DNA of 51,253 nt, counting the filler, from Anaerolineae bacterium (GTDB lineage: Bacteria; Chloroflexota; Anaerolineae; Epilineales; Epilineaceae), in NCBI GenBank assembly GCA_029262755.1. It is 9 parts of 9 records of this genome, joined end to end, with 100 filler letters (N's around TTAATTAATTAA, not from the genome) between each part and the next. Parts side by side here need not be neighbours in the genome. Positions count along the whole stretch, not along the records: positions 46,644 to 51,253 come from JAJCYU010000428.1; 8 more parts are not named here. One strand, given 5' to 3'. Within the stretch, counting starts at the first letter, position 1. Each line of letters opens with the position of its first letter. The position numbers and the translations under genes were made by a program. The notes beneath the pieces are model-generated. The model did not search any database. It worked only from the letters and a program-made list of their open reading frames with translations, and was not told the DNA's origin. Below, in pieces: positions 1 through 51,253 of the stretch.

Positions 1-3000
1 GGCCAAGCCGTGGGGCAGCGGCAGCGCGCTGCCCGGCGGGGTCAGGCCCGCCACCAGGCGTAGGCTGCGCCAGTCCTGGGTTGCAGAAACGCCCGCGACG
101 ACTTCACCCCACGGGGTGTAGCGCAGGTCGTACACGGCCTCCTGCTCGCGCTTGAGCGTGCGTTCGGGATCGCCTGCGCTCGCGCCGGCGACGTGGAACA
201 CGCCGTTGGCCGTGAAGCGCGACGTGATCCGAACGTGGCGCACGGATTCGCTCGCGTTGCCCGGGTCCCACGCTTCGGGATCCTGGGCGAAGGTCGCGCT
301 GTAGGCATAGATGGCGTGCGGGCGCACGATCACCGGACCACCGCCGCTTTCGGCGCGTAGATCCGCCACGAGCGGCGCTCGATGCCAGCGCAGCTGCCGC
401 ACAAGCGTGCGGTGCATGTCGTCGGCGAATGCGTCCGCGGCGTCCGTGCCCGGTGCGGGCGTGACGGCCGGCCAGTCCCACGCGAGCGGCAAGGCGCCGA
501 GGGGGTCGAAGAAGCCGGCCGCCAAACCCTCCAGGTCATCTTGCAGCCAGACCCCGTCCACGCCGAGCGGTTGCTCGAGCAAGCTCGCGGCGAGCGCGGC
601 GCCCCAGCCGTGGCCCCACCAATCCGGCGCGCCGGGCTCGCGGTGGTTGAGCCGCTCCCAAGCGAGGGCGCGATCGCCTAGGCCGAAGGCCGCGTCGAGT
701 CGCGCCAGCGGGCCGGGAAGATCGAAGAGGTGCGGGCCCCGCGCTTCGGGTGCGATCGGCCAATGCCAACTGTTCCACGGCGTGCTCTCGGCGCGGCCGT
801 CTTGGTGGAAGGTCGCGCGCACCTGCGCGCCCGCGCCGAGCGCCGCGCCGCGTACGATCGCCTCGACCCAGCCGTGCTCGTCCAGGCCGAGCTCGATCGC
901 AACGCGCTTCGCTGCGGGCACGAGCGGGGATGCGGCGCCGGGCCGCTGCACGGTGACGCTGCCCGCCGTGCTCTCCACGACCAGCCGACCGCCCCAGCGC
1001 GTGGGCACCCACAGCCGGTAGCAGCCCGGCTCGTGCGCTGCTGTATGCCAATCGCCGAGCGGGAGAACCTCGTATTCGCCGCGGCTCACGCAGTCGCCGC
1101 CGGTGGGCGTAGCGGTGGGCGGCGGCGCCGGCGTCGGCTCGATGGGCGTCGGCACGGGCGTACCGTCGGGCGGCGCCGTGCTCGGACGTTGGCCGAAGCG
1201 CAGCACGCGTGGCTGCTCGCCGGGGAAGCCGTAGACCCGCACGGTAGAGCGCGCCGCCGTCGTCGCGGACCAGCCCGTCAAGGGATCGATCGAGATCGTG
1301 TAATCGCCCGGCCGGGTGACCTCGAAGGCGAAGGCACCCTGGTCATCGCTCGTCGCGGCGCTTGTCTCCGGACCTCCGAGCCGCAGCGTTCGACCGGCGA
1401 GCGGTGGTTCGGCGTCGGGCACCGGCGGGCCGCCCGGACCCCCGTCCCATACACCGTTGCCGTTGACGTCGTGGAACACGGCGCCGGTCAGGCGCACCGT
1501 GGGCGCCACGATGGTCAGCCCGCATTCCGCGGTGGCCAACAGGCCGTCCGCGGCGGCAGTCAGGCGCAGGATGGCGGCACCCGCCGGCGGCCGCGCCTCG
1601 AAGCTGCGACGGCGCTGCGTGCCGGTCGCCACGGTCTCACGCCGTAGCACGCGCGTGTTGCCCTCCGCGTCGATCCACTCCAGCGTCAGCTCGGCACGCG
1701 GCACATCGATGCCCGATGCCTCGTAGCGCACGTCAACGGGGTCGCCGACGAGGTACACGGGTGCGTCGCCCGTCTCCCGGCAACCGAGATCCGTGGCGAT
1801 CGTCGCGCTCAGCCGCCGCTCGAGACCCGGCGTCTCGCCCTCCAGCCGGACGGCGAACAGCGGTCGGCGCGGATCGTTGCTGAGCAGGATCAGGTAGTCG
1901 TCGAAGCGTCCGTCCGTCGGCGGCGAGAAGACGATGCGCAGCGTTTGCTCGCCTCCCACCGGTAGCGTGAAAGGAGGCGCATCGGCCGCCGCCACGGCAA
2001 ACGCGGAGGCCGCCCGCCGCTGCGGCTCGGCAGCGCTGACCGTGAGCGGCGCCCCGCCGACGTTGCGCACGACCAACGACGCCGTCGATGCCCCGCCGGC
2101 GGCCACGGACGGCGCCGTCACGGTGGCGGGCGAGGCAGCGATCACCGGTGGCCCCCCGGTAACGACGCGGTACGTGCAGTCCGCCTCCGCATCCGGCGGG
2201 CTCCCACCTGGGCCCACGCCTGGATCCGAGTGCCAGACCGAGAGCCGCAGCTCGTGGTCACCGAGCGGCGGGCCAACTTGGCCCTGCAAGCCGTACCAGG
2301 CATCGCCGCCGATGACCTGCCGCGCGACGACCTCGCGCACCCGCCCGTCGGGGAGCGTCAACGTGACGCGGACCCAAGCCGCGGATACCCCGTCGACACG
2401 CACGCGGACCGTAAGGACTTCGCCCACCAGGACGAGGGCCGCGTCACCGGTTTGCAGGCAGCCGTGGTCGGTGGTCAGCCGCGGCTGAAGTACGGGTTCC
2501 TCGCCCGCGATCCGCCGGCCGAAGAGCACGAAGGGAACGGCCCACGGCAGGTCGGGAAAGCGGAAGGCCACCCGCGCCGGCGTGGTGGGCCGCCACCCCG
2601 GCTCTTCCAACGCCGACAGGAGAAAGCTCCCCTCGCCCTCACCCGCAATAGAGGCAACGAGCCCTGCACGGCCGTTGGCATCCGTATCGACCTCGCGGAC
2701 CGCGCCGGAGGGCGCCGTCAAGCGCAGCCGCCGTCCGGCGAGGCCGAGCTCGTCCTCGTCCCAGCCGCCATCGCCGTCCGTGTCATCGAAGAGGTAGGCC
2801 ACGGCCAGCCGCTCCGCGGGCCCGAGCGCGACCACGTGCAGCCGCGTGCGGATCTGGGCGCGCACCGTGACGTCCGCCTGCTCGTCCTCTGCGACAACCG
2901 TGAAGGTGATCTCCAAGGGCGCATCCGGCGCGGTCACCTGCGCGGCGCCGGGCGCAAAGCGCAAGCGTCCGGTCACGCGGGCCGTCCCGCTCACGGGCTC

Positions 3001-4065
3001 GCTTGCCTCGACGCCGCCGCTCACGGCCAAGAAACGCGCCCCGGCCGGCAACGGAGCAGCCTCGACGCGCAAGGGCGCTCCCGCCTGGGTCGCGGACACG
3101 ACGGCCCACGCGGTCACCGTCTGCACGAACGCGGATCCGGCCAGGACGGTGCAATCCAAGGTCGGCGGCTCCGCCTGATGCAGCGCGATGCACCCCGGCG
3201 TGGACCCGGACTGGATACCGTAGCGCAGACCGGACTGCTGGAGCCCGGTGGGGGCGGCGAAGACGGAGGCGACGGCGGAGGCGACGGCGGAGGCCGTGGT
3301 GGCCGTGGTGGCCGTGGAGGCCGTGGAGGCCGGGTCGACTGGGTCGACTGGGTCGACCGGGTCGACCGGGTCGACCTTGAGGGCGAAATCGTTGCGCCGG
3401 GGATCCTGTTCGAGCGCAGGGAGAGCGTCGAGACCGCGTCCGACCGTGTTCTTGGCATCGTGGTTGTTTGGGTGAACCTGCGCATGCGCGCTTGCTCGTG
3501 CGTCAGCGCCGCTTTCGCCGGTGTTCCGTTCGCGTGCGAGATCGGAGATCGCGTCGAAACCAGTGGCTGACTCGGCCCCACGAATCGCCGGCACCGTGCC
3601 AGCGACGTCATGCGCAGAAGCGCTGTCAGTCCCCGGGGAGATCGGCTGGGCCCTGGACGACGAAACAGGCGCGGAAGCGGCAGCCGTAAGCACGATCAGG
3701 AGAAGGACGACCAACCGAGTCAATCGGCGTACCGGTCTGAAGGAAGACGTGGCGGCCACGGGAAGGCGTGATGTACGTGCTTCGCCCGACGCGGGAACAT
3801 CGCGCTGCGCGCGCCCGTAGCGGGACGCGACTGCACGACGGATCGCGCGACCGGCGGTGATCGCACCGGCATAGCCGATCGCGCCAACGGCGCGAATCGA
3901 ACGAGCCGATCGCGCCACATGGTCCACGATGGCACCGCGTACCCCGCGACGCCGACGCGACTCACTGCGATCGCCGGCAAGCGCGCTGCGACGCGCCCCG
4001 GTCGCGCGACCGGCAGTCGCTTCGCCCGTCACGCTGGTTTCTTGCCGTCCGTCGTCGCGAACCAT
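1..4065 (-). CDS. Large secreted multidomain protein, 3'-partial (two SdrD-B-like domains, ASH/choice-of-anchor-D-like domain, P/T linker, transglutaminase-elicitor-like domain); absent from the ORF track
   Basis: Hand translation of the minus frame found no stop in the stretches checked between 4065 and base 1. ATG at 4065 follows GAGGAG; GTG at 3759 is an alternative start before the signal-like RRLTRLVVLLLIVLTAAASA. Motifs: YLFDDTDGDGGWDEDE, GAVFHDVNGNGVWDG, LVVRNVGGAPLTV...LILLSNDP, PWNSWHWP...WERLNH...WWGHGWG. Confidence 0.75.
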   Translation of the reverse strand, partial: MVRDDGRQETSVTGEATAGRATGARRSALAGDRSESRRRRGVRGAIVDHVARSARSIRAVGAIGYAGAITAGRAIRRAVASRYGRAQRDVPASGEARTSRLPVAATSSFRPVRRLTRLVVLLLIVLTAAASAPVSSSRAQPISPGTDSASAHDVAGTVPAIRGAESATGFDAISDLARERNTGESGADARASAHAQVHPNNHDAKNTVGRGLDALPALEQDPRRNDFALKVDPVDPVDPVDPVDPASTASTATTATTASAVASAVASVFAAPTGLQQSGLRYGIQSGSTPGCIALHQAEPPTLDCTVLAGSAFVQTVTAWAVVSATQAGAPLRVEAAPLPAGARFLAVSGGVEASEPVSGTARVTGRLRFAPGAAQVTAPDAPLEITFTVVAEDEQADVTVRAQIRTRLHVVALGPAERLAVAYLFDDTDGDGGWDEDELGLAGRRLRLTAPSGAVREVDTDANGRAGLVASIAGEGEGSFLLSALEEPGWRPTTPARVAFRFPDLPWAVPFVLFGRRIAGEEPVLQPRLTTDHGCLQTGDAALVLVGEVLTVRVRVDGVSAAWVRVTLTLPDGRVREVVARQVIGGDAWYGLQGQVGPPLGDHELRLSVWHSDPGVGPGGSPPDAEADCTYRVVTGGPPVIAASPATVTAPSVAAGGASTASLVVRNVGGAPLTVSAAEPQRRAASAFAVAAADAPPFTLPVGGEQTLRIVFSPPTDGRFDDYLILLSNDPRRPLFAVRLEGETPGLERRLSATIATDLGCRETGDAPVYLVGDPVDVRYEASGIDVPRAELTLEWIDAEGNTRVLRRETVATGTQRRRSFEARPPAGAAILRLTAAADGLLATAECGLTIVAPTVRLTGAVFHDVNGNGVWDGGPGGPPVPDAEPPLAGRTLRLGGPETSAATSDDQGAFAFEVTRPGDYTISIDPLTGWSATTAARSTVRVYGFPGEQPRVLRFGQRPSTAPPDGTPVPTPIEPTPAPPPTATPTGGDCVSRGEYEVLPLGDWHTAAHEPGCYRLWVPTRWGGRLVVESTAGSVTVQRPGAASPLVPAAKRVAIELGLDEHGWVEAIVRGAALGAGAQVRATFHQDGRAESTPWNSWHWPIAPEARGPHLFDLPGPLARLDAAFGLGDRALAWERLNHREPGAPDWWGHGWGAALAASLLEQPLGVDGVWLQDDLEGLAAGFFDPLGALPLAWDWPAVTPAPGTDAADAFADDMHRTLVRQLRWHRAPLVADLRAESGGGPVIVRPHAIYAYSATFAQDPEAWDPGNASESVRHVRITSRFTANGVFHVAGASAGDPERTLKREQEAVYDLRYTPWGEVVAGVSATQDWRSLRLVAGLTPPGSALPLPHGLA
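3262..3376. repeat. In-frame coding tandem repeats of 9 and 12 bp, encoding (VDP)5, (AST/ATT)n and (ASAV)n
   Basis: gggtcgac(t/c) x5, gg(a/t)ggccgt x5 and ggcggaggcgac-like units read directly from the sequence. Confidence 0.9.
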
Positions 4066-4353
4066 GGAACTCCTCGTAAAACAACGATCGTGGCACCCAC
4101 GACCGGCCGCGCTCCCACGGTCGACCGGCGTTCGGCGACCGCAAAAAACCGCGGATCGCGTCTGCCGCAGGGCACCATTCGGCGGGACCGGGTCGCCCTT
4201 CGCCCTACGATCATCAACCTGTCGTTTCGCGACGTCCGATTCTGATCTCCCTGCGCTGCTTGGCGCAACGCGACAGGACGACCAACCACAACCATGCGCG
4301 CCGAAACCCGACCAACCAACGTTCGGCTCGTGCCTTTTGCGGGATGGGGCGTA

Positions 4354-4359
4354 TATAAT
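4354..4359 (+). promoter_or_regulatory. Putative sigma70 -10 box for the permease operon
   Basis: Perfect TATAAT in very GC-rich DNA about 100 bp upstream of the ATG at 4456; the -35 box is poor. Confidence 0.5.
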
Positions 4360-4455
4360 CCGCGGCGCAAGCAGCATTGTCGAGCCGGCGCCCGAGTCCC
4401 TTCTCGAGCACAACGAGATCGGACCGGGCGCGTTACGTGAGAGGAAGGTGCCAAC

Positions 4456-6402
4456 ATGGCCGAACAGGTCAGCGTGCTTCCGGCGGTATCGTCGGGCGGG
4501 CACATCACCGAGCATAAGCGCGGCGGGCTCGGCGAGTTGGCGGCCACCGCCATCTGCGGCAACGACATCACCTCATCGTGCTTGTACGTTTCGGCGCTCG
4601 CCATTCTAGCTGCCGGCGCGTGGGCGCCGCTCGCCCTGCTTGGCGTTGCGGGCGTCCTGTTCCTCTTTCGCAGCATTTACGGCGAGGTAGTCGGCGCGCT
4701 GCCGCTGAACGGCGGCGCCTACAATGCCCTGCTCAACACGACGAGCAAGTGGCTGGCCTCGATGGCGGCCTGCCTGACGCTGCTGTCCTACATGGCCACC
4801 GCCGTGATTTCCTCGCTCGAGGCGATGCACTACCTCGAGAGCTTCCTGCACGGCCTCGTCAAGCTGCCCCTGATCGGTCCGCCCGTCGCGGGCCTGTGGA
4901 ACGGCATCTGGTCGGGCCTCATGTCCATCGGGCCGCTGGCGGCCGTCTTGCCGGCAGAGCCGCACTTTCCCGTGTTTTTCTTTACGCTCGTCGTGCTGGC
5001 CGTGTTCATGGGCCTGACGGTCTTGGGTATCAGCGAGTCGGCGCGGGTGGCCATCTTCATCTTCATCACGCACATGGTAACGCTCACGGTCCTGTTGGTC
5101 ATTGGCCTGCTGGCACTGCTCAACGGCGGCATGGACGTGTTCCGTGCGAACCTCGCGGCACCACTGCCCGAGGCCACGAACGGCCTTGTATGGCTCGCCA
5201 TCTTCTTCGGATTCTCGGCGGCCATGCTCGGTATCTCCGGCTTCGAGAGCTCTTCGAACTTCGTCGAAGAGCAAGCCGAGGGCGTGTTCCCCAAGACGCT
5301 GCGCAACATGTGGATCGCGGTGAGCGTGTTCAACCCCGCGATGGCCTTCCTGGCGCTGGCCCTGGTGCCGATCGTGGCGACGCCGGGCGGCGCAGACACG
5401 ATCGTGATGCACGAAGAGTCACTCCTATCGCACATGGGGATGATCGCGGGCGGCCAGACCTTCGGTCCGTGGCTGGCATCGCTGATCAGCTTGGACGCGG
5501 CGCTTGTACTCAACGGCGCGGTGCTGACGTCCTTCGTCGGCGTGTCCGGCCTCGTGCGCCGTATGACCTTGGACCGCGTGCTGCCCCAGTTTCTGCTCAA
5601 GCAGAACCGCCGGGGCTCTACCCACCGCATCATCGTCGCCTTCTTCCTGCTGAGCGCCTCCGTGCTGTTCATTACGGGCGGCGATCTGCGGGCCTTGGCC
5701 GGTGTCTACACGCTGTCCTTCCTGGCCGTCATGATGCTCTTCGGCTTCGGCAACATCCTGCTGAAGGTGCGCCGCGCACGGCTTCCACGGCCGGAACACG
5801 CGCCATGGCTCGCGGTCATCGGCGGCATCCTGGCGGTCATGGCGGGGCTTGTCGGCAACGTCATGCTGCATCCGGAGTACACACGGGTCTTCCTCGGCTA
5901 CTTCGTCCCCACCGCGTTGGTCGTCGGGATCATGCTCAGCCGGATCGGCCTGCTACGGGTGCTGCTGTTCTTCGTGCATGAGGTCTCGGAGTCCATCGGC
6001 AACCTGACCGAAGACCTAACCGCGCGCTTCCTGCGCAAGATCGACGAAATCAACTCGCAGCAGATCGTCTTCTTCACCCGCGGAGACAACGCCGCGATGC
6101 TGCACGAGGCCATGCAGTACGTCCGCAACAACGAGCACACGAACCGCATGAAGGTGGTCACCGTGGTGCGCGAGGGGGAGGAAGCACCACCTGGGCTAGA
6201 GGTGGATCTGGAATTCCTCGACCGCGTCTACCCGGACATCGACGTGGAGTTCGTGGTGCTGGAAGGCACCTTCGGCCCCGAGTTGATCCATGAACTGGCG
6301 AAGCGTTGGAACATTCCGCCCAACTTCATGTTCATCGGCTCGCCTGGCGATCATTTCCTCTACGGTCTGGCCGAGCTCGGCGGCGTACGTCTGATCGTCT
6401 GA
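4456..6402 (+). CDS. APC-superfamily permease with a C-terminal cytoplasmic (USP-like) domain
   Basis: 648 aa with many TM helices; ATAICGNDITSSCLYV, ALPLNGGAYNALLN and GISGFESSSNFVEEQ motifs; GAGGAAGG RBS. Confidence 0.85.
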   Translation: MAEQVSVLPAVSSGGHITEHKRGGLGELAATAICGNDITSSCLYVSALAILAAGAWAPLALLGVAGVLFLFRSIYGEVVGALPLNGGAYNALLNTTSKWLASMAACLTLLSYMATAVISSLEAMHYLESFLHGLVKLPLIGPPVAGLWNGIWSGLMSIGPLAAVLPAEPHFPVFFFTLVVLAVFMGLTVLGISESARVAIFIFITHMVTLTVLLVIGLLALLNGGMDVFRANLAAPLPEATNGLVWLAIFFGFSAAMLGISGFESSSNFVEEQAEGVFPKTLRNMWIAVSVFNPAMAFLALALVPIVATPGGADTIVMHEESLLSHMGMIAGGQTFGPWLASLISLDAALVLNGAVLTSFVGVSGLVRRMTLDRVLPQFLLKQNRRGSTHRIIVAFFLLSASVLFITGGDLRALAGVYTLSFLAVMMLFGFGNILLKVRRARLPRPEHAPWLAVIGGILAVMAGLVGNVMLHPEYTRVFLGYFVPTALVVGIMLSRIGLLRVLLFFVHEVSESIGNLTEDLTARFLRKIDEINSQQIVFFTRGDNAAMLHEAMQYVRNNEHTNRMKVVTVVREGEEAPPGLEVDLEFLDRVYPDIDVEFVVLEGTFGPELIHELAKRWNIPPNFMFIGSPGDHFLYGLAELGGVRLIV

Positions 6403-6427
6403 TACCCCGCGCACCAGGAGCAAGCTC

Positions 6428-6757
6428 GTGAAGCTGGTATTGGTCGTCCACAAGAACACGACCGCCCTCGAGGCCTTCATGCACGCGGTGCGCAAGGAGA
6501 CCTTGGCCGGCGTAACGATGGTGCCCTCGACGGGCTTCGGTCGCTCGAGCGGCAAGTCCTACGAAGAGTTTCAGTTCAGCATCCCGAGCGTCTTAGCCAG
6601 CCGCTACGTGCGCAACACGACCCTGATCTCCGTCGTGGCGGATGAGCGCGTCGAGCGCATGATCGAGCTGATCTACGAGCACATCCCCGACATCGACGAG
6701 GAAGGCGGCGGCTTGTACGCCGTGTTGCCGATCGATCAAGCAGGGGGCATGGCTTGA
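6428..6757 (+). CDS. PII-like small regulatory protein
   Basis: 109 aa; MKLVLVV start, GVTMVPSTGFGR T-loop base, C-terminal GGGLYAVLPIDQAGGM. Confidence 0.7.
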   Translation: MKLVLVVHKNTTALEAFMHAVRKETLAGVTMVPSTGFGRSSGKSYEEFQFSIPSVLASRYVRNTTLISVVADERVERMIELIYEHIPDIDEEGGGLYAVLPIDQAGGMA

Positions 6758-8013
6758 CGCCGTTTCTGGAACTGCTGCTGCTGCTGACGGTGATCGTCAT
6801 CGGCGCCAAACTGGCCGGCACGCTCGCGGCCCGCTTCGGGCAGCCGAGCGTGTTGGGCGAGATCCTCTTCGGACTCGTGCTCGGCCCGAGCCTGATCGAC
6901 ATCGAGCACCTTCAGTTAGCGGGCGCGCTCCTCTTCGGCCACGGCGAGGTAGTCTTCGAGACCACGCACCTGTTGGCGGAGCTCGGCGTCGTGCTGCTGA
7001 TGTTCCTGGCGGGTATGGAGACCGATCTGGTCGGCCTGCGCCGCGTGGGACTGCCGGCAACCAGCAGCGCCCTCGGCGGCGTGATCCTGCCCTTCTTGGG
7101 CGGCTGGCTGATCGGCGGCGCTGTGGGCCTGGAAACGATCGAGGCCGTTTTTCTCGGAACCATCCTGACCGCAACCAGCGTCTCGATCAGCGCACAGACG
7201 CTCATCGAGCTGGGCCATCTGCGCTCCAAGGAGGGCTCGACGATCCTCGGCGCCGCCGTGATCGACGACGTCATCGGCATCTTGCTGCTCTCGATCGTGA
7301 TCGCCACCGCCGGCACAGGCGGCGGCGAGCCCGACCCGATCTGGTGGATCGGCGCGCGCATCGTGCTCTTCTTCGGCATCGGCCTGCTGCTCTCGCGCCC
7401 CGTGCGCGCGATGCTGCGCCGCTTCTCGCGCCTCCCGATCAGCGAGCCTTTGCTGGCCGGCGCGCTGGCGATCGTCTTCGGCTATGCCTGGGCGGCCGAG
7501 GCCATGGGCGGCGTGGCGGCCATCACCGGCGCCTACCTCGCCGGCATCATCCTGGCGCAAAGCGAGATGGCCCACACCCTCGAGGAGAAGGCCCAGGCGT
7601 TGGTCTACGGCCTGTTCGTGCCGATTTTCTTTGTCGATATCGGCTTGCAGGCCGACCTGCGCGAGCTCTTGCACGCCGGTCCGGCCATGGTCCGCCTCGC
7701 GCTCTGGGTGTCCGTGATCGCCGTCTTGTCCAAGATCGTCGGCTCCGGCCTCGGCGCGCTGCTCACGCGCTTCCGTCCCATCGAAGCCCTGCGCGTCGGA
7801 ACCGGCATGGTCAGCCGCGGCGAGGTCGGCCTGATCGTGGCCAACGTCGGTATCGGTGCGGGCCTCATCTCACGCGACCTGTTCAGCGTGGTCGTGTTGA
7901 TGGTCATCGTGACCACGCTCGTGACGCCGCTGCTATTGCGTTGGACCTTCCCGCCGGCACCCGAGGACGATGGCGAGGGCGCTCCGGATCGAGCACGCAC
8001 TAGCGCGCCGTAG
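6754..8013 (+). CDS. Cation:proton antiporter, CPA2 (NapA/GerN-like)
   Basis: GQPSVLGEIL, LTATSVSIS, ILGAAVIDD and GMVSRGEVGLI motifs; TTG start overlaps the upstream stop. Confidence 0.9.
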   Translation: MTPFLELLLLLTVIVIGAKLAGTLAARFGQPSVLGEILFGLVLGPSLIDIEHLQLAGALLFGHGEVVFETTHLLAELGVVLLMFLAGMETDLVGLRRVGLPATSSALGGVILPFLGGWLIGGAVGLETIEAVFLGTILTATSVSISAQTLIELGHLRSKEGSTILGAAVIDDVIGILLLSIVIATAGTGGGEPDPIWWIGARIVLFFGIGLLLSRPVRAMLRRFSRLPISEPLLAGALAIVFGYAWAAEAMGGVAAITGAYLAGIILAQSEMAHTLEEKAQALVYGLFVPIFFVDIGLQADLRELLHAGPAMVRLALWVSVIAVLSKIVGSGLGALLTRFRPIEALRVGTGMVSRGEVGLIVANVGIGAGLISRDLFSVVVLMVIVTTLVTPLLLRWTFPPAPEDDGEGAPDRARTSAP

Positions 8014-10783
8014 GTCCGCCCAGATCGGCGTCGCCGCGCCAGCGCAGCAAGCGCAAGCCCATCACGGTGGCGAGCACGGAAGCGCCCACGTCGGCCAGCA
8101 CGGCGCCCCAGAGGGTTCCGAGGCCCACGACCGTGAGCAGCGCGTAGCCGATCTTGATCGCGATGGTCACACCGATGATTTCGCGGACGCGTCGTCGGCC
8201 GGCCTTGGCCAGGTCGATGGCCCACGGCACGCGCCGTAGATCGTCGTTCATCAGCGCGATGTCCGCCGTCTCCATGGCCTGCGCGGAACCACGCGGGCCG
8301 CCCATCGCCACGCCGACGTCGGCCACGGCCAGCGCCGGCGTGTCGTTGATGCCGTCGCCGATCATCATCACGGCGCCGTGCTTCGCGCGTACCTGCTGCA
8401 CGATACGCGGCTTGTCTTCGGGCATCAGCGAGTCGTACACGTGTTCGGGCAACACACCCACGACATCCCCGACCAGCCGCGCTGCCGCAGGACCGTCGCC
8501 CGTGAGCATGACAACCGCGTCGTCGCCGAGGCGACGGCGGAGCGCCGCGACGGCCTCCGGCGCGCTATCGCGAACCGCGTCGCTGAGGTTGATGCGCCCC
8601 AGGTAGGTGCCATCCGAGCCGACGAGCATCGGCGTCAGGCCGAGCGCCGCATCGGCCTCGATGCTCGCACAAAGGGCCGCGTCGTGCGGAACCGCCTCGT
8701 CGAAGTGGCGGTGGCTGGCCACCAGCACATCGCGCGCGCCGACCCGCCCGCGCACGCCGCGCCCGGGCAAGGCCACGACCGATTCCGCGTCCGGCAACCG
8801 GATGCCGCCGCGCGCCGCCTCGGCCGCGACGACCGCCCGTGCCAGCGGGTGCTCGCTGCGTCGCTCCACGGCGCCGGCGAGCGAGAGCAGGTCGTCGCAG
8901 GCGTCACAGCGCTCGCCGTTGGTTGACGGAGTGGTCGACGGGGTGGTCGACGAGGTGGTCGATTCGTTGGAAGACCCGTTTGCCGACCCGTGTGCCGAGT
9001 CGTCCGCCGACCCGTCGCCCGATCCAATCTCGAGGTTCCCCGCCGCAGCGCTCGTCGAACCGTTCGTGGCGCCCCAGTTGGCTCCGTCGGGCGATCGGTT
9101 CGCGGTCGCGGCGCGTTCTGCGCTGGTGGAGCCCTCTTCGGGATCGCCGACGCTCCGGTCCCCCGCTCGGTTCATCGCACCAGTCGCTGACTGCAGCGCG
9201 GTGGCCGATGTGCGCCGCGGCACGGCGCAGGCCAGACCGGCCACCGCGGGCAGACAGTCCGCCGAAACGATGCCGACCACCTCGGGCTCGCCCATCGTGA
9301 GCGTTCCCGTCTTGTCGAAGGTGATGGCGTGCACGCGGGCCAGGCGCTCCATGGCCTCGCCGCCCTTGATCAGCACGCCGCGGCGCGCCGCGGCGCCGAT
9401 GGCGCTGACCACCGCAACGGGGGTGCCGATGACGAGCGCGCAGGGGCAAGCCACAACGAGCAGCGCAAGGCCGCGGTAGAGCCACGCCGGGCGGCCGCCG
9501 ATCTCGCCGAGCAAGGGCTGGCCGAGGAGCAGCGGCGGCAGGAACGCCACGGCGGCCGCAACCAGCACCACGGTCGGCGTATAGCGCGCCGCGAAACGAT
9601 CGACGAGCCGCTCGATCGGCGCGCGGTTCGCGCGCGCCTTGGTAACCATGCGGGCGATTCGAGCGACGACGCTCTCGTCGGCCGCCCGCGAAACGCGGAT
9701 CTCGAGCGCGCCCTCGCCGTTGACGGTGGCCGCAAAGACGGCGGCGCCGGCCTCCTTGATGACCGGCACGCTTTCACCCGTCACCGCCGCCTGGTCGATG
9801 GAAGAGGCACCGGCGATGACCTCGCCATCGGCCGGCAGGCGCTCGCCGGGCAGCACGAGCACCTCGTCGCCAACCATGAGCTGCGCGGCGGGCACGGTCT
9901 CGCGACCGCAGGGGACGGGCGTTGCATCGGCGCGGCGCAGCCGGACGGCCGTCTCCGGCGCCAAGACCGCGAGCGAACGGATCGCCTCGCGCGCCCGGCC
10001 GGCGCTCCAGCCTTCCAGCGCTTCGCCGACGCCGAAGAGCACCATGAGCATGCCTGCCTCGGCGAAGGCGCCAATGCCGATGGCGCCGAAGGTGGCCACG
10101 GTCATGAGCACGTGGATCGTGATCCGCCGGCTCACGGTCAACGCGCGCCACGCCGCGACCATCACGGGCACGCCCGCGATCGCGGCCGCGGCGAGGGAGC
10201 TAACGTCGACCCAGAACGATCCGCGCTGCAGGATCTCGCCGAAGATCAGCCCCGGCAGGGCCAGGGGTGCGGCGATCAGGATCAAGCGCGTCTCGGGGCG
10301 TTGCGATGTCCAGCGCAAGAAGCCCAGGATTCCGCCGGCGGCAGCCTGCTCCGGCGACGACGCCGCCTGCACCGCACCGCCTTCCGCGCTTGGCGCGGGC
10401 GCCACGAAGCCGGCAGCGCGCACCGCAGCGCGTACGGCTTCCGGGTCGGCGTCGCCCTCGTACGCCAAGGTCTCGCCCGCAAAGTCGACCGAGCAGGCCG
10501 ATACCCCGTCGACGCGGCGCACGGCCGCCTCGACGGTCGTGGCGCAGGCGCCGCAGTCCATACCGAGCACGGTGAGCGGCGACGGCGCGCTCGACGTAGC
10601 CGACGCGGCCGACGAAGTCGACGTGAACTCGCGAGCCGACGAGGCGCGCTGATCCGGCTCACGTTCGGACGTGGGATCCAAACGGAGGTCCGGGTCCGAC
10701 GTGAAGTTCGATCCTCGCGCCGGGCTCCGGTCCGGGCTCTTGTTGCTGTCCCGCTTTGGGTCCGACGTGGATGGCTCGTTCAT
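8000..10783 (-). CDS. Heavy-metal-translocating P1B-type ATPase (ZntA/CadA-like)
   Basis: GMDCGAC HMA domain, TGES, ACPCAL, DKTGTLT, SEHPLA and GDGINDTPAL motifs; TM KIGY...LADVG pattern of the Zn/Cd/Pb subgroup. Confidence 0.92.
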   Translation of the reverse strand: MNEPSTSDPKRDSNKSPDRSPARGSNFTSDPDLRLDPTSEREPDQRASSAREFTSTSSAASATSSAPSPLTVLGMDCGACATTVEAAVRRVDGVSACSVDFAGETLAYEGDADPEAVRAAVRAAGFVAPAPSAEGGAVQAASSPEQAAAGGILGFLRWTSQRPETRLILIAAPLALPGLIFGEILQRGSFWVDVSSLAAAAIAGVPVMVAAWRALTVSRRITIHVLMTVATFGAIGIGAFAEAGMLMVLFGVGEALEGWSAGRAREAIRSLAVLAPETAVRLRRADATPVPCGRETVPAAQLMVGDEVLVLPGERLPADGEVIAGASSIDQAAVTGESVPVIKEAGAAVFAATVNGEGALEIRVSRAADESVVARIARMVTKARANRAPIERLVDRFAARYTPTVVLVAAAVAFLPPLLLGQPLLGEIGGRPAWLYRGLALLVVACPCALVIGTPVAVVSAIGAAARRGVLIKGGEAMERLARVHAITFDKTGTLTMGEPEVVGIVSADCLPAVAGLACAVPRRTSATALQSATGAMNRAGDRSVGDPEEGSTSAERAATANRSPDGANWGATNGSTSAAAGNLEIGSGDGSADDSAHGSANGSSNESTTSSTTPSTTPSTNGERCDACDDLLSLAGAVERRSEHPLARAVVAAEAARGGIRLPDAESVVALPGRGVRGRVGARDVLVASHRHFDEAVPHDAALCASIEADAALGLTPMLVGSDGTYLGRINLSDAVRDSAPEAVAALRRRLGDDAVVMLTGDGPAAARLVGDVVGVLPEHVYDSLMPEDKPRIVQQVRAKHGAVMMIGDGINDTPALAVADVGVAMGGPRGSAQAMETADIALMNDDLRRVPWAIDLAKAGRRRVREIIGVTIAIKIGYALLTVVGLGTLWGAVLADVGASVLATVMGLRLLRWRGDADLGGPTAR

Positions 10784-10855
10784 GGTCCGCTCTCTTCTGT
10801 ATGCGTATCTTGCGCGTGCTCTTGGCGTGGTGGAGCTATGCGACCGGTGCCGATG

Positions 10856-11740
10856 CTACCAGAGTGCCGCGGCCAGGCGCGGCCGATATTCTTCGGTCAG
10901 CGGATGCTCATCGCCCAGGAGATCGAACAGGGCGAGCATGTCTTGGCGTGCTTGCTCACGCGCCGCGGACGCTTCCGGCCCGGAGGGCGCGCGTCCGGCA
11001 CGGGTGAGCACCTCAAGCAAGCCTTCGAGCGCGCCGCGGTGATCGCCGCGGCCGACGAGGGCTGCGGCGAGGCTAACGCGGGCATCGAGATCGTCCGGAT
11101 CGGCGGAAACGCGGCGGCGCGCGGTGCTCTCGTCCGCGCTCACGCCCGCCCGCTCGCGAAATCGGGACTCGGCCAGCAGCCGGTCGGCTTCGGCTCGCTC
11201 GGGCGCGGCGACGGGGACGCGCGCAAACAACGAAGCCGCTTCCTCGGCGCCATCCCCGGCGAGCAAGACGCGGCCAAGTCCCAGCAGCGATGGCGCGTGC
11301 GTATCGTCCTCGGCAAGGGCATCGCGGTAGGCGGTCTCGGCGCCGACCGCGTCGCCGGCCGCCTCGCGGGACGCCCCTTCGGCGGCCAGGCGCTGCGCTT
11401 CGTCCGGCCGCAGCCCTTCCAGGAACTGCCGCACAGCGGGCTCCGGCTGCGCGCCCACGAACTCGTCGACGACGCGACCGTCTACAAAGGCCTTCACGGC
11501 GGGGATCCCCTGCACACCGAAGGCCTGCGCGATGGCCTGATTGTCGTCCACGTTGATCTTCACCAGGCGCCAACTGCCCGCACTCTCGGCGGCGAGCTTC
11601 TCCAAGACGGGGCCGAGCATCCGGCAGGGCCCGCACCAAGGAGCCCAGAAATCCACGAGCACCGGCGCCTCGCGGGATGCCTGCACTACATCACGCTCGA
11701 AGTCTTGCTCGTTGCTATCGATCACCCAGGTCGTGTCCAT
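10856..11740 (-). CDS. Thioredoxin plus TPR co-chaperone (YbbN/CnoX family)
   Basis: VDFWAPWCGPC, then TPR-like helices and a C-terminal HPLTEEYRPRLAAALW; GGAGG upstream of the start (alternative ATG at 11749). Confidence 0.88.
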   Translation of the reverse strand: MDTTWVIDSNEQDFERDVVQASREAPVLVDFWAPWCGPCRMLGPVLEKLAAESAGSWRLVKINVDDNQAIAQAFGVQGIPAVKAFVDGRVVDEFVGAQPEPAVRQFLEGLRPDEAQRLAAEGASREAAGDAVGAETAYRDALAEDDTHAPSLLGLGRVLLAGDGAEEAASLFARVPVAAPERAEADRLLAESRFRERAGVSADESTARRRVSADPDDLDARVSLAAALVGRGDHRGALEGLLEVLTRAGRAPSGPEASAAREQARQDMLALFDLLGDEHPLTEEYRPRLAAALW

Positions 11741-11850
11741 GCCGCTCATGCCTCCATCGGGTCGGTGTACCTCACGGGAATCACGTCGTCCACGCAAGCG
11801 ATCGGCCACAGTATCGTGTCGGCTACCGTATCATAATATATCGACCGACA

Positions 11851-12669
11851 TCAATCTACCAGAGCAATGTTAGCCTCGGCGAGCCGACGTTGCAGAAAGG
11901 CGAGGATGCGGGGACGCAGGGTGGCAGCGCGCGCGAAACGGGCCTTGATCACCAGCGTCAGGACCGTGTCGTCGCCGATCTCGCCGGTCTCGCTGATGAC
12001 CTCCCATGGCTCGATCAGGTTCTCAATGCGCACCACCGCTTCATCCCGAAACGCATCGAGCGCCGCGAGCGTGCGTTCCAGATCGACGCTGGCTACGCGA
12101 AGCTTCACGTTGGCCATCGAGTACAGACCGCGGCTGAAGTTGCGGATGACGCGCACCTCGCCGGTGGGGATGATGAACAGCTCGCCGCTATGGGCCCGGA
12201 TATGCAGGTTGGTGAGGTTGACACGCTCGACAACGCCCTCGACCTCGCCGCCGGGCAGACCCGGAAAGCCCAGCTTCTCGCCGACCGAAAAGCGATCGCC
12301 GAAGATAAACGACATGCCGGAGAAGTAGTCGCTGATCAGGGGCCGCGCCGCCAAGCCGAAACCGGCAGACAGTAGACCGACCACCCAGATCACATCATCG
12401 GCCTGAATCGACTCCGCGCTGGCGAGGGCCAGGATCGAGGCGACCACCACGGCGAGCACGCTGATCAGGTCGCTCAGCACGCCGGCGACGACCTCGCGCC
12501 GCTCGGGTCGGCGTCCGGAGTGCGCGAGCATGTGCGCCAACCGACCGGAGAGCAGATGAACCAACCACGCCCCGAAGAACAACAGGGCCACGTAGACGGT
12601 GCGCTGCACCCAGGGGGCGGTGGCAGCCCAGGTGGAACCGTTGGTGAACTGCAACCACATGTCGGACAC
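11851..12669 (-). CDS. Small-conductance mechanosensitive channel (MscS family)
   Basis: Three TM segments followed by GFGLAARPLISDYFSG...FSVGE...EGVVERVNL...GELFIIPTGEV...NFSR. Confidence 0.85.
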   Translation of the reverse strand: MSDMWLQFTNGSTWAATAPWVQRTVYVALLFFGAWLVHLLSGRLAHMLAHSGRRPERREVVAGVLSDLISVLAVVVASILALASAESIQADDVIWVVGLLSAGFGLAARPLISDYFSGMSFIFGDRFSVGEKLGFPGLPGGEVEGVVERVNLTNLHIRAHSGELFIIPTGEVRVIRNFSRGLYSMANVKLRVASVDLERTLAALDAFRDEAVVRIENLIEPWEVISETGEIGDDTVLTLVIKARFARAATLRPRILAFLQRRLAEANIALVD

Positions 12670-12978
12670 GAAGCACCTTTGTGTAGCGAGCGGGAGCCGG
12701 ACTCGGGATTGGCATCGCTATTGGTTGCACGAATTCTTCGGGGCTCGGCCATTACGGCATCCGCCGCTGCTACCCTGACCGTTCAATACACCCAACCAAC
12801 AGACGAAACCACATGTGCCCGGGGGCCGTAGTATAGGGACCAGCGGCCACACCCCTGCAATGCTTTTCTGCGATCCGGAGCGACCCGATCCGCTCCCGGC
12901 GGCCGCAATCCGATGTGCCGACGCCAATTCCACCGCGCGCGCCCTCGCGCGGCCCACACCGTCTTTGGGAGCTCCTCG

Positions 12979-14040
12979 ATGTCGACACGAATCGCCCAAC
13001 CCGATCCCGACGCCATGGTCGCCGGCGTCACCGGCCTACTGGCCGGGCATACGGGACTCGACCGCAACGTGCTACGCGCAATCTTTGTAGTCGGCCTTAT
13101 CCTCGAACCGATCACGACATCCATCGTCTACTTCGGCATCTCTTGCTTCCTGGAGCCTGCCGAAGCCGGCAAATTGCGTGACGGCGCGCAGGCGCGTCAG
13201 GTCGCCGCGACCGGCGCGAAGTCCTTCGGCCGCATCGCGTCTGTGGCCGGCGAGGTCGCGGTCGGCGTTGCCCGCGCCGCCGTTGTCGCGGGCCGCGCGG
13301 GCGCCTCGGCCGGCAGCGTCGCCTTCCGCACGCGCACGCCGGGCCGCCGATCACAGCGCAGGGCCTTCAAGTCCGCGCGTCGCCAAGCCAAGCTCGAGGC
13401 CCGCCTAGAGCGCCGGATCGCCAAGGCGGCGCCGGCTCCCGCGCCGCGCATGCACCACGCACGGGTCGCCGGTACCGCACGCGCGGCCACGGCTGGCCCA
13501 ATGGCCGGCTACGCTCCCGCGCCGTCGCGCGGTAGGCGTACGGGTGCCTCGGCACCGTCACCGACGCGGGTTCCGCAGGCTCTTTCACCGACGCCCCCCG
13601 CCGCACCACTTCCAACGCGCGTACGGAGTCCGCTGCGCGAGCACGGCGCAGCGCCCGGTCACAGCCCCGCGCCCCGAAGCGCGCCGGCTCCTGCGACCGC
13701 GCCGTCTCGCGCACCGGAACCCAAAGCGTGGATGTCGGACGAAGAGCGCTTGGAGGCGCAGGTCCACGAGGCCGTTGCTCGCCAAGAGACCGAGGCTCGC
13801 GTTGCGCTCGCCGCAACGGAGGCCGCGGCCCAACGGGCGGTCCGCATGCGCCGCCGGCGCCGGATTCGCCGGACTATGGGCGCCGTTGCGGTTGCCGGCG
13901 GTGCGATCTGGCTGGCCGGAGAAGCCAACCTGTTCTTGGTCGACCGCGTGACCGCCGGTATCCAGGAGCCCATGACCATGGCCATCGTGCTGATGGCTGC
14001 CGGCCTCTGGCTCGTGGTGAGCAGCGTCCGCAGGCGCTAG
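12979..14040 (+). CDS. PspC-domain membrane protein with a long Pro/Ala/Arg linker and two C-terminal TMs
   Basis: N-terminal DAMVAGVTGLLAGHTGLDRNVLRAIFVV resembles the PspC domain; C-terminal hydrophobic pair. Confidence 0.65.
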   Translation: MSTRIAQPDPDAMVAGVTGLLAGHTGLDRNVLRAIFVVGLILEPITTSIVYFGISCFLEPAEAGKLRDGAQARQVAATGAKSFGRIASVAGEVAVGVARAAVVAGRAGASAGSVAFRTRTPGRRSQRRAFKSARRQAKLEARLERRIAKAAPAPAPRMHHARVAGTARAATAGPMAGYAPAPSRGRRTGASAPSPTRVPQALSPTPPAAPLPTRVRSPLREHGAAPGHSPAPRSAPAPATAPSRAPEPKAWMSDEERLEAQVHEAVARQETEARVALAATEAAAQRAVRMRRRRRIRRTMGAVAVAGGAIWLAGEANLFLVDRVTAGIQEPMTMAIVLMAAGLWLVVSSVRRR

Positions 14041-14449
14041 ACCCCGATCGACCGTGCGATCGCAGGGCGCTTCGTGACCGCGACGCCCCGCGATCGCGCT
14101 GCTCGTCTGCGCTACACGAGAGCGGGCTGACACGCCAACGTACGGCACGAAACCCTTGGATTGCTTCCGCCTGCATGTTATGATCCCCGGTCGCGCCTCC
14201 GCGCACGGCCGCGAACGGTTGAGCACGCCTCTTCGCCCGCGAAGGGGCGTTTGCTACGCCAGGACTCGATGTCCGGTTCGTGTGCAATCGACTAGTAGTC
14301 CAACCGGCCCCGAACGCGACCCGACCTCCAACCCGTACCGCGCACGCGACCCCAATTCGACCTAGAACGTGAACCCCCTGCGCCCTGCCCGCGTGCGCCA
14401 GCCTTCACCGGCACGCACCGGCAACCCCGGAGCCTCCCGCAAGCCCATC

Positions 14450-15090
14450 ATGCGCACCGTCGACTGGCAGGACGAGCACGTCGTGATGATCGATCAGCGC
14501 CGGCTACCCGGAGCGCTGGAGTGGTTGCACCTGCACGACGTCCCGGCCGTGGCCGCCGCGATCACGGACATGGCCGTCCGCGGCGCACCGGCCATCGGTG
14601 CGACGGCCGGCTTCGGCCTCGCCCTCGCCGCTTCGCGGTCCACGGCCGCGAGCGTGTCCGCCCTTCGCGCCGAATTGGACGATGCAGCCCGGATCCTGCG
14701 CGCAGCGCGGCCGACCGCTTCGAACCTCGGCTGGGCACTCGACCGCTTGCTGGCCGAGCTCGACGCCGCGATGGGAACGAGCGATCCGGCCAACGACACG
14801 CACGACGACACGCACGACCTACCTCGCGTCGCCGCCGCGCGCGCGTTCGTGCTTGCCGGCGCGCGCCGCATCGCGGACGAGGATGTCGCGATCAACCGTC
14901 GGATGGGCGCCCACGGCGCCGCGTTGTTGCCCGACCAGGCGCGCGTGATCCACCACTGCAACACCGGTGCGCTGGCCACCGTCGATTTTGGCACCGCGCT
15001 CGGGGTGGTTCGCGCCGCGCATGAAGCCGGCAAGAACCTGCACGTCCTGGTCGACGAAACCCGGCCGCGCCTCCAAGGCGCGCGGCTGAC
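14450..15090 (+). CDS. mtnA: S-methyl-5-thioribose-1-phosphate isomerase, 3'-partial
   Basis: IDQRRLP, MAVRGAPAIG, ARPTASNL, HCNTGALAT, GTALG and DETRPRLQGARL motifs; cut by the contig end. Confidence 0.93.
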
Positions 15091-15190
15091 NNNNNNNNNN
15101 NNNNNNNNNNNNNNNNNNNNNNNNNNNNNNNNNNTTAATTAATTAANNNNNNNNNNNNNNNNNNNNNNNNNNNNNNNNNNNNNNNNNNNN
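15091..15190. other. Artificial contig linker. Equivalent linkers at 19059-19158, 25912-26011, 31148-31247, 33928-34027, 37356-37455, 42676-42775 and 46544-46643
   Basis: 100-nt N blocks containing TTAATTAATTAA (stops in all six frames); genes are cut at these junctions. Confidence 0.98.
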
Positions 15191-15192
15191 TG

Positions 15193-15489
15193 TCGCCCGT
15201 CTTCTACGACTACGGCCGCTTCGCGCGCATCTTCACGTTGGGGCCGTTCGAGATCAGCGCCGAACGCTTGGCCTACATTATCAACCCCATGGCCACCTTG
15301 ATCGCGAACTACCGCACCGTGCTCTACGGCGGCACGGTTGATGTGCCGTTCGTCGGGATGGTGGCCACGCCGCCAGGGCCGCCGGACCTCGGCTTCTTGC
15401 TGCGCACGCTCGTCACGGGTCTCGTGGTGCTGGCCGCCGGATGGTGGTTTTTCAGCCGCCACGCGGGCCGCTTCGGCGAGGAGGTCTAG
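15193..15489 (+). CDS. wzm: ABC-2 polysaccharide export permease (Wzm), C-terminal part
   Basis: SPVFY...INPMATLIANYRTVL...GWWFFSRHAGRFGEEV; lies directly upstream of the Wzt ATPase. Confidence 0.8.
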   Translation, partial: SPVFYDYGRFARIFTLGPFEISAERLAYIINPMATLIANYRTVLYGGTVDVPFVGMVATPPGPPDLGFLLRTLVTGLVVLAAGWWFFSRHAGRFGEEV

Positions 15490-15491
15490 CC

Positions 15492-16904
15492 GTGACCTCT
15501 CCGCAATCACACCCGGCGGTGATCTTTGAAGGCGTGACCAAGCGCTTCACGATCACGCACGACCGCCCCCGCTCGCTGCAAGAGGCCTTCGTCGCGACCT
15601 TCCGCCGCGACCGCGGCCTGGAGCGCGAGACCCTCACCGCCCTGGACGCGGTCAGCTTCTCGCTTGCGCACGGCGAGTCCCTGGGGCTGGTCGGGCCCAA
15701 CGGCACGGGCAAGAGCACCACGCTCAAGCTCGTCGCGCGCATCCTGGAGCCCACCGCGGGACGCGTCGTGATCGACGGCCGCGTCGCGGCGCTGCTCGAG
15801 CTCGGCGCGGGCTTCCACCCCGACCTCACCGGCCGCGAGAACGTCTACCTGAACGGATCCCTGCTCGGCCTTTCCCGGCAGCGCATGAACGATCGCTTCG
15901 AGCGGATCGTTGCCTTCTCTGAGCTGGAGAGCTTCATCGACATGCCGGTCAAGCACTACTCGTCTGGCATGTACATGCGCCTCGGCTTCGCCACAGCCAT
16001 CCATCTCGACGCCGAGATCCTGCTCGTCGACGAGATCCTGGCCGTGGGCGATCAGAACTTCCAGAACAAATGCCGTGAGCGCATCGCCGCCCTGCGCAAG
16101 GCGGGCGTGACGATCCTCTTCGTATCGCACAGCCCGGAAGCCGTGCGCGAGCTCTGCGACCGCGCGATCTGGCTCGAGCGCGGCAAGGTGCTGGCCGACG
16201 GCCCCACCGACGCGGTCGTGGAGGCCTACTACGCGAGCATGGTCGAGCGCGAGTCCCACCGCCTGGCCGCGGAGGCCGCCGAACGCGGCGGCGCGCCACC
16301 CCCTTCGCCGGTCACCGGCCCGCGCGGCGCGGCCGTCGACCGCTACGGCTCCCGCGAGATCGAGATCCTCGGCGTCGACCTGCTCGACGACGCGGGTGCG
16401 CGACTGCCCCTCGCACGCACGGGCGAACCACTCGTGATCCAACTGCGCTACAAGGCGCACGAGCGCATCGAGGGTCCGGTCTTCGGCATCGCCCTGCACC
16501 GCGACGACGGCGTGCACCTAACGGGCCCCAACACCCGCGACGTCGGCCTCACGATCGACGCCGTAGACGGCCCCGGCGCCGTACGCATCCGCGTACCGCG
16601 CATGCCGCTGATGGAGGGCAACTACGAGCTCTCCGTCGCCTGCTACGACCACACCCTGAGCCACCCCTTCGACCACCACCACCGCCGCTTCCCCCTACGC
16701 GTCCGCGCCGGCGACGTCCGCGAGCGCATCGGCCTGCTGAGCCTCGATGCGGAGTGGGCGCATGCTACCGGCCCGGTCGCGCCTGTGGTCGACGAGGGCG
16801 ATGTCGATGGGGGCGGAACGGACGGTCCCGCCGCCGCGCCGAATTCGGGCGATGCCGATTCCGACCGCGGCACGGCCATCGACGCGGGCGCGTCCGGCGG
16901 ATGA
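15492..16904 (+). CDS. wzt: Polysaccharide ABC exporter ATPase with C-terminal Wzt_C domain
   Basis: GPNGTGKST, LELGAGFHPDLTGREN, YSSGMYMRLGF and LLVDEILAVGD motifs; beta-sandwich tail starting RYGSREIEI. Confidence 0.92.
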   Translation: MTSPQSHPAVIFEGVTKRFTITHDRPRSLQEAFVATFRRDRGLERETLTALDAVSFSLAHGESLGLVGPNGTGKSTTLKLVARILEPTAGRVVIDGRVAALLELGAGFHPDLTGRENVYLNGSLLGLSRQRMNDRFERIVAFSELESFIDMPVKHYSSGMYMRLGFATAIHLDAEILLVDEILAVGDQNFQNKCRERIAALRKAGVTILFVSHSPEAVRELCDRAIWLERGKVLADGPTDAVVEAYYASMVERESHRLAAEAAERGGAPPPSPVTGPRGAAVDRYGSREIEILGVDLLDDAGARLPLARTGEPLVIQLRYKAHERIEGPVFGIALHRDDGVHLTGPNTRDVGLTIDAVDGPGAVRIRVPRMPLMEGNYELSVACYDHTLSHPFDHHHRRFPLRVRAGDVRERIGLLSLDAEWAHATGPVAPVVDEGDVDGGGTDGPAAAPNSGDADSDRGTAIDAGASGG

Positions 16905-16937
16905 CGGTCGCGATGCAGGACTACGCGCGGCTCGATC

Positions 16938-19058
16938 GTGTCCGCTTTAGTTCTCGCTCCCGCTCCCGCTCCCGATGCCGTTCCTCCCGTTCCCGCTGCC
17001 GTAGCTGTTCGACCATCCATGTTGCTTGATCTGCGCACGCTGACCGCGCTGCTCGCGTTCGGCGCGGTCGCGTTGCTGCCCGGCCTCGTGCTCTGCGCGC
17101 CGCTACTGCGCGGCGAACGCGATCCGCTCGTGCGCGCCGGCCTCGCGGCGGGCGCCGGCTTGGCGCTGTGGCCCGTGCTGGCATTGTGGCTCGACACCTT
17201 CGGTTTGCCTTTCGAGTGGCCCGCGATCGTCACGGTCCTCGTGGCTTCTGCGGCGATTCTCGCGCTGCGCTTCGCTCGCCGCCGACCGGCCCATCGCCGC
17301 GCTATGCGGGTAACGGAGCACGCCCGTTCACGCGCCAACGCCAACGGAACGCCGACGTTGGCCGCGCTTCATCCGTCCCCGCGCGCCGAAGCGCTCGAGC
17401 AGGCCGAACAGGCGCTGCAGGACGACCCCGCACCCACATGGCGCCATCCCGCAACGCTCGCCACGCTCGGCCTGTTGCTTGCGCTCCTTGCGGCCCGCGC
17501 TTGGGCGGCGCGCGGCGTTACGGTGCCGCTCTGGGGCGACAGCGTGCACCACGCGATGATCGTCGCCCTCTTCGACCACCAACGTGGGCTACCCAACGAC
17601 TGGCTGCCCTACGTGCCGCTGGCCACCTTTAGCTACCACTTCGGGCTGCACGCCGTCACACGCACGGTCGCTGTGCTCAGCGGCCTCGCGCCCGAGCGCG
17701 CGCTCGTCGTGACCGGCCAGGGCCTCATGGTCCTGCAGGCGCTGACCGCCTACGCGCTCGTCGCCGGCCTGACCGGCCGCCGCTGGGCCGGCTTCGGCGC
17801 GGCCCTCGCCGCCGCGGGCCTGGGCAGCATGCCCGGCTTCTACCTGAACTGGGGTCGATACACGCAGCTGGCCGGGCAGGTTGTTCTGCCGGCGGCAGCG
17901 CTGGCGACGGTGCGCTTGGCGGGGAGGGCGGGCTTGCAGGTGGTCGGATCGGTGCGAGGATCCGAAGGAGGGAGGGCGGGCGCGTCGCGGGACGAGACAG
18001 CGTCCGGTCGGGGCGGCACGCGCGGCGGGGGCGTCGAGGCTGATGGGGCCGACGAGGCCGGCAGGGCCGACACGCGAGCGACCGACGAGGACCGCTCGGC
18101 CAACCGGACCTGGACGTCGCATTTGTCGGCGAACGCGCCCCTTCTTGTCGCCGCTTTGCTGGTCGGAGGGCTAGCGCTTACGCATTACCTAGTCACGATC
18201 TTCTTCGTGCTCTTTATCGTTGCTTGGCTCGCCGTTGGCGCATGGGGCGGGGATCACGAGGACCCCGCCGGGCGCGCCGTCAATGCCGATCGACCGGGCC
18301 GCATCGCTCCTGGCGATCGCGCCGGTCGCACGGATCGCGCCGACGCCTTGGCCGAGGCGAGCTCGAACGCCGCCCGCCCTTCGGCCACCGCCGTCGCCCT
18401 GCGCCGCGCGATCGCCGCCCGCCTCGCGCCGTTGCCGCGATTGCTTGCGATCGCCGGCGTCGCGTTCCTCGTGGTGCTGCCATGGTTGCCGCGCGTCCTC
18501 GCCGGCCGGCTCGACAACCACGCGGCGGCGCTGCTCACCTCCGAGCTACCCGACGCGAGTGTCTGGGGCCTCCCTCCCCCCTCCTACGTGTGGACCAACC
18601 TCTCCGCCTTCGTCGGCTGGCCGCTCGTCGCGTTCGCCGGCGTGGGGCTTGCCTGGGCGATCTGGTCGACGTGGGCCGCGAGGTCGACGTTGAACTCACG
18701 GGCAGCAAGCGGCACCGGCCGCGCATGGGCCGGTTGGTCGTGGTCGTGGCCCACGTGGTCGTCTTGGCGAACGCGATCATCGTCGCAAGGCGAGCAGGCA
18801 GCTTCGGCCCAAGCGCCCGAGCCATCAGAGGGTCGCCGGCAACCCGTAGCCCCTCGCACCGCACGGCCCCACCACCTCCATCCATCGCGTCAGGTCCTCG
18901 CCCGCGCCGTACCCCTGCGCCGCGCGGCCGGCCTCGGCGCGCTCTGGGCGCTGCTGCTCCTCGCCTCCGCCTACCCCGCCGTAGTCGGTCTGCCGATCAC
19001 AGGCCCCATCAAGGACTTCACGGTCTTCATCGGCCTCTACCTGCCGCTCGGCCTGCTC
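16938..19058 (+). CDS. Polytopic membrane protein, probable GT-C-like glycosyltransferase (DUF6541-like), 3'-partial
   Basis: Multiple TMs; PLWGDSVHH, YHFGLH and YLNWGRYTQLAG motifs; located in a surface-polysaccharide locus. Start codon uncertain. Confidence 0.6.
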
Positions 19059-19158
19059 NNNNNNNNNNNNNNNNNNNNNNNNNNNNNNNNNNNNNNNNNN
19101 NNTTAATTAATTAANNNNNNNNNNNNNNNNNNNNNNNNNNNNNNNNNNNNNNNNNNNN

Positions 19159-19653
19159 CATGATCGCGAACTGCAAGAGGTTCTCGGGCCGCACTTCCGC
19201 GTTGGCGCCGACGTCCAGCCAGGCGACCGGCCCCTTGGTGGACGGGAAGGGCAGCAGCAGCGCCGGACGGCTGACACCACGGATGCGGCCGAGCCCGAAC
19301 GTGGCTGCGGTCAGCGCGGCGCCGGTGTGGCCCGCGGTGACCATCGCATCGGCGAGGCCCTTGCGCACTTGATGCGCCGCCACCGAAAGCGAGTTGTCCT
19401 TGCGCGCCCGCACGGCTTCGGAGGGCGCCTTCTCGTCCATCGCGATGTGTTCCGTGGCGTGGATCACCTCGATGCCGAGCCCTGCGCCGCCGTGGCGAGC
19501 CAGCTCTGGTTCAACGAGTGCTCGATCGCCGACGAGCTGAACTTCGACGCCCAGCTCACGCACGGCGCGCACCGCACCCTCGACGATCGCGTCGGGAGCG
19601 CGGTCGCCTCCCATCGCATCGACGGCAACTCGCATGGCGGGCGATGATATCAC
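19159..19653 (-). CDS. plsX: Phosphate acyltransferase PlsX, 3'-partial
   Basis: RVAVDAMGGDRAP, AGHTGA, LGRIRGVSRPAL and LDVGANAE motifs. Confidence 0.95.
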
Positions 19654-19777
19654 ATGGCTTCGCGCGGAGGGGTAGACCGAGGATCGGGAGTGGACGAGGT
19701 GGCCGAAACGTCCATGGGGCCGCGTTCGTCTAGAATGGGGATTGGGATGCGGGGAACGCGTACGGGAGGCTGCACGG

Positions 19778-20317
19778 ATGCGGATTGGGTCGAAGTGGGG
19801 CGGCGCCGTGGTCGCTGCGTTGGTGCTGGCAGCCGGCGCAATCGCCCAGGGAGGCCATAGGTTCGGGTCGGCTGAGCGCGATCAACCGGTGCCCGATGTC
19901 GCGTTCGCGCAAGGCGGTACGCCGGTGTTGCCTACGCCGACGCCGCTCGTAGTTCCCGTGCTGACACCGAGCCCGCTGTATCTGCCGTTGACGCATCAGG
20001 AATACGATCCGCTGCTTCCCGGCCCCATCGAATCACGGGCCGAAGGCTATCTCACCTCGTTGACGGCGAGTGGGAAGCGCGCCTGCGCGCCGGCGACGCA
20101 TGTGTTGTTGCGTGATCCGGAGGGCAGTCGCGACAACGAAGCGCGCGCGGTGCTCAGCGCGGCCCGGAGTGATCCCGATCTCAACCTTGATCTCTACGTG
20201 GGAGAATACGTCGAGCTCACGGGCACGACCCACCTCACACCGCCGGATTGTGATGTGCTCACCTGGCGCCACATCGCGGTCGGCGCCATCCGGGAAAAAG
20301 AAGTCGGCCCCCGCTAG
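19778..20317 (+). CDS. Secreted hypothetical protein with a P/T linker and a YLP motif
   Basis: GGGAGG RBS, signal peptide, PTPTP...PLYLPL, two Cys residues. Confidence 0.65.
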   Translation: MRIGSKWGGAVVAALVLAAGAIAQGGHRFGSAERDQPVPDVAFAQGGTPVLPTPTPLVVPVLTPSPLYLPLTHQEYDPLLPGPIESRAEGYLTSLTASGKRACAPATHVLLRDPEGSRDNEARAVLSAARSDPDLNLDLYVGEYVELTGTTHLTPPDCDVLTWRHIAVGAIREKEVGPR

Positions 20318-20355
20318 GCGAGGACCATGGGTGGAGCTTGGCGTGAAGAAACGCC

Positions 20356-21480
20356 CTACTGGACGCGTAGGGCGGGATCCACGGGGAAGCGCAGCAGGAT
20401 GGAGATCGCAAAGTCGTTGTACATCGGGGCGGTCTCACGGACGACGGGAACCCACTTTGCGTCTTCCGGCAGATAGGTGCCTTCCGGGTAGAGCGTGTGC
20501 AGCAGCCCCGTGAGGTTGGTCAAGCTCTCCTCGTCCCACGCCACGTGCGGTAGCGGCCGATCGTCCATCGACAAGAATAGGCCGCCGTCCGCTACCTGCA
20601 TGCCGAGGCTCGAGATGCCCTCTTGCTCGATACGCTGGCGCATCTCCTCCGGCATCTTCAGCAGCGGGACCTCGTAGCCCAGTGGCTCCATCAAGGTGCG
20701 CAGGTCCAGGGTGCTGAACTCGAAGAGCGAGGGCACCCAGCCCCCTTCGTCCAACTCCCGGTACACGACCTCGACGTCCACGGTCTGCAGCGGCGGCCGC
20801 ACGGCCGCCGTGTCGCGCGCGACCTGGCGGAACACGCGGTTGGTCGGCAATGGCACGCGGTCCACCAATTCCTGGCCATCCGGACCCGTAGGCAACGGGA
20901 AGCGGATATCGACCCGCAGGTTCAGACCCTGCACGAGCGGCAGCGCATCCGAGACGGCCTTCAGCTGGTCTGCGCCGAGCAGCGCGAAGGACTCGCTGTC
21001 GTCCGTTTCGAAGCGGCGCAGCGCGAGCAGCATGTTCTCGAGGCGCTCCGCGTCCCAGGCCAAATGCGGCAGCGGGCTGCCGTTGACCATCACGTAGAGC
21101 CCGTCTTCCCGCGTGGTGACCGTGACGTGCTGAATGCCGGCGTCGCGGAACCACTCCACGTAGCTACGACCGCCGTCGTCCGCCGCGAAGAAGCGAATTC
21201 GACCGAAGAGCGGCGTGCCGTTCACGCGCTCCCACAGCCGGTCGAAATCGGCGGCTTCGAAGCCGTTGACCTTGGCGATGCGCCCGTCCTCCGCCACGTC
21301 CAACCGTACCGCGGGTAGCGCGACGGGCGACGAGGCGACCATGGCACGCAGTCGCGCCACGCCTCGATTGCCCTCGCCTTGCGCCGAAGCGGTCGACGAA
21401 CAGCCGGCCACGAACCCGGCACAGGCAAGGATTAGCACCGCAAACAAGGGTCTACATGCAGGCACGCCGAAGCGTTTCAT
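20356..21480 (-). CDS. Hypothetical lipoprotein with an internal duplicated domain
   Basis: VAGC lipobox; repeats GIQHV...DGLYVMVNGSPLPHLAWD and GISSL...GGLFLSMDDRPLPHVAWD. Confidence 0.7.
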   Translation of the reverse strand: MKRFGVPACRPLFAVLILACAGFVAGCSSTASAQGEGNRGVARLRAMVASSPVALPAVRLDVAEDGRIAKVNGFEAADFDRLWERVNGTPLFGRIRFFAADDGGRSYVEWFRDAGIQHVTVTTREDGLYVMVNGSPLPHLAWDAERLENMLLALRRFETDDSESFALLGADQLKAVSDALPLVQGLNLRVDIRFPLPTGPDGQELVDRVPLPTNRVFRQVARDTAAVRPPLQTVDVEVVYRELDEGGWVPSLFEFSTLDLRTLMEPLGYEVPLLKMPEEMRQRIEQEGISSLGMQVADGGLFLSMDDRPLPHVAWDEESLTNLTGLLHTLYPEGTYLPEDAKWVPVVRETAPMYNDFAISILLRFPVDPALRVQ

Positions 21481-21577
21481 CGAAGAACCGCACCTCGGGG
21501 GAGGACCGTCGGGTCACTTAACAATACTGTAACCCCATGGTAATCCTCGCCGCCTCCCACGTCAACCCTTTGGTGCC

Positions 21578-21586
21578 TGCTACAAT
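21578..21586 (+). promoter_or_regulatory. Extended -10 promoter (TGcTACAAT), probably giving a leaderless mutM mRNA
   Basis: The motif ends 8 nt before the ATG and there is no Shine-Dalgarno. Confidence 0.6.
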
Positions 21587-21594
21587 CGCTCGCT

Positions 21595-22416
21595 ATGCCG
21601 GAACTACCCGAAGTCGAGACCTACGTCCGCGATCTGGACCGCGTGTTGCCCGGTCGAACCCTACACGGCGCACGCGTCGGCTGGCCGAACCAGCTGCCGC
21701 GCAACGCCGCCGATGAGCTCGATACGCGCGTGCGGGGCCAGTCGATTCGCTCCGTCACGCGGCGCGGCAAGTACATCGTCATCGACCTGGACACGGACTG
21801 GCTGCTCATCCACCTGAAGATGAGCGGCAGGCTTCAGATCGCGGAGAAAGACGAAGAACCAAACCCCTACGCCCACGTCGTGTTCGCGCTCGACGGTGGC
21901 GCCGAGTTGCGCTTCCACGATCCGCGCAAATTCGGCCGCGTCTATCTTGTCGATGCGTTGGACGAGGTCGTGGGCCATCTCGGACCCGAGCCGCTCGATG
22001 CGAGCTTTAGCCTCCGCCTCTTCGCCGAACGCATCGCGGGGCGCCGCGGACGGCTCAAGCCGCTCCTGCTCAACCAGACATTCGTCGCGGGACTGGGCAA
22101 CATCTACGTCGACGAGGCTCTCTGGCAGGCCGAACTGCATCCCCTCCGCACCGCCGACGGGCTCAGCGAGGACGAGATCGCCCAATTGCACGCAGCTATC
22201 GTCGCGGTGCTCACCAAGGCCGTTCGGCTGCGCGGCACGAGCTTCTCGCAGGCCGGATACCGCGACCTGACGGGCAACACGGGCGAGATGCAGGGCACGC
22301 TGAACGTATTCCGCCGCACGGGCGAGCCCTGCCCGCGCTGCAGCGCTCCGATCGAGCGCAGCGTCGTGGCCATGCGGGGCACGCACACGTGCCCACGGTG
22401 CCAGCGGCCAAGCTAG
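21595..22416 (+). CDS. mutM: Formamidopyrimidine-DNA glycosylase (Fpg)
   Basis: MPELPEVE, HLKMSG, DPRKFG and GLGNIYVDE motifs; C-terminal CPRC...CPRCQ zinc finger. Confidence 0.97.
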   Translation: MPELPEVETYVRDLDRVLPGRTLHGARVGWPNQLPRNAADELDTRVRGQSIRSVTRRGKYIVIDLDTDWLLIHLKMSGRLQIAEKDEEPNPYAHVVFALDGGAELRFHDPRKFGRVYLVDALDEVVGHLGPEPLDASFSLRLFAERIAGRRGRLKPLLLNQTFVAGLGNIYVDEALWQAELHPLRTADGLSEDEIAQLHAAIVAVLTKAVRLRGTSFSQAGYRDLTGNTGEMQGTLNVFRRTGEPCPRCSAPIERSVVAMRGTHTCPRCQRPS

Positions 22417-22498
22417 GGCATGGCGCACCCCGCTCGCGCCGCCGACCCCCCTTGAACGCGAGCCGCATTGCCGTGCGATCGAACGCAGATCATCGCGC

Positions 22499-25375
22499 CT
22501 ACGGACACGCGCGCACCCGCCCCGCCACCTGCCGGTAGATCGCGGCGAGGTCCTCCGCATCGGGCGCGAAGGCGTAGTCGCGCGGACTGCTGGCCGCCTC
22601 CTCGAGCAGGCGGCGCAGCACGTCGTCCGGCAAACCGAGGCCGATGGTGAACACGCGCGCGCCGGCCCGCTTGGCCGCCGTCGCCGCGGCCAAGACCGTG
22701 CACTCCTGGTTCGGGCAGTCGGGGCTGGTGGAACCCGGGCCGAAGGGCACGCGGTTGGGCAGACCGTCGGTCAGCAGCACCAACACCGGACGGTTCGCGG
22801 GCAAGCGCCAGGAGTCGTTCCATGCCACGATGCCTTGCTGCAGCGCCAGGTCGAGGCGCGTGCCTTCCGCGCTCTTGGCCGGCAGCGCGTCCAGCGCCTG
22901 GTCGATGCGTGCCCGATCGTCGCTGAGCGTTAGCTCCGTCCAGGCCGTGTTGTTGAAACCCACGATCGCCAGCCGGTCCTGCCGCCCATAGCCGTCGCGT
23001 TCCAGGGAAAGGCTGTCGGCGAACGTTCCCGCCGCCTCGAGCGCGGCGGCGAGCTTGGTGCGTCCCGCTCGGGTCGTGCGTTGCATGGACGTCGAGGTGT
23101 CGAGCACGAGGATCACATCCGCGTGTTGGTACTCCGGCACGCAGGGCGTGGGCGGTGGCACGTTCTTGCGGCCGCAGAAGGTGAAGGTGTCGAGGATGAT
23201 CTGGTAGATCCCGGCCAGATCCTCCGGTCGCGGCGCGTAGTAGTACTGGTAGCGCTCGGACACGACCTGCAGCATCAACAGCGGGTGGATGTCGTTCGGC
23301 CGACCGAGCGCGATCGCGTAGAGGTTCGTGCCCTTGGCCTTCACTCCATCGGCCGCGGCTTGCACGGTGCACTCCTGGCTCGAACACGCAGGCTGGGTCG
23401 AATCCGGGCCGAAGGGCACGCGGTTGGGCAGACCGTCCGTCAACAGCACCACGATCGCGTCGTTGGCCAACTCCCGCTCCGGCCCGTCGAGCGGCTTGCG
23501 GCCCTCCAGGATGGCCAAGTCCAGGCGTGTACCCTCCTGGGTCTTCGTGCGGATCGTCTCGAGCGCGTTCTCGGCCGCCGCGCGGTCGTTGGTGAGCGGG
23601 ACTTCGATCCACGCGTCGTCGTTGAAGCCGACGATACTCACCTGATCGTGGCGCAAGTACGGATCGTTCGGGTCCGGCTCCAACGCGAGCGTGTCCACGA
23701 ACGTGCGCGCCGCCGCAATGGCGGCCTCGTTCTTCTGCTCCCCGCCCGGCTCTACGGAGCGCAGCATCGAGGTTGAGCGGTCGAGCACGAGCACGACATC
23801 GACGAAGCGCTTCTCGGGAATGCACTCGTTCTCACCGTAGGGCAGATAGATGACGTACGGCGTGGGCGTATGTGTGGCAGTGGGCGTAACCGTGGGGATC
23901 TGCGTTGCCGTGGGCGTCGCGGTCGCCTGCACCGTAGCGGTTGCCGTCGGGGTCGGCGTCGGCTGCTCCTCGCCGCACAGCAGCTCCGCGTCGCCGAGGC
24001 CGTTCGCCTTGCCGAAGCTCGGCCGCCCCGCCGGCGCAACGTAGAGCGATTCGCGCCCGACGTCGGCGCCGGTGTCCAGATCAAACCAGATCGCCCCCCC
24101 GCTGTGATAGGTCAGCGGCGACACAACGGTGTTGATCACCCGGTTGAGCGTCCGGACGCGCGCGAGGCCGCCAAAGCCCGTATCGACATGGAAGCCACCC
24201 GACGCCCTGTGCCCGCCCCCCGCATCCTGGTTGAAGAACTCCGGCCACGGCTCGATGGTGAACTGACCCGCATTCTCCTCGTCCGGCCGGGCGATCAGAA
24301 TGTCCCCAAACGGATGCCCGCTCGTCTCGCCGCGCGGCAAGTTCCGGTTGCGGTCATAGAGCATCATGTCGCCGATGCGATCCCGAAATCCGAGGATCAG
24401 ATCACCACCGTCCGAGAGTTCCAAGTCGGCGAGAATCGGCTGCGGGTGGATCATCGCATGATCGTGTGTCCCACGCGGCGCCACGGTCCGCGGCCCGTCG
24501 CGCCACGGCTGCCACGTAGCCGAAATGTTGGGCGGGATGCGCTGTCGAACGTAGTTGAGCCGGAACACAAGCACGGGCCGCATACCGCCGCCGTCCAAGG
24601 CGCTCGCGTACACGTACGCCCACACATCGGTCTCCCGCCGCGACGACGACCCGTCGCGCACAACCCCGTGATACAACGTGTCCTCGTGCACGAGCAGCGC
24701 AAAGGGACGCGCTTCCCGATCAGCCCAAGGCAGAGCAACCGCCCCGTGCTCGAGCGGCGCCAACCGCTCCCCCGTCGTGGTCCGATATCGCTCGATCCGC
24801 CGCGCTGCCAGATTCATCACGAACAGAATCTCACCGTCCGCGCTCAGATCGATATCGCCCAGGCTCGTCTTGCCGACATGGTCCCGCGCGAAGCGATCGG
24901 GAATGTAGTTCTGCGTGTCGTCATGCAGATCATCGCCCGCATCCGGAACGGTCACCCAGGTCCCGACATCCCCCGTTGCAAGATCGACCCGGTACACCGC
25001 TCCCGGCCCCCCCGGCCCATGCGGCGCAGCCCGCTTGTGATAGGCCGCCGCGTAGAGATGCCGCCGCGGCGAATCGTAGGCGACCCCATAGGTCGCCCCG
25101 ACCTCCCCATAATCGGCCAATACGTAATGCTCACTGTCATCCGGCGTGTCATGAAATGCCACAAGCGCCGGCTCGACCGCCCGCTCCCCCAACGCATAAC
25201 AGGGCGTGACAAAAAACGGATTCGGCGAATCACAAGCCGCATCGATCTCCGCCAAAGGCGCCGGATCGGCTGCCGAAGCCCGCCCCCCCACCCCCCAAAT
25301 ACCACTCGCAACGGCCGCAACCGCCCCCAACACCCCTAAACCAACCACTACACCCGACATCCGCCCCATATCCAT
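22499..25375 (-). CDS. Secreted protein with an N-terminal propeller-like region, a P/T linker and two tandem VWA domains
   Basis: Two MIDAS sets (DRSTSM and DTSTSM, EGTRLDLA, LLTDGLPN), each with a C-x3-EC loop; signal peptide. Confidence 0.88.
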   Translation of the reverse strand: MDMGRMSGVVVGLGVLGAVAAVASGIWGVGGRASAADPAPLAEIDAACDSPNPFFVTPCYALGERAVEPALVAFHDTPDDSEHYVLADYGEVGATYGVAYDSPRRHLYAAAYHKRAAPHGPGGPGAVYRVDLATGDVGTWVTVPDAGDDLHDDTQNYIPDRFARDHVGKTSLGDIDLSADGEILFVMNLAARRIERYRTTTGERLAPLEHGAVALPWADREARPFALLVHEDTLYHGVVRDGSSSRRETDVWAYVYASALDGGGMRPVLVFRLNYVRQRIPPNISATWQPWRDGPRTVAPRGTHDHAMIHPQPILADLELSDGGDLILGFRDRIGDMMLYDRNRNLPRGETSGHPFGDILIARPDEENAGQFTIEPWPEFFNQDAGGGHRASGGFHVDTGFGGLARVRTLNRVINTVVSPLTYHSGGAIWFDLDTGADVGRESLYVAPAGRPSFGKANGLGDAELLCGEEQPTPTPTATATVQATATPTATQIPTVTPTATHTPTPYVIYLPYGENECIPEKRFVDVVLVLDRSTSMLRSVEPGGEQKNEAAIAAARTFVDTLALEPDPNDPYLRHDQVSIVGFNDDAWIEVPLTNDRAAAENALETIRTKTQEGTRLDLAILEGRKPLDGPERELANDAIVVLLTDGLPNRVPFGPDSTQPACSSQECTVQAAADGVKAKGTNLYAIALGRPNDIHPLLMLQVVSERYQYYYAPRPEDLAGIYQIILDTFTFCGRKNVPPPTPCVPEYQHADVILVLDTSTSMQRTTRAGRTKLAAALEAAGTFADSLSLERDGYGRQDRLAIVGFNNTAWTELTLSDDRARIDQALDALPAKSAEGTRLDLALQQGIVAWNDSWRLPANRPVLVLLTDGLPNRVPFGPGSTSPDCPNQECTVLAAATAAKRAGARVFTIGLGLPDDVLRRLLEEAASSPRDYAFAPDAEDLAAIYRQVAGRVRACP

Positions 25376-25441
25376 GCGCTCACTCCCCCGTCGATCCGAT
25401 TCGCCGCGAGCCTACCACGCCCCCGGACACCAAACCAGACC

Positions 25442-25583
25442 CATACATGCTTCGCAATACGGTGCACATACATGCTTCGCAAAAGGGTGCACCGCCCAAA
25501 CACGGCAATCCGATCCACATACATGCTTCGCAATACGGTGCACATACATGCTTCGCAACTCGACTCCCGGGCATGCTTCGCAA
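25442..25583. repeat. Phased direct-repeat array with core CATGCTTCGCAA x5 (four copies extended to CATACATGCTTCGCAA)
   Basis: Cores start at 25446, 25471, 25522, 25547 and 25572, giving spacings of 25, 51, 25 and 25. Confidence 0.9.
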
Positions 25584-25677
25584 CTCGAACTACGTGTCCC
25601 AGAAAGAGGGTCCACCGGCCCACGGCGCCGTAGCGAGCCCGAGGACCTGGCGTCGTGGCCCGCGGCGGGTCGGCGAA

Positions 25678-25911
25678 GGCGTAGCAGCGCTACGTCGAGT
25701 CGTCCCGATGTGGGCCACGGCGTCTGGGACCGGGCGCAGTAGGCGCCGGGGGGCGGGGGACCCTCCCGCCTGTTAACCCCGGCGTAGCAGCGCTACGTCG
25801 AGTCCGTCCCGGGGCGGGCCACGGCGTCAGGGACCGGGCGCAGTAGGCGACGGGGGCTGGGGGACCCTCCCGCCTGTTTACAATAGGGCGCAGTAGGCGA
25901 CGGGGGCTGGG
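25678..25911. repeat. Tandem ~103-bp REP-like palindromic elements (two copies plus a partial third)
   Basis: Units start at 25678 and 25781; internal hairpins ggcgtagc-a-gcgctacgtc and ggcggggg-ac-cctcccgcc; the contig ends inside the repeat. Confidence 0.85.
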
Positions 25912-26011
25912 NNNNNNNNNNNNNNNNNNNNNNNNNNNNNNNNNNNNNNNNNNNNTTAATTAATTAANNNNNNNNNNNNNNNNNNNNNNNNNNNNNNNNN
26001 NNNNNNNNNNN

Positions 26012-26367
26012 AAGGCGGTGAAGGGGTTGCCGATGTCCACGACCCGGCCTTCGCGCTTCAACCAGCCGCCGAAGGCGCGCAGCTCGCTCACGCGGCGCCG
26101 GATCGAGGCCGGTACGTAGCCGGCCTCGTGCAACGTAGCCAGGTAGTGCCGCAGCCGAGATCGGTCAACGTCGGCCCAAGAACGTACGCCATCCGCGCGG
26201 AGCATGTCCAGCGCTTCCGTGATCTCGGCGCGGTAGTTGCGCACCGTGTAGGCGGACGCATTACGCACGCCGCGCAGGTAATCGAGATAGCGCCGCAGGT
26301 CGTCCGCCATGACGTCCGAGGGGCGCACGGGCAGGTCGGCCGGGCGCGATGGGGGGAGCAAGGCCAT
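26012..26367 (-). CDS. Tyrosine recombinase XerC/XerD-type N-terminal SAM-like domain, 3'-partial
   Basis: YLDYLRGVRNASAYTVRNY...SIRRRVSELRAF...NPF; TACAAT ends 6 nt before the ATG. Confidence 0.85.
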
Positions 26368-26527
26368 GATGGCATTGTAGCGCGGGCTTCCTGCGCCTTC
26401 CAGCCACCGTCTTAAGGTTCGCGGCGTGCCGCAGGGCAAGAAGCTGCCGCTAGCCCGGCCGCAGCGTTAACAAGGCGGGCATTTAGCGGGCCCCACAGGC
26501 GCCGCCTCGCTCACCGCGTTCGCGACC

Positions 26528-27721
26528 CTACAAGCGCCCGGCCTCGCCTGCGTCCTGCAAGGCGCTCACGATGTGCTTGACATCCTGCGCACGATCTTTC
26601 GGCATAACGAGCACCACGTCGCCCGTGTCGACGACGATCAGATCGCGCAGGCCTACGCCGGCCACGAGGCGGCCCCCGCCCGGGAACACGAGGCAACCCT
26701 CGACGTCGTGCCCGATGAAGCGTCCGCCTGCCGTTTCCTCGCCCGCGTCGACGACCACGGTGGCCTGCTCGTTCGCCTGCCCGTCACGCGCTTCGGCCAG
26801 TGCCGCCCAAGAGCCGATGTCGTCCCAGTTGAACGCCGCCGGCACGCAGGCCACGTTGTCGCTCGGTTCGAGAATCCCGTAGTCCACGGTCGTTCGGTCG
26901 GGAATGCGCGACCACACGGCCGGCAAGCCGGCATCGAAGGCCTCCGCACCGCGGCCGGCCAGCGCACAGAGCTCGTCCATGACGGCCAAGGTGCCCGGCA
27001 GGTGGCGACCATACGCCGCCCAGATCGACTCAACGGTCCAGACGAACATTCCGCTGTTCCAGAGGAATCGACCGCTATCCACGTAGGTCTGGGCCGTCGC
27101 GACGTCCGGCTTCTCGACGAAACGGACGACCGAACACGCGGCGTCAACATCAAGCGAGCCTACGCCTACCCCTATCCCTGCCCCTGCGCTCGTACCTGCA
27201 CCATCGCCCACGCCTGGGCCCTCGTCGTCCAGCGGCGCACCGATCTCGACGTAGCCGAATCCCGTCGCGGGATGATCGGGGCGAATCCCGAAGGTCACGA
27301 GGTGCCCGGACGCCGCCGCGGCCGCCGCGCGCGCAAGCGCGGCCTGGAACGCCGCGACGGGCGCGATCACGTGGTCCGCGGTCAGCACGGCCATCGTGGC
27401 GGACGGATCGGCCGCGCGCACGAGGGCGGCGCCCAGCCCTACGGCCGCCGCGTTGCCGAGCGCCTCCGGCTCGCCGACGATCTGGGTCGGCGGCACTCCG
27501 GGCAACTGCGCACGCACGGCATCGACGTACTCCGCATTGGTGAGCACCCAGACGCGTTCCGGCGGCACGAGCCCTTCGAGGCGCGCCACCGTCTGCGCCA
27601 GCATCGATGCATCGCCGACCAGTGGTAGCAGCTGCTTAGGCCGCGCGCGTCGCGACCACGGCCACATGCGCGTGCCGCTGCCGCCGGCGAGGATCAGGGC
27701 ATGTAGGGAAGACGACGACAT
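26528..27721 (-). CDS. manC: Mannose-1-phosphate guanylyltransferase
   Basis: ILAGGSGTRMWPWSR...PKQ, TGFGYVE, FVEKPD, WNSGMF and WDDIGSW motifs. Confidence 0.92.
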   Translation of the reverse strand: MSSSSLHALILAGGSGTRMWPWSRRARPKQLLPLVGDASMLAQTVARLEGLVPPERVWVLTNAEYVDAVRAQLPGVPPTQIVGEPEALGNAAAVGLGAALVRAADPSATMAVLTADHVIAPVAAFQAALARAAAAAASGHLVTFGIRPDHPATGFGYVEIGAPLDDEGPGVGDGAGTSAGAGIGVGVGSLDVDAACSVVRFVEKPDVATAQTYVDSGRFLWNSGMFVWTVESIWAAYGRHLPGTLAVMDELCALAGRGAEAFDAGLPAVWSRIPDRTTVDYGILEPSDNVACVPAAFNWDDIGSWAALAEARDGQANEQATVVVDAGEETAGGRFIGHDVEGCLVFPGGGRLVAGVGLRDLIVVDTGDVVLVMPKDRAQDVKHIVSALQDAGEAGRL

Positions 27722-27895
27722 GGCGGCAGCTCCGTGGGCAGATCGTTCGGTAGACGGGGGGGCGGGCGCACATGTCAATGGTACCGCGAACCCGCACGGC
27801 CCCCGCATCGCGTGGGGCGTGACATACATGGTTCGGCGCGCAGGCGATCCACGACGCTGGAGGGGCATGGGGTGGGATCGACGCGGCGAACGAAT

Positions 27896-27930
27896 GCGAA
27901 CACGGTCGCGAACACGGTCGCGAACATGGC
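27896..27930. repeat. Short 12-bp tandem repeat (gcgaacacggtc) x~3 in a divergent intergenic region
   Basis: gcgaacacggtc gcgaacacggtc gcgaacatggc read directly. Confidence 0.7.
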
Positions 27931-28098
27931 GCGAGAATGCGCCAACGCAGGGCGATGCGGGCACCGTCCGTGGGTCGCGCGATCAGCGCTGAAGCATGGG
28001 ACATCGCACGGGTCCCATCCAAGAGTTGTTCGATTCCCGTGCCATACGGCTCGCGGCTGTTGGGTCCGGGCGATGGGCTCTCGCGTGTTGTGTTGGCC

Positions 28099-31000
28099 AT
28101 GACCAAGCGATGTTCCGTCAGCCGGAGGCCACGGCGCTCCTCTGTAAACGCAACCGTTCGTCGCGAAAAGCCGCGCGGCACGCACGCCCTCGTAGGGGTG
28201 TTCGCCGCGGCGGCCTGCGTGTTCCTTGTGCATGCACCGCGCACGAGTGCGATCCCACGGTCTGCGGAGCTCCCCGACGAAGGCGCGACCGCCGAGGCCA
28301 CCACCGTCGCAAGATCCGACGTGGAAACATACCCAGCCGGTCTCCGGGCAGCCACCGACAGCGTCGACCAGGCAGCCCTACAACCGGGCTCGCGAGATGA
28401 ACCGCTGTTTACGATCTCGGAAGGGCCAACGGGTCTCTCGAGCCGATACGGCTACCCGGTCAACGCCGCTGTAGGCAAGGACGGCCACTGGTATGTCCTC
28501 AGCAATTCCGGCGAGATCGCACGGCTGAACGCACGTGGTCAGCTCCTGGATCGGTGGAGGAGTGCGGCGCGGGGTGACGGACGTCGGGAGAACGAACCCC
28601 GGATCGCCGCGTCGCCGAGCGGCGCCGTATGGAGCATCGCGCGGGATGGCAATGTGGATGTCTTTGACGCGATCGGCGTAGCGCAAGCACGCTGGTGGTT
28701 GCCGAAGCAGACGCAAGTGCTCGATGCTTCGGGCGTCGATGGCGAGCAGCTGCTCGTGCTGGCAGAGAACGGCGAGGTCATGCGCCTGGATGTCCACGGC
28801 CGCGAGATCGACCGCTGGTCCGTGCCCGGACTTCGCCCCCGCGCGATCGCCGCTCATGAGGATTGGGGCGTGTGGTTGTTCGAGCTGCCAGGTGGCCGGA
28901 TCGTTCGTACGGACCGTAGCGGGCAGGTGCTCGCCGAACGCGACGGCGTGCCTGAACCGTGGCCAGATTCCGCTCCGCCCGATCGTATGTATGCGGCTGT
29001 CAACGCAGTTGGGGCGATGATCGTGCGAGCGGGCTTGATTTGGTATGCAAACGGCCCTGAGGATTCGCTTCGCCCTGTCCAGGCCCAAAACAAGAACAGT
29101 TTTGTGTTCGACGAGGATGGGTCAGCCCTTATCCTCCACCACGCTCTCCATGGCTGGCGAGTTACATCGACGGCGGATGATGAACTGTCCGTGATCCGCT
29201 GGTTCGCACCGGGTTATCTACCGGAACCGGGACTGGACATCGCGGCGGCGAGCGACGGTCACTACGTCGTCCTCAGCCCATCGTACGTCGCAACGTTCGA
29301 CCCCTTCGGCCGGTCTCTCGGGCGCGCCAGAACGCAATGGGCGCCTGCGCCGGACGCGGACGAAGCGGGGGCGGGCCGGCAATACCGGATCGCGCTGGCT
29401 CCTGACGGTTCGCGTTGGATCTGTACGACGCAGAGCCTTCTCCGTGTGTCCATCGATGGGCGTGTGCTGGGAGAACGTACGTGGGACACGTTCTTCGACA
29501 CCCGTGCTCTTGGACCGGCTATGCAGGGCTGCGCCATGGACACCATCGCGGACGGCGCGGTCCTGCTGTTCTCACAGATTCACGCGCGACTCGTGCGAAT
29601 CGACGAGTCGCTCCAGGTTGCCGATTCATGGACGATGGGTGCATTGGAGGGCATGGAGGCTCCCGATCTAGCCGTGTTGTCCGACGGGACCATCGCCATC
29701 GTGGAATCCAGTCTCCGATATGTCCTGCGTGTATCGGAACAGGGTGTTCGACTTCCGGACTGGCCGCTGCCGGAGTCATTCGTTGCCACGCGCGTCGCGG
29801 CTAGTCCCGCAGGTGGCGCTCTGTTCGTCGATCAGAGCCGAGCGGCCATGCTGCAGGTCGATTCCGAGGGTCGCGTGCAGTCCATGCGGCCAACGAACGC
29901 GGCCGTGACTCAATTCGCGGTGGCGGCGAACGGAGATTTCCTGACCCTGACCTCGGATTCATTCGGTCTGCGGTCGAGCGCGAACGGCCATGTACGACAG
30001 GATTGGCACTGGGACCTCGATCTGTCGCCTCTCCGATTCGGGGGCGTAGCCGTAGACAACATGGGCCGGTTGCTGGCAAGCACGGCCAGCGGCAGACTCT
30101 TGCGAAGATACGGTGGGTCTGGACAGTTGCAAGCCGTGTGGCCTGCGCAGAGCACCCCGTCGCCGATCCTTTCCGGTCAGGACATGCGCCGGCTGGAGGC
30201 GAAGGCCGCGGATTCATTCGAGGGTCTCTCCGTTTCGTCTGAAACCCTGTCTCGTCTCGCGAGCCCGCCAGCGGTGGCATTTGGGCTGGATCGCGCTTCC
30301 GACGGGCGCATTTGTGCCCCGCGGGTCGGGCGTGTCAACGCCATTCTTTGCTATGCGCCCGACGGTACGCCCGAGGAAGCCTTAGAGAGCGGCCCCCGTT
30401 CCGAGACCCTCGAGTTCATGCACTCGGGCTTCGCAGCCGACGTTGCGTTCGGCCTTGATGACACGTTGTGGGTTGTAGAAGGCGGTGCGGGCCGAATGCG
30501 GGGCTTCCGCGAAGACGGGGCGATTCTTTCGCCGCACCCACCACCCGGCGTAGCGGAAGATACCTGGTATCCCACGGGCATCGCGGTCGCACCGGACGGC
30601 ACGATCGTGGTGTCGGACCAAGCAGCGCGGCCCCTTGCGCGCTACGACGCGAGAGGCCGCTATCTCCACGGTATCGGCGGTTCGGACCCCGCGCTGGGCG
30701 GTTTGCAACAGCCCAGTGGTGTATCGGTTGCCGCCGGGCGGATCGATGTCGCGGACGATCGTGCCCAACGCGTAGCGAGCTACGCGTTGAACGGCGAGTT
30801 CCTCGGTACCTGGGCCGCACGGAGCGCGTCCTGGCCGCTCGACGTCGCGCGGGCAGCCGATGGTCGCGCCTACGTAGGGCGCTTTCAGGGCGTCGATGTC
30901 TACGAGGCCGATGACGATCGGCGCTGGGCGGTGGCGATTGCGGCACACGCGTGGTCGTCCGACGATCCTGTGTGGCGCGACATGGCGGCCGATGTGCGCG

Positions 31001-31147
31001 TTCCCGGCCCGCAACCACCGTGGCTGCACGTCGTTGCCGACCCCGTTTGGCAGTTCCGCCGCCGCATCGTGCGCGAGCGGGACGACGGACCGCTGCGCCG
31101 CTGGCGCATCGACGCAACCGGCCGCGTCCGGCTCCGCGCGGGCGACC
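28099..31147 (+). CDS. Large secreted NHL-repeat (beta-propeller) protein, 3'-partial
   Basis: Repeated P-x-G/D-IAVAPDG-x-I-x-VSD units; N-terminal hydrophobic segment. Start codon uncertain. Confidence 0.75.
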
Positions 31148-31247
31148 NNNNNNNNNNNNNNNNNNNNNNNNNNNNNNNNNNNNNNNNNNNNTTAATTAAT
31201 TAANNNNNNNNNNNNNNNNNNNNNNNNNNNNNNNNNNNNNNNNNNNN

Positions 31248-32350
31248 TGGATTACGTGCGCGAACGAAGGGCGCAGCCCAGACGCGCCGCGACCCGCCTC
31301 GTGCGCCGCTTGGCCCTCGTGCCGTTGGCGTCCGCTTTCGTAGCCTCGGCCATCGTTGCGGGCCCCATGATCCGTTGGGCGCTGGTGAAGCCGAACGACT
31401 ACTTCTCGCGCCTGTCGGCCTCCGGCCTGGCACAGACCGGTGGGCTCGACAGCGCGCTGTACCACGCCGGCGGCGGAGCGGCGGGCTCGCTGCGCGTGGG
31501 CCTGCGCCAGGCCGGCGACGCACTGCTCGCCTTCGTCGGCGCACCGGCGGACCAGTTCTACTTCTCCGACTTCCCGATGCTCGACGTCACGTGGGGCGCG
31601 TTGTTTGTGCTCGGCGTGACCCTCGCGCTCGTGCGGCCCCGCGATGTCCGGCTGTCCTGGCCTCTGTGGAGCGTGGTCGTGGCCATGGCCCTGCTTGGAG
31701 CATCGATCCATAGCTCCACCAGTGCCTACCGCGTGACCGGCGTGCTGCCTTCCGCGGCGATCCTCGCCGCCGTCGCGTTGGGACTTCTGGTCGAGGGCGC
31801 CCTTCGGCCCTTCGAACGGACGCGCCCCATCGCATCCACACGGCCGACGCGCAACCTGCTGGTAGCGCTCGTTGCAGGGGGTATTGCTGGCTTCCAGCTA
31901 TGGGCCTATGCGGGCGTATTCGCACCGGGTTGCACCTACTTCGATCTCAACACGGCCCGCGCCTCGCTCTTGGCCCGTGATCTTTACGCGGCGCCGGGCG
32001 CTGCGCCGCAAGCGTTCGTGTTCGGCGAACCGGCCTTTGATCCCCGCGTCTACGACAGCGTCGCGTATCTGACCGACCGGCGCGTGTTGCGGCTCGAAGA
32101 ACTGTCCGCGTCCGATCCGCAGCCCGGCACGGACGAAGGGCGCGGCGCTATCTTCAGCGTGGAAGCGAACTTCGATCCGCAGAGGCTGGCCCACGCGCTC
32201 GGCCTGATCGGCGCGGAACCTTTCCGGATCTACGTGCACCCGGATCGGATCGCGGATCTCGCGCCGGTTCAACGGGCCTTGTCCGATGGCACGCATCGGT
32301 CCATCCCTCGCTGCGAATGGCCCGGCGTGGAAGTTTGGGAACGCGAGTAG
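31248..32350 (+). CDS. C-terminal part of a membrane glycosyltransferase-like (ArnT/PMT-type) protein, 5'-partial
   Basis: Multiple TMs; PMLDVTWGALFVLG and YRVTGVLP motifs; soluble C-terminal tail. Confidence 0.55.
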
Positions 32351-32362
32351 GACGGGCGAAGC

Positions 32363-33286
32363 TCAGGTCAGCACGGCGCGCGCGACCTTGTACATCTCCT
32401 CGGCCATGTCCACGAGCTTCGCGGTCTCGAGCTGATCGACGTCGTAGCTCGGCCGAGGATCGGTGAGTTCCGCCAGCACGAGATCATCGATTTCCACCAT
32501 GCCCATGGCCTTGAGCGCGCGGATGAAGCCACCCTTCATCCGCTGGCGGCGTCGGCGCAGACCGTGTAGCCAGTCGTCGTCGAACTCGACGAAGCCGATG
32601 CGGCGCATCGAAAGCAAGGTGTCGTACAAACCGCCGCGCGGCGGGACGCCCGCAACCCTCCCGGCCACCTCAAGATAGCCGCGCCGTTGCTCCTCTGGCT
32701 GCGACTCGTCCAACACGAGCAGCCGCCCGATGGTGTTGCGAACGAAGGATCGGAAGGCCGGCTCGTTGGAGCTGTCGCGCAGGGTCGGTTCGAACAAGAC
32801 CGCAAGACCGGTGGTGGCCGCCGCGCCCGGAATCGTGGTGAAGATGGTGAACAGGGGTACCGCGCTGACGGCAAGCTCGGAAGGCCGGCTGACCATGGCC
32901 TGCCAGGGGTGCCGCGCCAACGTGATCCCACGCAGTACGCCCAATTCGCTGAGCGGAATCTCGCGTCGTTCCCCGGCCCCGTCCGCGAAGACGTAGCGCA
33001 CGTGATCCTCCGCGATGCGTCCGCCTGTATCCGCGAAATCGATAGCAGGTCCGGTCATCACGTAATTGACGGGCACGAGCTCGGTGAACGGCACTTTGCG
33101 CACTCCCAGCCCGGCCGACCGGTACGCCGCCAGGGCCTCACGCGGTCTGGGTGCAAGCTGTTCCAATCGATTGGACGCGACGGGCAAGCCGTCTTCGTTC
33201 CATCCGATGAACAACGTTCGGCCACGCATGCCCTTCGCGGTGCTCATCACGGCGGCGGCCAACGATTCGATCGTGGGTGTGCTCAC
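32363..33286 (-). CDS. Hypothetical protein
   Basis: 307-aa ORF with normal amino-acid composition and GC3 bias; no family recognised. Confidence 0.7.
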   Translation of the reverse strand: MSTPTIESLAAAVMSTAKGMRGRTLFIGWNEDGLPVASNRLEQLAPRPREALAAYRSAGLGVRKVPFTELVPVNYVMTGPAIDFADTGGRIAEDHVRYVFADGAGERREIPLSELGVLRGITLARHPWQAMVSRPSELAVSAVPLFTIFTTIPGAAATTGLAVLFEPTLRDSSNEPAFRSFVRNTIGRLLVLDESQPEEQRRGYLEVAGRVAGVPPRGGLYDTLLSMRRIGFVEFDDDWLHGLRRRRQRMKGGFIRALKAMGMVEIDDLVLAELTDPRPSYDVDQLETAKLVDMAEEMYKVARAVLT

Positions 33287-33458
33287 GACGATAGGCTAGC
33301 GAGGCGTAGGGATGCGGTCAACGCGGAAGGGACGAGGCCGCGTGGCCCCGTCCCTTGCTTTCTCGGCGCCCAGGAGGACACCGGTCGTGTATGGAGGCGT
33401 GAATCGCGCCGATTCGCGTGCGCTCGTGCGCGGCTACGAAGTGCGCGGCGACGCCAAC

Positions 33459-33927
33459 CTACATCCCCGTCCGCTCGACCTCGACATCGCTGTCGCCGAA
33501 GCGCTTGTTCAGATAGGCACGCGCCACGTCGACACCGCCGAGACCGATCGCCAGACCGGCGGCCAAGGCAACGCCGAGGCTGAGCCCGTCGATGATCTCG
33601 GTGAACGCGCGACCCACGACGTCGCCGCCGATGTTGAGTTCCTGGAAGCCGATTACCGCCGCCAGCACGATCACCGCGACCTGCGCGATGCGCGCCAACG
33701 TGGCCGTGTGCTCACCGCCGATGCCACTGCCGAGCACGATGTTGCGCAGCGCGTTGGCGAAGTAGATGCCTACACCCAAGACCACCGTGGCCAGGATCAC
33801 GTTGCCGCTGAAGTCGATCAGCTGCCGGATCACGTCTCCGAGGCCCTCAAAGCCCATCTGGCCAGCGGCTTCCATGGCTGCAAACAGCATGATGAACACG
33901 AGCGCGACATAGCCCGCGATCTCGGAC
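33459..33927 (-). CDS. Conserved TM-helix repeat (mechanosensitive-channel-associated, CmpX-like) protein, 5'-partial
   Basis: AQVAVIVLAAVIGFQELNIGGDVV...LAAGLAIGLGGVDVA. Confidence 0.7.
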
Positions 33928-34027
33928 NNNNNNNNNNNNNNNNNNNNNNNNNNNNNNNNNNNNNNNNNNNNTTAATTAATTAANNNNNNNNNNNNNNNNN
34001 NNNNNNNNNNNNNNNNNNNNNNNNNNN

Positions 34028-34533
34028 CATTCATCACCAGAATAAAACTTATAGGTAAAACTCTTACCAATAGAATTAGAACGCCGCACAGCCTTTATCA
34101 CGTACTCTGCAAGCTGTTGAAGCTCTCTTGCCAGACAACGGACATCCTGGGTTATCAAATAGATGTCACAACCCAAATGACGATGCATTTGAAAGAAAAG
34201 AAACACCTTAACATCATAAAACTTACGGTGAAAGTAATTACCACTCTGCGCTTCATCAATAATATAAATAACATTAGAGTTCATGCAAAAGGTCTCTTGA
34301 TATTTGTTATCGAAAAAAGATGATAGTCCACCAGCATCAGCAATATATTTGTCCAGGTCTTCGCCAAGTTTCATATTCTTGATATTTGTATAAACTCTAA
34401 CATCAATATTCTTTTCTTTAGAAACCCAAGAGTCTAATTCATCAGACCATGTGTAATAAGATTTTAGTACATGATTAACGGCATAGTAGGTCTTACCGGA
34501 ACCTATTTTTCCCTGAATTAATCGTATAGCCAT
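34028..34533 (-). CDS. Inovirus pI/Zot-like morphogenesis ATPase, 3'-partial
   Basis: Walker A GKIGSGKTY, Walker B IIDEAQ and QMHRHLGCDIYLITQ. Confidence 0.92.
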
Positions 34534-34534
34534 T

Positions 34535-35926
34535 TTATATTTTCCTCACAAATCTAAGTTTCTGATTTTCAAAGTCTTTTTCATTAAAGAGAATTTCAAC
34601 AGAAAGAAGCAAAATCAGCTCTGTTTTTGTTTTATTGATATCCTCAGACCTGAACATTTTTCCAAGATAAGGAATATCACCAAGAAGCGGTATTTTTCTG
34701 ACTTTCTTATTCATAGAATTTTCCATTAAACCACCTACATAAATTTTCTGTCCGTCATTAATCAATGTAGTCATTTCAAGTGAGTTTTTAGTAAATGATG
34801 GTGAGTCTATTAAAGGATTCTGAACAGTTTGTATAATGTTACTAATTTCTTGACTAAGATATAATTTTACAACATTGTTTTCTTCAACATCAACCTTGAC
34901 GTTAAGTATTACACCAACATCTCGATATTCGATATTCTCAGACCTTAAACCATTTTCGGATACGGAAGTACCTTTTCGAATAGGTTCAGACCTTCCAATC
35001 TTAATTACTGAGGTTTGCCCATCCTGGACTAATACATGGGGCTTCGAAAGTATCTCTACTCTGCTTTCAGAATTTAAAATGGTTATGAATGAATTTACAT
35101 CTCTGTGAAATGTAAAAGCACTGAGACCCTTACCAGCTAGGCCAGTGGTTAAGGACGTTATTCCCTCTGTTAATAAAGATACTTGACCGCCTCTATTATT
35201 ATTTGTATTAAAGAAGTACTCTACACCATATTGAAGCGCATCATTTAAAGTTACTTCCATAATGGTAAATTCAACCAGAACCTGTTTAGGCCGTTTATCA
35301 AAGGTTTTAATGACATCCTTAACTTTTTGATAATCGTCAATACTGGCCTTAATGATTAATACATTGATACTTCTGTTTTCAGTAATAGCAATTTCAGGAA
35401 AGACATCATTTAGTAAAGATTTAAGGTTTTCCGAGCTTTCATATTGCAGGCGATAGAGATAAACGTTCTTTGTGTCATCCGGTGAAATTTGTATATTAAG
35501 ATCGTTCAGGTTTTCATTGTTATGAATCCCATACAAAGCACCATTTTTAATCAGTTGATAGTTTTTACTATTTAGAACGGTACTAACCATTTTGAGAATT
35601 TCATCTCTTTTGAATTTTCCTTTTATTTCGATATCTACGTAACCGATTAGATCATCTACTATGATATAATTCTCTTTGATAATACCCATCAAGAGACTAA
35701 CAACGTCTTTGAGTTCAACTTGTTCAAATTGCATATCAACGTCAATGCCACCTTTCTTAAGTTCTGGTTTAGTCTTACCGTCTTTGACCTTCCATTGCCA
35801 GCTTTCTACATTTTTTGTTTTGGCCGTATTTGTAAAAAGTTTTTTCTCTGGTTTCTTCTTCAAAAAAGCGCATCCCGGAGTAAAAAAACATATTACAAAT
35901 ACTAAGGCACAAAGTTTTCTGAGCAT
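34535..35926 (-). CDS. Secretin (pIV/GspD family) with a lipoprotein-like signal peptide
   Basis: AAGGAAG RBS before ATG 35926; N0- and N3-like domains; KQVLVEFTIMEV, IEYRDVGVIL and KIPLLGDIPYLGKMFRS...KTELILLL motifs. Confidence 0.92.
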   Translation of the reverse strand: MLRKLCALVFVICFFTPGCAFLKKKPEKKLFTNTAKTKNVESWQWKVKDGKTKPELKKGGIDVDMQFEQVELKDVVSLLMGIIKENYIIVDDLIGYVDIEIKGKFKRDEILKMVSTVLNSKNYQLIKNGALYGIHNNENLNDLNIQISPDDTKNVYLYRLQYESSENLKSLLNDVFPEIAITENRSINVLIIKASIDDYQKVKDVIKTFDKRPKQVLVEFTIMEVTLNDALQYGVEYFFNTNNNRGGQVSLLTEGITSLTTGLAGKGLSAFTFHRDVNSFITILNSESRVEILSKPHVLVQDGQTSVIKIGRSEPIRKGTSVSENGLRSENIEYRDVGVILNVKVDVEENNVVKLYLSQEISNIIQTVQNPLIDSPSFTKNSLEMTTLINDGQKIYVGGLMENSMNKKVRKIPLLGDIPYLGKMFRSEDINKTKTELILLLSVEILFNEKDFENQKLRFVRKI

Positions 35927-36123
35927 TATTGAGACTTCCTTTTTAATATTGAAATTTCTGGAAGTAAAAAAAATCACGCCAATAAAAGCGTTTGTCATGA
36001 TTTCATATACTTCCAGAAACATTTAGTTTAAAAGCATTGATAAAAAACGTAAAAGAAAAGGTATTTATGATTTTCATTTCCGTTTTTTATAACAGATCAG
36101 GGATATACGATTTCAGTGGTTGT

Positions 36124-36459
36124 CTATAACCGGACAAAGGGGATCATCCTGATTGCCATTCTAAAAGCAACCGCAGACATAATGAGCGAAAATCCTTCAA
36201 CGATTTTCAGGTGAACGGCAAACCATGCCGTAATGCCGGTAAAATTGATTAGATAGCTATTGACGCCGTAAGTGCCATCAATAGTGTTTAACGTCCCCAT
36301 AACACCTTCAATCAACATATAGATAAGACGGCTAAAAAGAACAGGTAGAACCGTTATAACTATTGTCCATATGAATAACTTCATCGCAGTGAACCGGACA
36401 ACGCTATATCCTACCCAACTACCAAAGGCCGAAAGTAACCAACTTAATAATGCAGGCAT
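36124..36459 (-). CDS. Inovirus minor coat protein pVI-like
   Basis: 111 aa, hydrophobic, ending in IMSAVAFRMAIRMIPFVRL; lies directly after the pIII-like gene; AGGGAG RBS. Confidence 0.8.
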   Translation of the reverse strand: MPALLSWLLSAFGSWVGYSVVRFTAMKLFIWTIVITVLPVLFSRLIYMLIEGVMGTLNTIDGTYGVNSYLINFTGITAWFAVHLKIVEGFSLIMSAVAFRMAIRMIPFVRL

Positions 36460-36472
36460 TTGTTAAACTCCC

Positions 36473-37355
36473 TTAAATTCCCATCGCTATAAAAACAGCC
36501 CTTATGGCCATTAAACCCAATACAAAACTACCAAACAAATCGACCATCCAATCAAGTGAACAAAAATCAATACTCATACTTTTTCCAAATAACGTTAAAG
36601 GAAGTGAGCACGTTGCACCAGTAACGTTAATCTGGCTACCAGTGGCTAGAAGTACCAGAGGATTAGAGGCCAGATATCCGGTTATTAAGCCAGTCCAATC
36701 CGTTTCCCCAACATCAGTTGGAGAACCCGGAAGACTTGCATCATAGGTAGAACTATCGGCAGAGCCAATAGAACCATAGACAGTACCAACAGGAATAGAG
36801 CCTGTACTATCAAGACCTGATATGTCATCTATACCGTCTTGATTAGCATCAGTAAAATTTCCTGGAGGTTGTGAAACCGGAGTTCCAGTGCCACATACAC
36901 CACCATAATCAATACCAGTTTCGTCTTGATTCATTATTCCATCAGAACAAGTCTCGGCAGGGGGGCACACAAGACCAAAGTTTAATTCACAAACTCCACC
37001 GCAATCAATACCAGTTTCATCCTGATTCTGGATACCATCAAAACAATCCGGCAATTGTGGAACATCCTCTATAAAATCGTATAAATCAACAGGATTTCCA
37101 TTTATTGATCCTGAATTTACATTTCCAAGACCACTTGGCTGAATATCGAAAGGTAATTCAAAGCCTTGAGTTTCATGAAACACATCATTATAATTAGCAT
37201 TTATACTGTCGGTGTAACATTTAACATTAACACTCGTACCAAAACCAGCACTCATATACTCACAATATTCATTTTGTGAACTACTTAAACTTGCATCTAC
37301 ATATTGTTGAGTCATTTGTACATTAGTAGCTGATACATTTATGGCCATACCCGGA
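36473..37355 (-). CDS. Inovirus attachment protein pIII-like, probably 5'-partial
   Basis: Gly/Asp/Ser-rich linkers, C-terminal C...IDFC pair and terminal TM anchor; position before pVI. Confidence 0.75.
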
Positions 37356-37525
37356 NNNNNNNNNNNNNNNNNNNNNNNNNNNNNNNNNNNNNNNNNNNNT
37401 TAATTAATTAANNNNNNNNNNNNNNNNNNNNNNNNNNNNNNNNNNNNNNNNNNNNTGGGGTTTGGCCCGTACACGCGGGTGGGGTATGGGTAGTAATGGC
37501 GTGCGGGGGTGTAACTAAACCGTGC

Positions 37526-37547
37526 GGCCGGCGCTCACGCGCCGGCC
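37526..37547 (+). terminator. GC-rich hairpin just after a TAA near the contig start
   Basis: ggccggcgc-tcac-gcgccggcc; weak U-tract. Confidence 0.35.
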
Positions 37548-38197
37548 TCTCGCGATTCCATGGCCTGGATTCACGCTGGGATCGGCGGCACGAACGGCCC
37601 CCACACCAGCGTGAACGCTTCGTCTCGTCGCTGCTCGTCGATCTCCTACATGCCAGATGCCCGCGAAGCATACTTCGCTGAGGTGCTCGCACAGGGAGAC
37701 GGCGTCCTCCGCTCTGCGCGCCCGTGAAGACCTCGCCGGCGCTGTACGGGCTGAAGATCATGAACTACGCGCCGTAGGAGCGAACGCCCTCGGCACCGTC
37801 TCTGGCCGTCGTCGCTCCTTCCCCGCCGATGGCGACCATGTCGACGCCTCGTCAACCGAGCGCCCTCAGATGCTCCACGGTCCTGATGCCCTTGCTGCAG
37901 GCCGTCTCGTCACGCCGTGACGGAAAGGGGGTCACGCCGTGAGACAGCTCCTGTCACGCTGTGGCGGCAGCTTGATCACGCCTTGGCACGAACCCGGGAA
38001 CGTCATGGTCTAGGTGACTTCAAACCGCGATACCTCCGGGTTGCGCCGCGGGAGGGAACCGGACGCGCGCCACAGGCGTTCAGCGATCGGCAAGGGGGAG
38101 CAACAGCATCGTCCTTGCACCCATCCGCTCCGCCCCGCCTCTCCATCACCGGCGCGCATCTTACCCTAGCGCGCCATTCAGCCACCAGGAGTGCGCC

Positions 38198-38599
38198 ATG
38201 GCCACCGAGATGTCCGCTCTTTCCGCCTACCGCCCCCGCGTCGTCGCCAAGCAAACCGTGGGCCTCGACGAGCTGGCCGAGCGCCTTGCGCGCGGCAGCC
38301 TCTTCGGGGCGTCCATCGCCCGCATGGTGCTCGAGGACCTGTGCGAGGCGACACACACCGCCCTACGACGCGGCGAGGCCGTAACACTGCCCGGTCTTGG
38401 GCGCATCAGCTTCGACGTGAAGCTGGACGGGCGCATGCGCCCCGTGGTGCGCGTGGACGGCTCGCTGCGCCGCGTCGTCCGCCGCGCCGACGACTACGCG
38501 GGGACGATCACGAACCGCGAGAGCATCGGGCGTAGCAGGGACGAGCTCATCGCGCGTTGGAACGCCGAGCATCCGGAGGATCCGGTGAGGGCATCGTAA
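38198..38599 (+). CDS. HU/IHF-like (histone-like) DNA-binding protein
   Basis: AGGAG RBS; LRRGEAVTLPGLGRISFDV core; C-terminal LIARWNAEHPEDPV. Confidence 0.75.
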   Translation: MATEMSALSAYRPRVVAKQTVGLDELAERLARGSLFGASIARMVLEDLCEATHTALRRGEAVTLPGLGRISFDVKLDGRMRPVVRVDGSLRRVVRRADDYAGTITNRESIGRSRDELIARWNAEHPEDPVRAS

Positions 38600-38658
38600 G
38601 CTCCTCCAGCCGAGAGTCGCGGCGATGGCAGCCCTTGTTACGCGGCATCAGACGTGGC

Positions 38659-38688
38659 GGAGGGGCGGTCCGGTGGGACCGCCCCTCC
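38659..38688. terminator. Perfect 13-bp-stem hairpin between convergent genes
   Basis: ggaggggcggtcc-ggtg-ggaccgcccctcc. Confidence 0.6.
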
Positions 38689-38798
38689 TGCAGTCCGGCA
38701 TTGGTTGGGTGAGATGCGAGGCTGCGATGGATACCGGGGTGCTGCCTACGCTCAGTGCGCGATGCGTTGGGCGGCTGTGCTGATCGCCGTGCACATCG

Positions 38799-39390
38799 CT
38801 ACGGCCGATGTACCTTGATGTTGCCGCCACCGATGACGGTACCATCGTAGCCGGTGTCGTTGCTGCCGAGCTTGTTGTCGTAGACCACGCCGTTGCCGGC
38901 GTCCTTGTCCCAGATCTTGATGCGGTAGGTGTCGCCACCGCTCGCACCGTTGCCGTTGTCGACGACCGTCAGCATGAAGCCGTAGTCGCCGCCGCCGTTG
39001 ATCGTGCCGGAGCCCTTGAACTTGCCCTTGTTGTGGCCAGGCGTAACCAGCCATTCGTACACGGTGGCCCTGAACTTCAGGTCGCCGGCCTTGAACTGGA
39101 ACTCGGTGCTGCCCACGGGCACGTTGGCGCCGTTGTGGTACTTGGCCACGAAGCCGAAGGTCGCCTTGCCGGTCAGGTCCTCGTCGGCCACGTAGGCGCC
39201 GGCCGGCGAGTCGATCCAGCCGCCGCCGGTGACGAAGCCGCCGTCGGGGTTGTAGACGACGACGTATAGCGTGACGGTCAGCACGTCGACGTTGTCCTCG
39301 CTGTCCGGATCGGGCTCGGTCAGGGTGAGCGACACGACGTATACGCCGGGCTCGTCGTAGGTGTGGCTGCCCGTGACGCTCTTCCCGTTC
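38799..39390 (-). pseudogene. 3' fragment of a secreted PKD plus post-COAP-like domain protein
   Basis: SVTGSHTYDEPGVYVVSLTL and FVTGGGWIDSPAGAY...IGGGNIKVH; no signal peptide, and the upstream sequence is the antisense of an ATPase gene. Confidence 0.7.
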
Positions 39391-40185
39391 GACTCTTCCG
39401 AATTCCTGCGCTTCCGCGGGGAAACGCCACCCAAACTCGACCGCATGACGACGTCGGACTCGGCGAAGCTCCAGTCCCAGCTCGAGCGCTTTCTCCGACT
39501 CGGTGGCATTCCCGATCCGCTGAAGTATCCGGAGCTCGCGCTGCGGCAGACGCTGTACGATGACGTCCTCTACCGCTACATCGCCACGCGCCACCGAATC
39601 GCCGAGGTTTCCGCCCTGCGCGAGCTCGCGTTCTTCTTGATGAGCAACCCAGCGAGCCGGATCTCCTACAACAAGCTCAAGCGACGCCTCGAGCTCGGCA
39701 GTGTCAACACCGTCATGAGTTATGTCGAGCACCTGCGGGACAGTTGGCTGCTGTTCACCACGAACGTGTACGACTTCTCTGTCAAACGGCAGCAGATCGC
39801 GCCCAAGAAGGTCTATGCCATCGACAGGGGCTTGGCGGACACCGTCGGGTTCTGCTTCTCCCCGAACACCAGACGACTGCTGGACAACCTGGTCTTCCAC
39901 GCGCTCCGCCAGCGCTCACCCCAGGTCTACTACATCTCCGGCCCAGGCAATACCGAGGTCGACTTCTACGTTCAAGACCAGCAGCTCCTAATCCAGGTCG
40001 CCCAACAGATCGACCAGGACCAGGTCGAGACGCGCGAGCGCGAAGTCCGTGCCCTCCGCGACGGTATGCGTCAGCTCGGGCTGAGCGAAAGCCTGCTGCT
40101 CGCCGATCGCAACCAGGATCCCATCGAGGCCGATGGACAGGTGATCCACGTTCGATCGATGGCTGAGTGGTTGTTGGGGGCCTGA
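39373..40185 (+). pseudogene. 5'-truncated AAA_14/DUF4143 ATPase
   Basis: Begins at the mid-protein LFPF..EFL motif; retains GGIP, PKKVYAIDRGL and EVDF...IQV; Walker A and B are missing. Confidence 0.8.
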
Positions 40186-40233
40186 GCTCCAGGAATCGGT
40201 CGGCCGCTCGCTGCCGGAACTAACGGGTCACAC

Positions 40234-40851
40234 CTACTGCACGTCGAAGACGTCGTCCACGCTCACGCTGAATTCTACGAGCAGTTTCGAGTGCGCCTGC
40301 TCACCTCTGCCGGATTCCCCAAACGTTCGGTAGGCCTCGCCATCCAGCGTCAAAACCGTGATTCGCTCTTCGAGCGGATTGACGATCCAATACTCCGGAA
40401 TACCCGCCGCGGCATAATCCCGCGGCTTCTCCACCGTGTCTCGTTCCGGTCGATCGGGGCTCACGATCTCCACGACCAGGTCAGCGCCGCGCCAGTACGC
40501 GTCCTGGTAGCGTGGATCGCTGGCGTCGAGAAGCATGAGAATGTCGGGCTCGCGAAATGCCCCCGGCCGCACCTGTAGTCGCAGCGGTGCAACCAGGACC
40601 TTTCCGCCGAGTCGTTGGATCGCGGCCTTGAAGTGCTCGTAGAGCAGCAGGAGCATGGACTGATGAGCGCTCGTCGGCCTGGGCAGGACCTCGATGGCGC
40701 CGTCTACGAATTCGATCAGGTGGTTGCTCTGATTCGTGAGCTCAATGTATTGCTCCTCCGTCCACAAGCCCTGCAGCGGCAGCAGATCGATCTCAATGCC
40801 GTCCGCCCGCCGGACGAGCTTGAACTCGAGCAAGTTGGCATTGCTGGGCAT
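40234..40851 (-). CDS. Uma2-family (PDDEXK-like) endonuclease
   Basis: AAAGGAG RBS; IEFVDG, P...HQ, REPDI, DLVVEIVSP and YAAAGIPEYWIVNP motifs. Confidence 0.9.
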   Translation of the reverse strand: MPSNANLLEFKLVRRADGIEIDLLPLQGLWTEEQYIELTNQSNHLIEFVDGAIEVLPRPTSAHQSMLLLLYEHFKAAIQRLGGKVLVAPLRLQVRPGAFREPDILMLLDASDPRYQDAYWRGADLVVEIVSPDRPERDTVEKPRDYAAAGIPEYWIVNPLEERITVLTLDGEAYRTFGESGRGEQAHSKLLVEFSVSVDDVFDVQ

Positions 40852-40900
40852 GTGTGTCTCCTTTGCACCGCGGTCGTCGACGGACGGAGTCTCAGTATAG

Positions 40901-41274
40901 CCCGCTACGTCTCGATCGATCTCTGGCGCTGGAAGGCCGCGATCGTCGAGCGACTGGCGACGCTGCGCCCGACGGCCCACGAGCGGTCCGCGCAGGTGAT
41001 GCCGGCCAAGGGCGGCGTGCCGTGGCTCGGCTTCGTCGTCCATCACATGCACCGGCGCATCAAAGCACGCAACGTGCGCGGCTTCACGCGCCGACTGCGG
41101 CAACGCTGGGCGGACTACGCGGCCGGTCGCATCAGCTTCGCTGAGCTCGACGCCACCGTGCGGGGCTGGGTGGCGCATGCACGGCACGGCGACACTTGGG
41201 GGCTGCGGCGGCATCTGCTCACCAACGAGCGGTTTGTCGTGCACGCCGTTCCTGGCGGCTATGGACTGCGCTAG
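40901..41274 (+). pseudogene. C-terminal remnant of a DGR-type reverse transcriptase
   Basis: ARYV then LWRWKAAIVERLATLR...GVPWLGFVV...HRRIKARNV...GWVAHARHGDTWGLR; the catalytic DD and all upstream RT motifs are absent. Confidence 0.75.
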
Positions 41275-41320
41275 ACTGTCCAGCACCCACGTGCCCGAGC
41301 GCAGAGATCGAGGGATGCAT

Positions 41321-41551
41321 ATGGATTGGAAGGATCACATCGCGATCGACACCGAGGTGCTTGCGGGCAAACCAGTTGTCCGGGGCACCCGCCTCTCCGT
41401 GTCCCTGATTCTCGGACACCTGGCTCAGGGCTGGAGCATCGAAGACCTGCTCGACAGCTATCCGAGGCTCACCGAACAAGGCGTCCGTGCTTGCCTCGCC
41501 TACGCTCAGGACATTCTGGAGCAGGAGATCGTGTTCCCCATGGTCAGCTAG
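41321..41551 (+). CDS. DUF433-family antitoxin (VapB45-like)
   Basis: IAIDTEVLAGKPVVRGTRLSV...LLDSYPRLT...ACLAYA. Confidence 0.9.
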   Translation: MDWKDHIAIDTEVLAGKPVVRGTRLSVSLILGHLAQGWSIEDLLDSYPRLTEQGVRACLAYAQDILEQEIVFPMVS

Positions 41552-41555
41552 CACG

Positions 41556-41672
41556 GTGCACCTCCTGGCAGACGAGAACGTGCCCCTCGGGCAAGCGACG
41601 GACCGGGCGAGCATCGCTCGACCTAGCCACGCCGCTCAAACCACGCCACATCGGCGCCTGTGGACCTGGTAG
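41556..41672 (+). pseudogene. Truncated DUF5615 PIN-like toxin (VapC45-like)
   Basis: Starts (M)HLLADENVP directly after DUF433; recognisable similarity ends after about 10 codons and a stop follows early. Confidence 0.65.
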
Positions 41673-41926
41673 CAAACACAACTCACCACGGATTGAAGGC
41701 CACCGACGTTGGACATCCCTGAACTTACGGATGAGCCTTTACCTGGCGCTCTCGGACAGTCGGCGTATGCGATCTCGGACGAACGGGCATCGAAGATTCC
41801 TGGAGCTCCCGCGTCCTGCTCGATGCGAACCTGCAAGCGGCTCCTCCGACACCTTCGACAACCGGCCGCTCTCTCCGCGGCACGCGTGCCCAGCGCGCGG
41901 ATAGTATCATCTCGACAGGATGGGCT

Positions 41927-42034
41927 TACCTCGACAAGCTCGGCGTCCGCCTGACCAAGCTGAGCGAAGAGCAAGCCGAGTACATCGGCGTGAAGGCGGA
42001 AGGCCCGTACAAGCCGGAGGGGTATCGGTACTAG
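41927..42034 (+). pseudogene. ahcY: Orphan 3' end (35 codons) of adenosylhomocysteinase
   Basis: [35 protein letters not shown] matches the conserved AhcY C-terminus; the in-frame upstream sequence is unrelated. Confidence 0.85.
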
Positions 42035-42192
42035 GGCGTAAGGCGAGCGACCGGGCGTGATGAGCCCGGGGCCGCTCTGCGCGATTCGGTCGCGGTACAC
42101 CGCCACAATACCGTAGATTACAAGCGAGAGTGCCGATGCGCCGAAGCTGCGGCGCATCGGCTCCCGAGCCTCCACGATAGGGAGACGGTGTG

Positions 42193-42675
42193 CTATGGCC
42201 TAGGTACGGCGTACGCGCCGTCCGCCGACAGCTGCAGCCGGACCACGGTCAACCCTCTACCGTTTGAGACCGTGGTTTCCCAGTAGTAGGCGACCGGCAC
42301 CGGTGGGGCGGCGGTTGCCTGGCCTCCCCGGATCTCGCGGATGAAGAGGCTTGGCAATCCCATCCGGAGCCACGCATGGCTAGGGTCGTTGAAAAATTCC
42401 AGGACGTCTCTGTCCACGAACCGGACAGGATCTGAGCCGGCATGTACGCGCAGCGTGGCGACCAGGGACTCCCCACCGTTGGGGGGTGAATCGAATCCCG
42501 ATAGCGAGCGAAGCTGGGCCTCGAGTTCGCCTCCACGATGCCGGGGTACGTGAAGCACGGCGTACCCCTCCGCATCCGTCGCGGAGCTCGCCAGCGTGAG
42601 CGTCGTGGCATCGATAGACGAATCCGGGCTCCAGATTCGCGGTGGTACCTGAGCATCGGGATGCCGGCTCGCCTC
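42193..42675 (-). CDS. Hypothetical protein, probably 5'-partial
   Basis: ORF running toward the contig edge; no family recognised. Confidence 0.4.
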   Translation of the reverse strand, partial: EASRHPDAQVPPRIWSPDSSIDATTLTLASSATDAEGYAVLHVPRHRGGELEAQLRSLSGFDSPPNGGESLVATLRVHAGSDPVRFVDRDVLEFFNDPSHAWLRMGLPSLFIREIRGGQATAAPPVPVAYYWETTVSNGRGLTVVRLQLSADGAYAVPRP

Positions 42676-42775
42676 NNNNNNNNNNNNNNNNNNNNNNNNN
42701 NNNNNNNNNNNNNNNNNNNTTAATTAATTAANNNNNNNNNNNNNNNNNNNNNNNNNNNNNNNNNNNNNNNNNNNN

Positions 42776-43004
42776 GATGCCGACGGAGGTTCCGGCCACT
42801 GAGATACCGAGCCCGACCGAGGCGCCGGCCACGGCCGTCCCGACCGAGCTGCCGTCCACGGAAGTCCCGCCCACCGAAGTGCCCGCAACGCAAGCGCCGG
42901 CCTCCCCGACCCCGCAGCCGACCATCGGCACGCCGCGGGCGGATATCCAGCCGACGCCCGTGACCGCGCGCTTCCTCTACCTGCCGATGCTCCTGCGGCG
43001 CTGA
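42776..43004 (+). CDS. C-terminus of a secreted protein with PTE repeats and terminal FLYLPMLLRR, 5'-partial
   Basis: PTEVPATE-like repeats followed by a YLP tail. Confidence 0.75.
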
Positions 43005-43011
43005 GCTCTCC

Positions 43012-43866
43012 GTGCAGCCCGCAGCGCCGGAGCCGGCGGACTCCCGGTCCGAGATTCCTTCTCCCAATCCAGATTTGCATCGCCGCTCGACGTCGCGCCT
43101 TCTTGGCGTGCCGCGAGCCGGCGCCGTGCCACGCAATACACCGCCGGGCGATGCGGAGCCGGTCACGGCCGGGCCGCCATCGGAGACAGGGGCGGAAGGC
43201 GCTGCCCCCGCGCCACGAGCGTCGCACCGGATGCAGCCGTCGCGACGCAGCGTGAACGCGGCCGAATCGCAGACACCGCGTTCTTCCGCACCAATTTGGG
43301 CCGCGGCGGGATTGTTGGCGATGGAGGCCGTCGCCCTTGCCGCGCTGATCGGCTACGGCTTGCTCGGGACACAGTGGCGCCCTGCGTGGCCGCTGCCCGG
43401 TCCGGAGACGATCCGGACCGCCGTTGCCCTCACGTTGCTGCCTGCCGCGGTTCTGTCCGCGATTTCCGCGGTCATGATCCTCGTACAACGCCGCGGTGGT
43501 TGGCTGCTTGCCATGATGGCGCAGGGAATGCTCCTCTCCGTCTGCCTAGCCCTTCACGCGATGCGCGACGGCGCGATCGCCGACCTCTCGCAGGCCACAG
43601 GCACAGGCTTCGTGCTGCCGCTAATGGCCTATGGCGTGCTTACCGTGTTGCATCTAAACACACGCCACGTCAGGGCTGCCGTCTACGACCGCACGGCACA
43701 CGAGGGCGAGGATGGGGATGACGGCAACGGTGCTGCGGTGCGCGTGGCAGAGCGGGGCGGCGAGCCGGATCCGGAATCTGCACCGCGGCCGTCGTCCACG
43801 GAGCTACTCTCCGCCGAGCCACCCTCCGCCGGCCCCTCGCCTTCGTCGTCCCCACCCGCGCGATGA
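43012..43866 (+). CDS. Hypothetical membrane protein with about 4 TMs; start uncertain
   Basis: Hydrophobic core; stop overlaps the next ATG (ATGA). Confidence 0.6.
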   Translation: MQPAAPEPADSRSEIPSPNPDLHRRSTSRLLGVPRAGAVPRNTPPGDAEPVTAGPPSETGAEGAAPAPRASHRMQPSRRSVNAAESQTPRSSAPIWAAAGLLAMEAVALAALIGYGLLGTQWRPAWPLPGPETIRTAVALTLLPAAVLSAISAVMILVQRRGGWLLAMMAQGMLLSVCLALHAMRDGAIADLSQATGTGFVLPLMAYGVLTVLHLNTRHVRAAVYDRTAHEGEDGDDGNGAAVRVAERGGEPDPESAPRPSSTELLSAEPPSAGPSPSSSPPAR

Positions 43867-45782
43867 CCGCTACCGTGCCCGAGCCGGCGCTCGAGAACAC
43901 CGATCGCGACCTGCTGCGACGCTTTGAGCCCATCTTGTGCTTCACCAAAGGTGAGAGCTTCTTTCCGTTGGATCCGGCCGATTACGTTGCGTGCTCCAGC
44001 CTGTGGGTGAAGCGCCCGGGCCGCGCATCGGAGCGTTTAGCCGCAGCGGGCGCGTTGACGCTCGACACCCTGGGCATGCCTCGTCGTGACGTGTTCGGCG
44101 CCGTCCACTTTCTGCGCTACGGACACAGGGAGACGAAGGCCCTTGCCGCGCAGGCCGCCTTGCGCTTCCACCGCAGCGTACGGCGGCGCTTCCATGCCGG
44201 TCCCGGACGGCTGGCACGTGTCGGCTACGTGTCACGCTTTATCGACGCCTTGTTCACGCTCGTGCTGCTGCTGCGCGGCCGATTGCCGGGTGGAGCGGCG
44301 GCCAGCGCCTTCGACTCGTACGCATGCTCGCCGGATGCGCAGCGGCGATTCTACTGTGGCCGGGTCGTGCGCACGCAGGATTGGGTTGCGCTGCAATACT
44401 GGTTCTTCTACGCATACAACAATTGGCGATCGGCGTTCTTCGGCGCCAACGATCACGAGGCCGATTGGGAAATGGTCACGGTCTACCTCGCCCCCGACGA
44501 GGCGGATTTATTGCGACCGGAATGGGTGGCGTATGCCAGCCACGACTTCAGCGGGGATGACCTGCGGCGTCATTGGAGCGATCCGGAACTCGAGCGCCGC
44601 GGCGGGCACCCTGTCGTGTACGCGGCCGCGGGATCCCATGCCAGCTTTTTCACACCCGGTGAGTACCTGACCGAGATCGAGCTGCCCTTCCTGCGCCCCC
44701 TGTCCCGTCTCGCGCAGGCCGCGAGCGTCGTTTGGCACGGGTTGCTCCGGCAGTACCGGGTGCCCGACGAGCTGGAGGCCGCGCGCGCCGTGGGGCCAAG
44801 CGCCTCCGCCGTGCCGGAGCATGGAGCCGGCGGTGATGCCGGAGCGACGGAAGCTGGTCGGATCTTCCGGGTACCGTTCGTCGACTATGCGCGTGGCGAT
44901 GGGCCGACGATCGGCCCCGGCGGCGACGAGCCTTGGGAAGAGCCCCGCCTTTTGACGCCCGATGCCGGCTGGGCAACGGACTACCGAGGCCTTTGGGGGC
45001 TGTACGCGGAAGATCCCTTCGCCGGGGAGGACGCGCCGGCCGGTCCACGCTTCAATCGGGACGGGAGCGAGCGCAGGGCCTGGCGGGATCCCGTCGGCTG
45101 GGCGGGGCTCGACAAGGTTGTTCCGCTCGCCGAACGCTTGACGCGCGCCCGCGCGCAACGCGATGTCGTGGCCGGGCGCCTACATGCCGTACGTGCGGAC
45201 ATCGACGCGGCCGATGAAGCGCTCGAGGCCGTGAGCATCGAGGTCGAGTCCATGCGTGGGCGGCCGCACCTGCGTAGCGCCTACCAAGAGGGCCGTGCCG
45301 CGATCGCCGCCCAGTCCGATGCGCAGGCAACCCGCCACGCGGAAGCAGCGCGCGAGCACGCGGTCATGGAGGCCCTCGATGACCTCGTGACCCGGCTCGA
45401 AGGCGGCGAAGCGCCCCCGCCGCGCGCGCATCTACGCAGACCGATGCGGCCGGCACCCCGCACCCGACTTCGCCTCGACCGGTGGGCCGAGCTGTGGGCG
45501 GCGGTGAGCATCGGGCTGGCGATGATTACCGTGGTCGCGATTTGGACGGTCCTGCCCGCGTTCCGCGCCGCCGGCTTGGTGGCCGCGATCGGTCTGTTCT
45601 TCTTCATCGAGGCGGGCTTCCGCGGCCGTCTCACGCGCATGGTGACCAGCACTACGCTGGCATTGACCGTGGTTTCGGCGCTCGTGCTGCTCTACGCCTA
45701 CTTCTGGCAGGTCGTGATCGCCGCCGTGCTGATCACCGGTGCGTACATCATCTGGGAGAACGTACGGGAGCTGTGGGTGTAG
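43863..45782 (+). CDS. Membrane-anchored protein with a Vps62/NPP1-like domain, a coiled coil and C-terminal TMs
   Basis: LLRRFEPIL...GESFFP, LQYWFFYAYN, NDHEADWE, YASH, GSHASF and GLWG...GP motifs. Confidence 0.65.
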   Translation: MTATVPEPALENTDRDLLRRFEPILCFTKGESFFPLDPADYVACSSLWVKRPGRASERLAAAGALTLDTLGMPRRDVFGAVHFLRYGHRETKALAAQAALRFHRSVRRRFHAGPGRLARVGYVSRFIDALFTLVLLLRGRLPGGAAASAFDSYACSPDAQRRFYCGRVVRTQDWVALQYWFFYAYNNWRSAFFGANDHEADWEMVTVYLAPDEADLLRPEWVAYASHDFSGDDLRRHWSDPELERRGGHPVVYAAAGSHASFFTPGEYLTEIELPFLRPLSRLAQAASVVWHGLLRQYRVPDELEAARAVGPSASAVPEHGAGGDAGATEAGRIFRVPFVDYARGDGPTIGPGGDEPWEEPRLLTPDAGWATDYRGLWGLYAEDPFAGEDAPAGPRFNRDGSERRAWRDPVGWAGLDKVVPLAERLTRARAQRDVVAGRLHAVRADIDAADEALEAVSIEVESMRGRPHLRSAYQEGRAAIAAQSDAQATRHAEAAREHAVMEALDDLVTRLEGGEAPPPRAHLRRPMRPAPRTRLRLDRWAELWAAVSIGLAMITVVAIWTVLPAFRAAGLVAAIGLFFFIEAGFRGRLTRMVTSTTLALTVVSALVLLYAYFWQVVIAAVLITGAYIIWENVRELWV

Positions 45783-45845
45783 GTAGGTTGCCAAGCCGCC
45801 CTGCCGTCTGGTGCTCGGGCGCAGCCGTGGCCGAACCTGCGAAGC

Positions 45846-46379
45846 CTATAGGTCGAGCAGCCCGGGCAGCGGATCGACGCGGATGAGCCCTGCTGCGACG
45901 TCCACCGCGACGAGGACGTCCTTGATCATCGGCAGCAGCACTTCGCGGCCATCCTCGCCGGTGACGACGAGCACGTCCGTGGCGCCGGTCTCCAGCAACC
46001 GGACGACGGCGCCGAGCGGCACGCCGTCTACGGTCTCTACCCGCATGCCGATAAGCTGGTGGACGTAGTAACTGTCTTCTTCGAGCTCGGCCGCTTCTTC
46101 GACGGGGATCCACACGCTCTGTCCGCGCAATCGGTCCGCGCCGGAACGGTCTCGGACGCCCGCAAAGAGAACGAGCATCCGTGAGCCGTGACCCCGCGCC
46201 GTCTCGATCTCGGTCGCGACGGGGGCGCGGCCACGCGCGGGGTCCAGGCCGAGCCAGACGACCGCTCCGGGCGCAAACCGTGCCTCCGGATGGTCGGTCA
46301 GCACCTCGACCTGGACCTCACCGTTGAGGCCGTGGGGGCGTCGGATGCTCCCCACGGCCAGGTAGTCGGGTGTGCTCAC
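45846..46379 (-). CDS. rimM: Ribosome maturation factor RimM
   Basis: VGSIRRPHGLNGEV, YYVHQLIGMRV, ETGATDVLVV and LLPMIKDV motifs. Confidence 0.95.
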   Translation of the reverse strand: MSTPDYLAVGSIRRPHGLNGEVQVEVLTDHPEARFAPGAVVWLGLDPARGRAPVATEIETARGHGSRMLVLFAGVRDRSGADRLRGQSVWIPVEEAAELEEDSYYVHQLIGMRVETVDGVPLGAVVRLLETGATDVLVVTGEDGREVLLPMIKDVLVAVDVAAGLIRVDPLPGLLDL

Positions 46380-46380
46380 T

Positions 46381-46543
46381 TCAGTCGACGATCTCGAGCT
46401 TCCACTGCTCGTCGCCCGGTGCGGCGTCGAGCAGGGCGCGCACCGCGTTCGCGACGCGCCCATCACGGCCGATTACGCGGCCCATGTCGCCTTGCGCGAC
46501 CTTGAGCTGCACGATGTGTACACGCCCGCGGCTCTTCTCGGAG
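46381..46543 (-). CDS. khpA: KH-domain RNA-binding protein KhpA, 5'-partial; absent from the ORF track
   Basis: Hand translation gives ...LKVAQGDMGRVIGRDGRVANAVRALL...LEIVD*; canonical position upstream of rimM. Confidence 0.9.
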
Positions 46544-46643
46544 NNNNNNNNNNNNNNNNNNNNNNNNNNNNNNNNNNNNNNNNNNNNTTAATTAATTAAN
46601 NNNNNNNNNNNNNNNNNNNNNNNNNNNNNNNNNNNNNNNNNNN

Positions 46644-46919
46644 CAAATAATCCAACTTATAAGCCTTGTCTTAGGCTTAATCTCCCAAATCAACAATAGC
46701 CCGGAGCTTAAAGAATCATTCGGGCTTATTAAACACGTCTTTAAAAAAGACAAAATGTCTTTCATGGACTCACTCACTGTCATCCGACAAGGTACTCACA
46801 TTTTAAATAACGTGGCAAACACACCAGAAACACAAGGCCAACTAGCTGAAATAAAGGCAATAGTTGGCGCACTGGAAAATACCAAACCTAAGAAAAAGAA
46901 ACTTCACCAGGAGGAATAA
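46644..46919 (+). CDS. 95-aa ORF spanning the circular junction (51101-51253 joined to 46785-46919)
   Basis: Open frame ending ...KPKKKKLHQEE* at 46919; start ATG at 51101 preceded by AAAGGA. Confidence 0.75.
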   Translation, partial: QIIQLISLVLGLISQINNSPELKESFGLIKHVFKKDKMSFMDSLTVIRQGTHILNNVANTPETQGQLAEIKAIVGALENTKPKKKKLHQEE

Positions 46920-46923
46920 TGCC

Positions 46924-47697
46924 ATGTCGTTTACCGACTTTATCTCTCCTGCGTTAGGCGCAGTCGGCTTAGCTGTCGATAATGAGAATACTCGTAAAAA
47001 TCGTAACATGCAAAAAGACTTTGCCCGGATGGGTATCCGGTGGAAAGTCGCAGACGCTAAGGCGGCGGGGATTCATCCCCTCGCCGCCCTCGGCGCAAAC
47101 ACAATGCCCTTCAATCCTGTCTATGGTTCGAGCGTAGCAGACGACCTTAGCAATATAGGTCAGGATGTTAGTCGAGCTATCGACTCTACACGTACATTAA
47201 AGGAAAGGGCAGAACACGCTAAACTTGACTTGGAAGCAAAGCGTTTACAAGTCGAAGGTCTCTCCGTAGACTTACAAAACAAAAGAGCTACAAATCCACC
47301 TATGGCAACACTTCCCGGCAATAAACTCAACGGAACCGTTGATGTGGTAAAAGCAAGGGTTGTTGGTAGCGATGAAAAAGACCTCACTAAAGAGGCCGGT
47401 GTCCATCCGGGCCACACTTATTACGCTAATGGTGATGGCTCTTATACTCCTATCCCCTCTGAAAGAGCTAAGGAAGGTATCGAAGATATGACTCTTGCTG
47501 AAATGCAGTGGCAGTTTAGAAATCTTATCCTTCCTAAAACTAAACCTCCCTTTTTACCAAAAGGTGCAACCGGCTGGAAGTGGAAACAACACAAGTTCGC
47601 ATGGTATCCGGTTTATCCACGTGGTCACAAAAAACGTTCTAAATCGGTATTCCGAAAACTTCAAGAAAGGGGTCTGAAAGGTACCCCATTTGAATAA
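46924..47697 (+). CDS. Microvirus DNA pilot protein (VP2/H-like)
   Basis: AGGAGG RBS; Ala/Gly-rich N-terminus, GIRWKVADAKAAGIHPLAALGA motif and a coiled coil. Confidence 0.85.
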   Translation: MSFTDFISPALGAVGLAVDNENTRKNRNMQKDFARMGIRWKVADAKAAGIHPLAALGANTMPFNPVYGSSVADDLSNIGQDVSRAIDSTRTLKERAEHAKLDLEAKRLQVEGLSVDLQNKRATNPPMATLPGNKLNGTVDVVKARVVGSDEKDLTKEAGVHPGHTYYANGDGSYTPIPSERAKEGIEDMTLAEMQWQFRNLILPKTKPPFLPKGATGWKWKQHKFAWYPVYPRGHKKRSKSVFRKLQERGLKGTPFE

Positions 47698-48644
47698 TGG
47701 CACTTTGTAAATACGCTTACTTCCATTACGGTCTGGAAATATTCTTCGGTTGCGGTCAGTGTCACGTATGCCGCATAAATAAAAGAAGAGAATGGACCGC
47801 ACGCTTAATACTCGAAGCTCAACAACATAAACATAGATGCTTCGTAACTTTAACTTATAATGATCATTGGCTTCCCCTTCGTGGTGAATTAATGCCAGAT
47901 GATCTAACTAAATTTTTTAAACGACTTAGAAAGGAGTTAAAAAAAAATGAACGTTTACTGCGCTATTTCGGATGTGGTGAATATGGTGAGCAAACAAACA
48001 GACCGCACTATCATGCTCTCCTATTTGGCGTTGATGAAAAAGAACAGAGCCTTATTGAGAAAGCATGGAGTAAGAACAACTCCGCACTTGGCACTATACA
48101 CATGGGTTCAATTACTGAGGACTCAATCTCTTATGTAGCCGGGTACGTTTTAAAGAAAGGCTTTAAGAAAAATACTGGTGAAAAAGAAGTTCCAGAATTT
48201 GCTCGTATGTCTTTAAAGCCCGGAATCGGTAAATTATCAATGGACCTATATGCTAAGTATATGAAAGAGCAAGGTCATAATACACAAGAAATGCAACTCG
48301 GTGGCGACTGCCCCGGACAATTACGAATAAATGGAAAGTTCTGGCCTATAGGCCGTTATCTACGTACAGCTTTCCGGAAAGGATTACAAATAAATGAAGA
48401 ACAAGCGAAGGCGATCAACATCAAGGTCTTACGTGCAGAAACGGAAAAACGTCTCAAGGAAATCGAGACGTCGCAAGAATATGAAGAGGAGGTGAAGTTA
48501 ATCAATCAGGCTCGTGTAGCCAAACTCATCGACTCACAACAAGCAAGACAACAAAAGATGATGATTTATAATCGCTCAAAAGTTGAGCTTTCAGAAAAAT
48601 TATCTCTCATCTATAAAAAAGGAAGGATTCTAGATAATGTCTAA
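47697..48644 (+). CDS. Microvirus rolling-circle replication initiator (VP4, HUH endonuclease)
   Basis: CGQCHVC, motif I FVTLTY, GEYG, motif II RPHYHALLFG, motif III YVAGYVLKK and MSLKPGIG. Confidence 0.95.
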   Translation: MALCKYAYFHYGLEIFFGCGQCHVCRINKRREWTARLILEAQQHKHRCFVTLTYNDHWLPLRGELMPDDLTKFFKRLRKELKKNERLLRYFGCGEYGEQTNRPHYHALLFGVDEKEQSLIEKAWSKNNSALGTIHMGSITEDSISYVAGYVLKKGFKKNTGEKEVPEFARMSLKPGIGKLSMDLYAKYMKEQGHNTQEMQLGGDCPGQLRINGKFWPIGRYLRTAFRKGLQINEEQAKAINIKVLRAETEKRLKEIETSQEYEEEVKLINQARVAKLIDSQQARQQKMMIYNRSKVELSEKLSLIYKKGRILDNV

Positions 48645-50154
48645 AAGATATAACCACAACCTTTCAAATAAACATAGCTCGACCTGTAAACTTGGTCAGC
48701 TAATACCAGTTAACCTCTTTGAGGTTATTCCCGGCGATATTATAAAAGGGGATACTACAAGTCTGGTCAGACTTACCCCTTTACTCGCCCCTCAGTTAAC
48801 AACAATCGAAGCCTATGTAGCACATTATTACGTCCCTTTTCGTTTAATCTGGGACGACTTCGAGGATTTTATTACAGGAGGTGAAAGCGGAAATGAAGCT
48901 CCCACATTACCTACTATCAATCTCGGAACTGTCGCCAAAAGCAGTCTGGCTGATTATTTTGGCATACCTCTTGGCGTTGCTAATACTACCGTTAATGCTC
49001 TACCTTTTCGGGCTTATGCTTCCGTATGGAACGAGCATTTCGCCGACTTCGATATCAATACCGATCTCGTTATCGACAAAACCTCAGGAGCAGACACCAC
49101 AACAAGCACAACCTTAAAACGTGTGAATTGGGCTAAAGACAACTATACATCGGCGAAGCCGTGGGCTCAAAGAGGAACAGCCATATCATTACCTCTTGGA
49201 ACTACTGCTCCCGTAATCGGAACCGCTGGTTCCATTACTTCTAACTCAAACACACCGACTATTACCGGCCCCGGTGTAACAAATCAAAAATTAAGATCTG
49301 ACGCCGTCTTACGTGATAATTTCACAACTGCCGGAACTTTCAGTTCTGATGGTGACGTTATTTTCGGTGACGAATCCGGTCTTCAAATTACCGGAACTTC
49401 ATTAAATGCCGATTTAACATCGGCTACTTCTGCATCTATCGTAGACCTTCGGGAAGCTTTTGGATTACAGAAGTTCTTGGAGCGTCAGGCAGCCGCTGGC
49501 GGTCGTTACGACAAATACTTAGGCCAATGGGGCATTGCTTCACTAGATGCCCGCCTACAGCGTCCTGAATATCTTGGCGGTGGCCACAATCCTATACAGA
49601 TATCTGAAATAGTCCAAACCGGAGTTGATTCCGGTGATGCTGGTGTAGGTAATCTTAAAGGTCACGGTATCGGTGGTATCAAATCAAACCGTTTCACAAA
49701 ATTCATACCGGAACACGGATATATAATTTCTTTTGTATATCTTAGACCTCAAACTCACTACTTAGACGGCCTTGATCGTCTTTGGTCTCGTACTACCAGA
49801 ACAGACTTTTATGACCCAGACTTAGCAGAAATAGGGATGGATACTGTTCTTAATAAAGAAGTCTATCTCGGACATTCATCTCCTGAAGGCGTACATGGTT
49901 ATAATCATCGGTACCATGACTACAGGCAAAAAAGAAACGTCATATCAGGTGATTTCCGAGACAGTGTTGCTAATTTCTGGCACCTTGCAAGAGACTTCTC
50001 CGGCGATACTGCTCTAAACGAAACATTCATTGAATGTAACCCCGGTGCTCGTATATTCGCCGAACAAACCGAAGATCACGCGTATCTACTCGTCAGCAAT
50101 AACGTTATAGCTAAGCGCATGATTAAAACCGTAAAAGCCTTAAATAAAAGATAG
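48637..50154 (+). CDS. Microvirus major capsid protein (VP1/F family)
   Basis: GQLIPV..FEVIPGD, YYVPFRLIW.DFEDFITGG, NALPFRAY, DARLQRPEYLGGG, EHGYII and FWHLARDF motifs. Confidence 0.97.
   Translation: MSKRYNHNLSNKHSSTCKLGQLIPVNLFEVIPGDIIKGDTTSLVRLTPLLAPQLTTIEAYVAHYYVPFRLIWDDFEDFITGGESGNEAPTLPTINLGTVAKSSLADYFGIPLGVANTTVNALPFRAYASVWNEHFADFDINTDLVIDKTSGADTTTSTTLKRVNWAKDNYTSAKPWAQRGTAISLPLGTTAPVIGTAGSITSNSNTPTITGPGVTNQKLRSDAVLRDNFTTAGTFSSDGDVIFGDESGLQITGTSLNADLTSATSASIVDLREAFGLQKFLERQAAAGGRYDKYLGQWGIASLDARLQRPEYLGGGHNPIQISEIVQTGVDSGDAGVGNLKGHGIGGIKSNRFTKFIPEHGYIISFVYLRPQTHYLDGLDRLWSRTTRTDFYDPDLAEIGMDTVLNKEVYLGHSSPEGVHGYNHRYHDYRQKRNVISGDFRDSVANFWHLARDFSGDTALNETFIECNPGARIFAEQTEDHAYLLVSNNVIAKRMIKTVKALNKR
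48893..49117 (+). CDS. Candidate overprinted single-TM lysis protein in the +1 frame of the capsid gene
   Basis: AGGAGGT at 48876-48882, 10 nt before the ATG; 74 aa with TM AVWLIILAYLLALLILPLMLYLFGLMLP. Confidence 0.45.
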   Translation: MKLPHYLLSISELSPKAVWLIILAYLLALLILPLMLYLFGLMLPYGTSISPTSISIPISLSTKPQEQTPQQAQP

Positions 50155-50171
50155 AAAGGAAAATTCTTATC

Positions 50172-50564
50172 ATGGAAAAATTCATTAAGCCAGTAAGATA
50201 TCCCTCCGAAGTGGAAGGAAAAACAGAACACGATGTTAATCACCGTGAAGTACCAGACTCAAAACCATGTGAGCTCGTTCTAGTCCTTGGTCAAGAAGTC
50301 CTAACTCAGAACGAGATAATAACCCGCAGTGTAAATCAAGCTCTTTCTAGGCTTGAATCTGCTCGGGAAGTGGAAACTTTAAAGGACTCTCTCGATTGGA
50401 CTGTAGACGACCCTAATGCTATACCTATTACTCAATACGAGGATACAGGGCAAACCGTTATCCTCGAACCTCCGGCACCTCCGGACCCTGCGCCGGCACC
50501 TCCGGACCCTGCGCCGGCACCCCCGGGTCCTGCGCCGGCACCTCCTACCCCTCCTCCAGCATAA
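50172..50564 (+). CDS. Acidic microvirus protein (possible internal scaffold) with a Pro-rich tail
   Basis: AAAGGA RBS; EVPDSKP...VETLKDSLDW.VDD...TQYE; position directly after the capsid gene. Confidence 0.7.
   Translation: MEKFIKPVRYPSEVEGKTEHDVNHREVPDSKPCELVLVLGQEVLTQNEIITRSVNQALSRLESAREVETLKDSLDWTVDDPNAIPITQYEDTGQTVILEPPAPPDPAPAPPDPAPAPPGPAPAPPTPPPA
50472..50545. repeat. 21-bp GC-rich coding tandem repeat x3.5 (PAPPDPA)
   Basis: ccggcacctccggaccctgcg units at 50472, 50493 and 50514 (variant), plus a partial unit at 50535. Confidence 0.92.
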
Positions 50565-50588
50565 AAAAAATTGCGATATGAGGAGAAA

Positions 50589-50632
50589 AAGAGCCCCACC
50601 CCTTGACAAGGGTGGGGCTCTTACTATATACT
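50589..50632 (+). promoter_or_regulatory. Inverted repeat with TTGACA at its apex, followed by a TATACT -10 box
   Basis: aagagccccaccccttg-a-caagggtggggctctt; TTGACA at 50603-50608, 18-bp spacer, TATACT at 50627-50632, ATG at 50640. Confidence 0.7.
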
Positions 50633-50639
50633 GCTATAC

Positions 50640-51011
50640 ATGGCTAAAAAACGTAGAAAAAATTCAAGACGTAAACGTAACATCCTCAACGTTACTCGCT
50701 CGCGGTTTACTCAATCAATCAAATCTAGGCCATTACGCAGTATAAATCAAGACGATAGGCTCCACAGACCTATCGGCAAAATAGAATCAGATCGAAAACT
50801 TCGTATCACTCTTACCTATAAATCACGTTTACGTGATACTCAAAAAAAACAACGGTTAATTCAACCGTTAAAAACTCTTAATACTTTACATAAAACAATC
50901 TGTAAAGCACGCAAAGCTAGAAAGGAGGTTATCTTTGCGTTAAAAAAAATTGGCGCCGGTTCATCAAAGCGCTCAAAAAAACGGACATATAAATCGTCCG
51001 TAAAATGTTAG
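50640..51011 (+). CDS. Highly basic microvirus protein, putative DNA-binding or packaging function
   Basis: 123 aa, very K/R-rich; ICKARKARKEVIFALKKIGAG motif. Confidence 0.7.
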   Translation: MAKKRRKNSRRKRNILNVTRSRFTQSIKSRPLRSINQDDRLHRPIGKIESDRKLRITLTYKSRLRDTQKKQRLIQPLKTLNTLHKTICKARKARKEVIFALKKIGAGSSKRSKKRTYKSSVKC

Positions 51012-51073
51012 GCCGACGGTCGGCCAGTACGTGTCTCGATACGTACTACGCTAGGTGACACCGGTCATCTAGC
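51011..51073 (+). other. Three adjacent stem-loops in the microvirus intergenic region
   Basis: ggccgac-g-gtcggcc (51011-51025), agtacgtgtc-tc-gatacgtact (51026-51047) and gctaggtgac-accg-gtcatctagc (51050-51073). Confidence 0.8.
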
Positions 51074-51253
51074 AAATCTAAAAAGAAAGGACACACTACA
51101 ATGGGTGTACTACAAATAATCCAACTTATAAGCCTTGTCTTAGGCTTAATCTCCCAAATCAACAATAGCCCGGAGCTTAAAGAATCATTCGGGCTTATTA
51201 AACACGTCTTTAAAAAAGACAAAATGTCTTTCATGGACTCACTCACTGTCATC

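Follow-up and report, generated by a model that had tools for sequence, protein, structure and literature searches.

The window analyzed here, a stretch of 51,253 nucleotides, contains a small phage genome on a contig of its own. One circular unit spans 46644..51112 on the plus strand (4469 nt, ~43% GC); the contig carries a 141-nt exact terminal repeat (46644-46784 = 51113-51253, at a spacing of 4469), and the junction from 51112 to 46644 is joined in a contig from sequencing run X1. The rest of the window is unrelated DNA of 68% GC, as its GC profile shows, and is parted from the phage contig by the spacer N/TTAATTAATTAA/N at 46544-46643. Of the three sequencing runs listed, all from one study and none of them RNA, one is the probable source of the phage, a second contains an identical strain and the third yielded nothing; the sole variant in the run data, G>T at 49303, lies outside the open reading frame (ORF) discussed below and leaves no usable diversity.

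The host gene of this ORF encodes VP1, a true microvirus major capsid protein of 505 aa (48637..50154, plus strand; Pfam PF02305 Phage_F, E 6.4e-92). Upstream of it lie a gene for a VP2-like DNA pilot protein (46924..47697, plus strand; PHROG pilot protein families, best E 7e-4), which has tblastn matches in 89 loci, and the VP4 replication initiator gene (47697..48644, plus strand; Pfam PF23343, E 4.5e-22), whose 3′ end overlaps the VP1 start by 8 nt. Another ORF, orf95, starts in 51101..51253 and continues across the circular junction through 46644..46919, also on the plus strand. Its 95 residues form an N-terminal hydrophobic segment (KD19 1.95 at residue 2) and a charged tail (K+R 12, D+E 9), and an SD-like AAAGGA stands 9 nt upstream. 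Pfam and PHROGs detected no peptidase, muralytic/endolysin or holin family and no D-like external scaffolding gene in any ORF of this phage, so a holin would have no partner endolysin in the same genome. PHROGs also gave no match for the candidate ORF, orf130, orf123 or a 54-aa part of orf95.

In the +1 frame of VP1, offset by 256 nt from its start, lies the candidate ORF of 74 codons plus TAA (48893..49117, plus strand; ATG 48893-48895, TAA 49115-49117). The surrounding stop-to-stop opening is 89 codons long and includes an in-frame GTG at 48881; the ATG itself is formed by VP1 codons Asn86-Glu87 (AAT GAA). A Shine-Dalgarno (SD)-like AGGAGGT (48876..48882, plus strand) precedes the ATG with a 10-nt spacer and overlies the VP1 codons ACA GGA GGT, which encode Thr-Gly-Gly of the FITGG motif. 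This is the strongest SD-like site among the phage starts, at a spacing like that of the other genes, whose motifs stand 9-10 nt before the start (VP2 AGGAGG, VP1 GGAAGGA, orf130 AAGGAA, with orf95 as above). RNA structure near the candidate start is unremarkable (z -0.55). The hydrophobic helix is encoded by 48947..49024 (plus strand; ORF residues 19-44, with Pro33 and Pro44), in a hydrophobic stretch of 26-28 residues with a KD19 maximum of 2.82; in VP1 it corresponds to codons 104-130, a segment that takes in the conserved motifs LADY(F/L)G and ALPFRAY. The polar tail (49031..49114, plus strand; residues 47-74) is rich in Ser/Thr/Pro/Gln and near-neutral in charge, and the whole ORF has K+R 3 and D+E 2. 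The frame and length of the ORF, the SD within the FITGG codons, and the single long hydrophobic helix followed by a polar tail are all as the initial annotation had described them.

Each third base of a VP1 codon doubles as the middle base of a +1 codon, so a run of T-ending VP1 codons can alone encode a helix; since such codons suffice, the capsid protein would be barely constrained. Under the helix (VP1 codons 104-131), third-position T occurs 18 times as against 10.9 expected, whereas under the tail (codons 132-160) it occurs 5 times as against 12.2. Of the 10 codons below the helix that do not end in T, not one yields a charged, strongly polar or stop residue in the +1 frame, against an expectation of 2.35 (P 0.039). 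The ORF can be put forward, at a little under even chances, as a gene overprinted on VP1 and translated into a small single-pass membrane peptide. The internal SD and ATG within the VP1 message would let ribosomes start in the +1 frame, and the predicted product of 74 residues would comprise an 18-residue leader, the 26-28-residue helix with its two prolines, and the polar Ser/Thr/Pro/Gln tail. The same arithmetic serves a rival reading, in which the ORF is untranslated and itself unselected, a by-product of local third-position T richness that arose by chance or for a DNA- or RNA-level reason. T in the middle of a +1 codon automatically gives Phe, Leu, Ile, Met or Val and removes stops; the ATG would follow from an Asn-Glu pair, the SD from the codons of an invariant Thr-Gly-Gly, and the helix start from LADY(F/L)G. 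This reading, too, deserves serious weight, though somewhat less than an even chance.

Whether the candidate ORF exceeds chance depends on the null and on the thresholds. In 166 of 5000 plain synonymous shuffles of VP1, the +1 frame contained an ATG-ORF at least 74 codons long; in 7/5000, such an ORF also had a KD19 of at least 2.5. Plain shuffling was rejected as a null because the real VP1 genes of relatives have gene-wide 23% fewer +1 stops than their own shuffles (895 vs 1156). It was replaced by a context-preserving shuffle, in which the +1 stop count and +1 composition of each gene are kept. Under this null, ORFs of at least 74 codons arose in 354 of 5000 shuffles; TM-grade ORFs arose in 14/5000 at a length of at least 74 codons and in 55/5000 at a length of at least 40. 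When all five phage genes were shuffled, an ATG-ORF of at least 40 aa with KD of at least 2.5 appeared in 22/1500 trials, and one of at least 60 aa in 9/1500; relaxed settings (any start, at least 40 aa, KD of at least 2.0) raised the count to 464/1500. The shuffling proposed in the initial annotation thus cuts both ways: strict-threshold rarity (14/5000 to 55/5000), at thresholds picked after the ORF had been seen, speaks against a by-product in this phage, and the abundance of ORFs at relaxed thresholds speaks for one. At the start position defined by the clade, the probability in this phage of an ATG-ORF of at least 45 codons with KD of at least 2.0 is 0.023.

No near relatives were found, and VP1 identity reaches at most 47%. 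Matches by blastn against 50,697 phage records cover at most 4% of the phage genome; VP1 scans of IMG/VR, metagenomes and genomes gave 31-44% identity, and an alignment-based scan of IMG/VR raised this to 39-47%. With tblastn of VP1 against phages, among which roughly 3,700 GenBank microviruses bear VP1, identity did not exceed 47%. The openness and start tests, made on 85 relatives with VP1 identity of 47% or less, therefore concern distant kin only. The product has no relative in Pfam at E<=0.01, and among 5.8 billion protein sequences, searched at lengths of 40-130 aa only, none shares three 5-residue words with it. If the ORF is a gene, its lack of kinship to any known protein points to an independent origin.

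Among these 85 distant relatives, conservation of the frame, start and stop, as an overprinted gene would show, was not found. The interval homologous to the helix (VP1 104-131) is open in 34 of the 85, with 35.3 expected, which places it at rank 274 of 456 positions, and +1-frame stops are scattered across the relatives by alignment column. An ATG is present in 63 as against 59.3 expected, the T counts that form it (68 vs 61.0 and 20 vs 17.9) reveal no detectable selection on the start codon, and there is no conserved start column: an ATG stands at column 84 in 47/85 and at column 87 in 34/85, and a GTG at column 81 in 35/85. The GGA codon required for GGAGG occurs at the SD's Gly in 19 of 85. 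In 28 independent close pairs, synonymous differences over the interval homologous to the whole ORF (codons 86-160) are 0.468 as against 0.480 (p 0.71). Three expectations attached to the original proposal, a preserved +1 frame, a preserved ATG and suppressed synonymous variation across the ORF, thus met with mostly negative or weak results in these genomes, and the open frame and start at background frequency are what a by-product would give.

ORF presence and length flip even among very close sisters on the relatives' tree, a patchiness that also fits a by-product. In the phage's tree neighbour (L076), the ORF is down to 19 codons and is not hydrophobic; in another relative (L004), the first 12 helix residues are nearly identical and are followed by three stops. 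ATG-ORFs of at least 45 codons with KD of at least 2.0, starting at codons 80-92, are found in 28 of 85 relatives as against 8.1 expected, in favour of a gene. About a quarter of the relatives, counted from tree labels, have an ATG-ORF of at least 40 codons with KD of at least 2.5 at this site; if they arose as by-products, this is just a place where such ORFs form readily.

A clade-wide patch of T at VP1 third positions covers codons 88-114 (window equivalent 48898..48978, plus strand). In the 85 relatives, T3 is used there at 1.35x, A3 at 0.72, C3 at 0.81 and G3 at 0.84. Codons ~86-110 hold both the gene-wide maximum of T3 (1.45x) and the minimum of synonymous diversity (Ho/He 0.85), and the top 15 windows for each of the two measures all fall at r=85-99. 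The excess is contiguous over codons 88-114, is seen whatever the amino acid, in two-fold boxes too, and gives way to values below 1 at 117-131; its length of ~27 codons matches one membrane helix, a match that argues against a by-product. In this phage, the excess lies ~16 codons further downstream (T3 z 0.78 at codons 86-113 and 2.43 at 104-131). Where a codon in the patch does not end in T, the +1 residue is more hydrophobic than expected (z 4.8-5.3, a score that, like all z-scores pooled over the 85 relatives, ignores shared ancestry), and the top 7 of 159 windows in a scan for this property all lie at r=82-100. Stop-making codons make up 0.16 of the non-T choices at codons 86-113 and 0.35 elsewhere; stops are avoided just as strongly at VP1 codons 281-340, a segment that has no T3 excess.

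Codon choice in the patch is thus biased towards the needs of a second frame, with a weaker signal in the 16 genomes from GenBank. With the dominant sample series set aside, 26 of 36 genomes have a positive T3 z (sign test p 0.011). The 16 GenBank genomes replicate the patch weakly, with T3 at 1.17x and a non-T hydropathy z of 1.54; their best patch window (r=91, 1.19) ranks fourth, after three at r=187-193 (1.20), and several of their +1 peptides, read by eye, have charged residues throughout. In 28 independent close pairs, synonymous differences in the patch are 12% lower (0.424 vs 0.482; lower in 18/28), a dip that is not significant (p 0.13) and that, together with the weak replication, leans towards the by-product reading. 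So does the independence of the T3 excess from ORF integrity: z is 1.72 in genomes with an intact ATG-ORF (n=48) and 1.59 in those without (n=37; p 0.65), where intact strictly means an ATG and an open frame through codon 114, and many ORFs scored as broken still give hydrophobic peptides of 29-33 residues. A looser definition of the ORF restores the link (T3 z 2.42 vs 0.77), but that comparison is circular.

Causes of the patch other than a peptide were weighed against its base preferences. The order of depletion, A3 below C3 and G3 and these below T3, follows the hydropathy order of +1 middle bases; it misfits C->T mutation bias, and neither C->T nor G->T bias would predict that A3 is depleted. 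Selection for optimal codons would not give T over C in two-fold boxes. A generic T-rich element would not predict that A3 is the most depleted, or that among Gly codons GGA is halved (0.11 against 0.21 beyond the patch) and GGC is unreduced (0.37 against 0.33). The by-product reading gains from the majority codons, which give a hydrophobic +1 frame across most of VP1 codons 20-115; for that reason, the +1 peptide of the majority-codon consensus was rejected as evidence in itself. The D/E gene pair of phiX174, tried as a positive control for local T3 excess, proved uninformative because the phiX174 baseline of T3 is already high (ratio 0.83 under the E helix) and the two cases have only the helix-tail contrast in common; that baseline yields a hydrophobic +1 frame with no local excess at all, a point in favour of the by-product reading. 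Translation by a start-free route, a +1 ribosomal frameshift from VP1, was set aside because the FITGG codons are free of synonymous constraint (Ho/He 0.95-1.02, columns 76-85) and openness is not in excess upstream of codon 79.

On this comparison with relatives, a real gene and a by-product of codon choice appear about even as readings of the sequence. The candidate ORF may represent, in locally shifted form, a hydrophobic +1 peptide encoded from the same place in much of the clade. The idea that the ORF is an independently evolved lysis gene keeps part of its ground: the product has no known relative and the codon signature of the clade starts at almost the same place, but the frame and the ATG are unconserved. 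In a broader and rather doubtful form, the proposal would be that microviruses with the FITGG motif, a large clade with genomes of 4.1-4.8 kb, five recognised genes and no lysis gene among them, encode their missing lysis function as a hydrophobic +1 peptide in VP1, just after FITGG and nearly all in the third positions of codons 88-114, of which the candidate would be a shifted, strongly developed member. Taken as a whole, the interpretation in the initial annotation is partly supported.

The interest of such a gene follows from how little is described for microvirus lysis. A 2012 survey names phiX174 as the only microvirus with a known lysis mechanism (PMC3394797), and according to a 2020 study gokushoviruses have no inhibitor of peptidoglycan synthesis and are said to have no lysis inhibitor gene (PMC7062461). 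Annotation of the 16 GenBank relatives inspected amounts to 3-6 features per genome, with no lysis gene and nothing within VP1, in keeping with the earlier remark that most non-phiX-like microviruses have no identified lysis genes. A global microvirus survey of 2022 omitted overprinted genes on the ground that computation alone cannot verify them (PMC9239249), and a search of full-text literature turned up no mention of an ORF within VP1. Should the peptide prove real, its 74 codons could be expressed cheaply as a concrete test case, and the codon signature (T3 favoured and A shunned along a single helix length) would allow other small phages to be screened for concealed membrane peptides; new single-gene lysis proteins also have value because they can point to antibacterial targets. 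If the clade-wide proposal is true, microviruses would have invented the strategy of phiX174 E a second time, independently and in a capsid gene, and the clade would supply the first testable lysis-gene candidates outside Bullavirinae. Even if the ORF is a by-product, a reason must still be sought for the T-rich patch that VP1 shows across the clade.

Provided that the peptide is made, its role would probably be an attack on the host envelope late in infection, as a single-gene lysis protein; the main alternative is a phiX174-K-like accessory membrane protein. Evidence from elsewhere in the genome bears on this choice. With its stand-alone position, N-terminal hydrophobic segment, charged tail and own SD-like site, orf95 is the conventional rival candidate for lysis in this phage. 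It is conceivable, if rather improbable, that the VP1 peptide is made without being a lysis protein, as a K-like accessory or a young, marginal proto-gene, and that lysis proceeds through orf95 or another route. Consistent with this, the candidate has no basic tail like that of E, patchy ORFs in the clade fit a dispensable function, and a very strong SD inside the gene with the highest expression would be ill suited to timing the release of something lethal. Against it, the hydrophobic segment of orf95 is borderline for a membrane helix, and a tblastn search of 107 relatives' loci found no match to this orphan ORF, which therefore cannot serve the clade in general as its means of lysis.

The obvious comparison is with protein E of phiX174, which inhibits MraY and needs host SlyD. 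Both are small +1-frame ORFs inside a structural or morphogenetic gene of a microvirus, and both encode a single Leu-rich helix that has a proline midway and reaches a similar maximum of hydropathy (2.82 for the candidate, 2.79 for E). In both, T-ending host codons lie below the helix and T-poor ones below the tail, the D/E ratios being 0.83 and 0.60. The motif likeness to E that was first proposed is inexact: the mid-helix Pro and LP-x5-F are shared, but the spacings differ, and aligning W-x2-LAFLL-x5-LP-x5-F of E with W-x3-LAYLL-x4-LP-x5-F of the candidate requires two register shifts of one residue each. Beyond this loosely similar residue pattern, the likeness was not borne out. BLASTP of the candidate against phiX174 E (NC_001422) gave no alignment at E<=100, phmmer against PDB chains returned 36 matches to the candidate at E<=10, none of them E, and, as noted above, Pfam was negative. 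E has its helix from about residue 4 and a Lys/Arg-rich tail, whereas the candidate helix begins at residue 19 and its tail is not basic; E overprints the external scaffolding gene D, and the candidate overprints VP1, the F homologue. Sequence similarity, a gene D host and an N-terminal helix with a basic C-terminal domain, the marks of the E family, are all absent. A diverged homologue or mechanistic twin of E, inhibiting MraY through an essential mid-helix proline, is accordingly very improbable, and MraY should be regarded as a most unlikely target of the peptide on any account.

Protein K of phiX174 is a small hydrophobic overprinted protein, represented in the phiX174 record by a 56-aa CDS at 51-221. 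It resembles the candidate in being small and hydrophobic and in coming from an overlapping frame of a microvirus genome, and a role of this kind would explain a dispensable, patchy ORF.

The by-product reading has its own precedent in phiX174, where packaging motifs place synonymous sites under selection for a DNA-level reason, as described by Ogunbunmi et al. 2026 (PMC13386984). An explanation of this class would be required if the T-rich patch is non-coding. Those motifs recur genome-wide with the period of capsid symmetry, whereas VP1 has a single patch of ~81 nt whose base preferences track +1 hydropathy; periodic packaging motifs were rejected as the cause of the patch on these grounds.

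The single-gene lysis (Sgl) proteins of ssRNA phages offer a further parallel. They are described, in one account, as short, often embedded and membrane-associated, with no sequence families, and their genes as gained and lost rapidly, at positions that vary among related phages (PMC7693330). Sgl proteins belong to RNA phages and were validated by expression, whereas the candidate is a predicted product of an ssDNA genome. It shares with them the form of a small embedded ORF that encodes a membrane helix (KD19 2.82) in a phage with no holin-endolysin pair, and rapid gain and loss of the Sgl kind would fit the patchy ORFs of this clade.

DNA of ~68% GC runs up to position 46543 of the window, which is a concatenation, and a contig of 43% GC, which is a small microvirus, begins at 46644; the artificial spacer between them (46544-46643) consists of an N run, TTAATTAATTAA and another N run. 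The 68% GC contig and the microvirus contig are without physical linkage; their adjacency provides nothing reliable as a pointer to the host of the phage, and the difference in GC counts against the high-GC organism as that host. Within the high-GC DNA (0.60-0.74), a low-GC island (0.32-0.48) at 34001-38000 could be of foreign origin or be a further contig of the concatenation. The microvirus contig repeats its first 141 nt exactly at its end, 4469 nt further on, and a contig from run X1, a sequencing run containing the phage, connects 51112 to 46644; the genome is therefore complete and circular, with a length of 4469 nt. The two runs that contain the phage represent the same strain. All genes lie on the + strand: orf95, a 95-aa ORF from 51101 across the junction to 46919; a VP2-like pilot protein (46924-47697; PHROG pilot families); the VP4 replication initiator (47697-48644; PF23343); the capsid protein VP1 (48637-50154; PF02305, E 6e-92); and two further entries of the ORF listing, orf130 and the basic orf123. 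Close to where orf130 ends, a 21-nt tandem repeat (50451-50555) codes for Pro-Ala-Pro-rich repeats; small indels and doubled depth in the X1 contigs suggest repeat-number variation or assembly ambiguity there.

Inside VP1, a 74-codon ORF in the +1 frame extends from an ATG at 48893 to a TAA at 49117, preceded at a 10-nt spacing by the Shine-Dalgarno sequence AGGAGGT (48876-48882). The initial annotation, which proposed a phiX174-E-like lysis gene here, described the ORF accurately. The Shine-Dalgarno sequence comes from the invariant FITGG motif, where it is made by the codons for Thr-Gly-Gly. VP1 codons Asn86-Glu87 supply the ATG, and the conserved VP1 motif LADY(F/L)G supplies the beginning of the helix. 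The peptide has the layout of one long hydrophobic helix and a polar tail: an 18-residue leader, a hydrophobic stretch of 26-28 residues (19-44/46; peak hydropathy, KD19, 2.82) that includes Pro33 and Pro44, and a Ser/Thr/Pro/Gln tail. Other genes of the phage carry SD-like motifs 9-10 nt 5' of their starts (VP2 has AGGAGG at 9 nt), so the candidate site, the strongest in the phage genome, fits the genome's own pattern. A G>T variant at 49303, in VP1 outside the ORF, is present in one low-depth X1 contig (3.2 of 6.8 depth).

How surprising such an ORF is depends on the null. When VP1 was subjected to plain synonymous shuffling, 166/5000 shuffles contained an ATG-initiated +1 ORF of 74 codons or more, and 7/5000 contained one that was TM-grade (KD19>=2.5) as well. 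Real VP1 genes hold fewer +1 stops than their own shuffles (895 against 1156 in 85 relatives, 23% fewer), which makes this null too favourable to the finding; with plain codon shuffling, overlapping ORFs of these phages look rarer than they are. A context-preserving null was therefore used, in which codons are permuted within classes of the same amino acid, first base and first base of the next codon, so that every gene keeps its number of +1 stops and its +1 composition. Under it, VP1 yielded ORFs of at least 74 codons in 354/5000 shuffles, TM-grade ORFs of that length in 14/5000 and TM-grade ORFs of at least 40 codons in 55/5000. Across all five genes, the strict criteria returned 22/1500 (at least 40 aa) and 9/1500 (at least 60 aa), and relaxed ones (any start, at least 40 aa, KD>=2.0) 464/1500; the real genome holds a second relaxed-criteria alternative-frame ORF, in VP2. 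A 43-codon TTG-initiated ORF at 47360-47491 overlaps VP2 and equals that second ORF in length, the match being by length alone. Since the strict thresholds were chosen after the ORF had been seen, the real degree of surprise is somewhere from ~1% to a few tens of percent.

The phage, IMG/VR, metagenome and genome collections searched contained no near relative, with best VP1 identities of 31-47%; the comparison set comprised VP1 from 85 genomes with a median amino-acid identity of 64% among themselves, falling into 65 clusters at 80%. The initial annotation looked to related VP1 genes for a conserved +1 frame and ATG and for suppressed synonymous variation; in the set, the results on these points are mostly negative or weak. 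The helix interval (codons 104-131) is open in 34/85 genes, with 35.3 expected and an unremarkable rank, and synonymous differences over the ORF-homologous stretch are 0.468 vs 0.480 elsewhere (28 close pairs, p 0.71). The VP1 tree groups the phage on a long branch with the relative L076, whose +1 ORF has 19 codons and is not hydrophobic, and in another relative, L004, the first twelve helix residues are almost the same as the candidate's and are followed by three stops. With the helix interval not preferentially open and both of these relatives broken, the candidate ORF as such is not conserved. The ATG is present in 63/85 genomes vs 59.3 expected and no start column is conserved, which speaks for an ORF that is an untranslated by-product of locally T-rich VP1 codons. 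In genomes with a hydrophobic stretch, the T needed for the ATG occurs 68 times vs 61.0 expected, and in those without the stretch 20 times vs 17.9; coupling of the stretch to an upstream ATG is a trend (48/60 vs 15/25, p 0.064). ATG presence differs between very close sister genomes, in genomes with the ATG the ORF is between 2 and 232 codons long, and the start codons show no selection among the 85 relatives. Two relatives' VP1 loci, L009 (on a 22,486-nt contig) and L014 (on a 17,225-nt contig titled Alphaproteobacteria MAG), lie on contigs far exceeding microvirus genome length and may be integrated prophages that could indicate hosts.

The same region of VP1 carries a clade-wide codon signature, the strongest such signal in the gene and of interest independently of the candidate ORF. 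At codons ~86-110 of the 85 relatives, T at third positions (T3) reaches its gene-wide maximum (1.45 times expectation) and synonymous codon diversity its gene-wide minimum (Ho/He 0.85 vs ~0.97 elsewhere), the top 15 sliding windows for both measures all lying at 85-99. The T3 excess is contiguous over codons 88-114 (48898-48978), alike in four-fold and two-fold codon boxes, and falls below 1 at codons 117-131. Within this patch the base ratios are T3 1.35, G3 0.84, C3 0.81 and A3 0.72; the order of depletion, with A lowest, tracks +1 hydropathy by middle base, unlike C->T or G->T damage. A test that leaves T-ending codons out entirely peaks at the same location: non-T codons encode +1 residues more hydrophobic than expected (z 4.8-5.3), with the top 7 of 159 windows all at 82-100. 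Both observations count against a mere by-product of T-richness. The Gly codon GGA (+1 Asp or Glu) is halved in the patch (0.11 vs 0.21 outside) and GGC (+1 Ala) is not lowered (0.37 vs 0.33). Hydrophobic +1 ATG-ORFs (at least 45 codons, KD19>=2.0) start at codons 80-92 in 28/85 relatives vs 8.1 expected, the window ATG lying one codon from their commonest start site. Non-T patch codons also avoid stops (0.16 vs 0.35, Fisher 2.5e-6); equal avoidance occurs at codons 281-340, where there is no T excess. Around codons 277-340 (~49465-49656) the relatives' +1 frame is open above expectation (e.g., 78/84 vs 61.7), with stop-making codons at 0.10-0.16 of non-T choices and neither T3 excess nor hydrophobicity; this could reflect codon preference at highly conserved residues.

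Several other results are easier to reconcile with an untranslated by-product. If an intact ORF is strictly defined, genomes with one and genomes without one do not differ in T excess (z 1.72 vs 1.59); a looser definition gives 2.42 vs 0.77 in a comparison that is circular. A comparison of 28 close pairs, phylogenetically independent of one another, put synonymous differences at 0.424 for the patch and 0.482 elsewhere (18/28 lower, p 0.13). Sixteen GenBank genomes from varied sources point weakly in the same direction as the 85 relatives (T3 1.17x, A3 0.74, non-T hydropathy z 1.54); the patch is not their top window, and several of their +1 peptides, read by eye, have charged residues throughout. 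Among the genomes not belonging to the dominant IMG/VR sample series, 26/36 have a positive T3 z (sign test 0.011; the set took in 15 of the 16 from GenBank, the locus L103 being left out). Pooled z-scores count related genomes as independent and are hence inflated, peak positions being more trustworthy than sizes. In this phage itself, the T excess lies ~16 codons further downstream (z 0.78 at VP1 86-113, 2.43 at 104-131); non-T codons under its helix give an unfavourable +1 residue in 0/10 cases (2.35 expected, P 0.039), and the stretch coding for the tail is T-poor (5 observed vs 12.2 expected). Selection on synonymous sites at the DNA level is a real alternative class for the cause of the patch: packaging of phiX174 suffers when periodic DNA motifs are altered synonymously (Ogunbunmi et al. 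2026, PMC13386984), but those motifs are periodic and the VP1 patch is single. The strongest argument for translation is the unexpected codon signature located where the ORF lies. Judged from sequence, a translated, overprinted membrane peptide has almost an even chance of being correct, and an untranslated by-product is nearly as likely.

If the peptide is real, lysis would be its likeliest role; a translated accessory peptide other than the lysis protein is unlikely, and its chance is a share of that given to translation, not additional to it. A search of the main text of papers found no report of an ORF within VP1, and the global microvirus survey left out overprinted genes (PMC9239249). 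According to PMC3394797, the mechanism of lysis is known for phiX174 alone among microviruses, and M15 peptidases occur in some microviruses; gokushoviruses are described as being without the peptidoglycan-synthesis inhibitor (PMC7062461). A conventional lysis candidate of this particular phage is orf95, a stand-alone ORF with an SD-like site, whose product is hydrophobic at the N-terminus (KD19 1.95) and has a charged tail with a Lys-rich C-terminus. Its availability makes a hidden gene less needed in this phage, but it has a counterpart in no relative's locus and cannot serve the five-gene relatives.

Membership of the VP1 ORF in the E family is rejected. Compared with E from NC_001422, the candidate has no BLASTP match at E<=100 and no Pfam family, and its PDB hits, weak ones to membrane helices of no relation, do not include E; the TM motif that the initial annotation saw as shared needs two one-residue register shifts. 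Homology to, or mechanistic identity with, E is very improbable. phiX174 E lies in the +1 frame of D and the candidate in the +1 frame of VP1, with similar peak hydropathies (2.79 for E, 2.82 for the candidate). By contrast, the E helix is N-terminal and its tail basic, whereas the candidate helix is internal and its tail near-neutral. A way of working similar to that of E, in which a small membrane peptide would trigger lysis, is possible.
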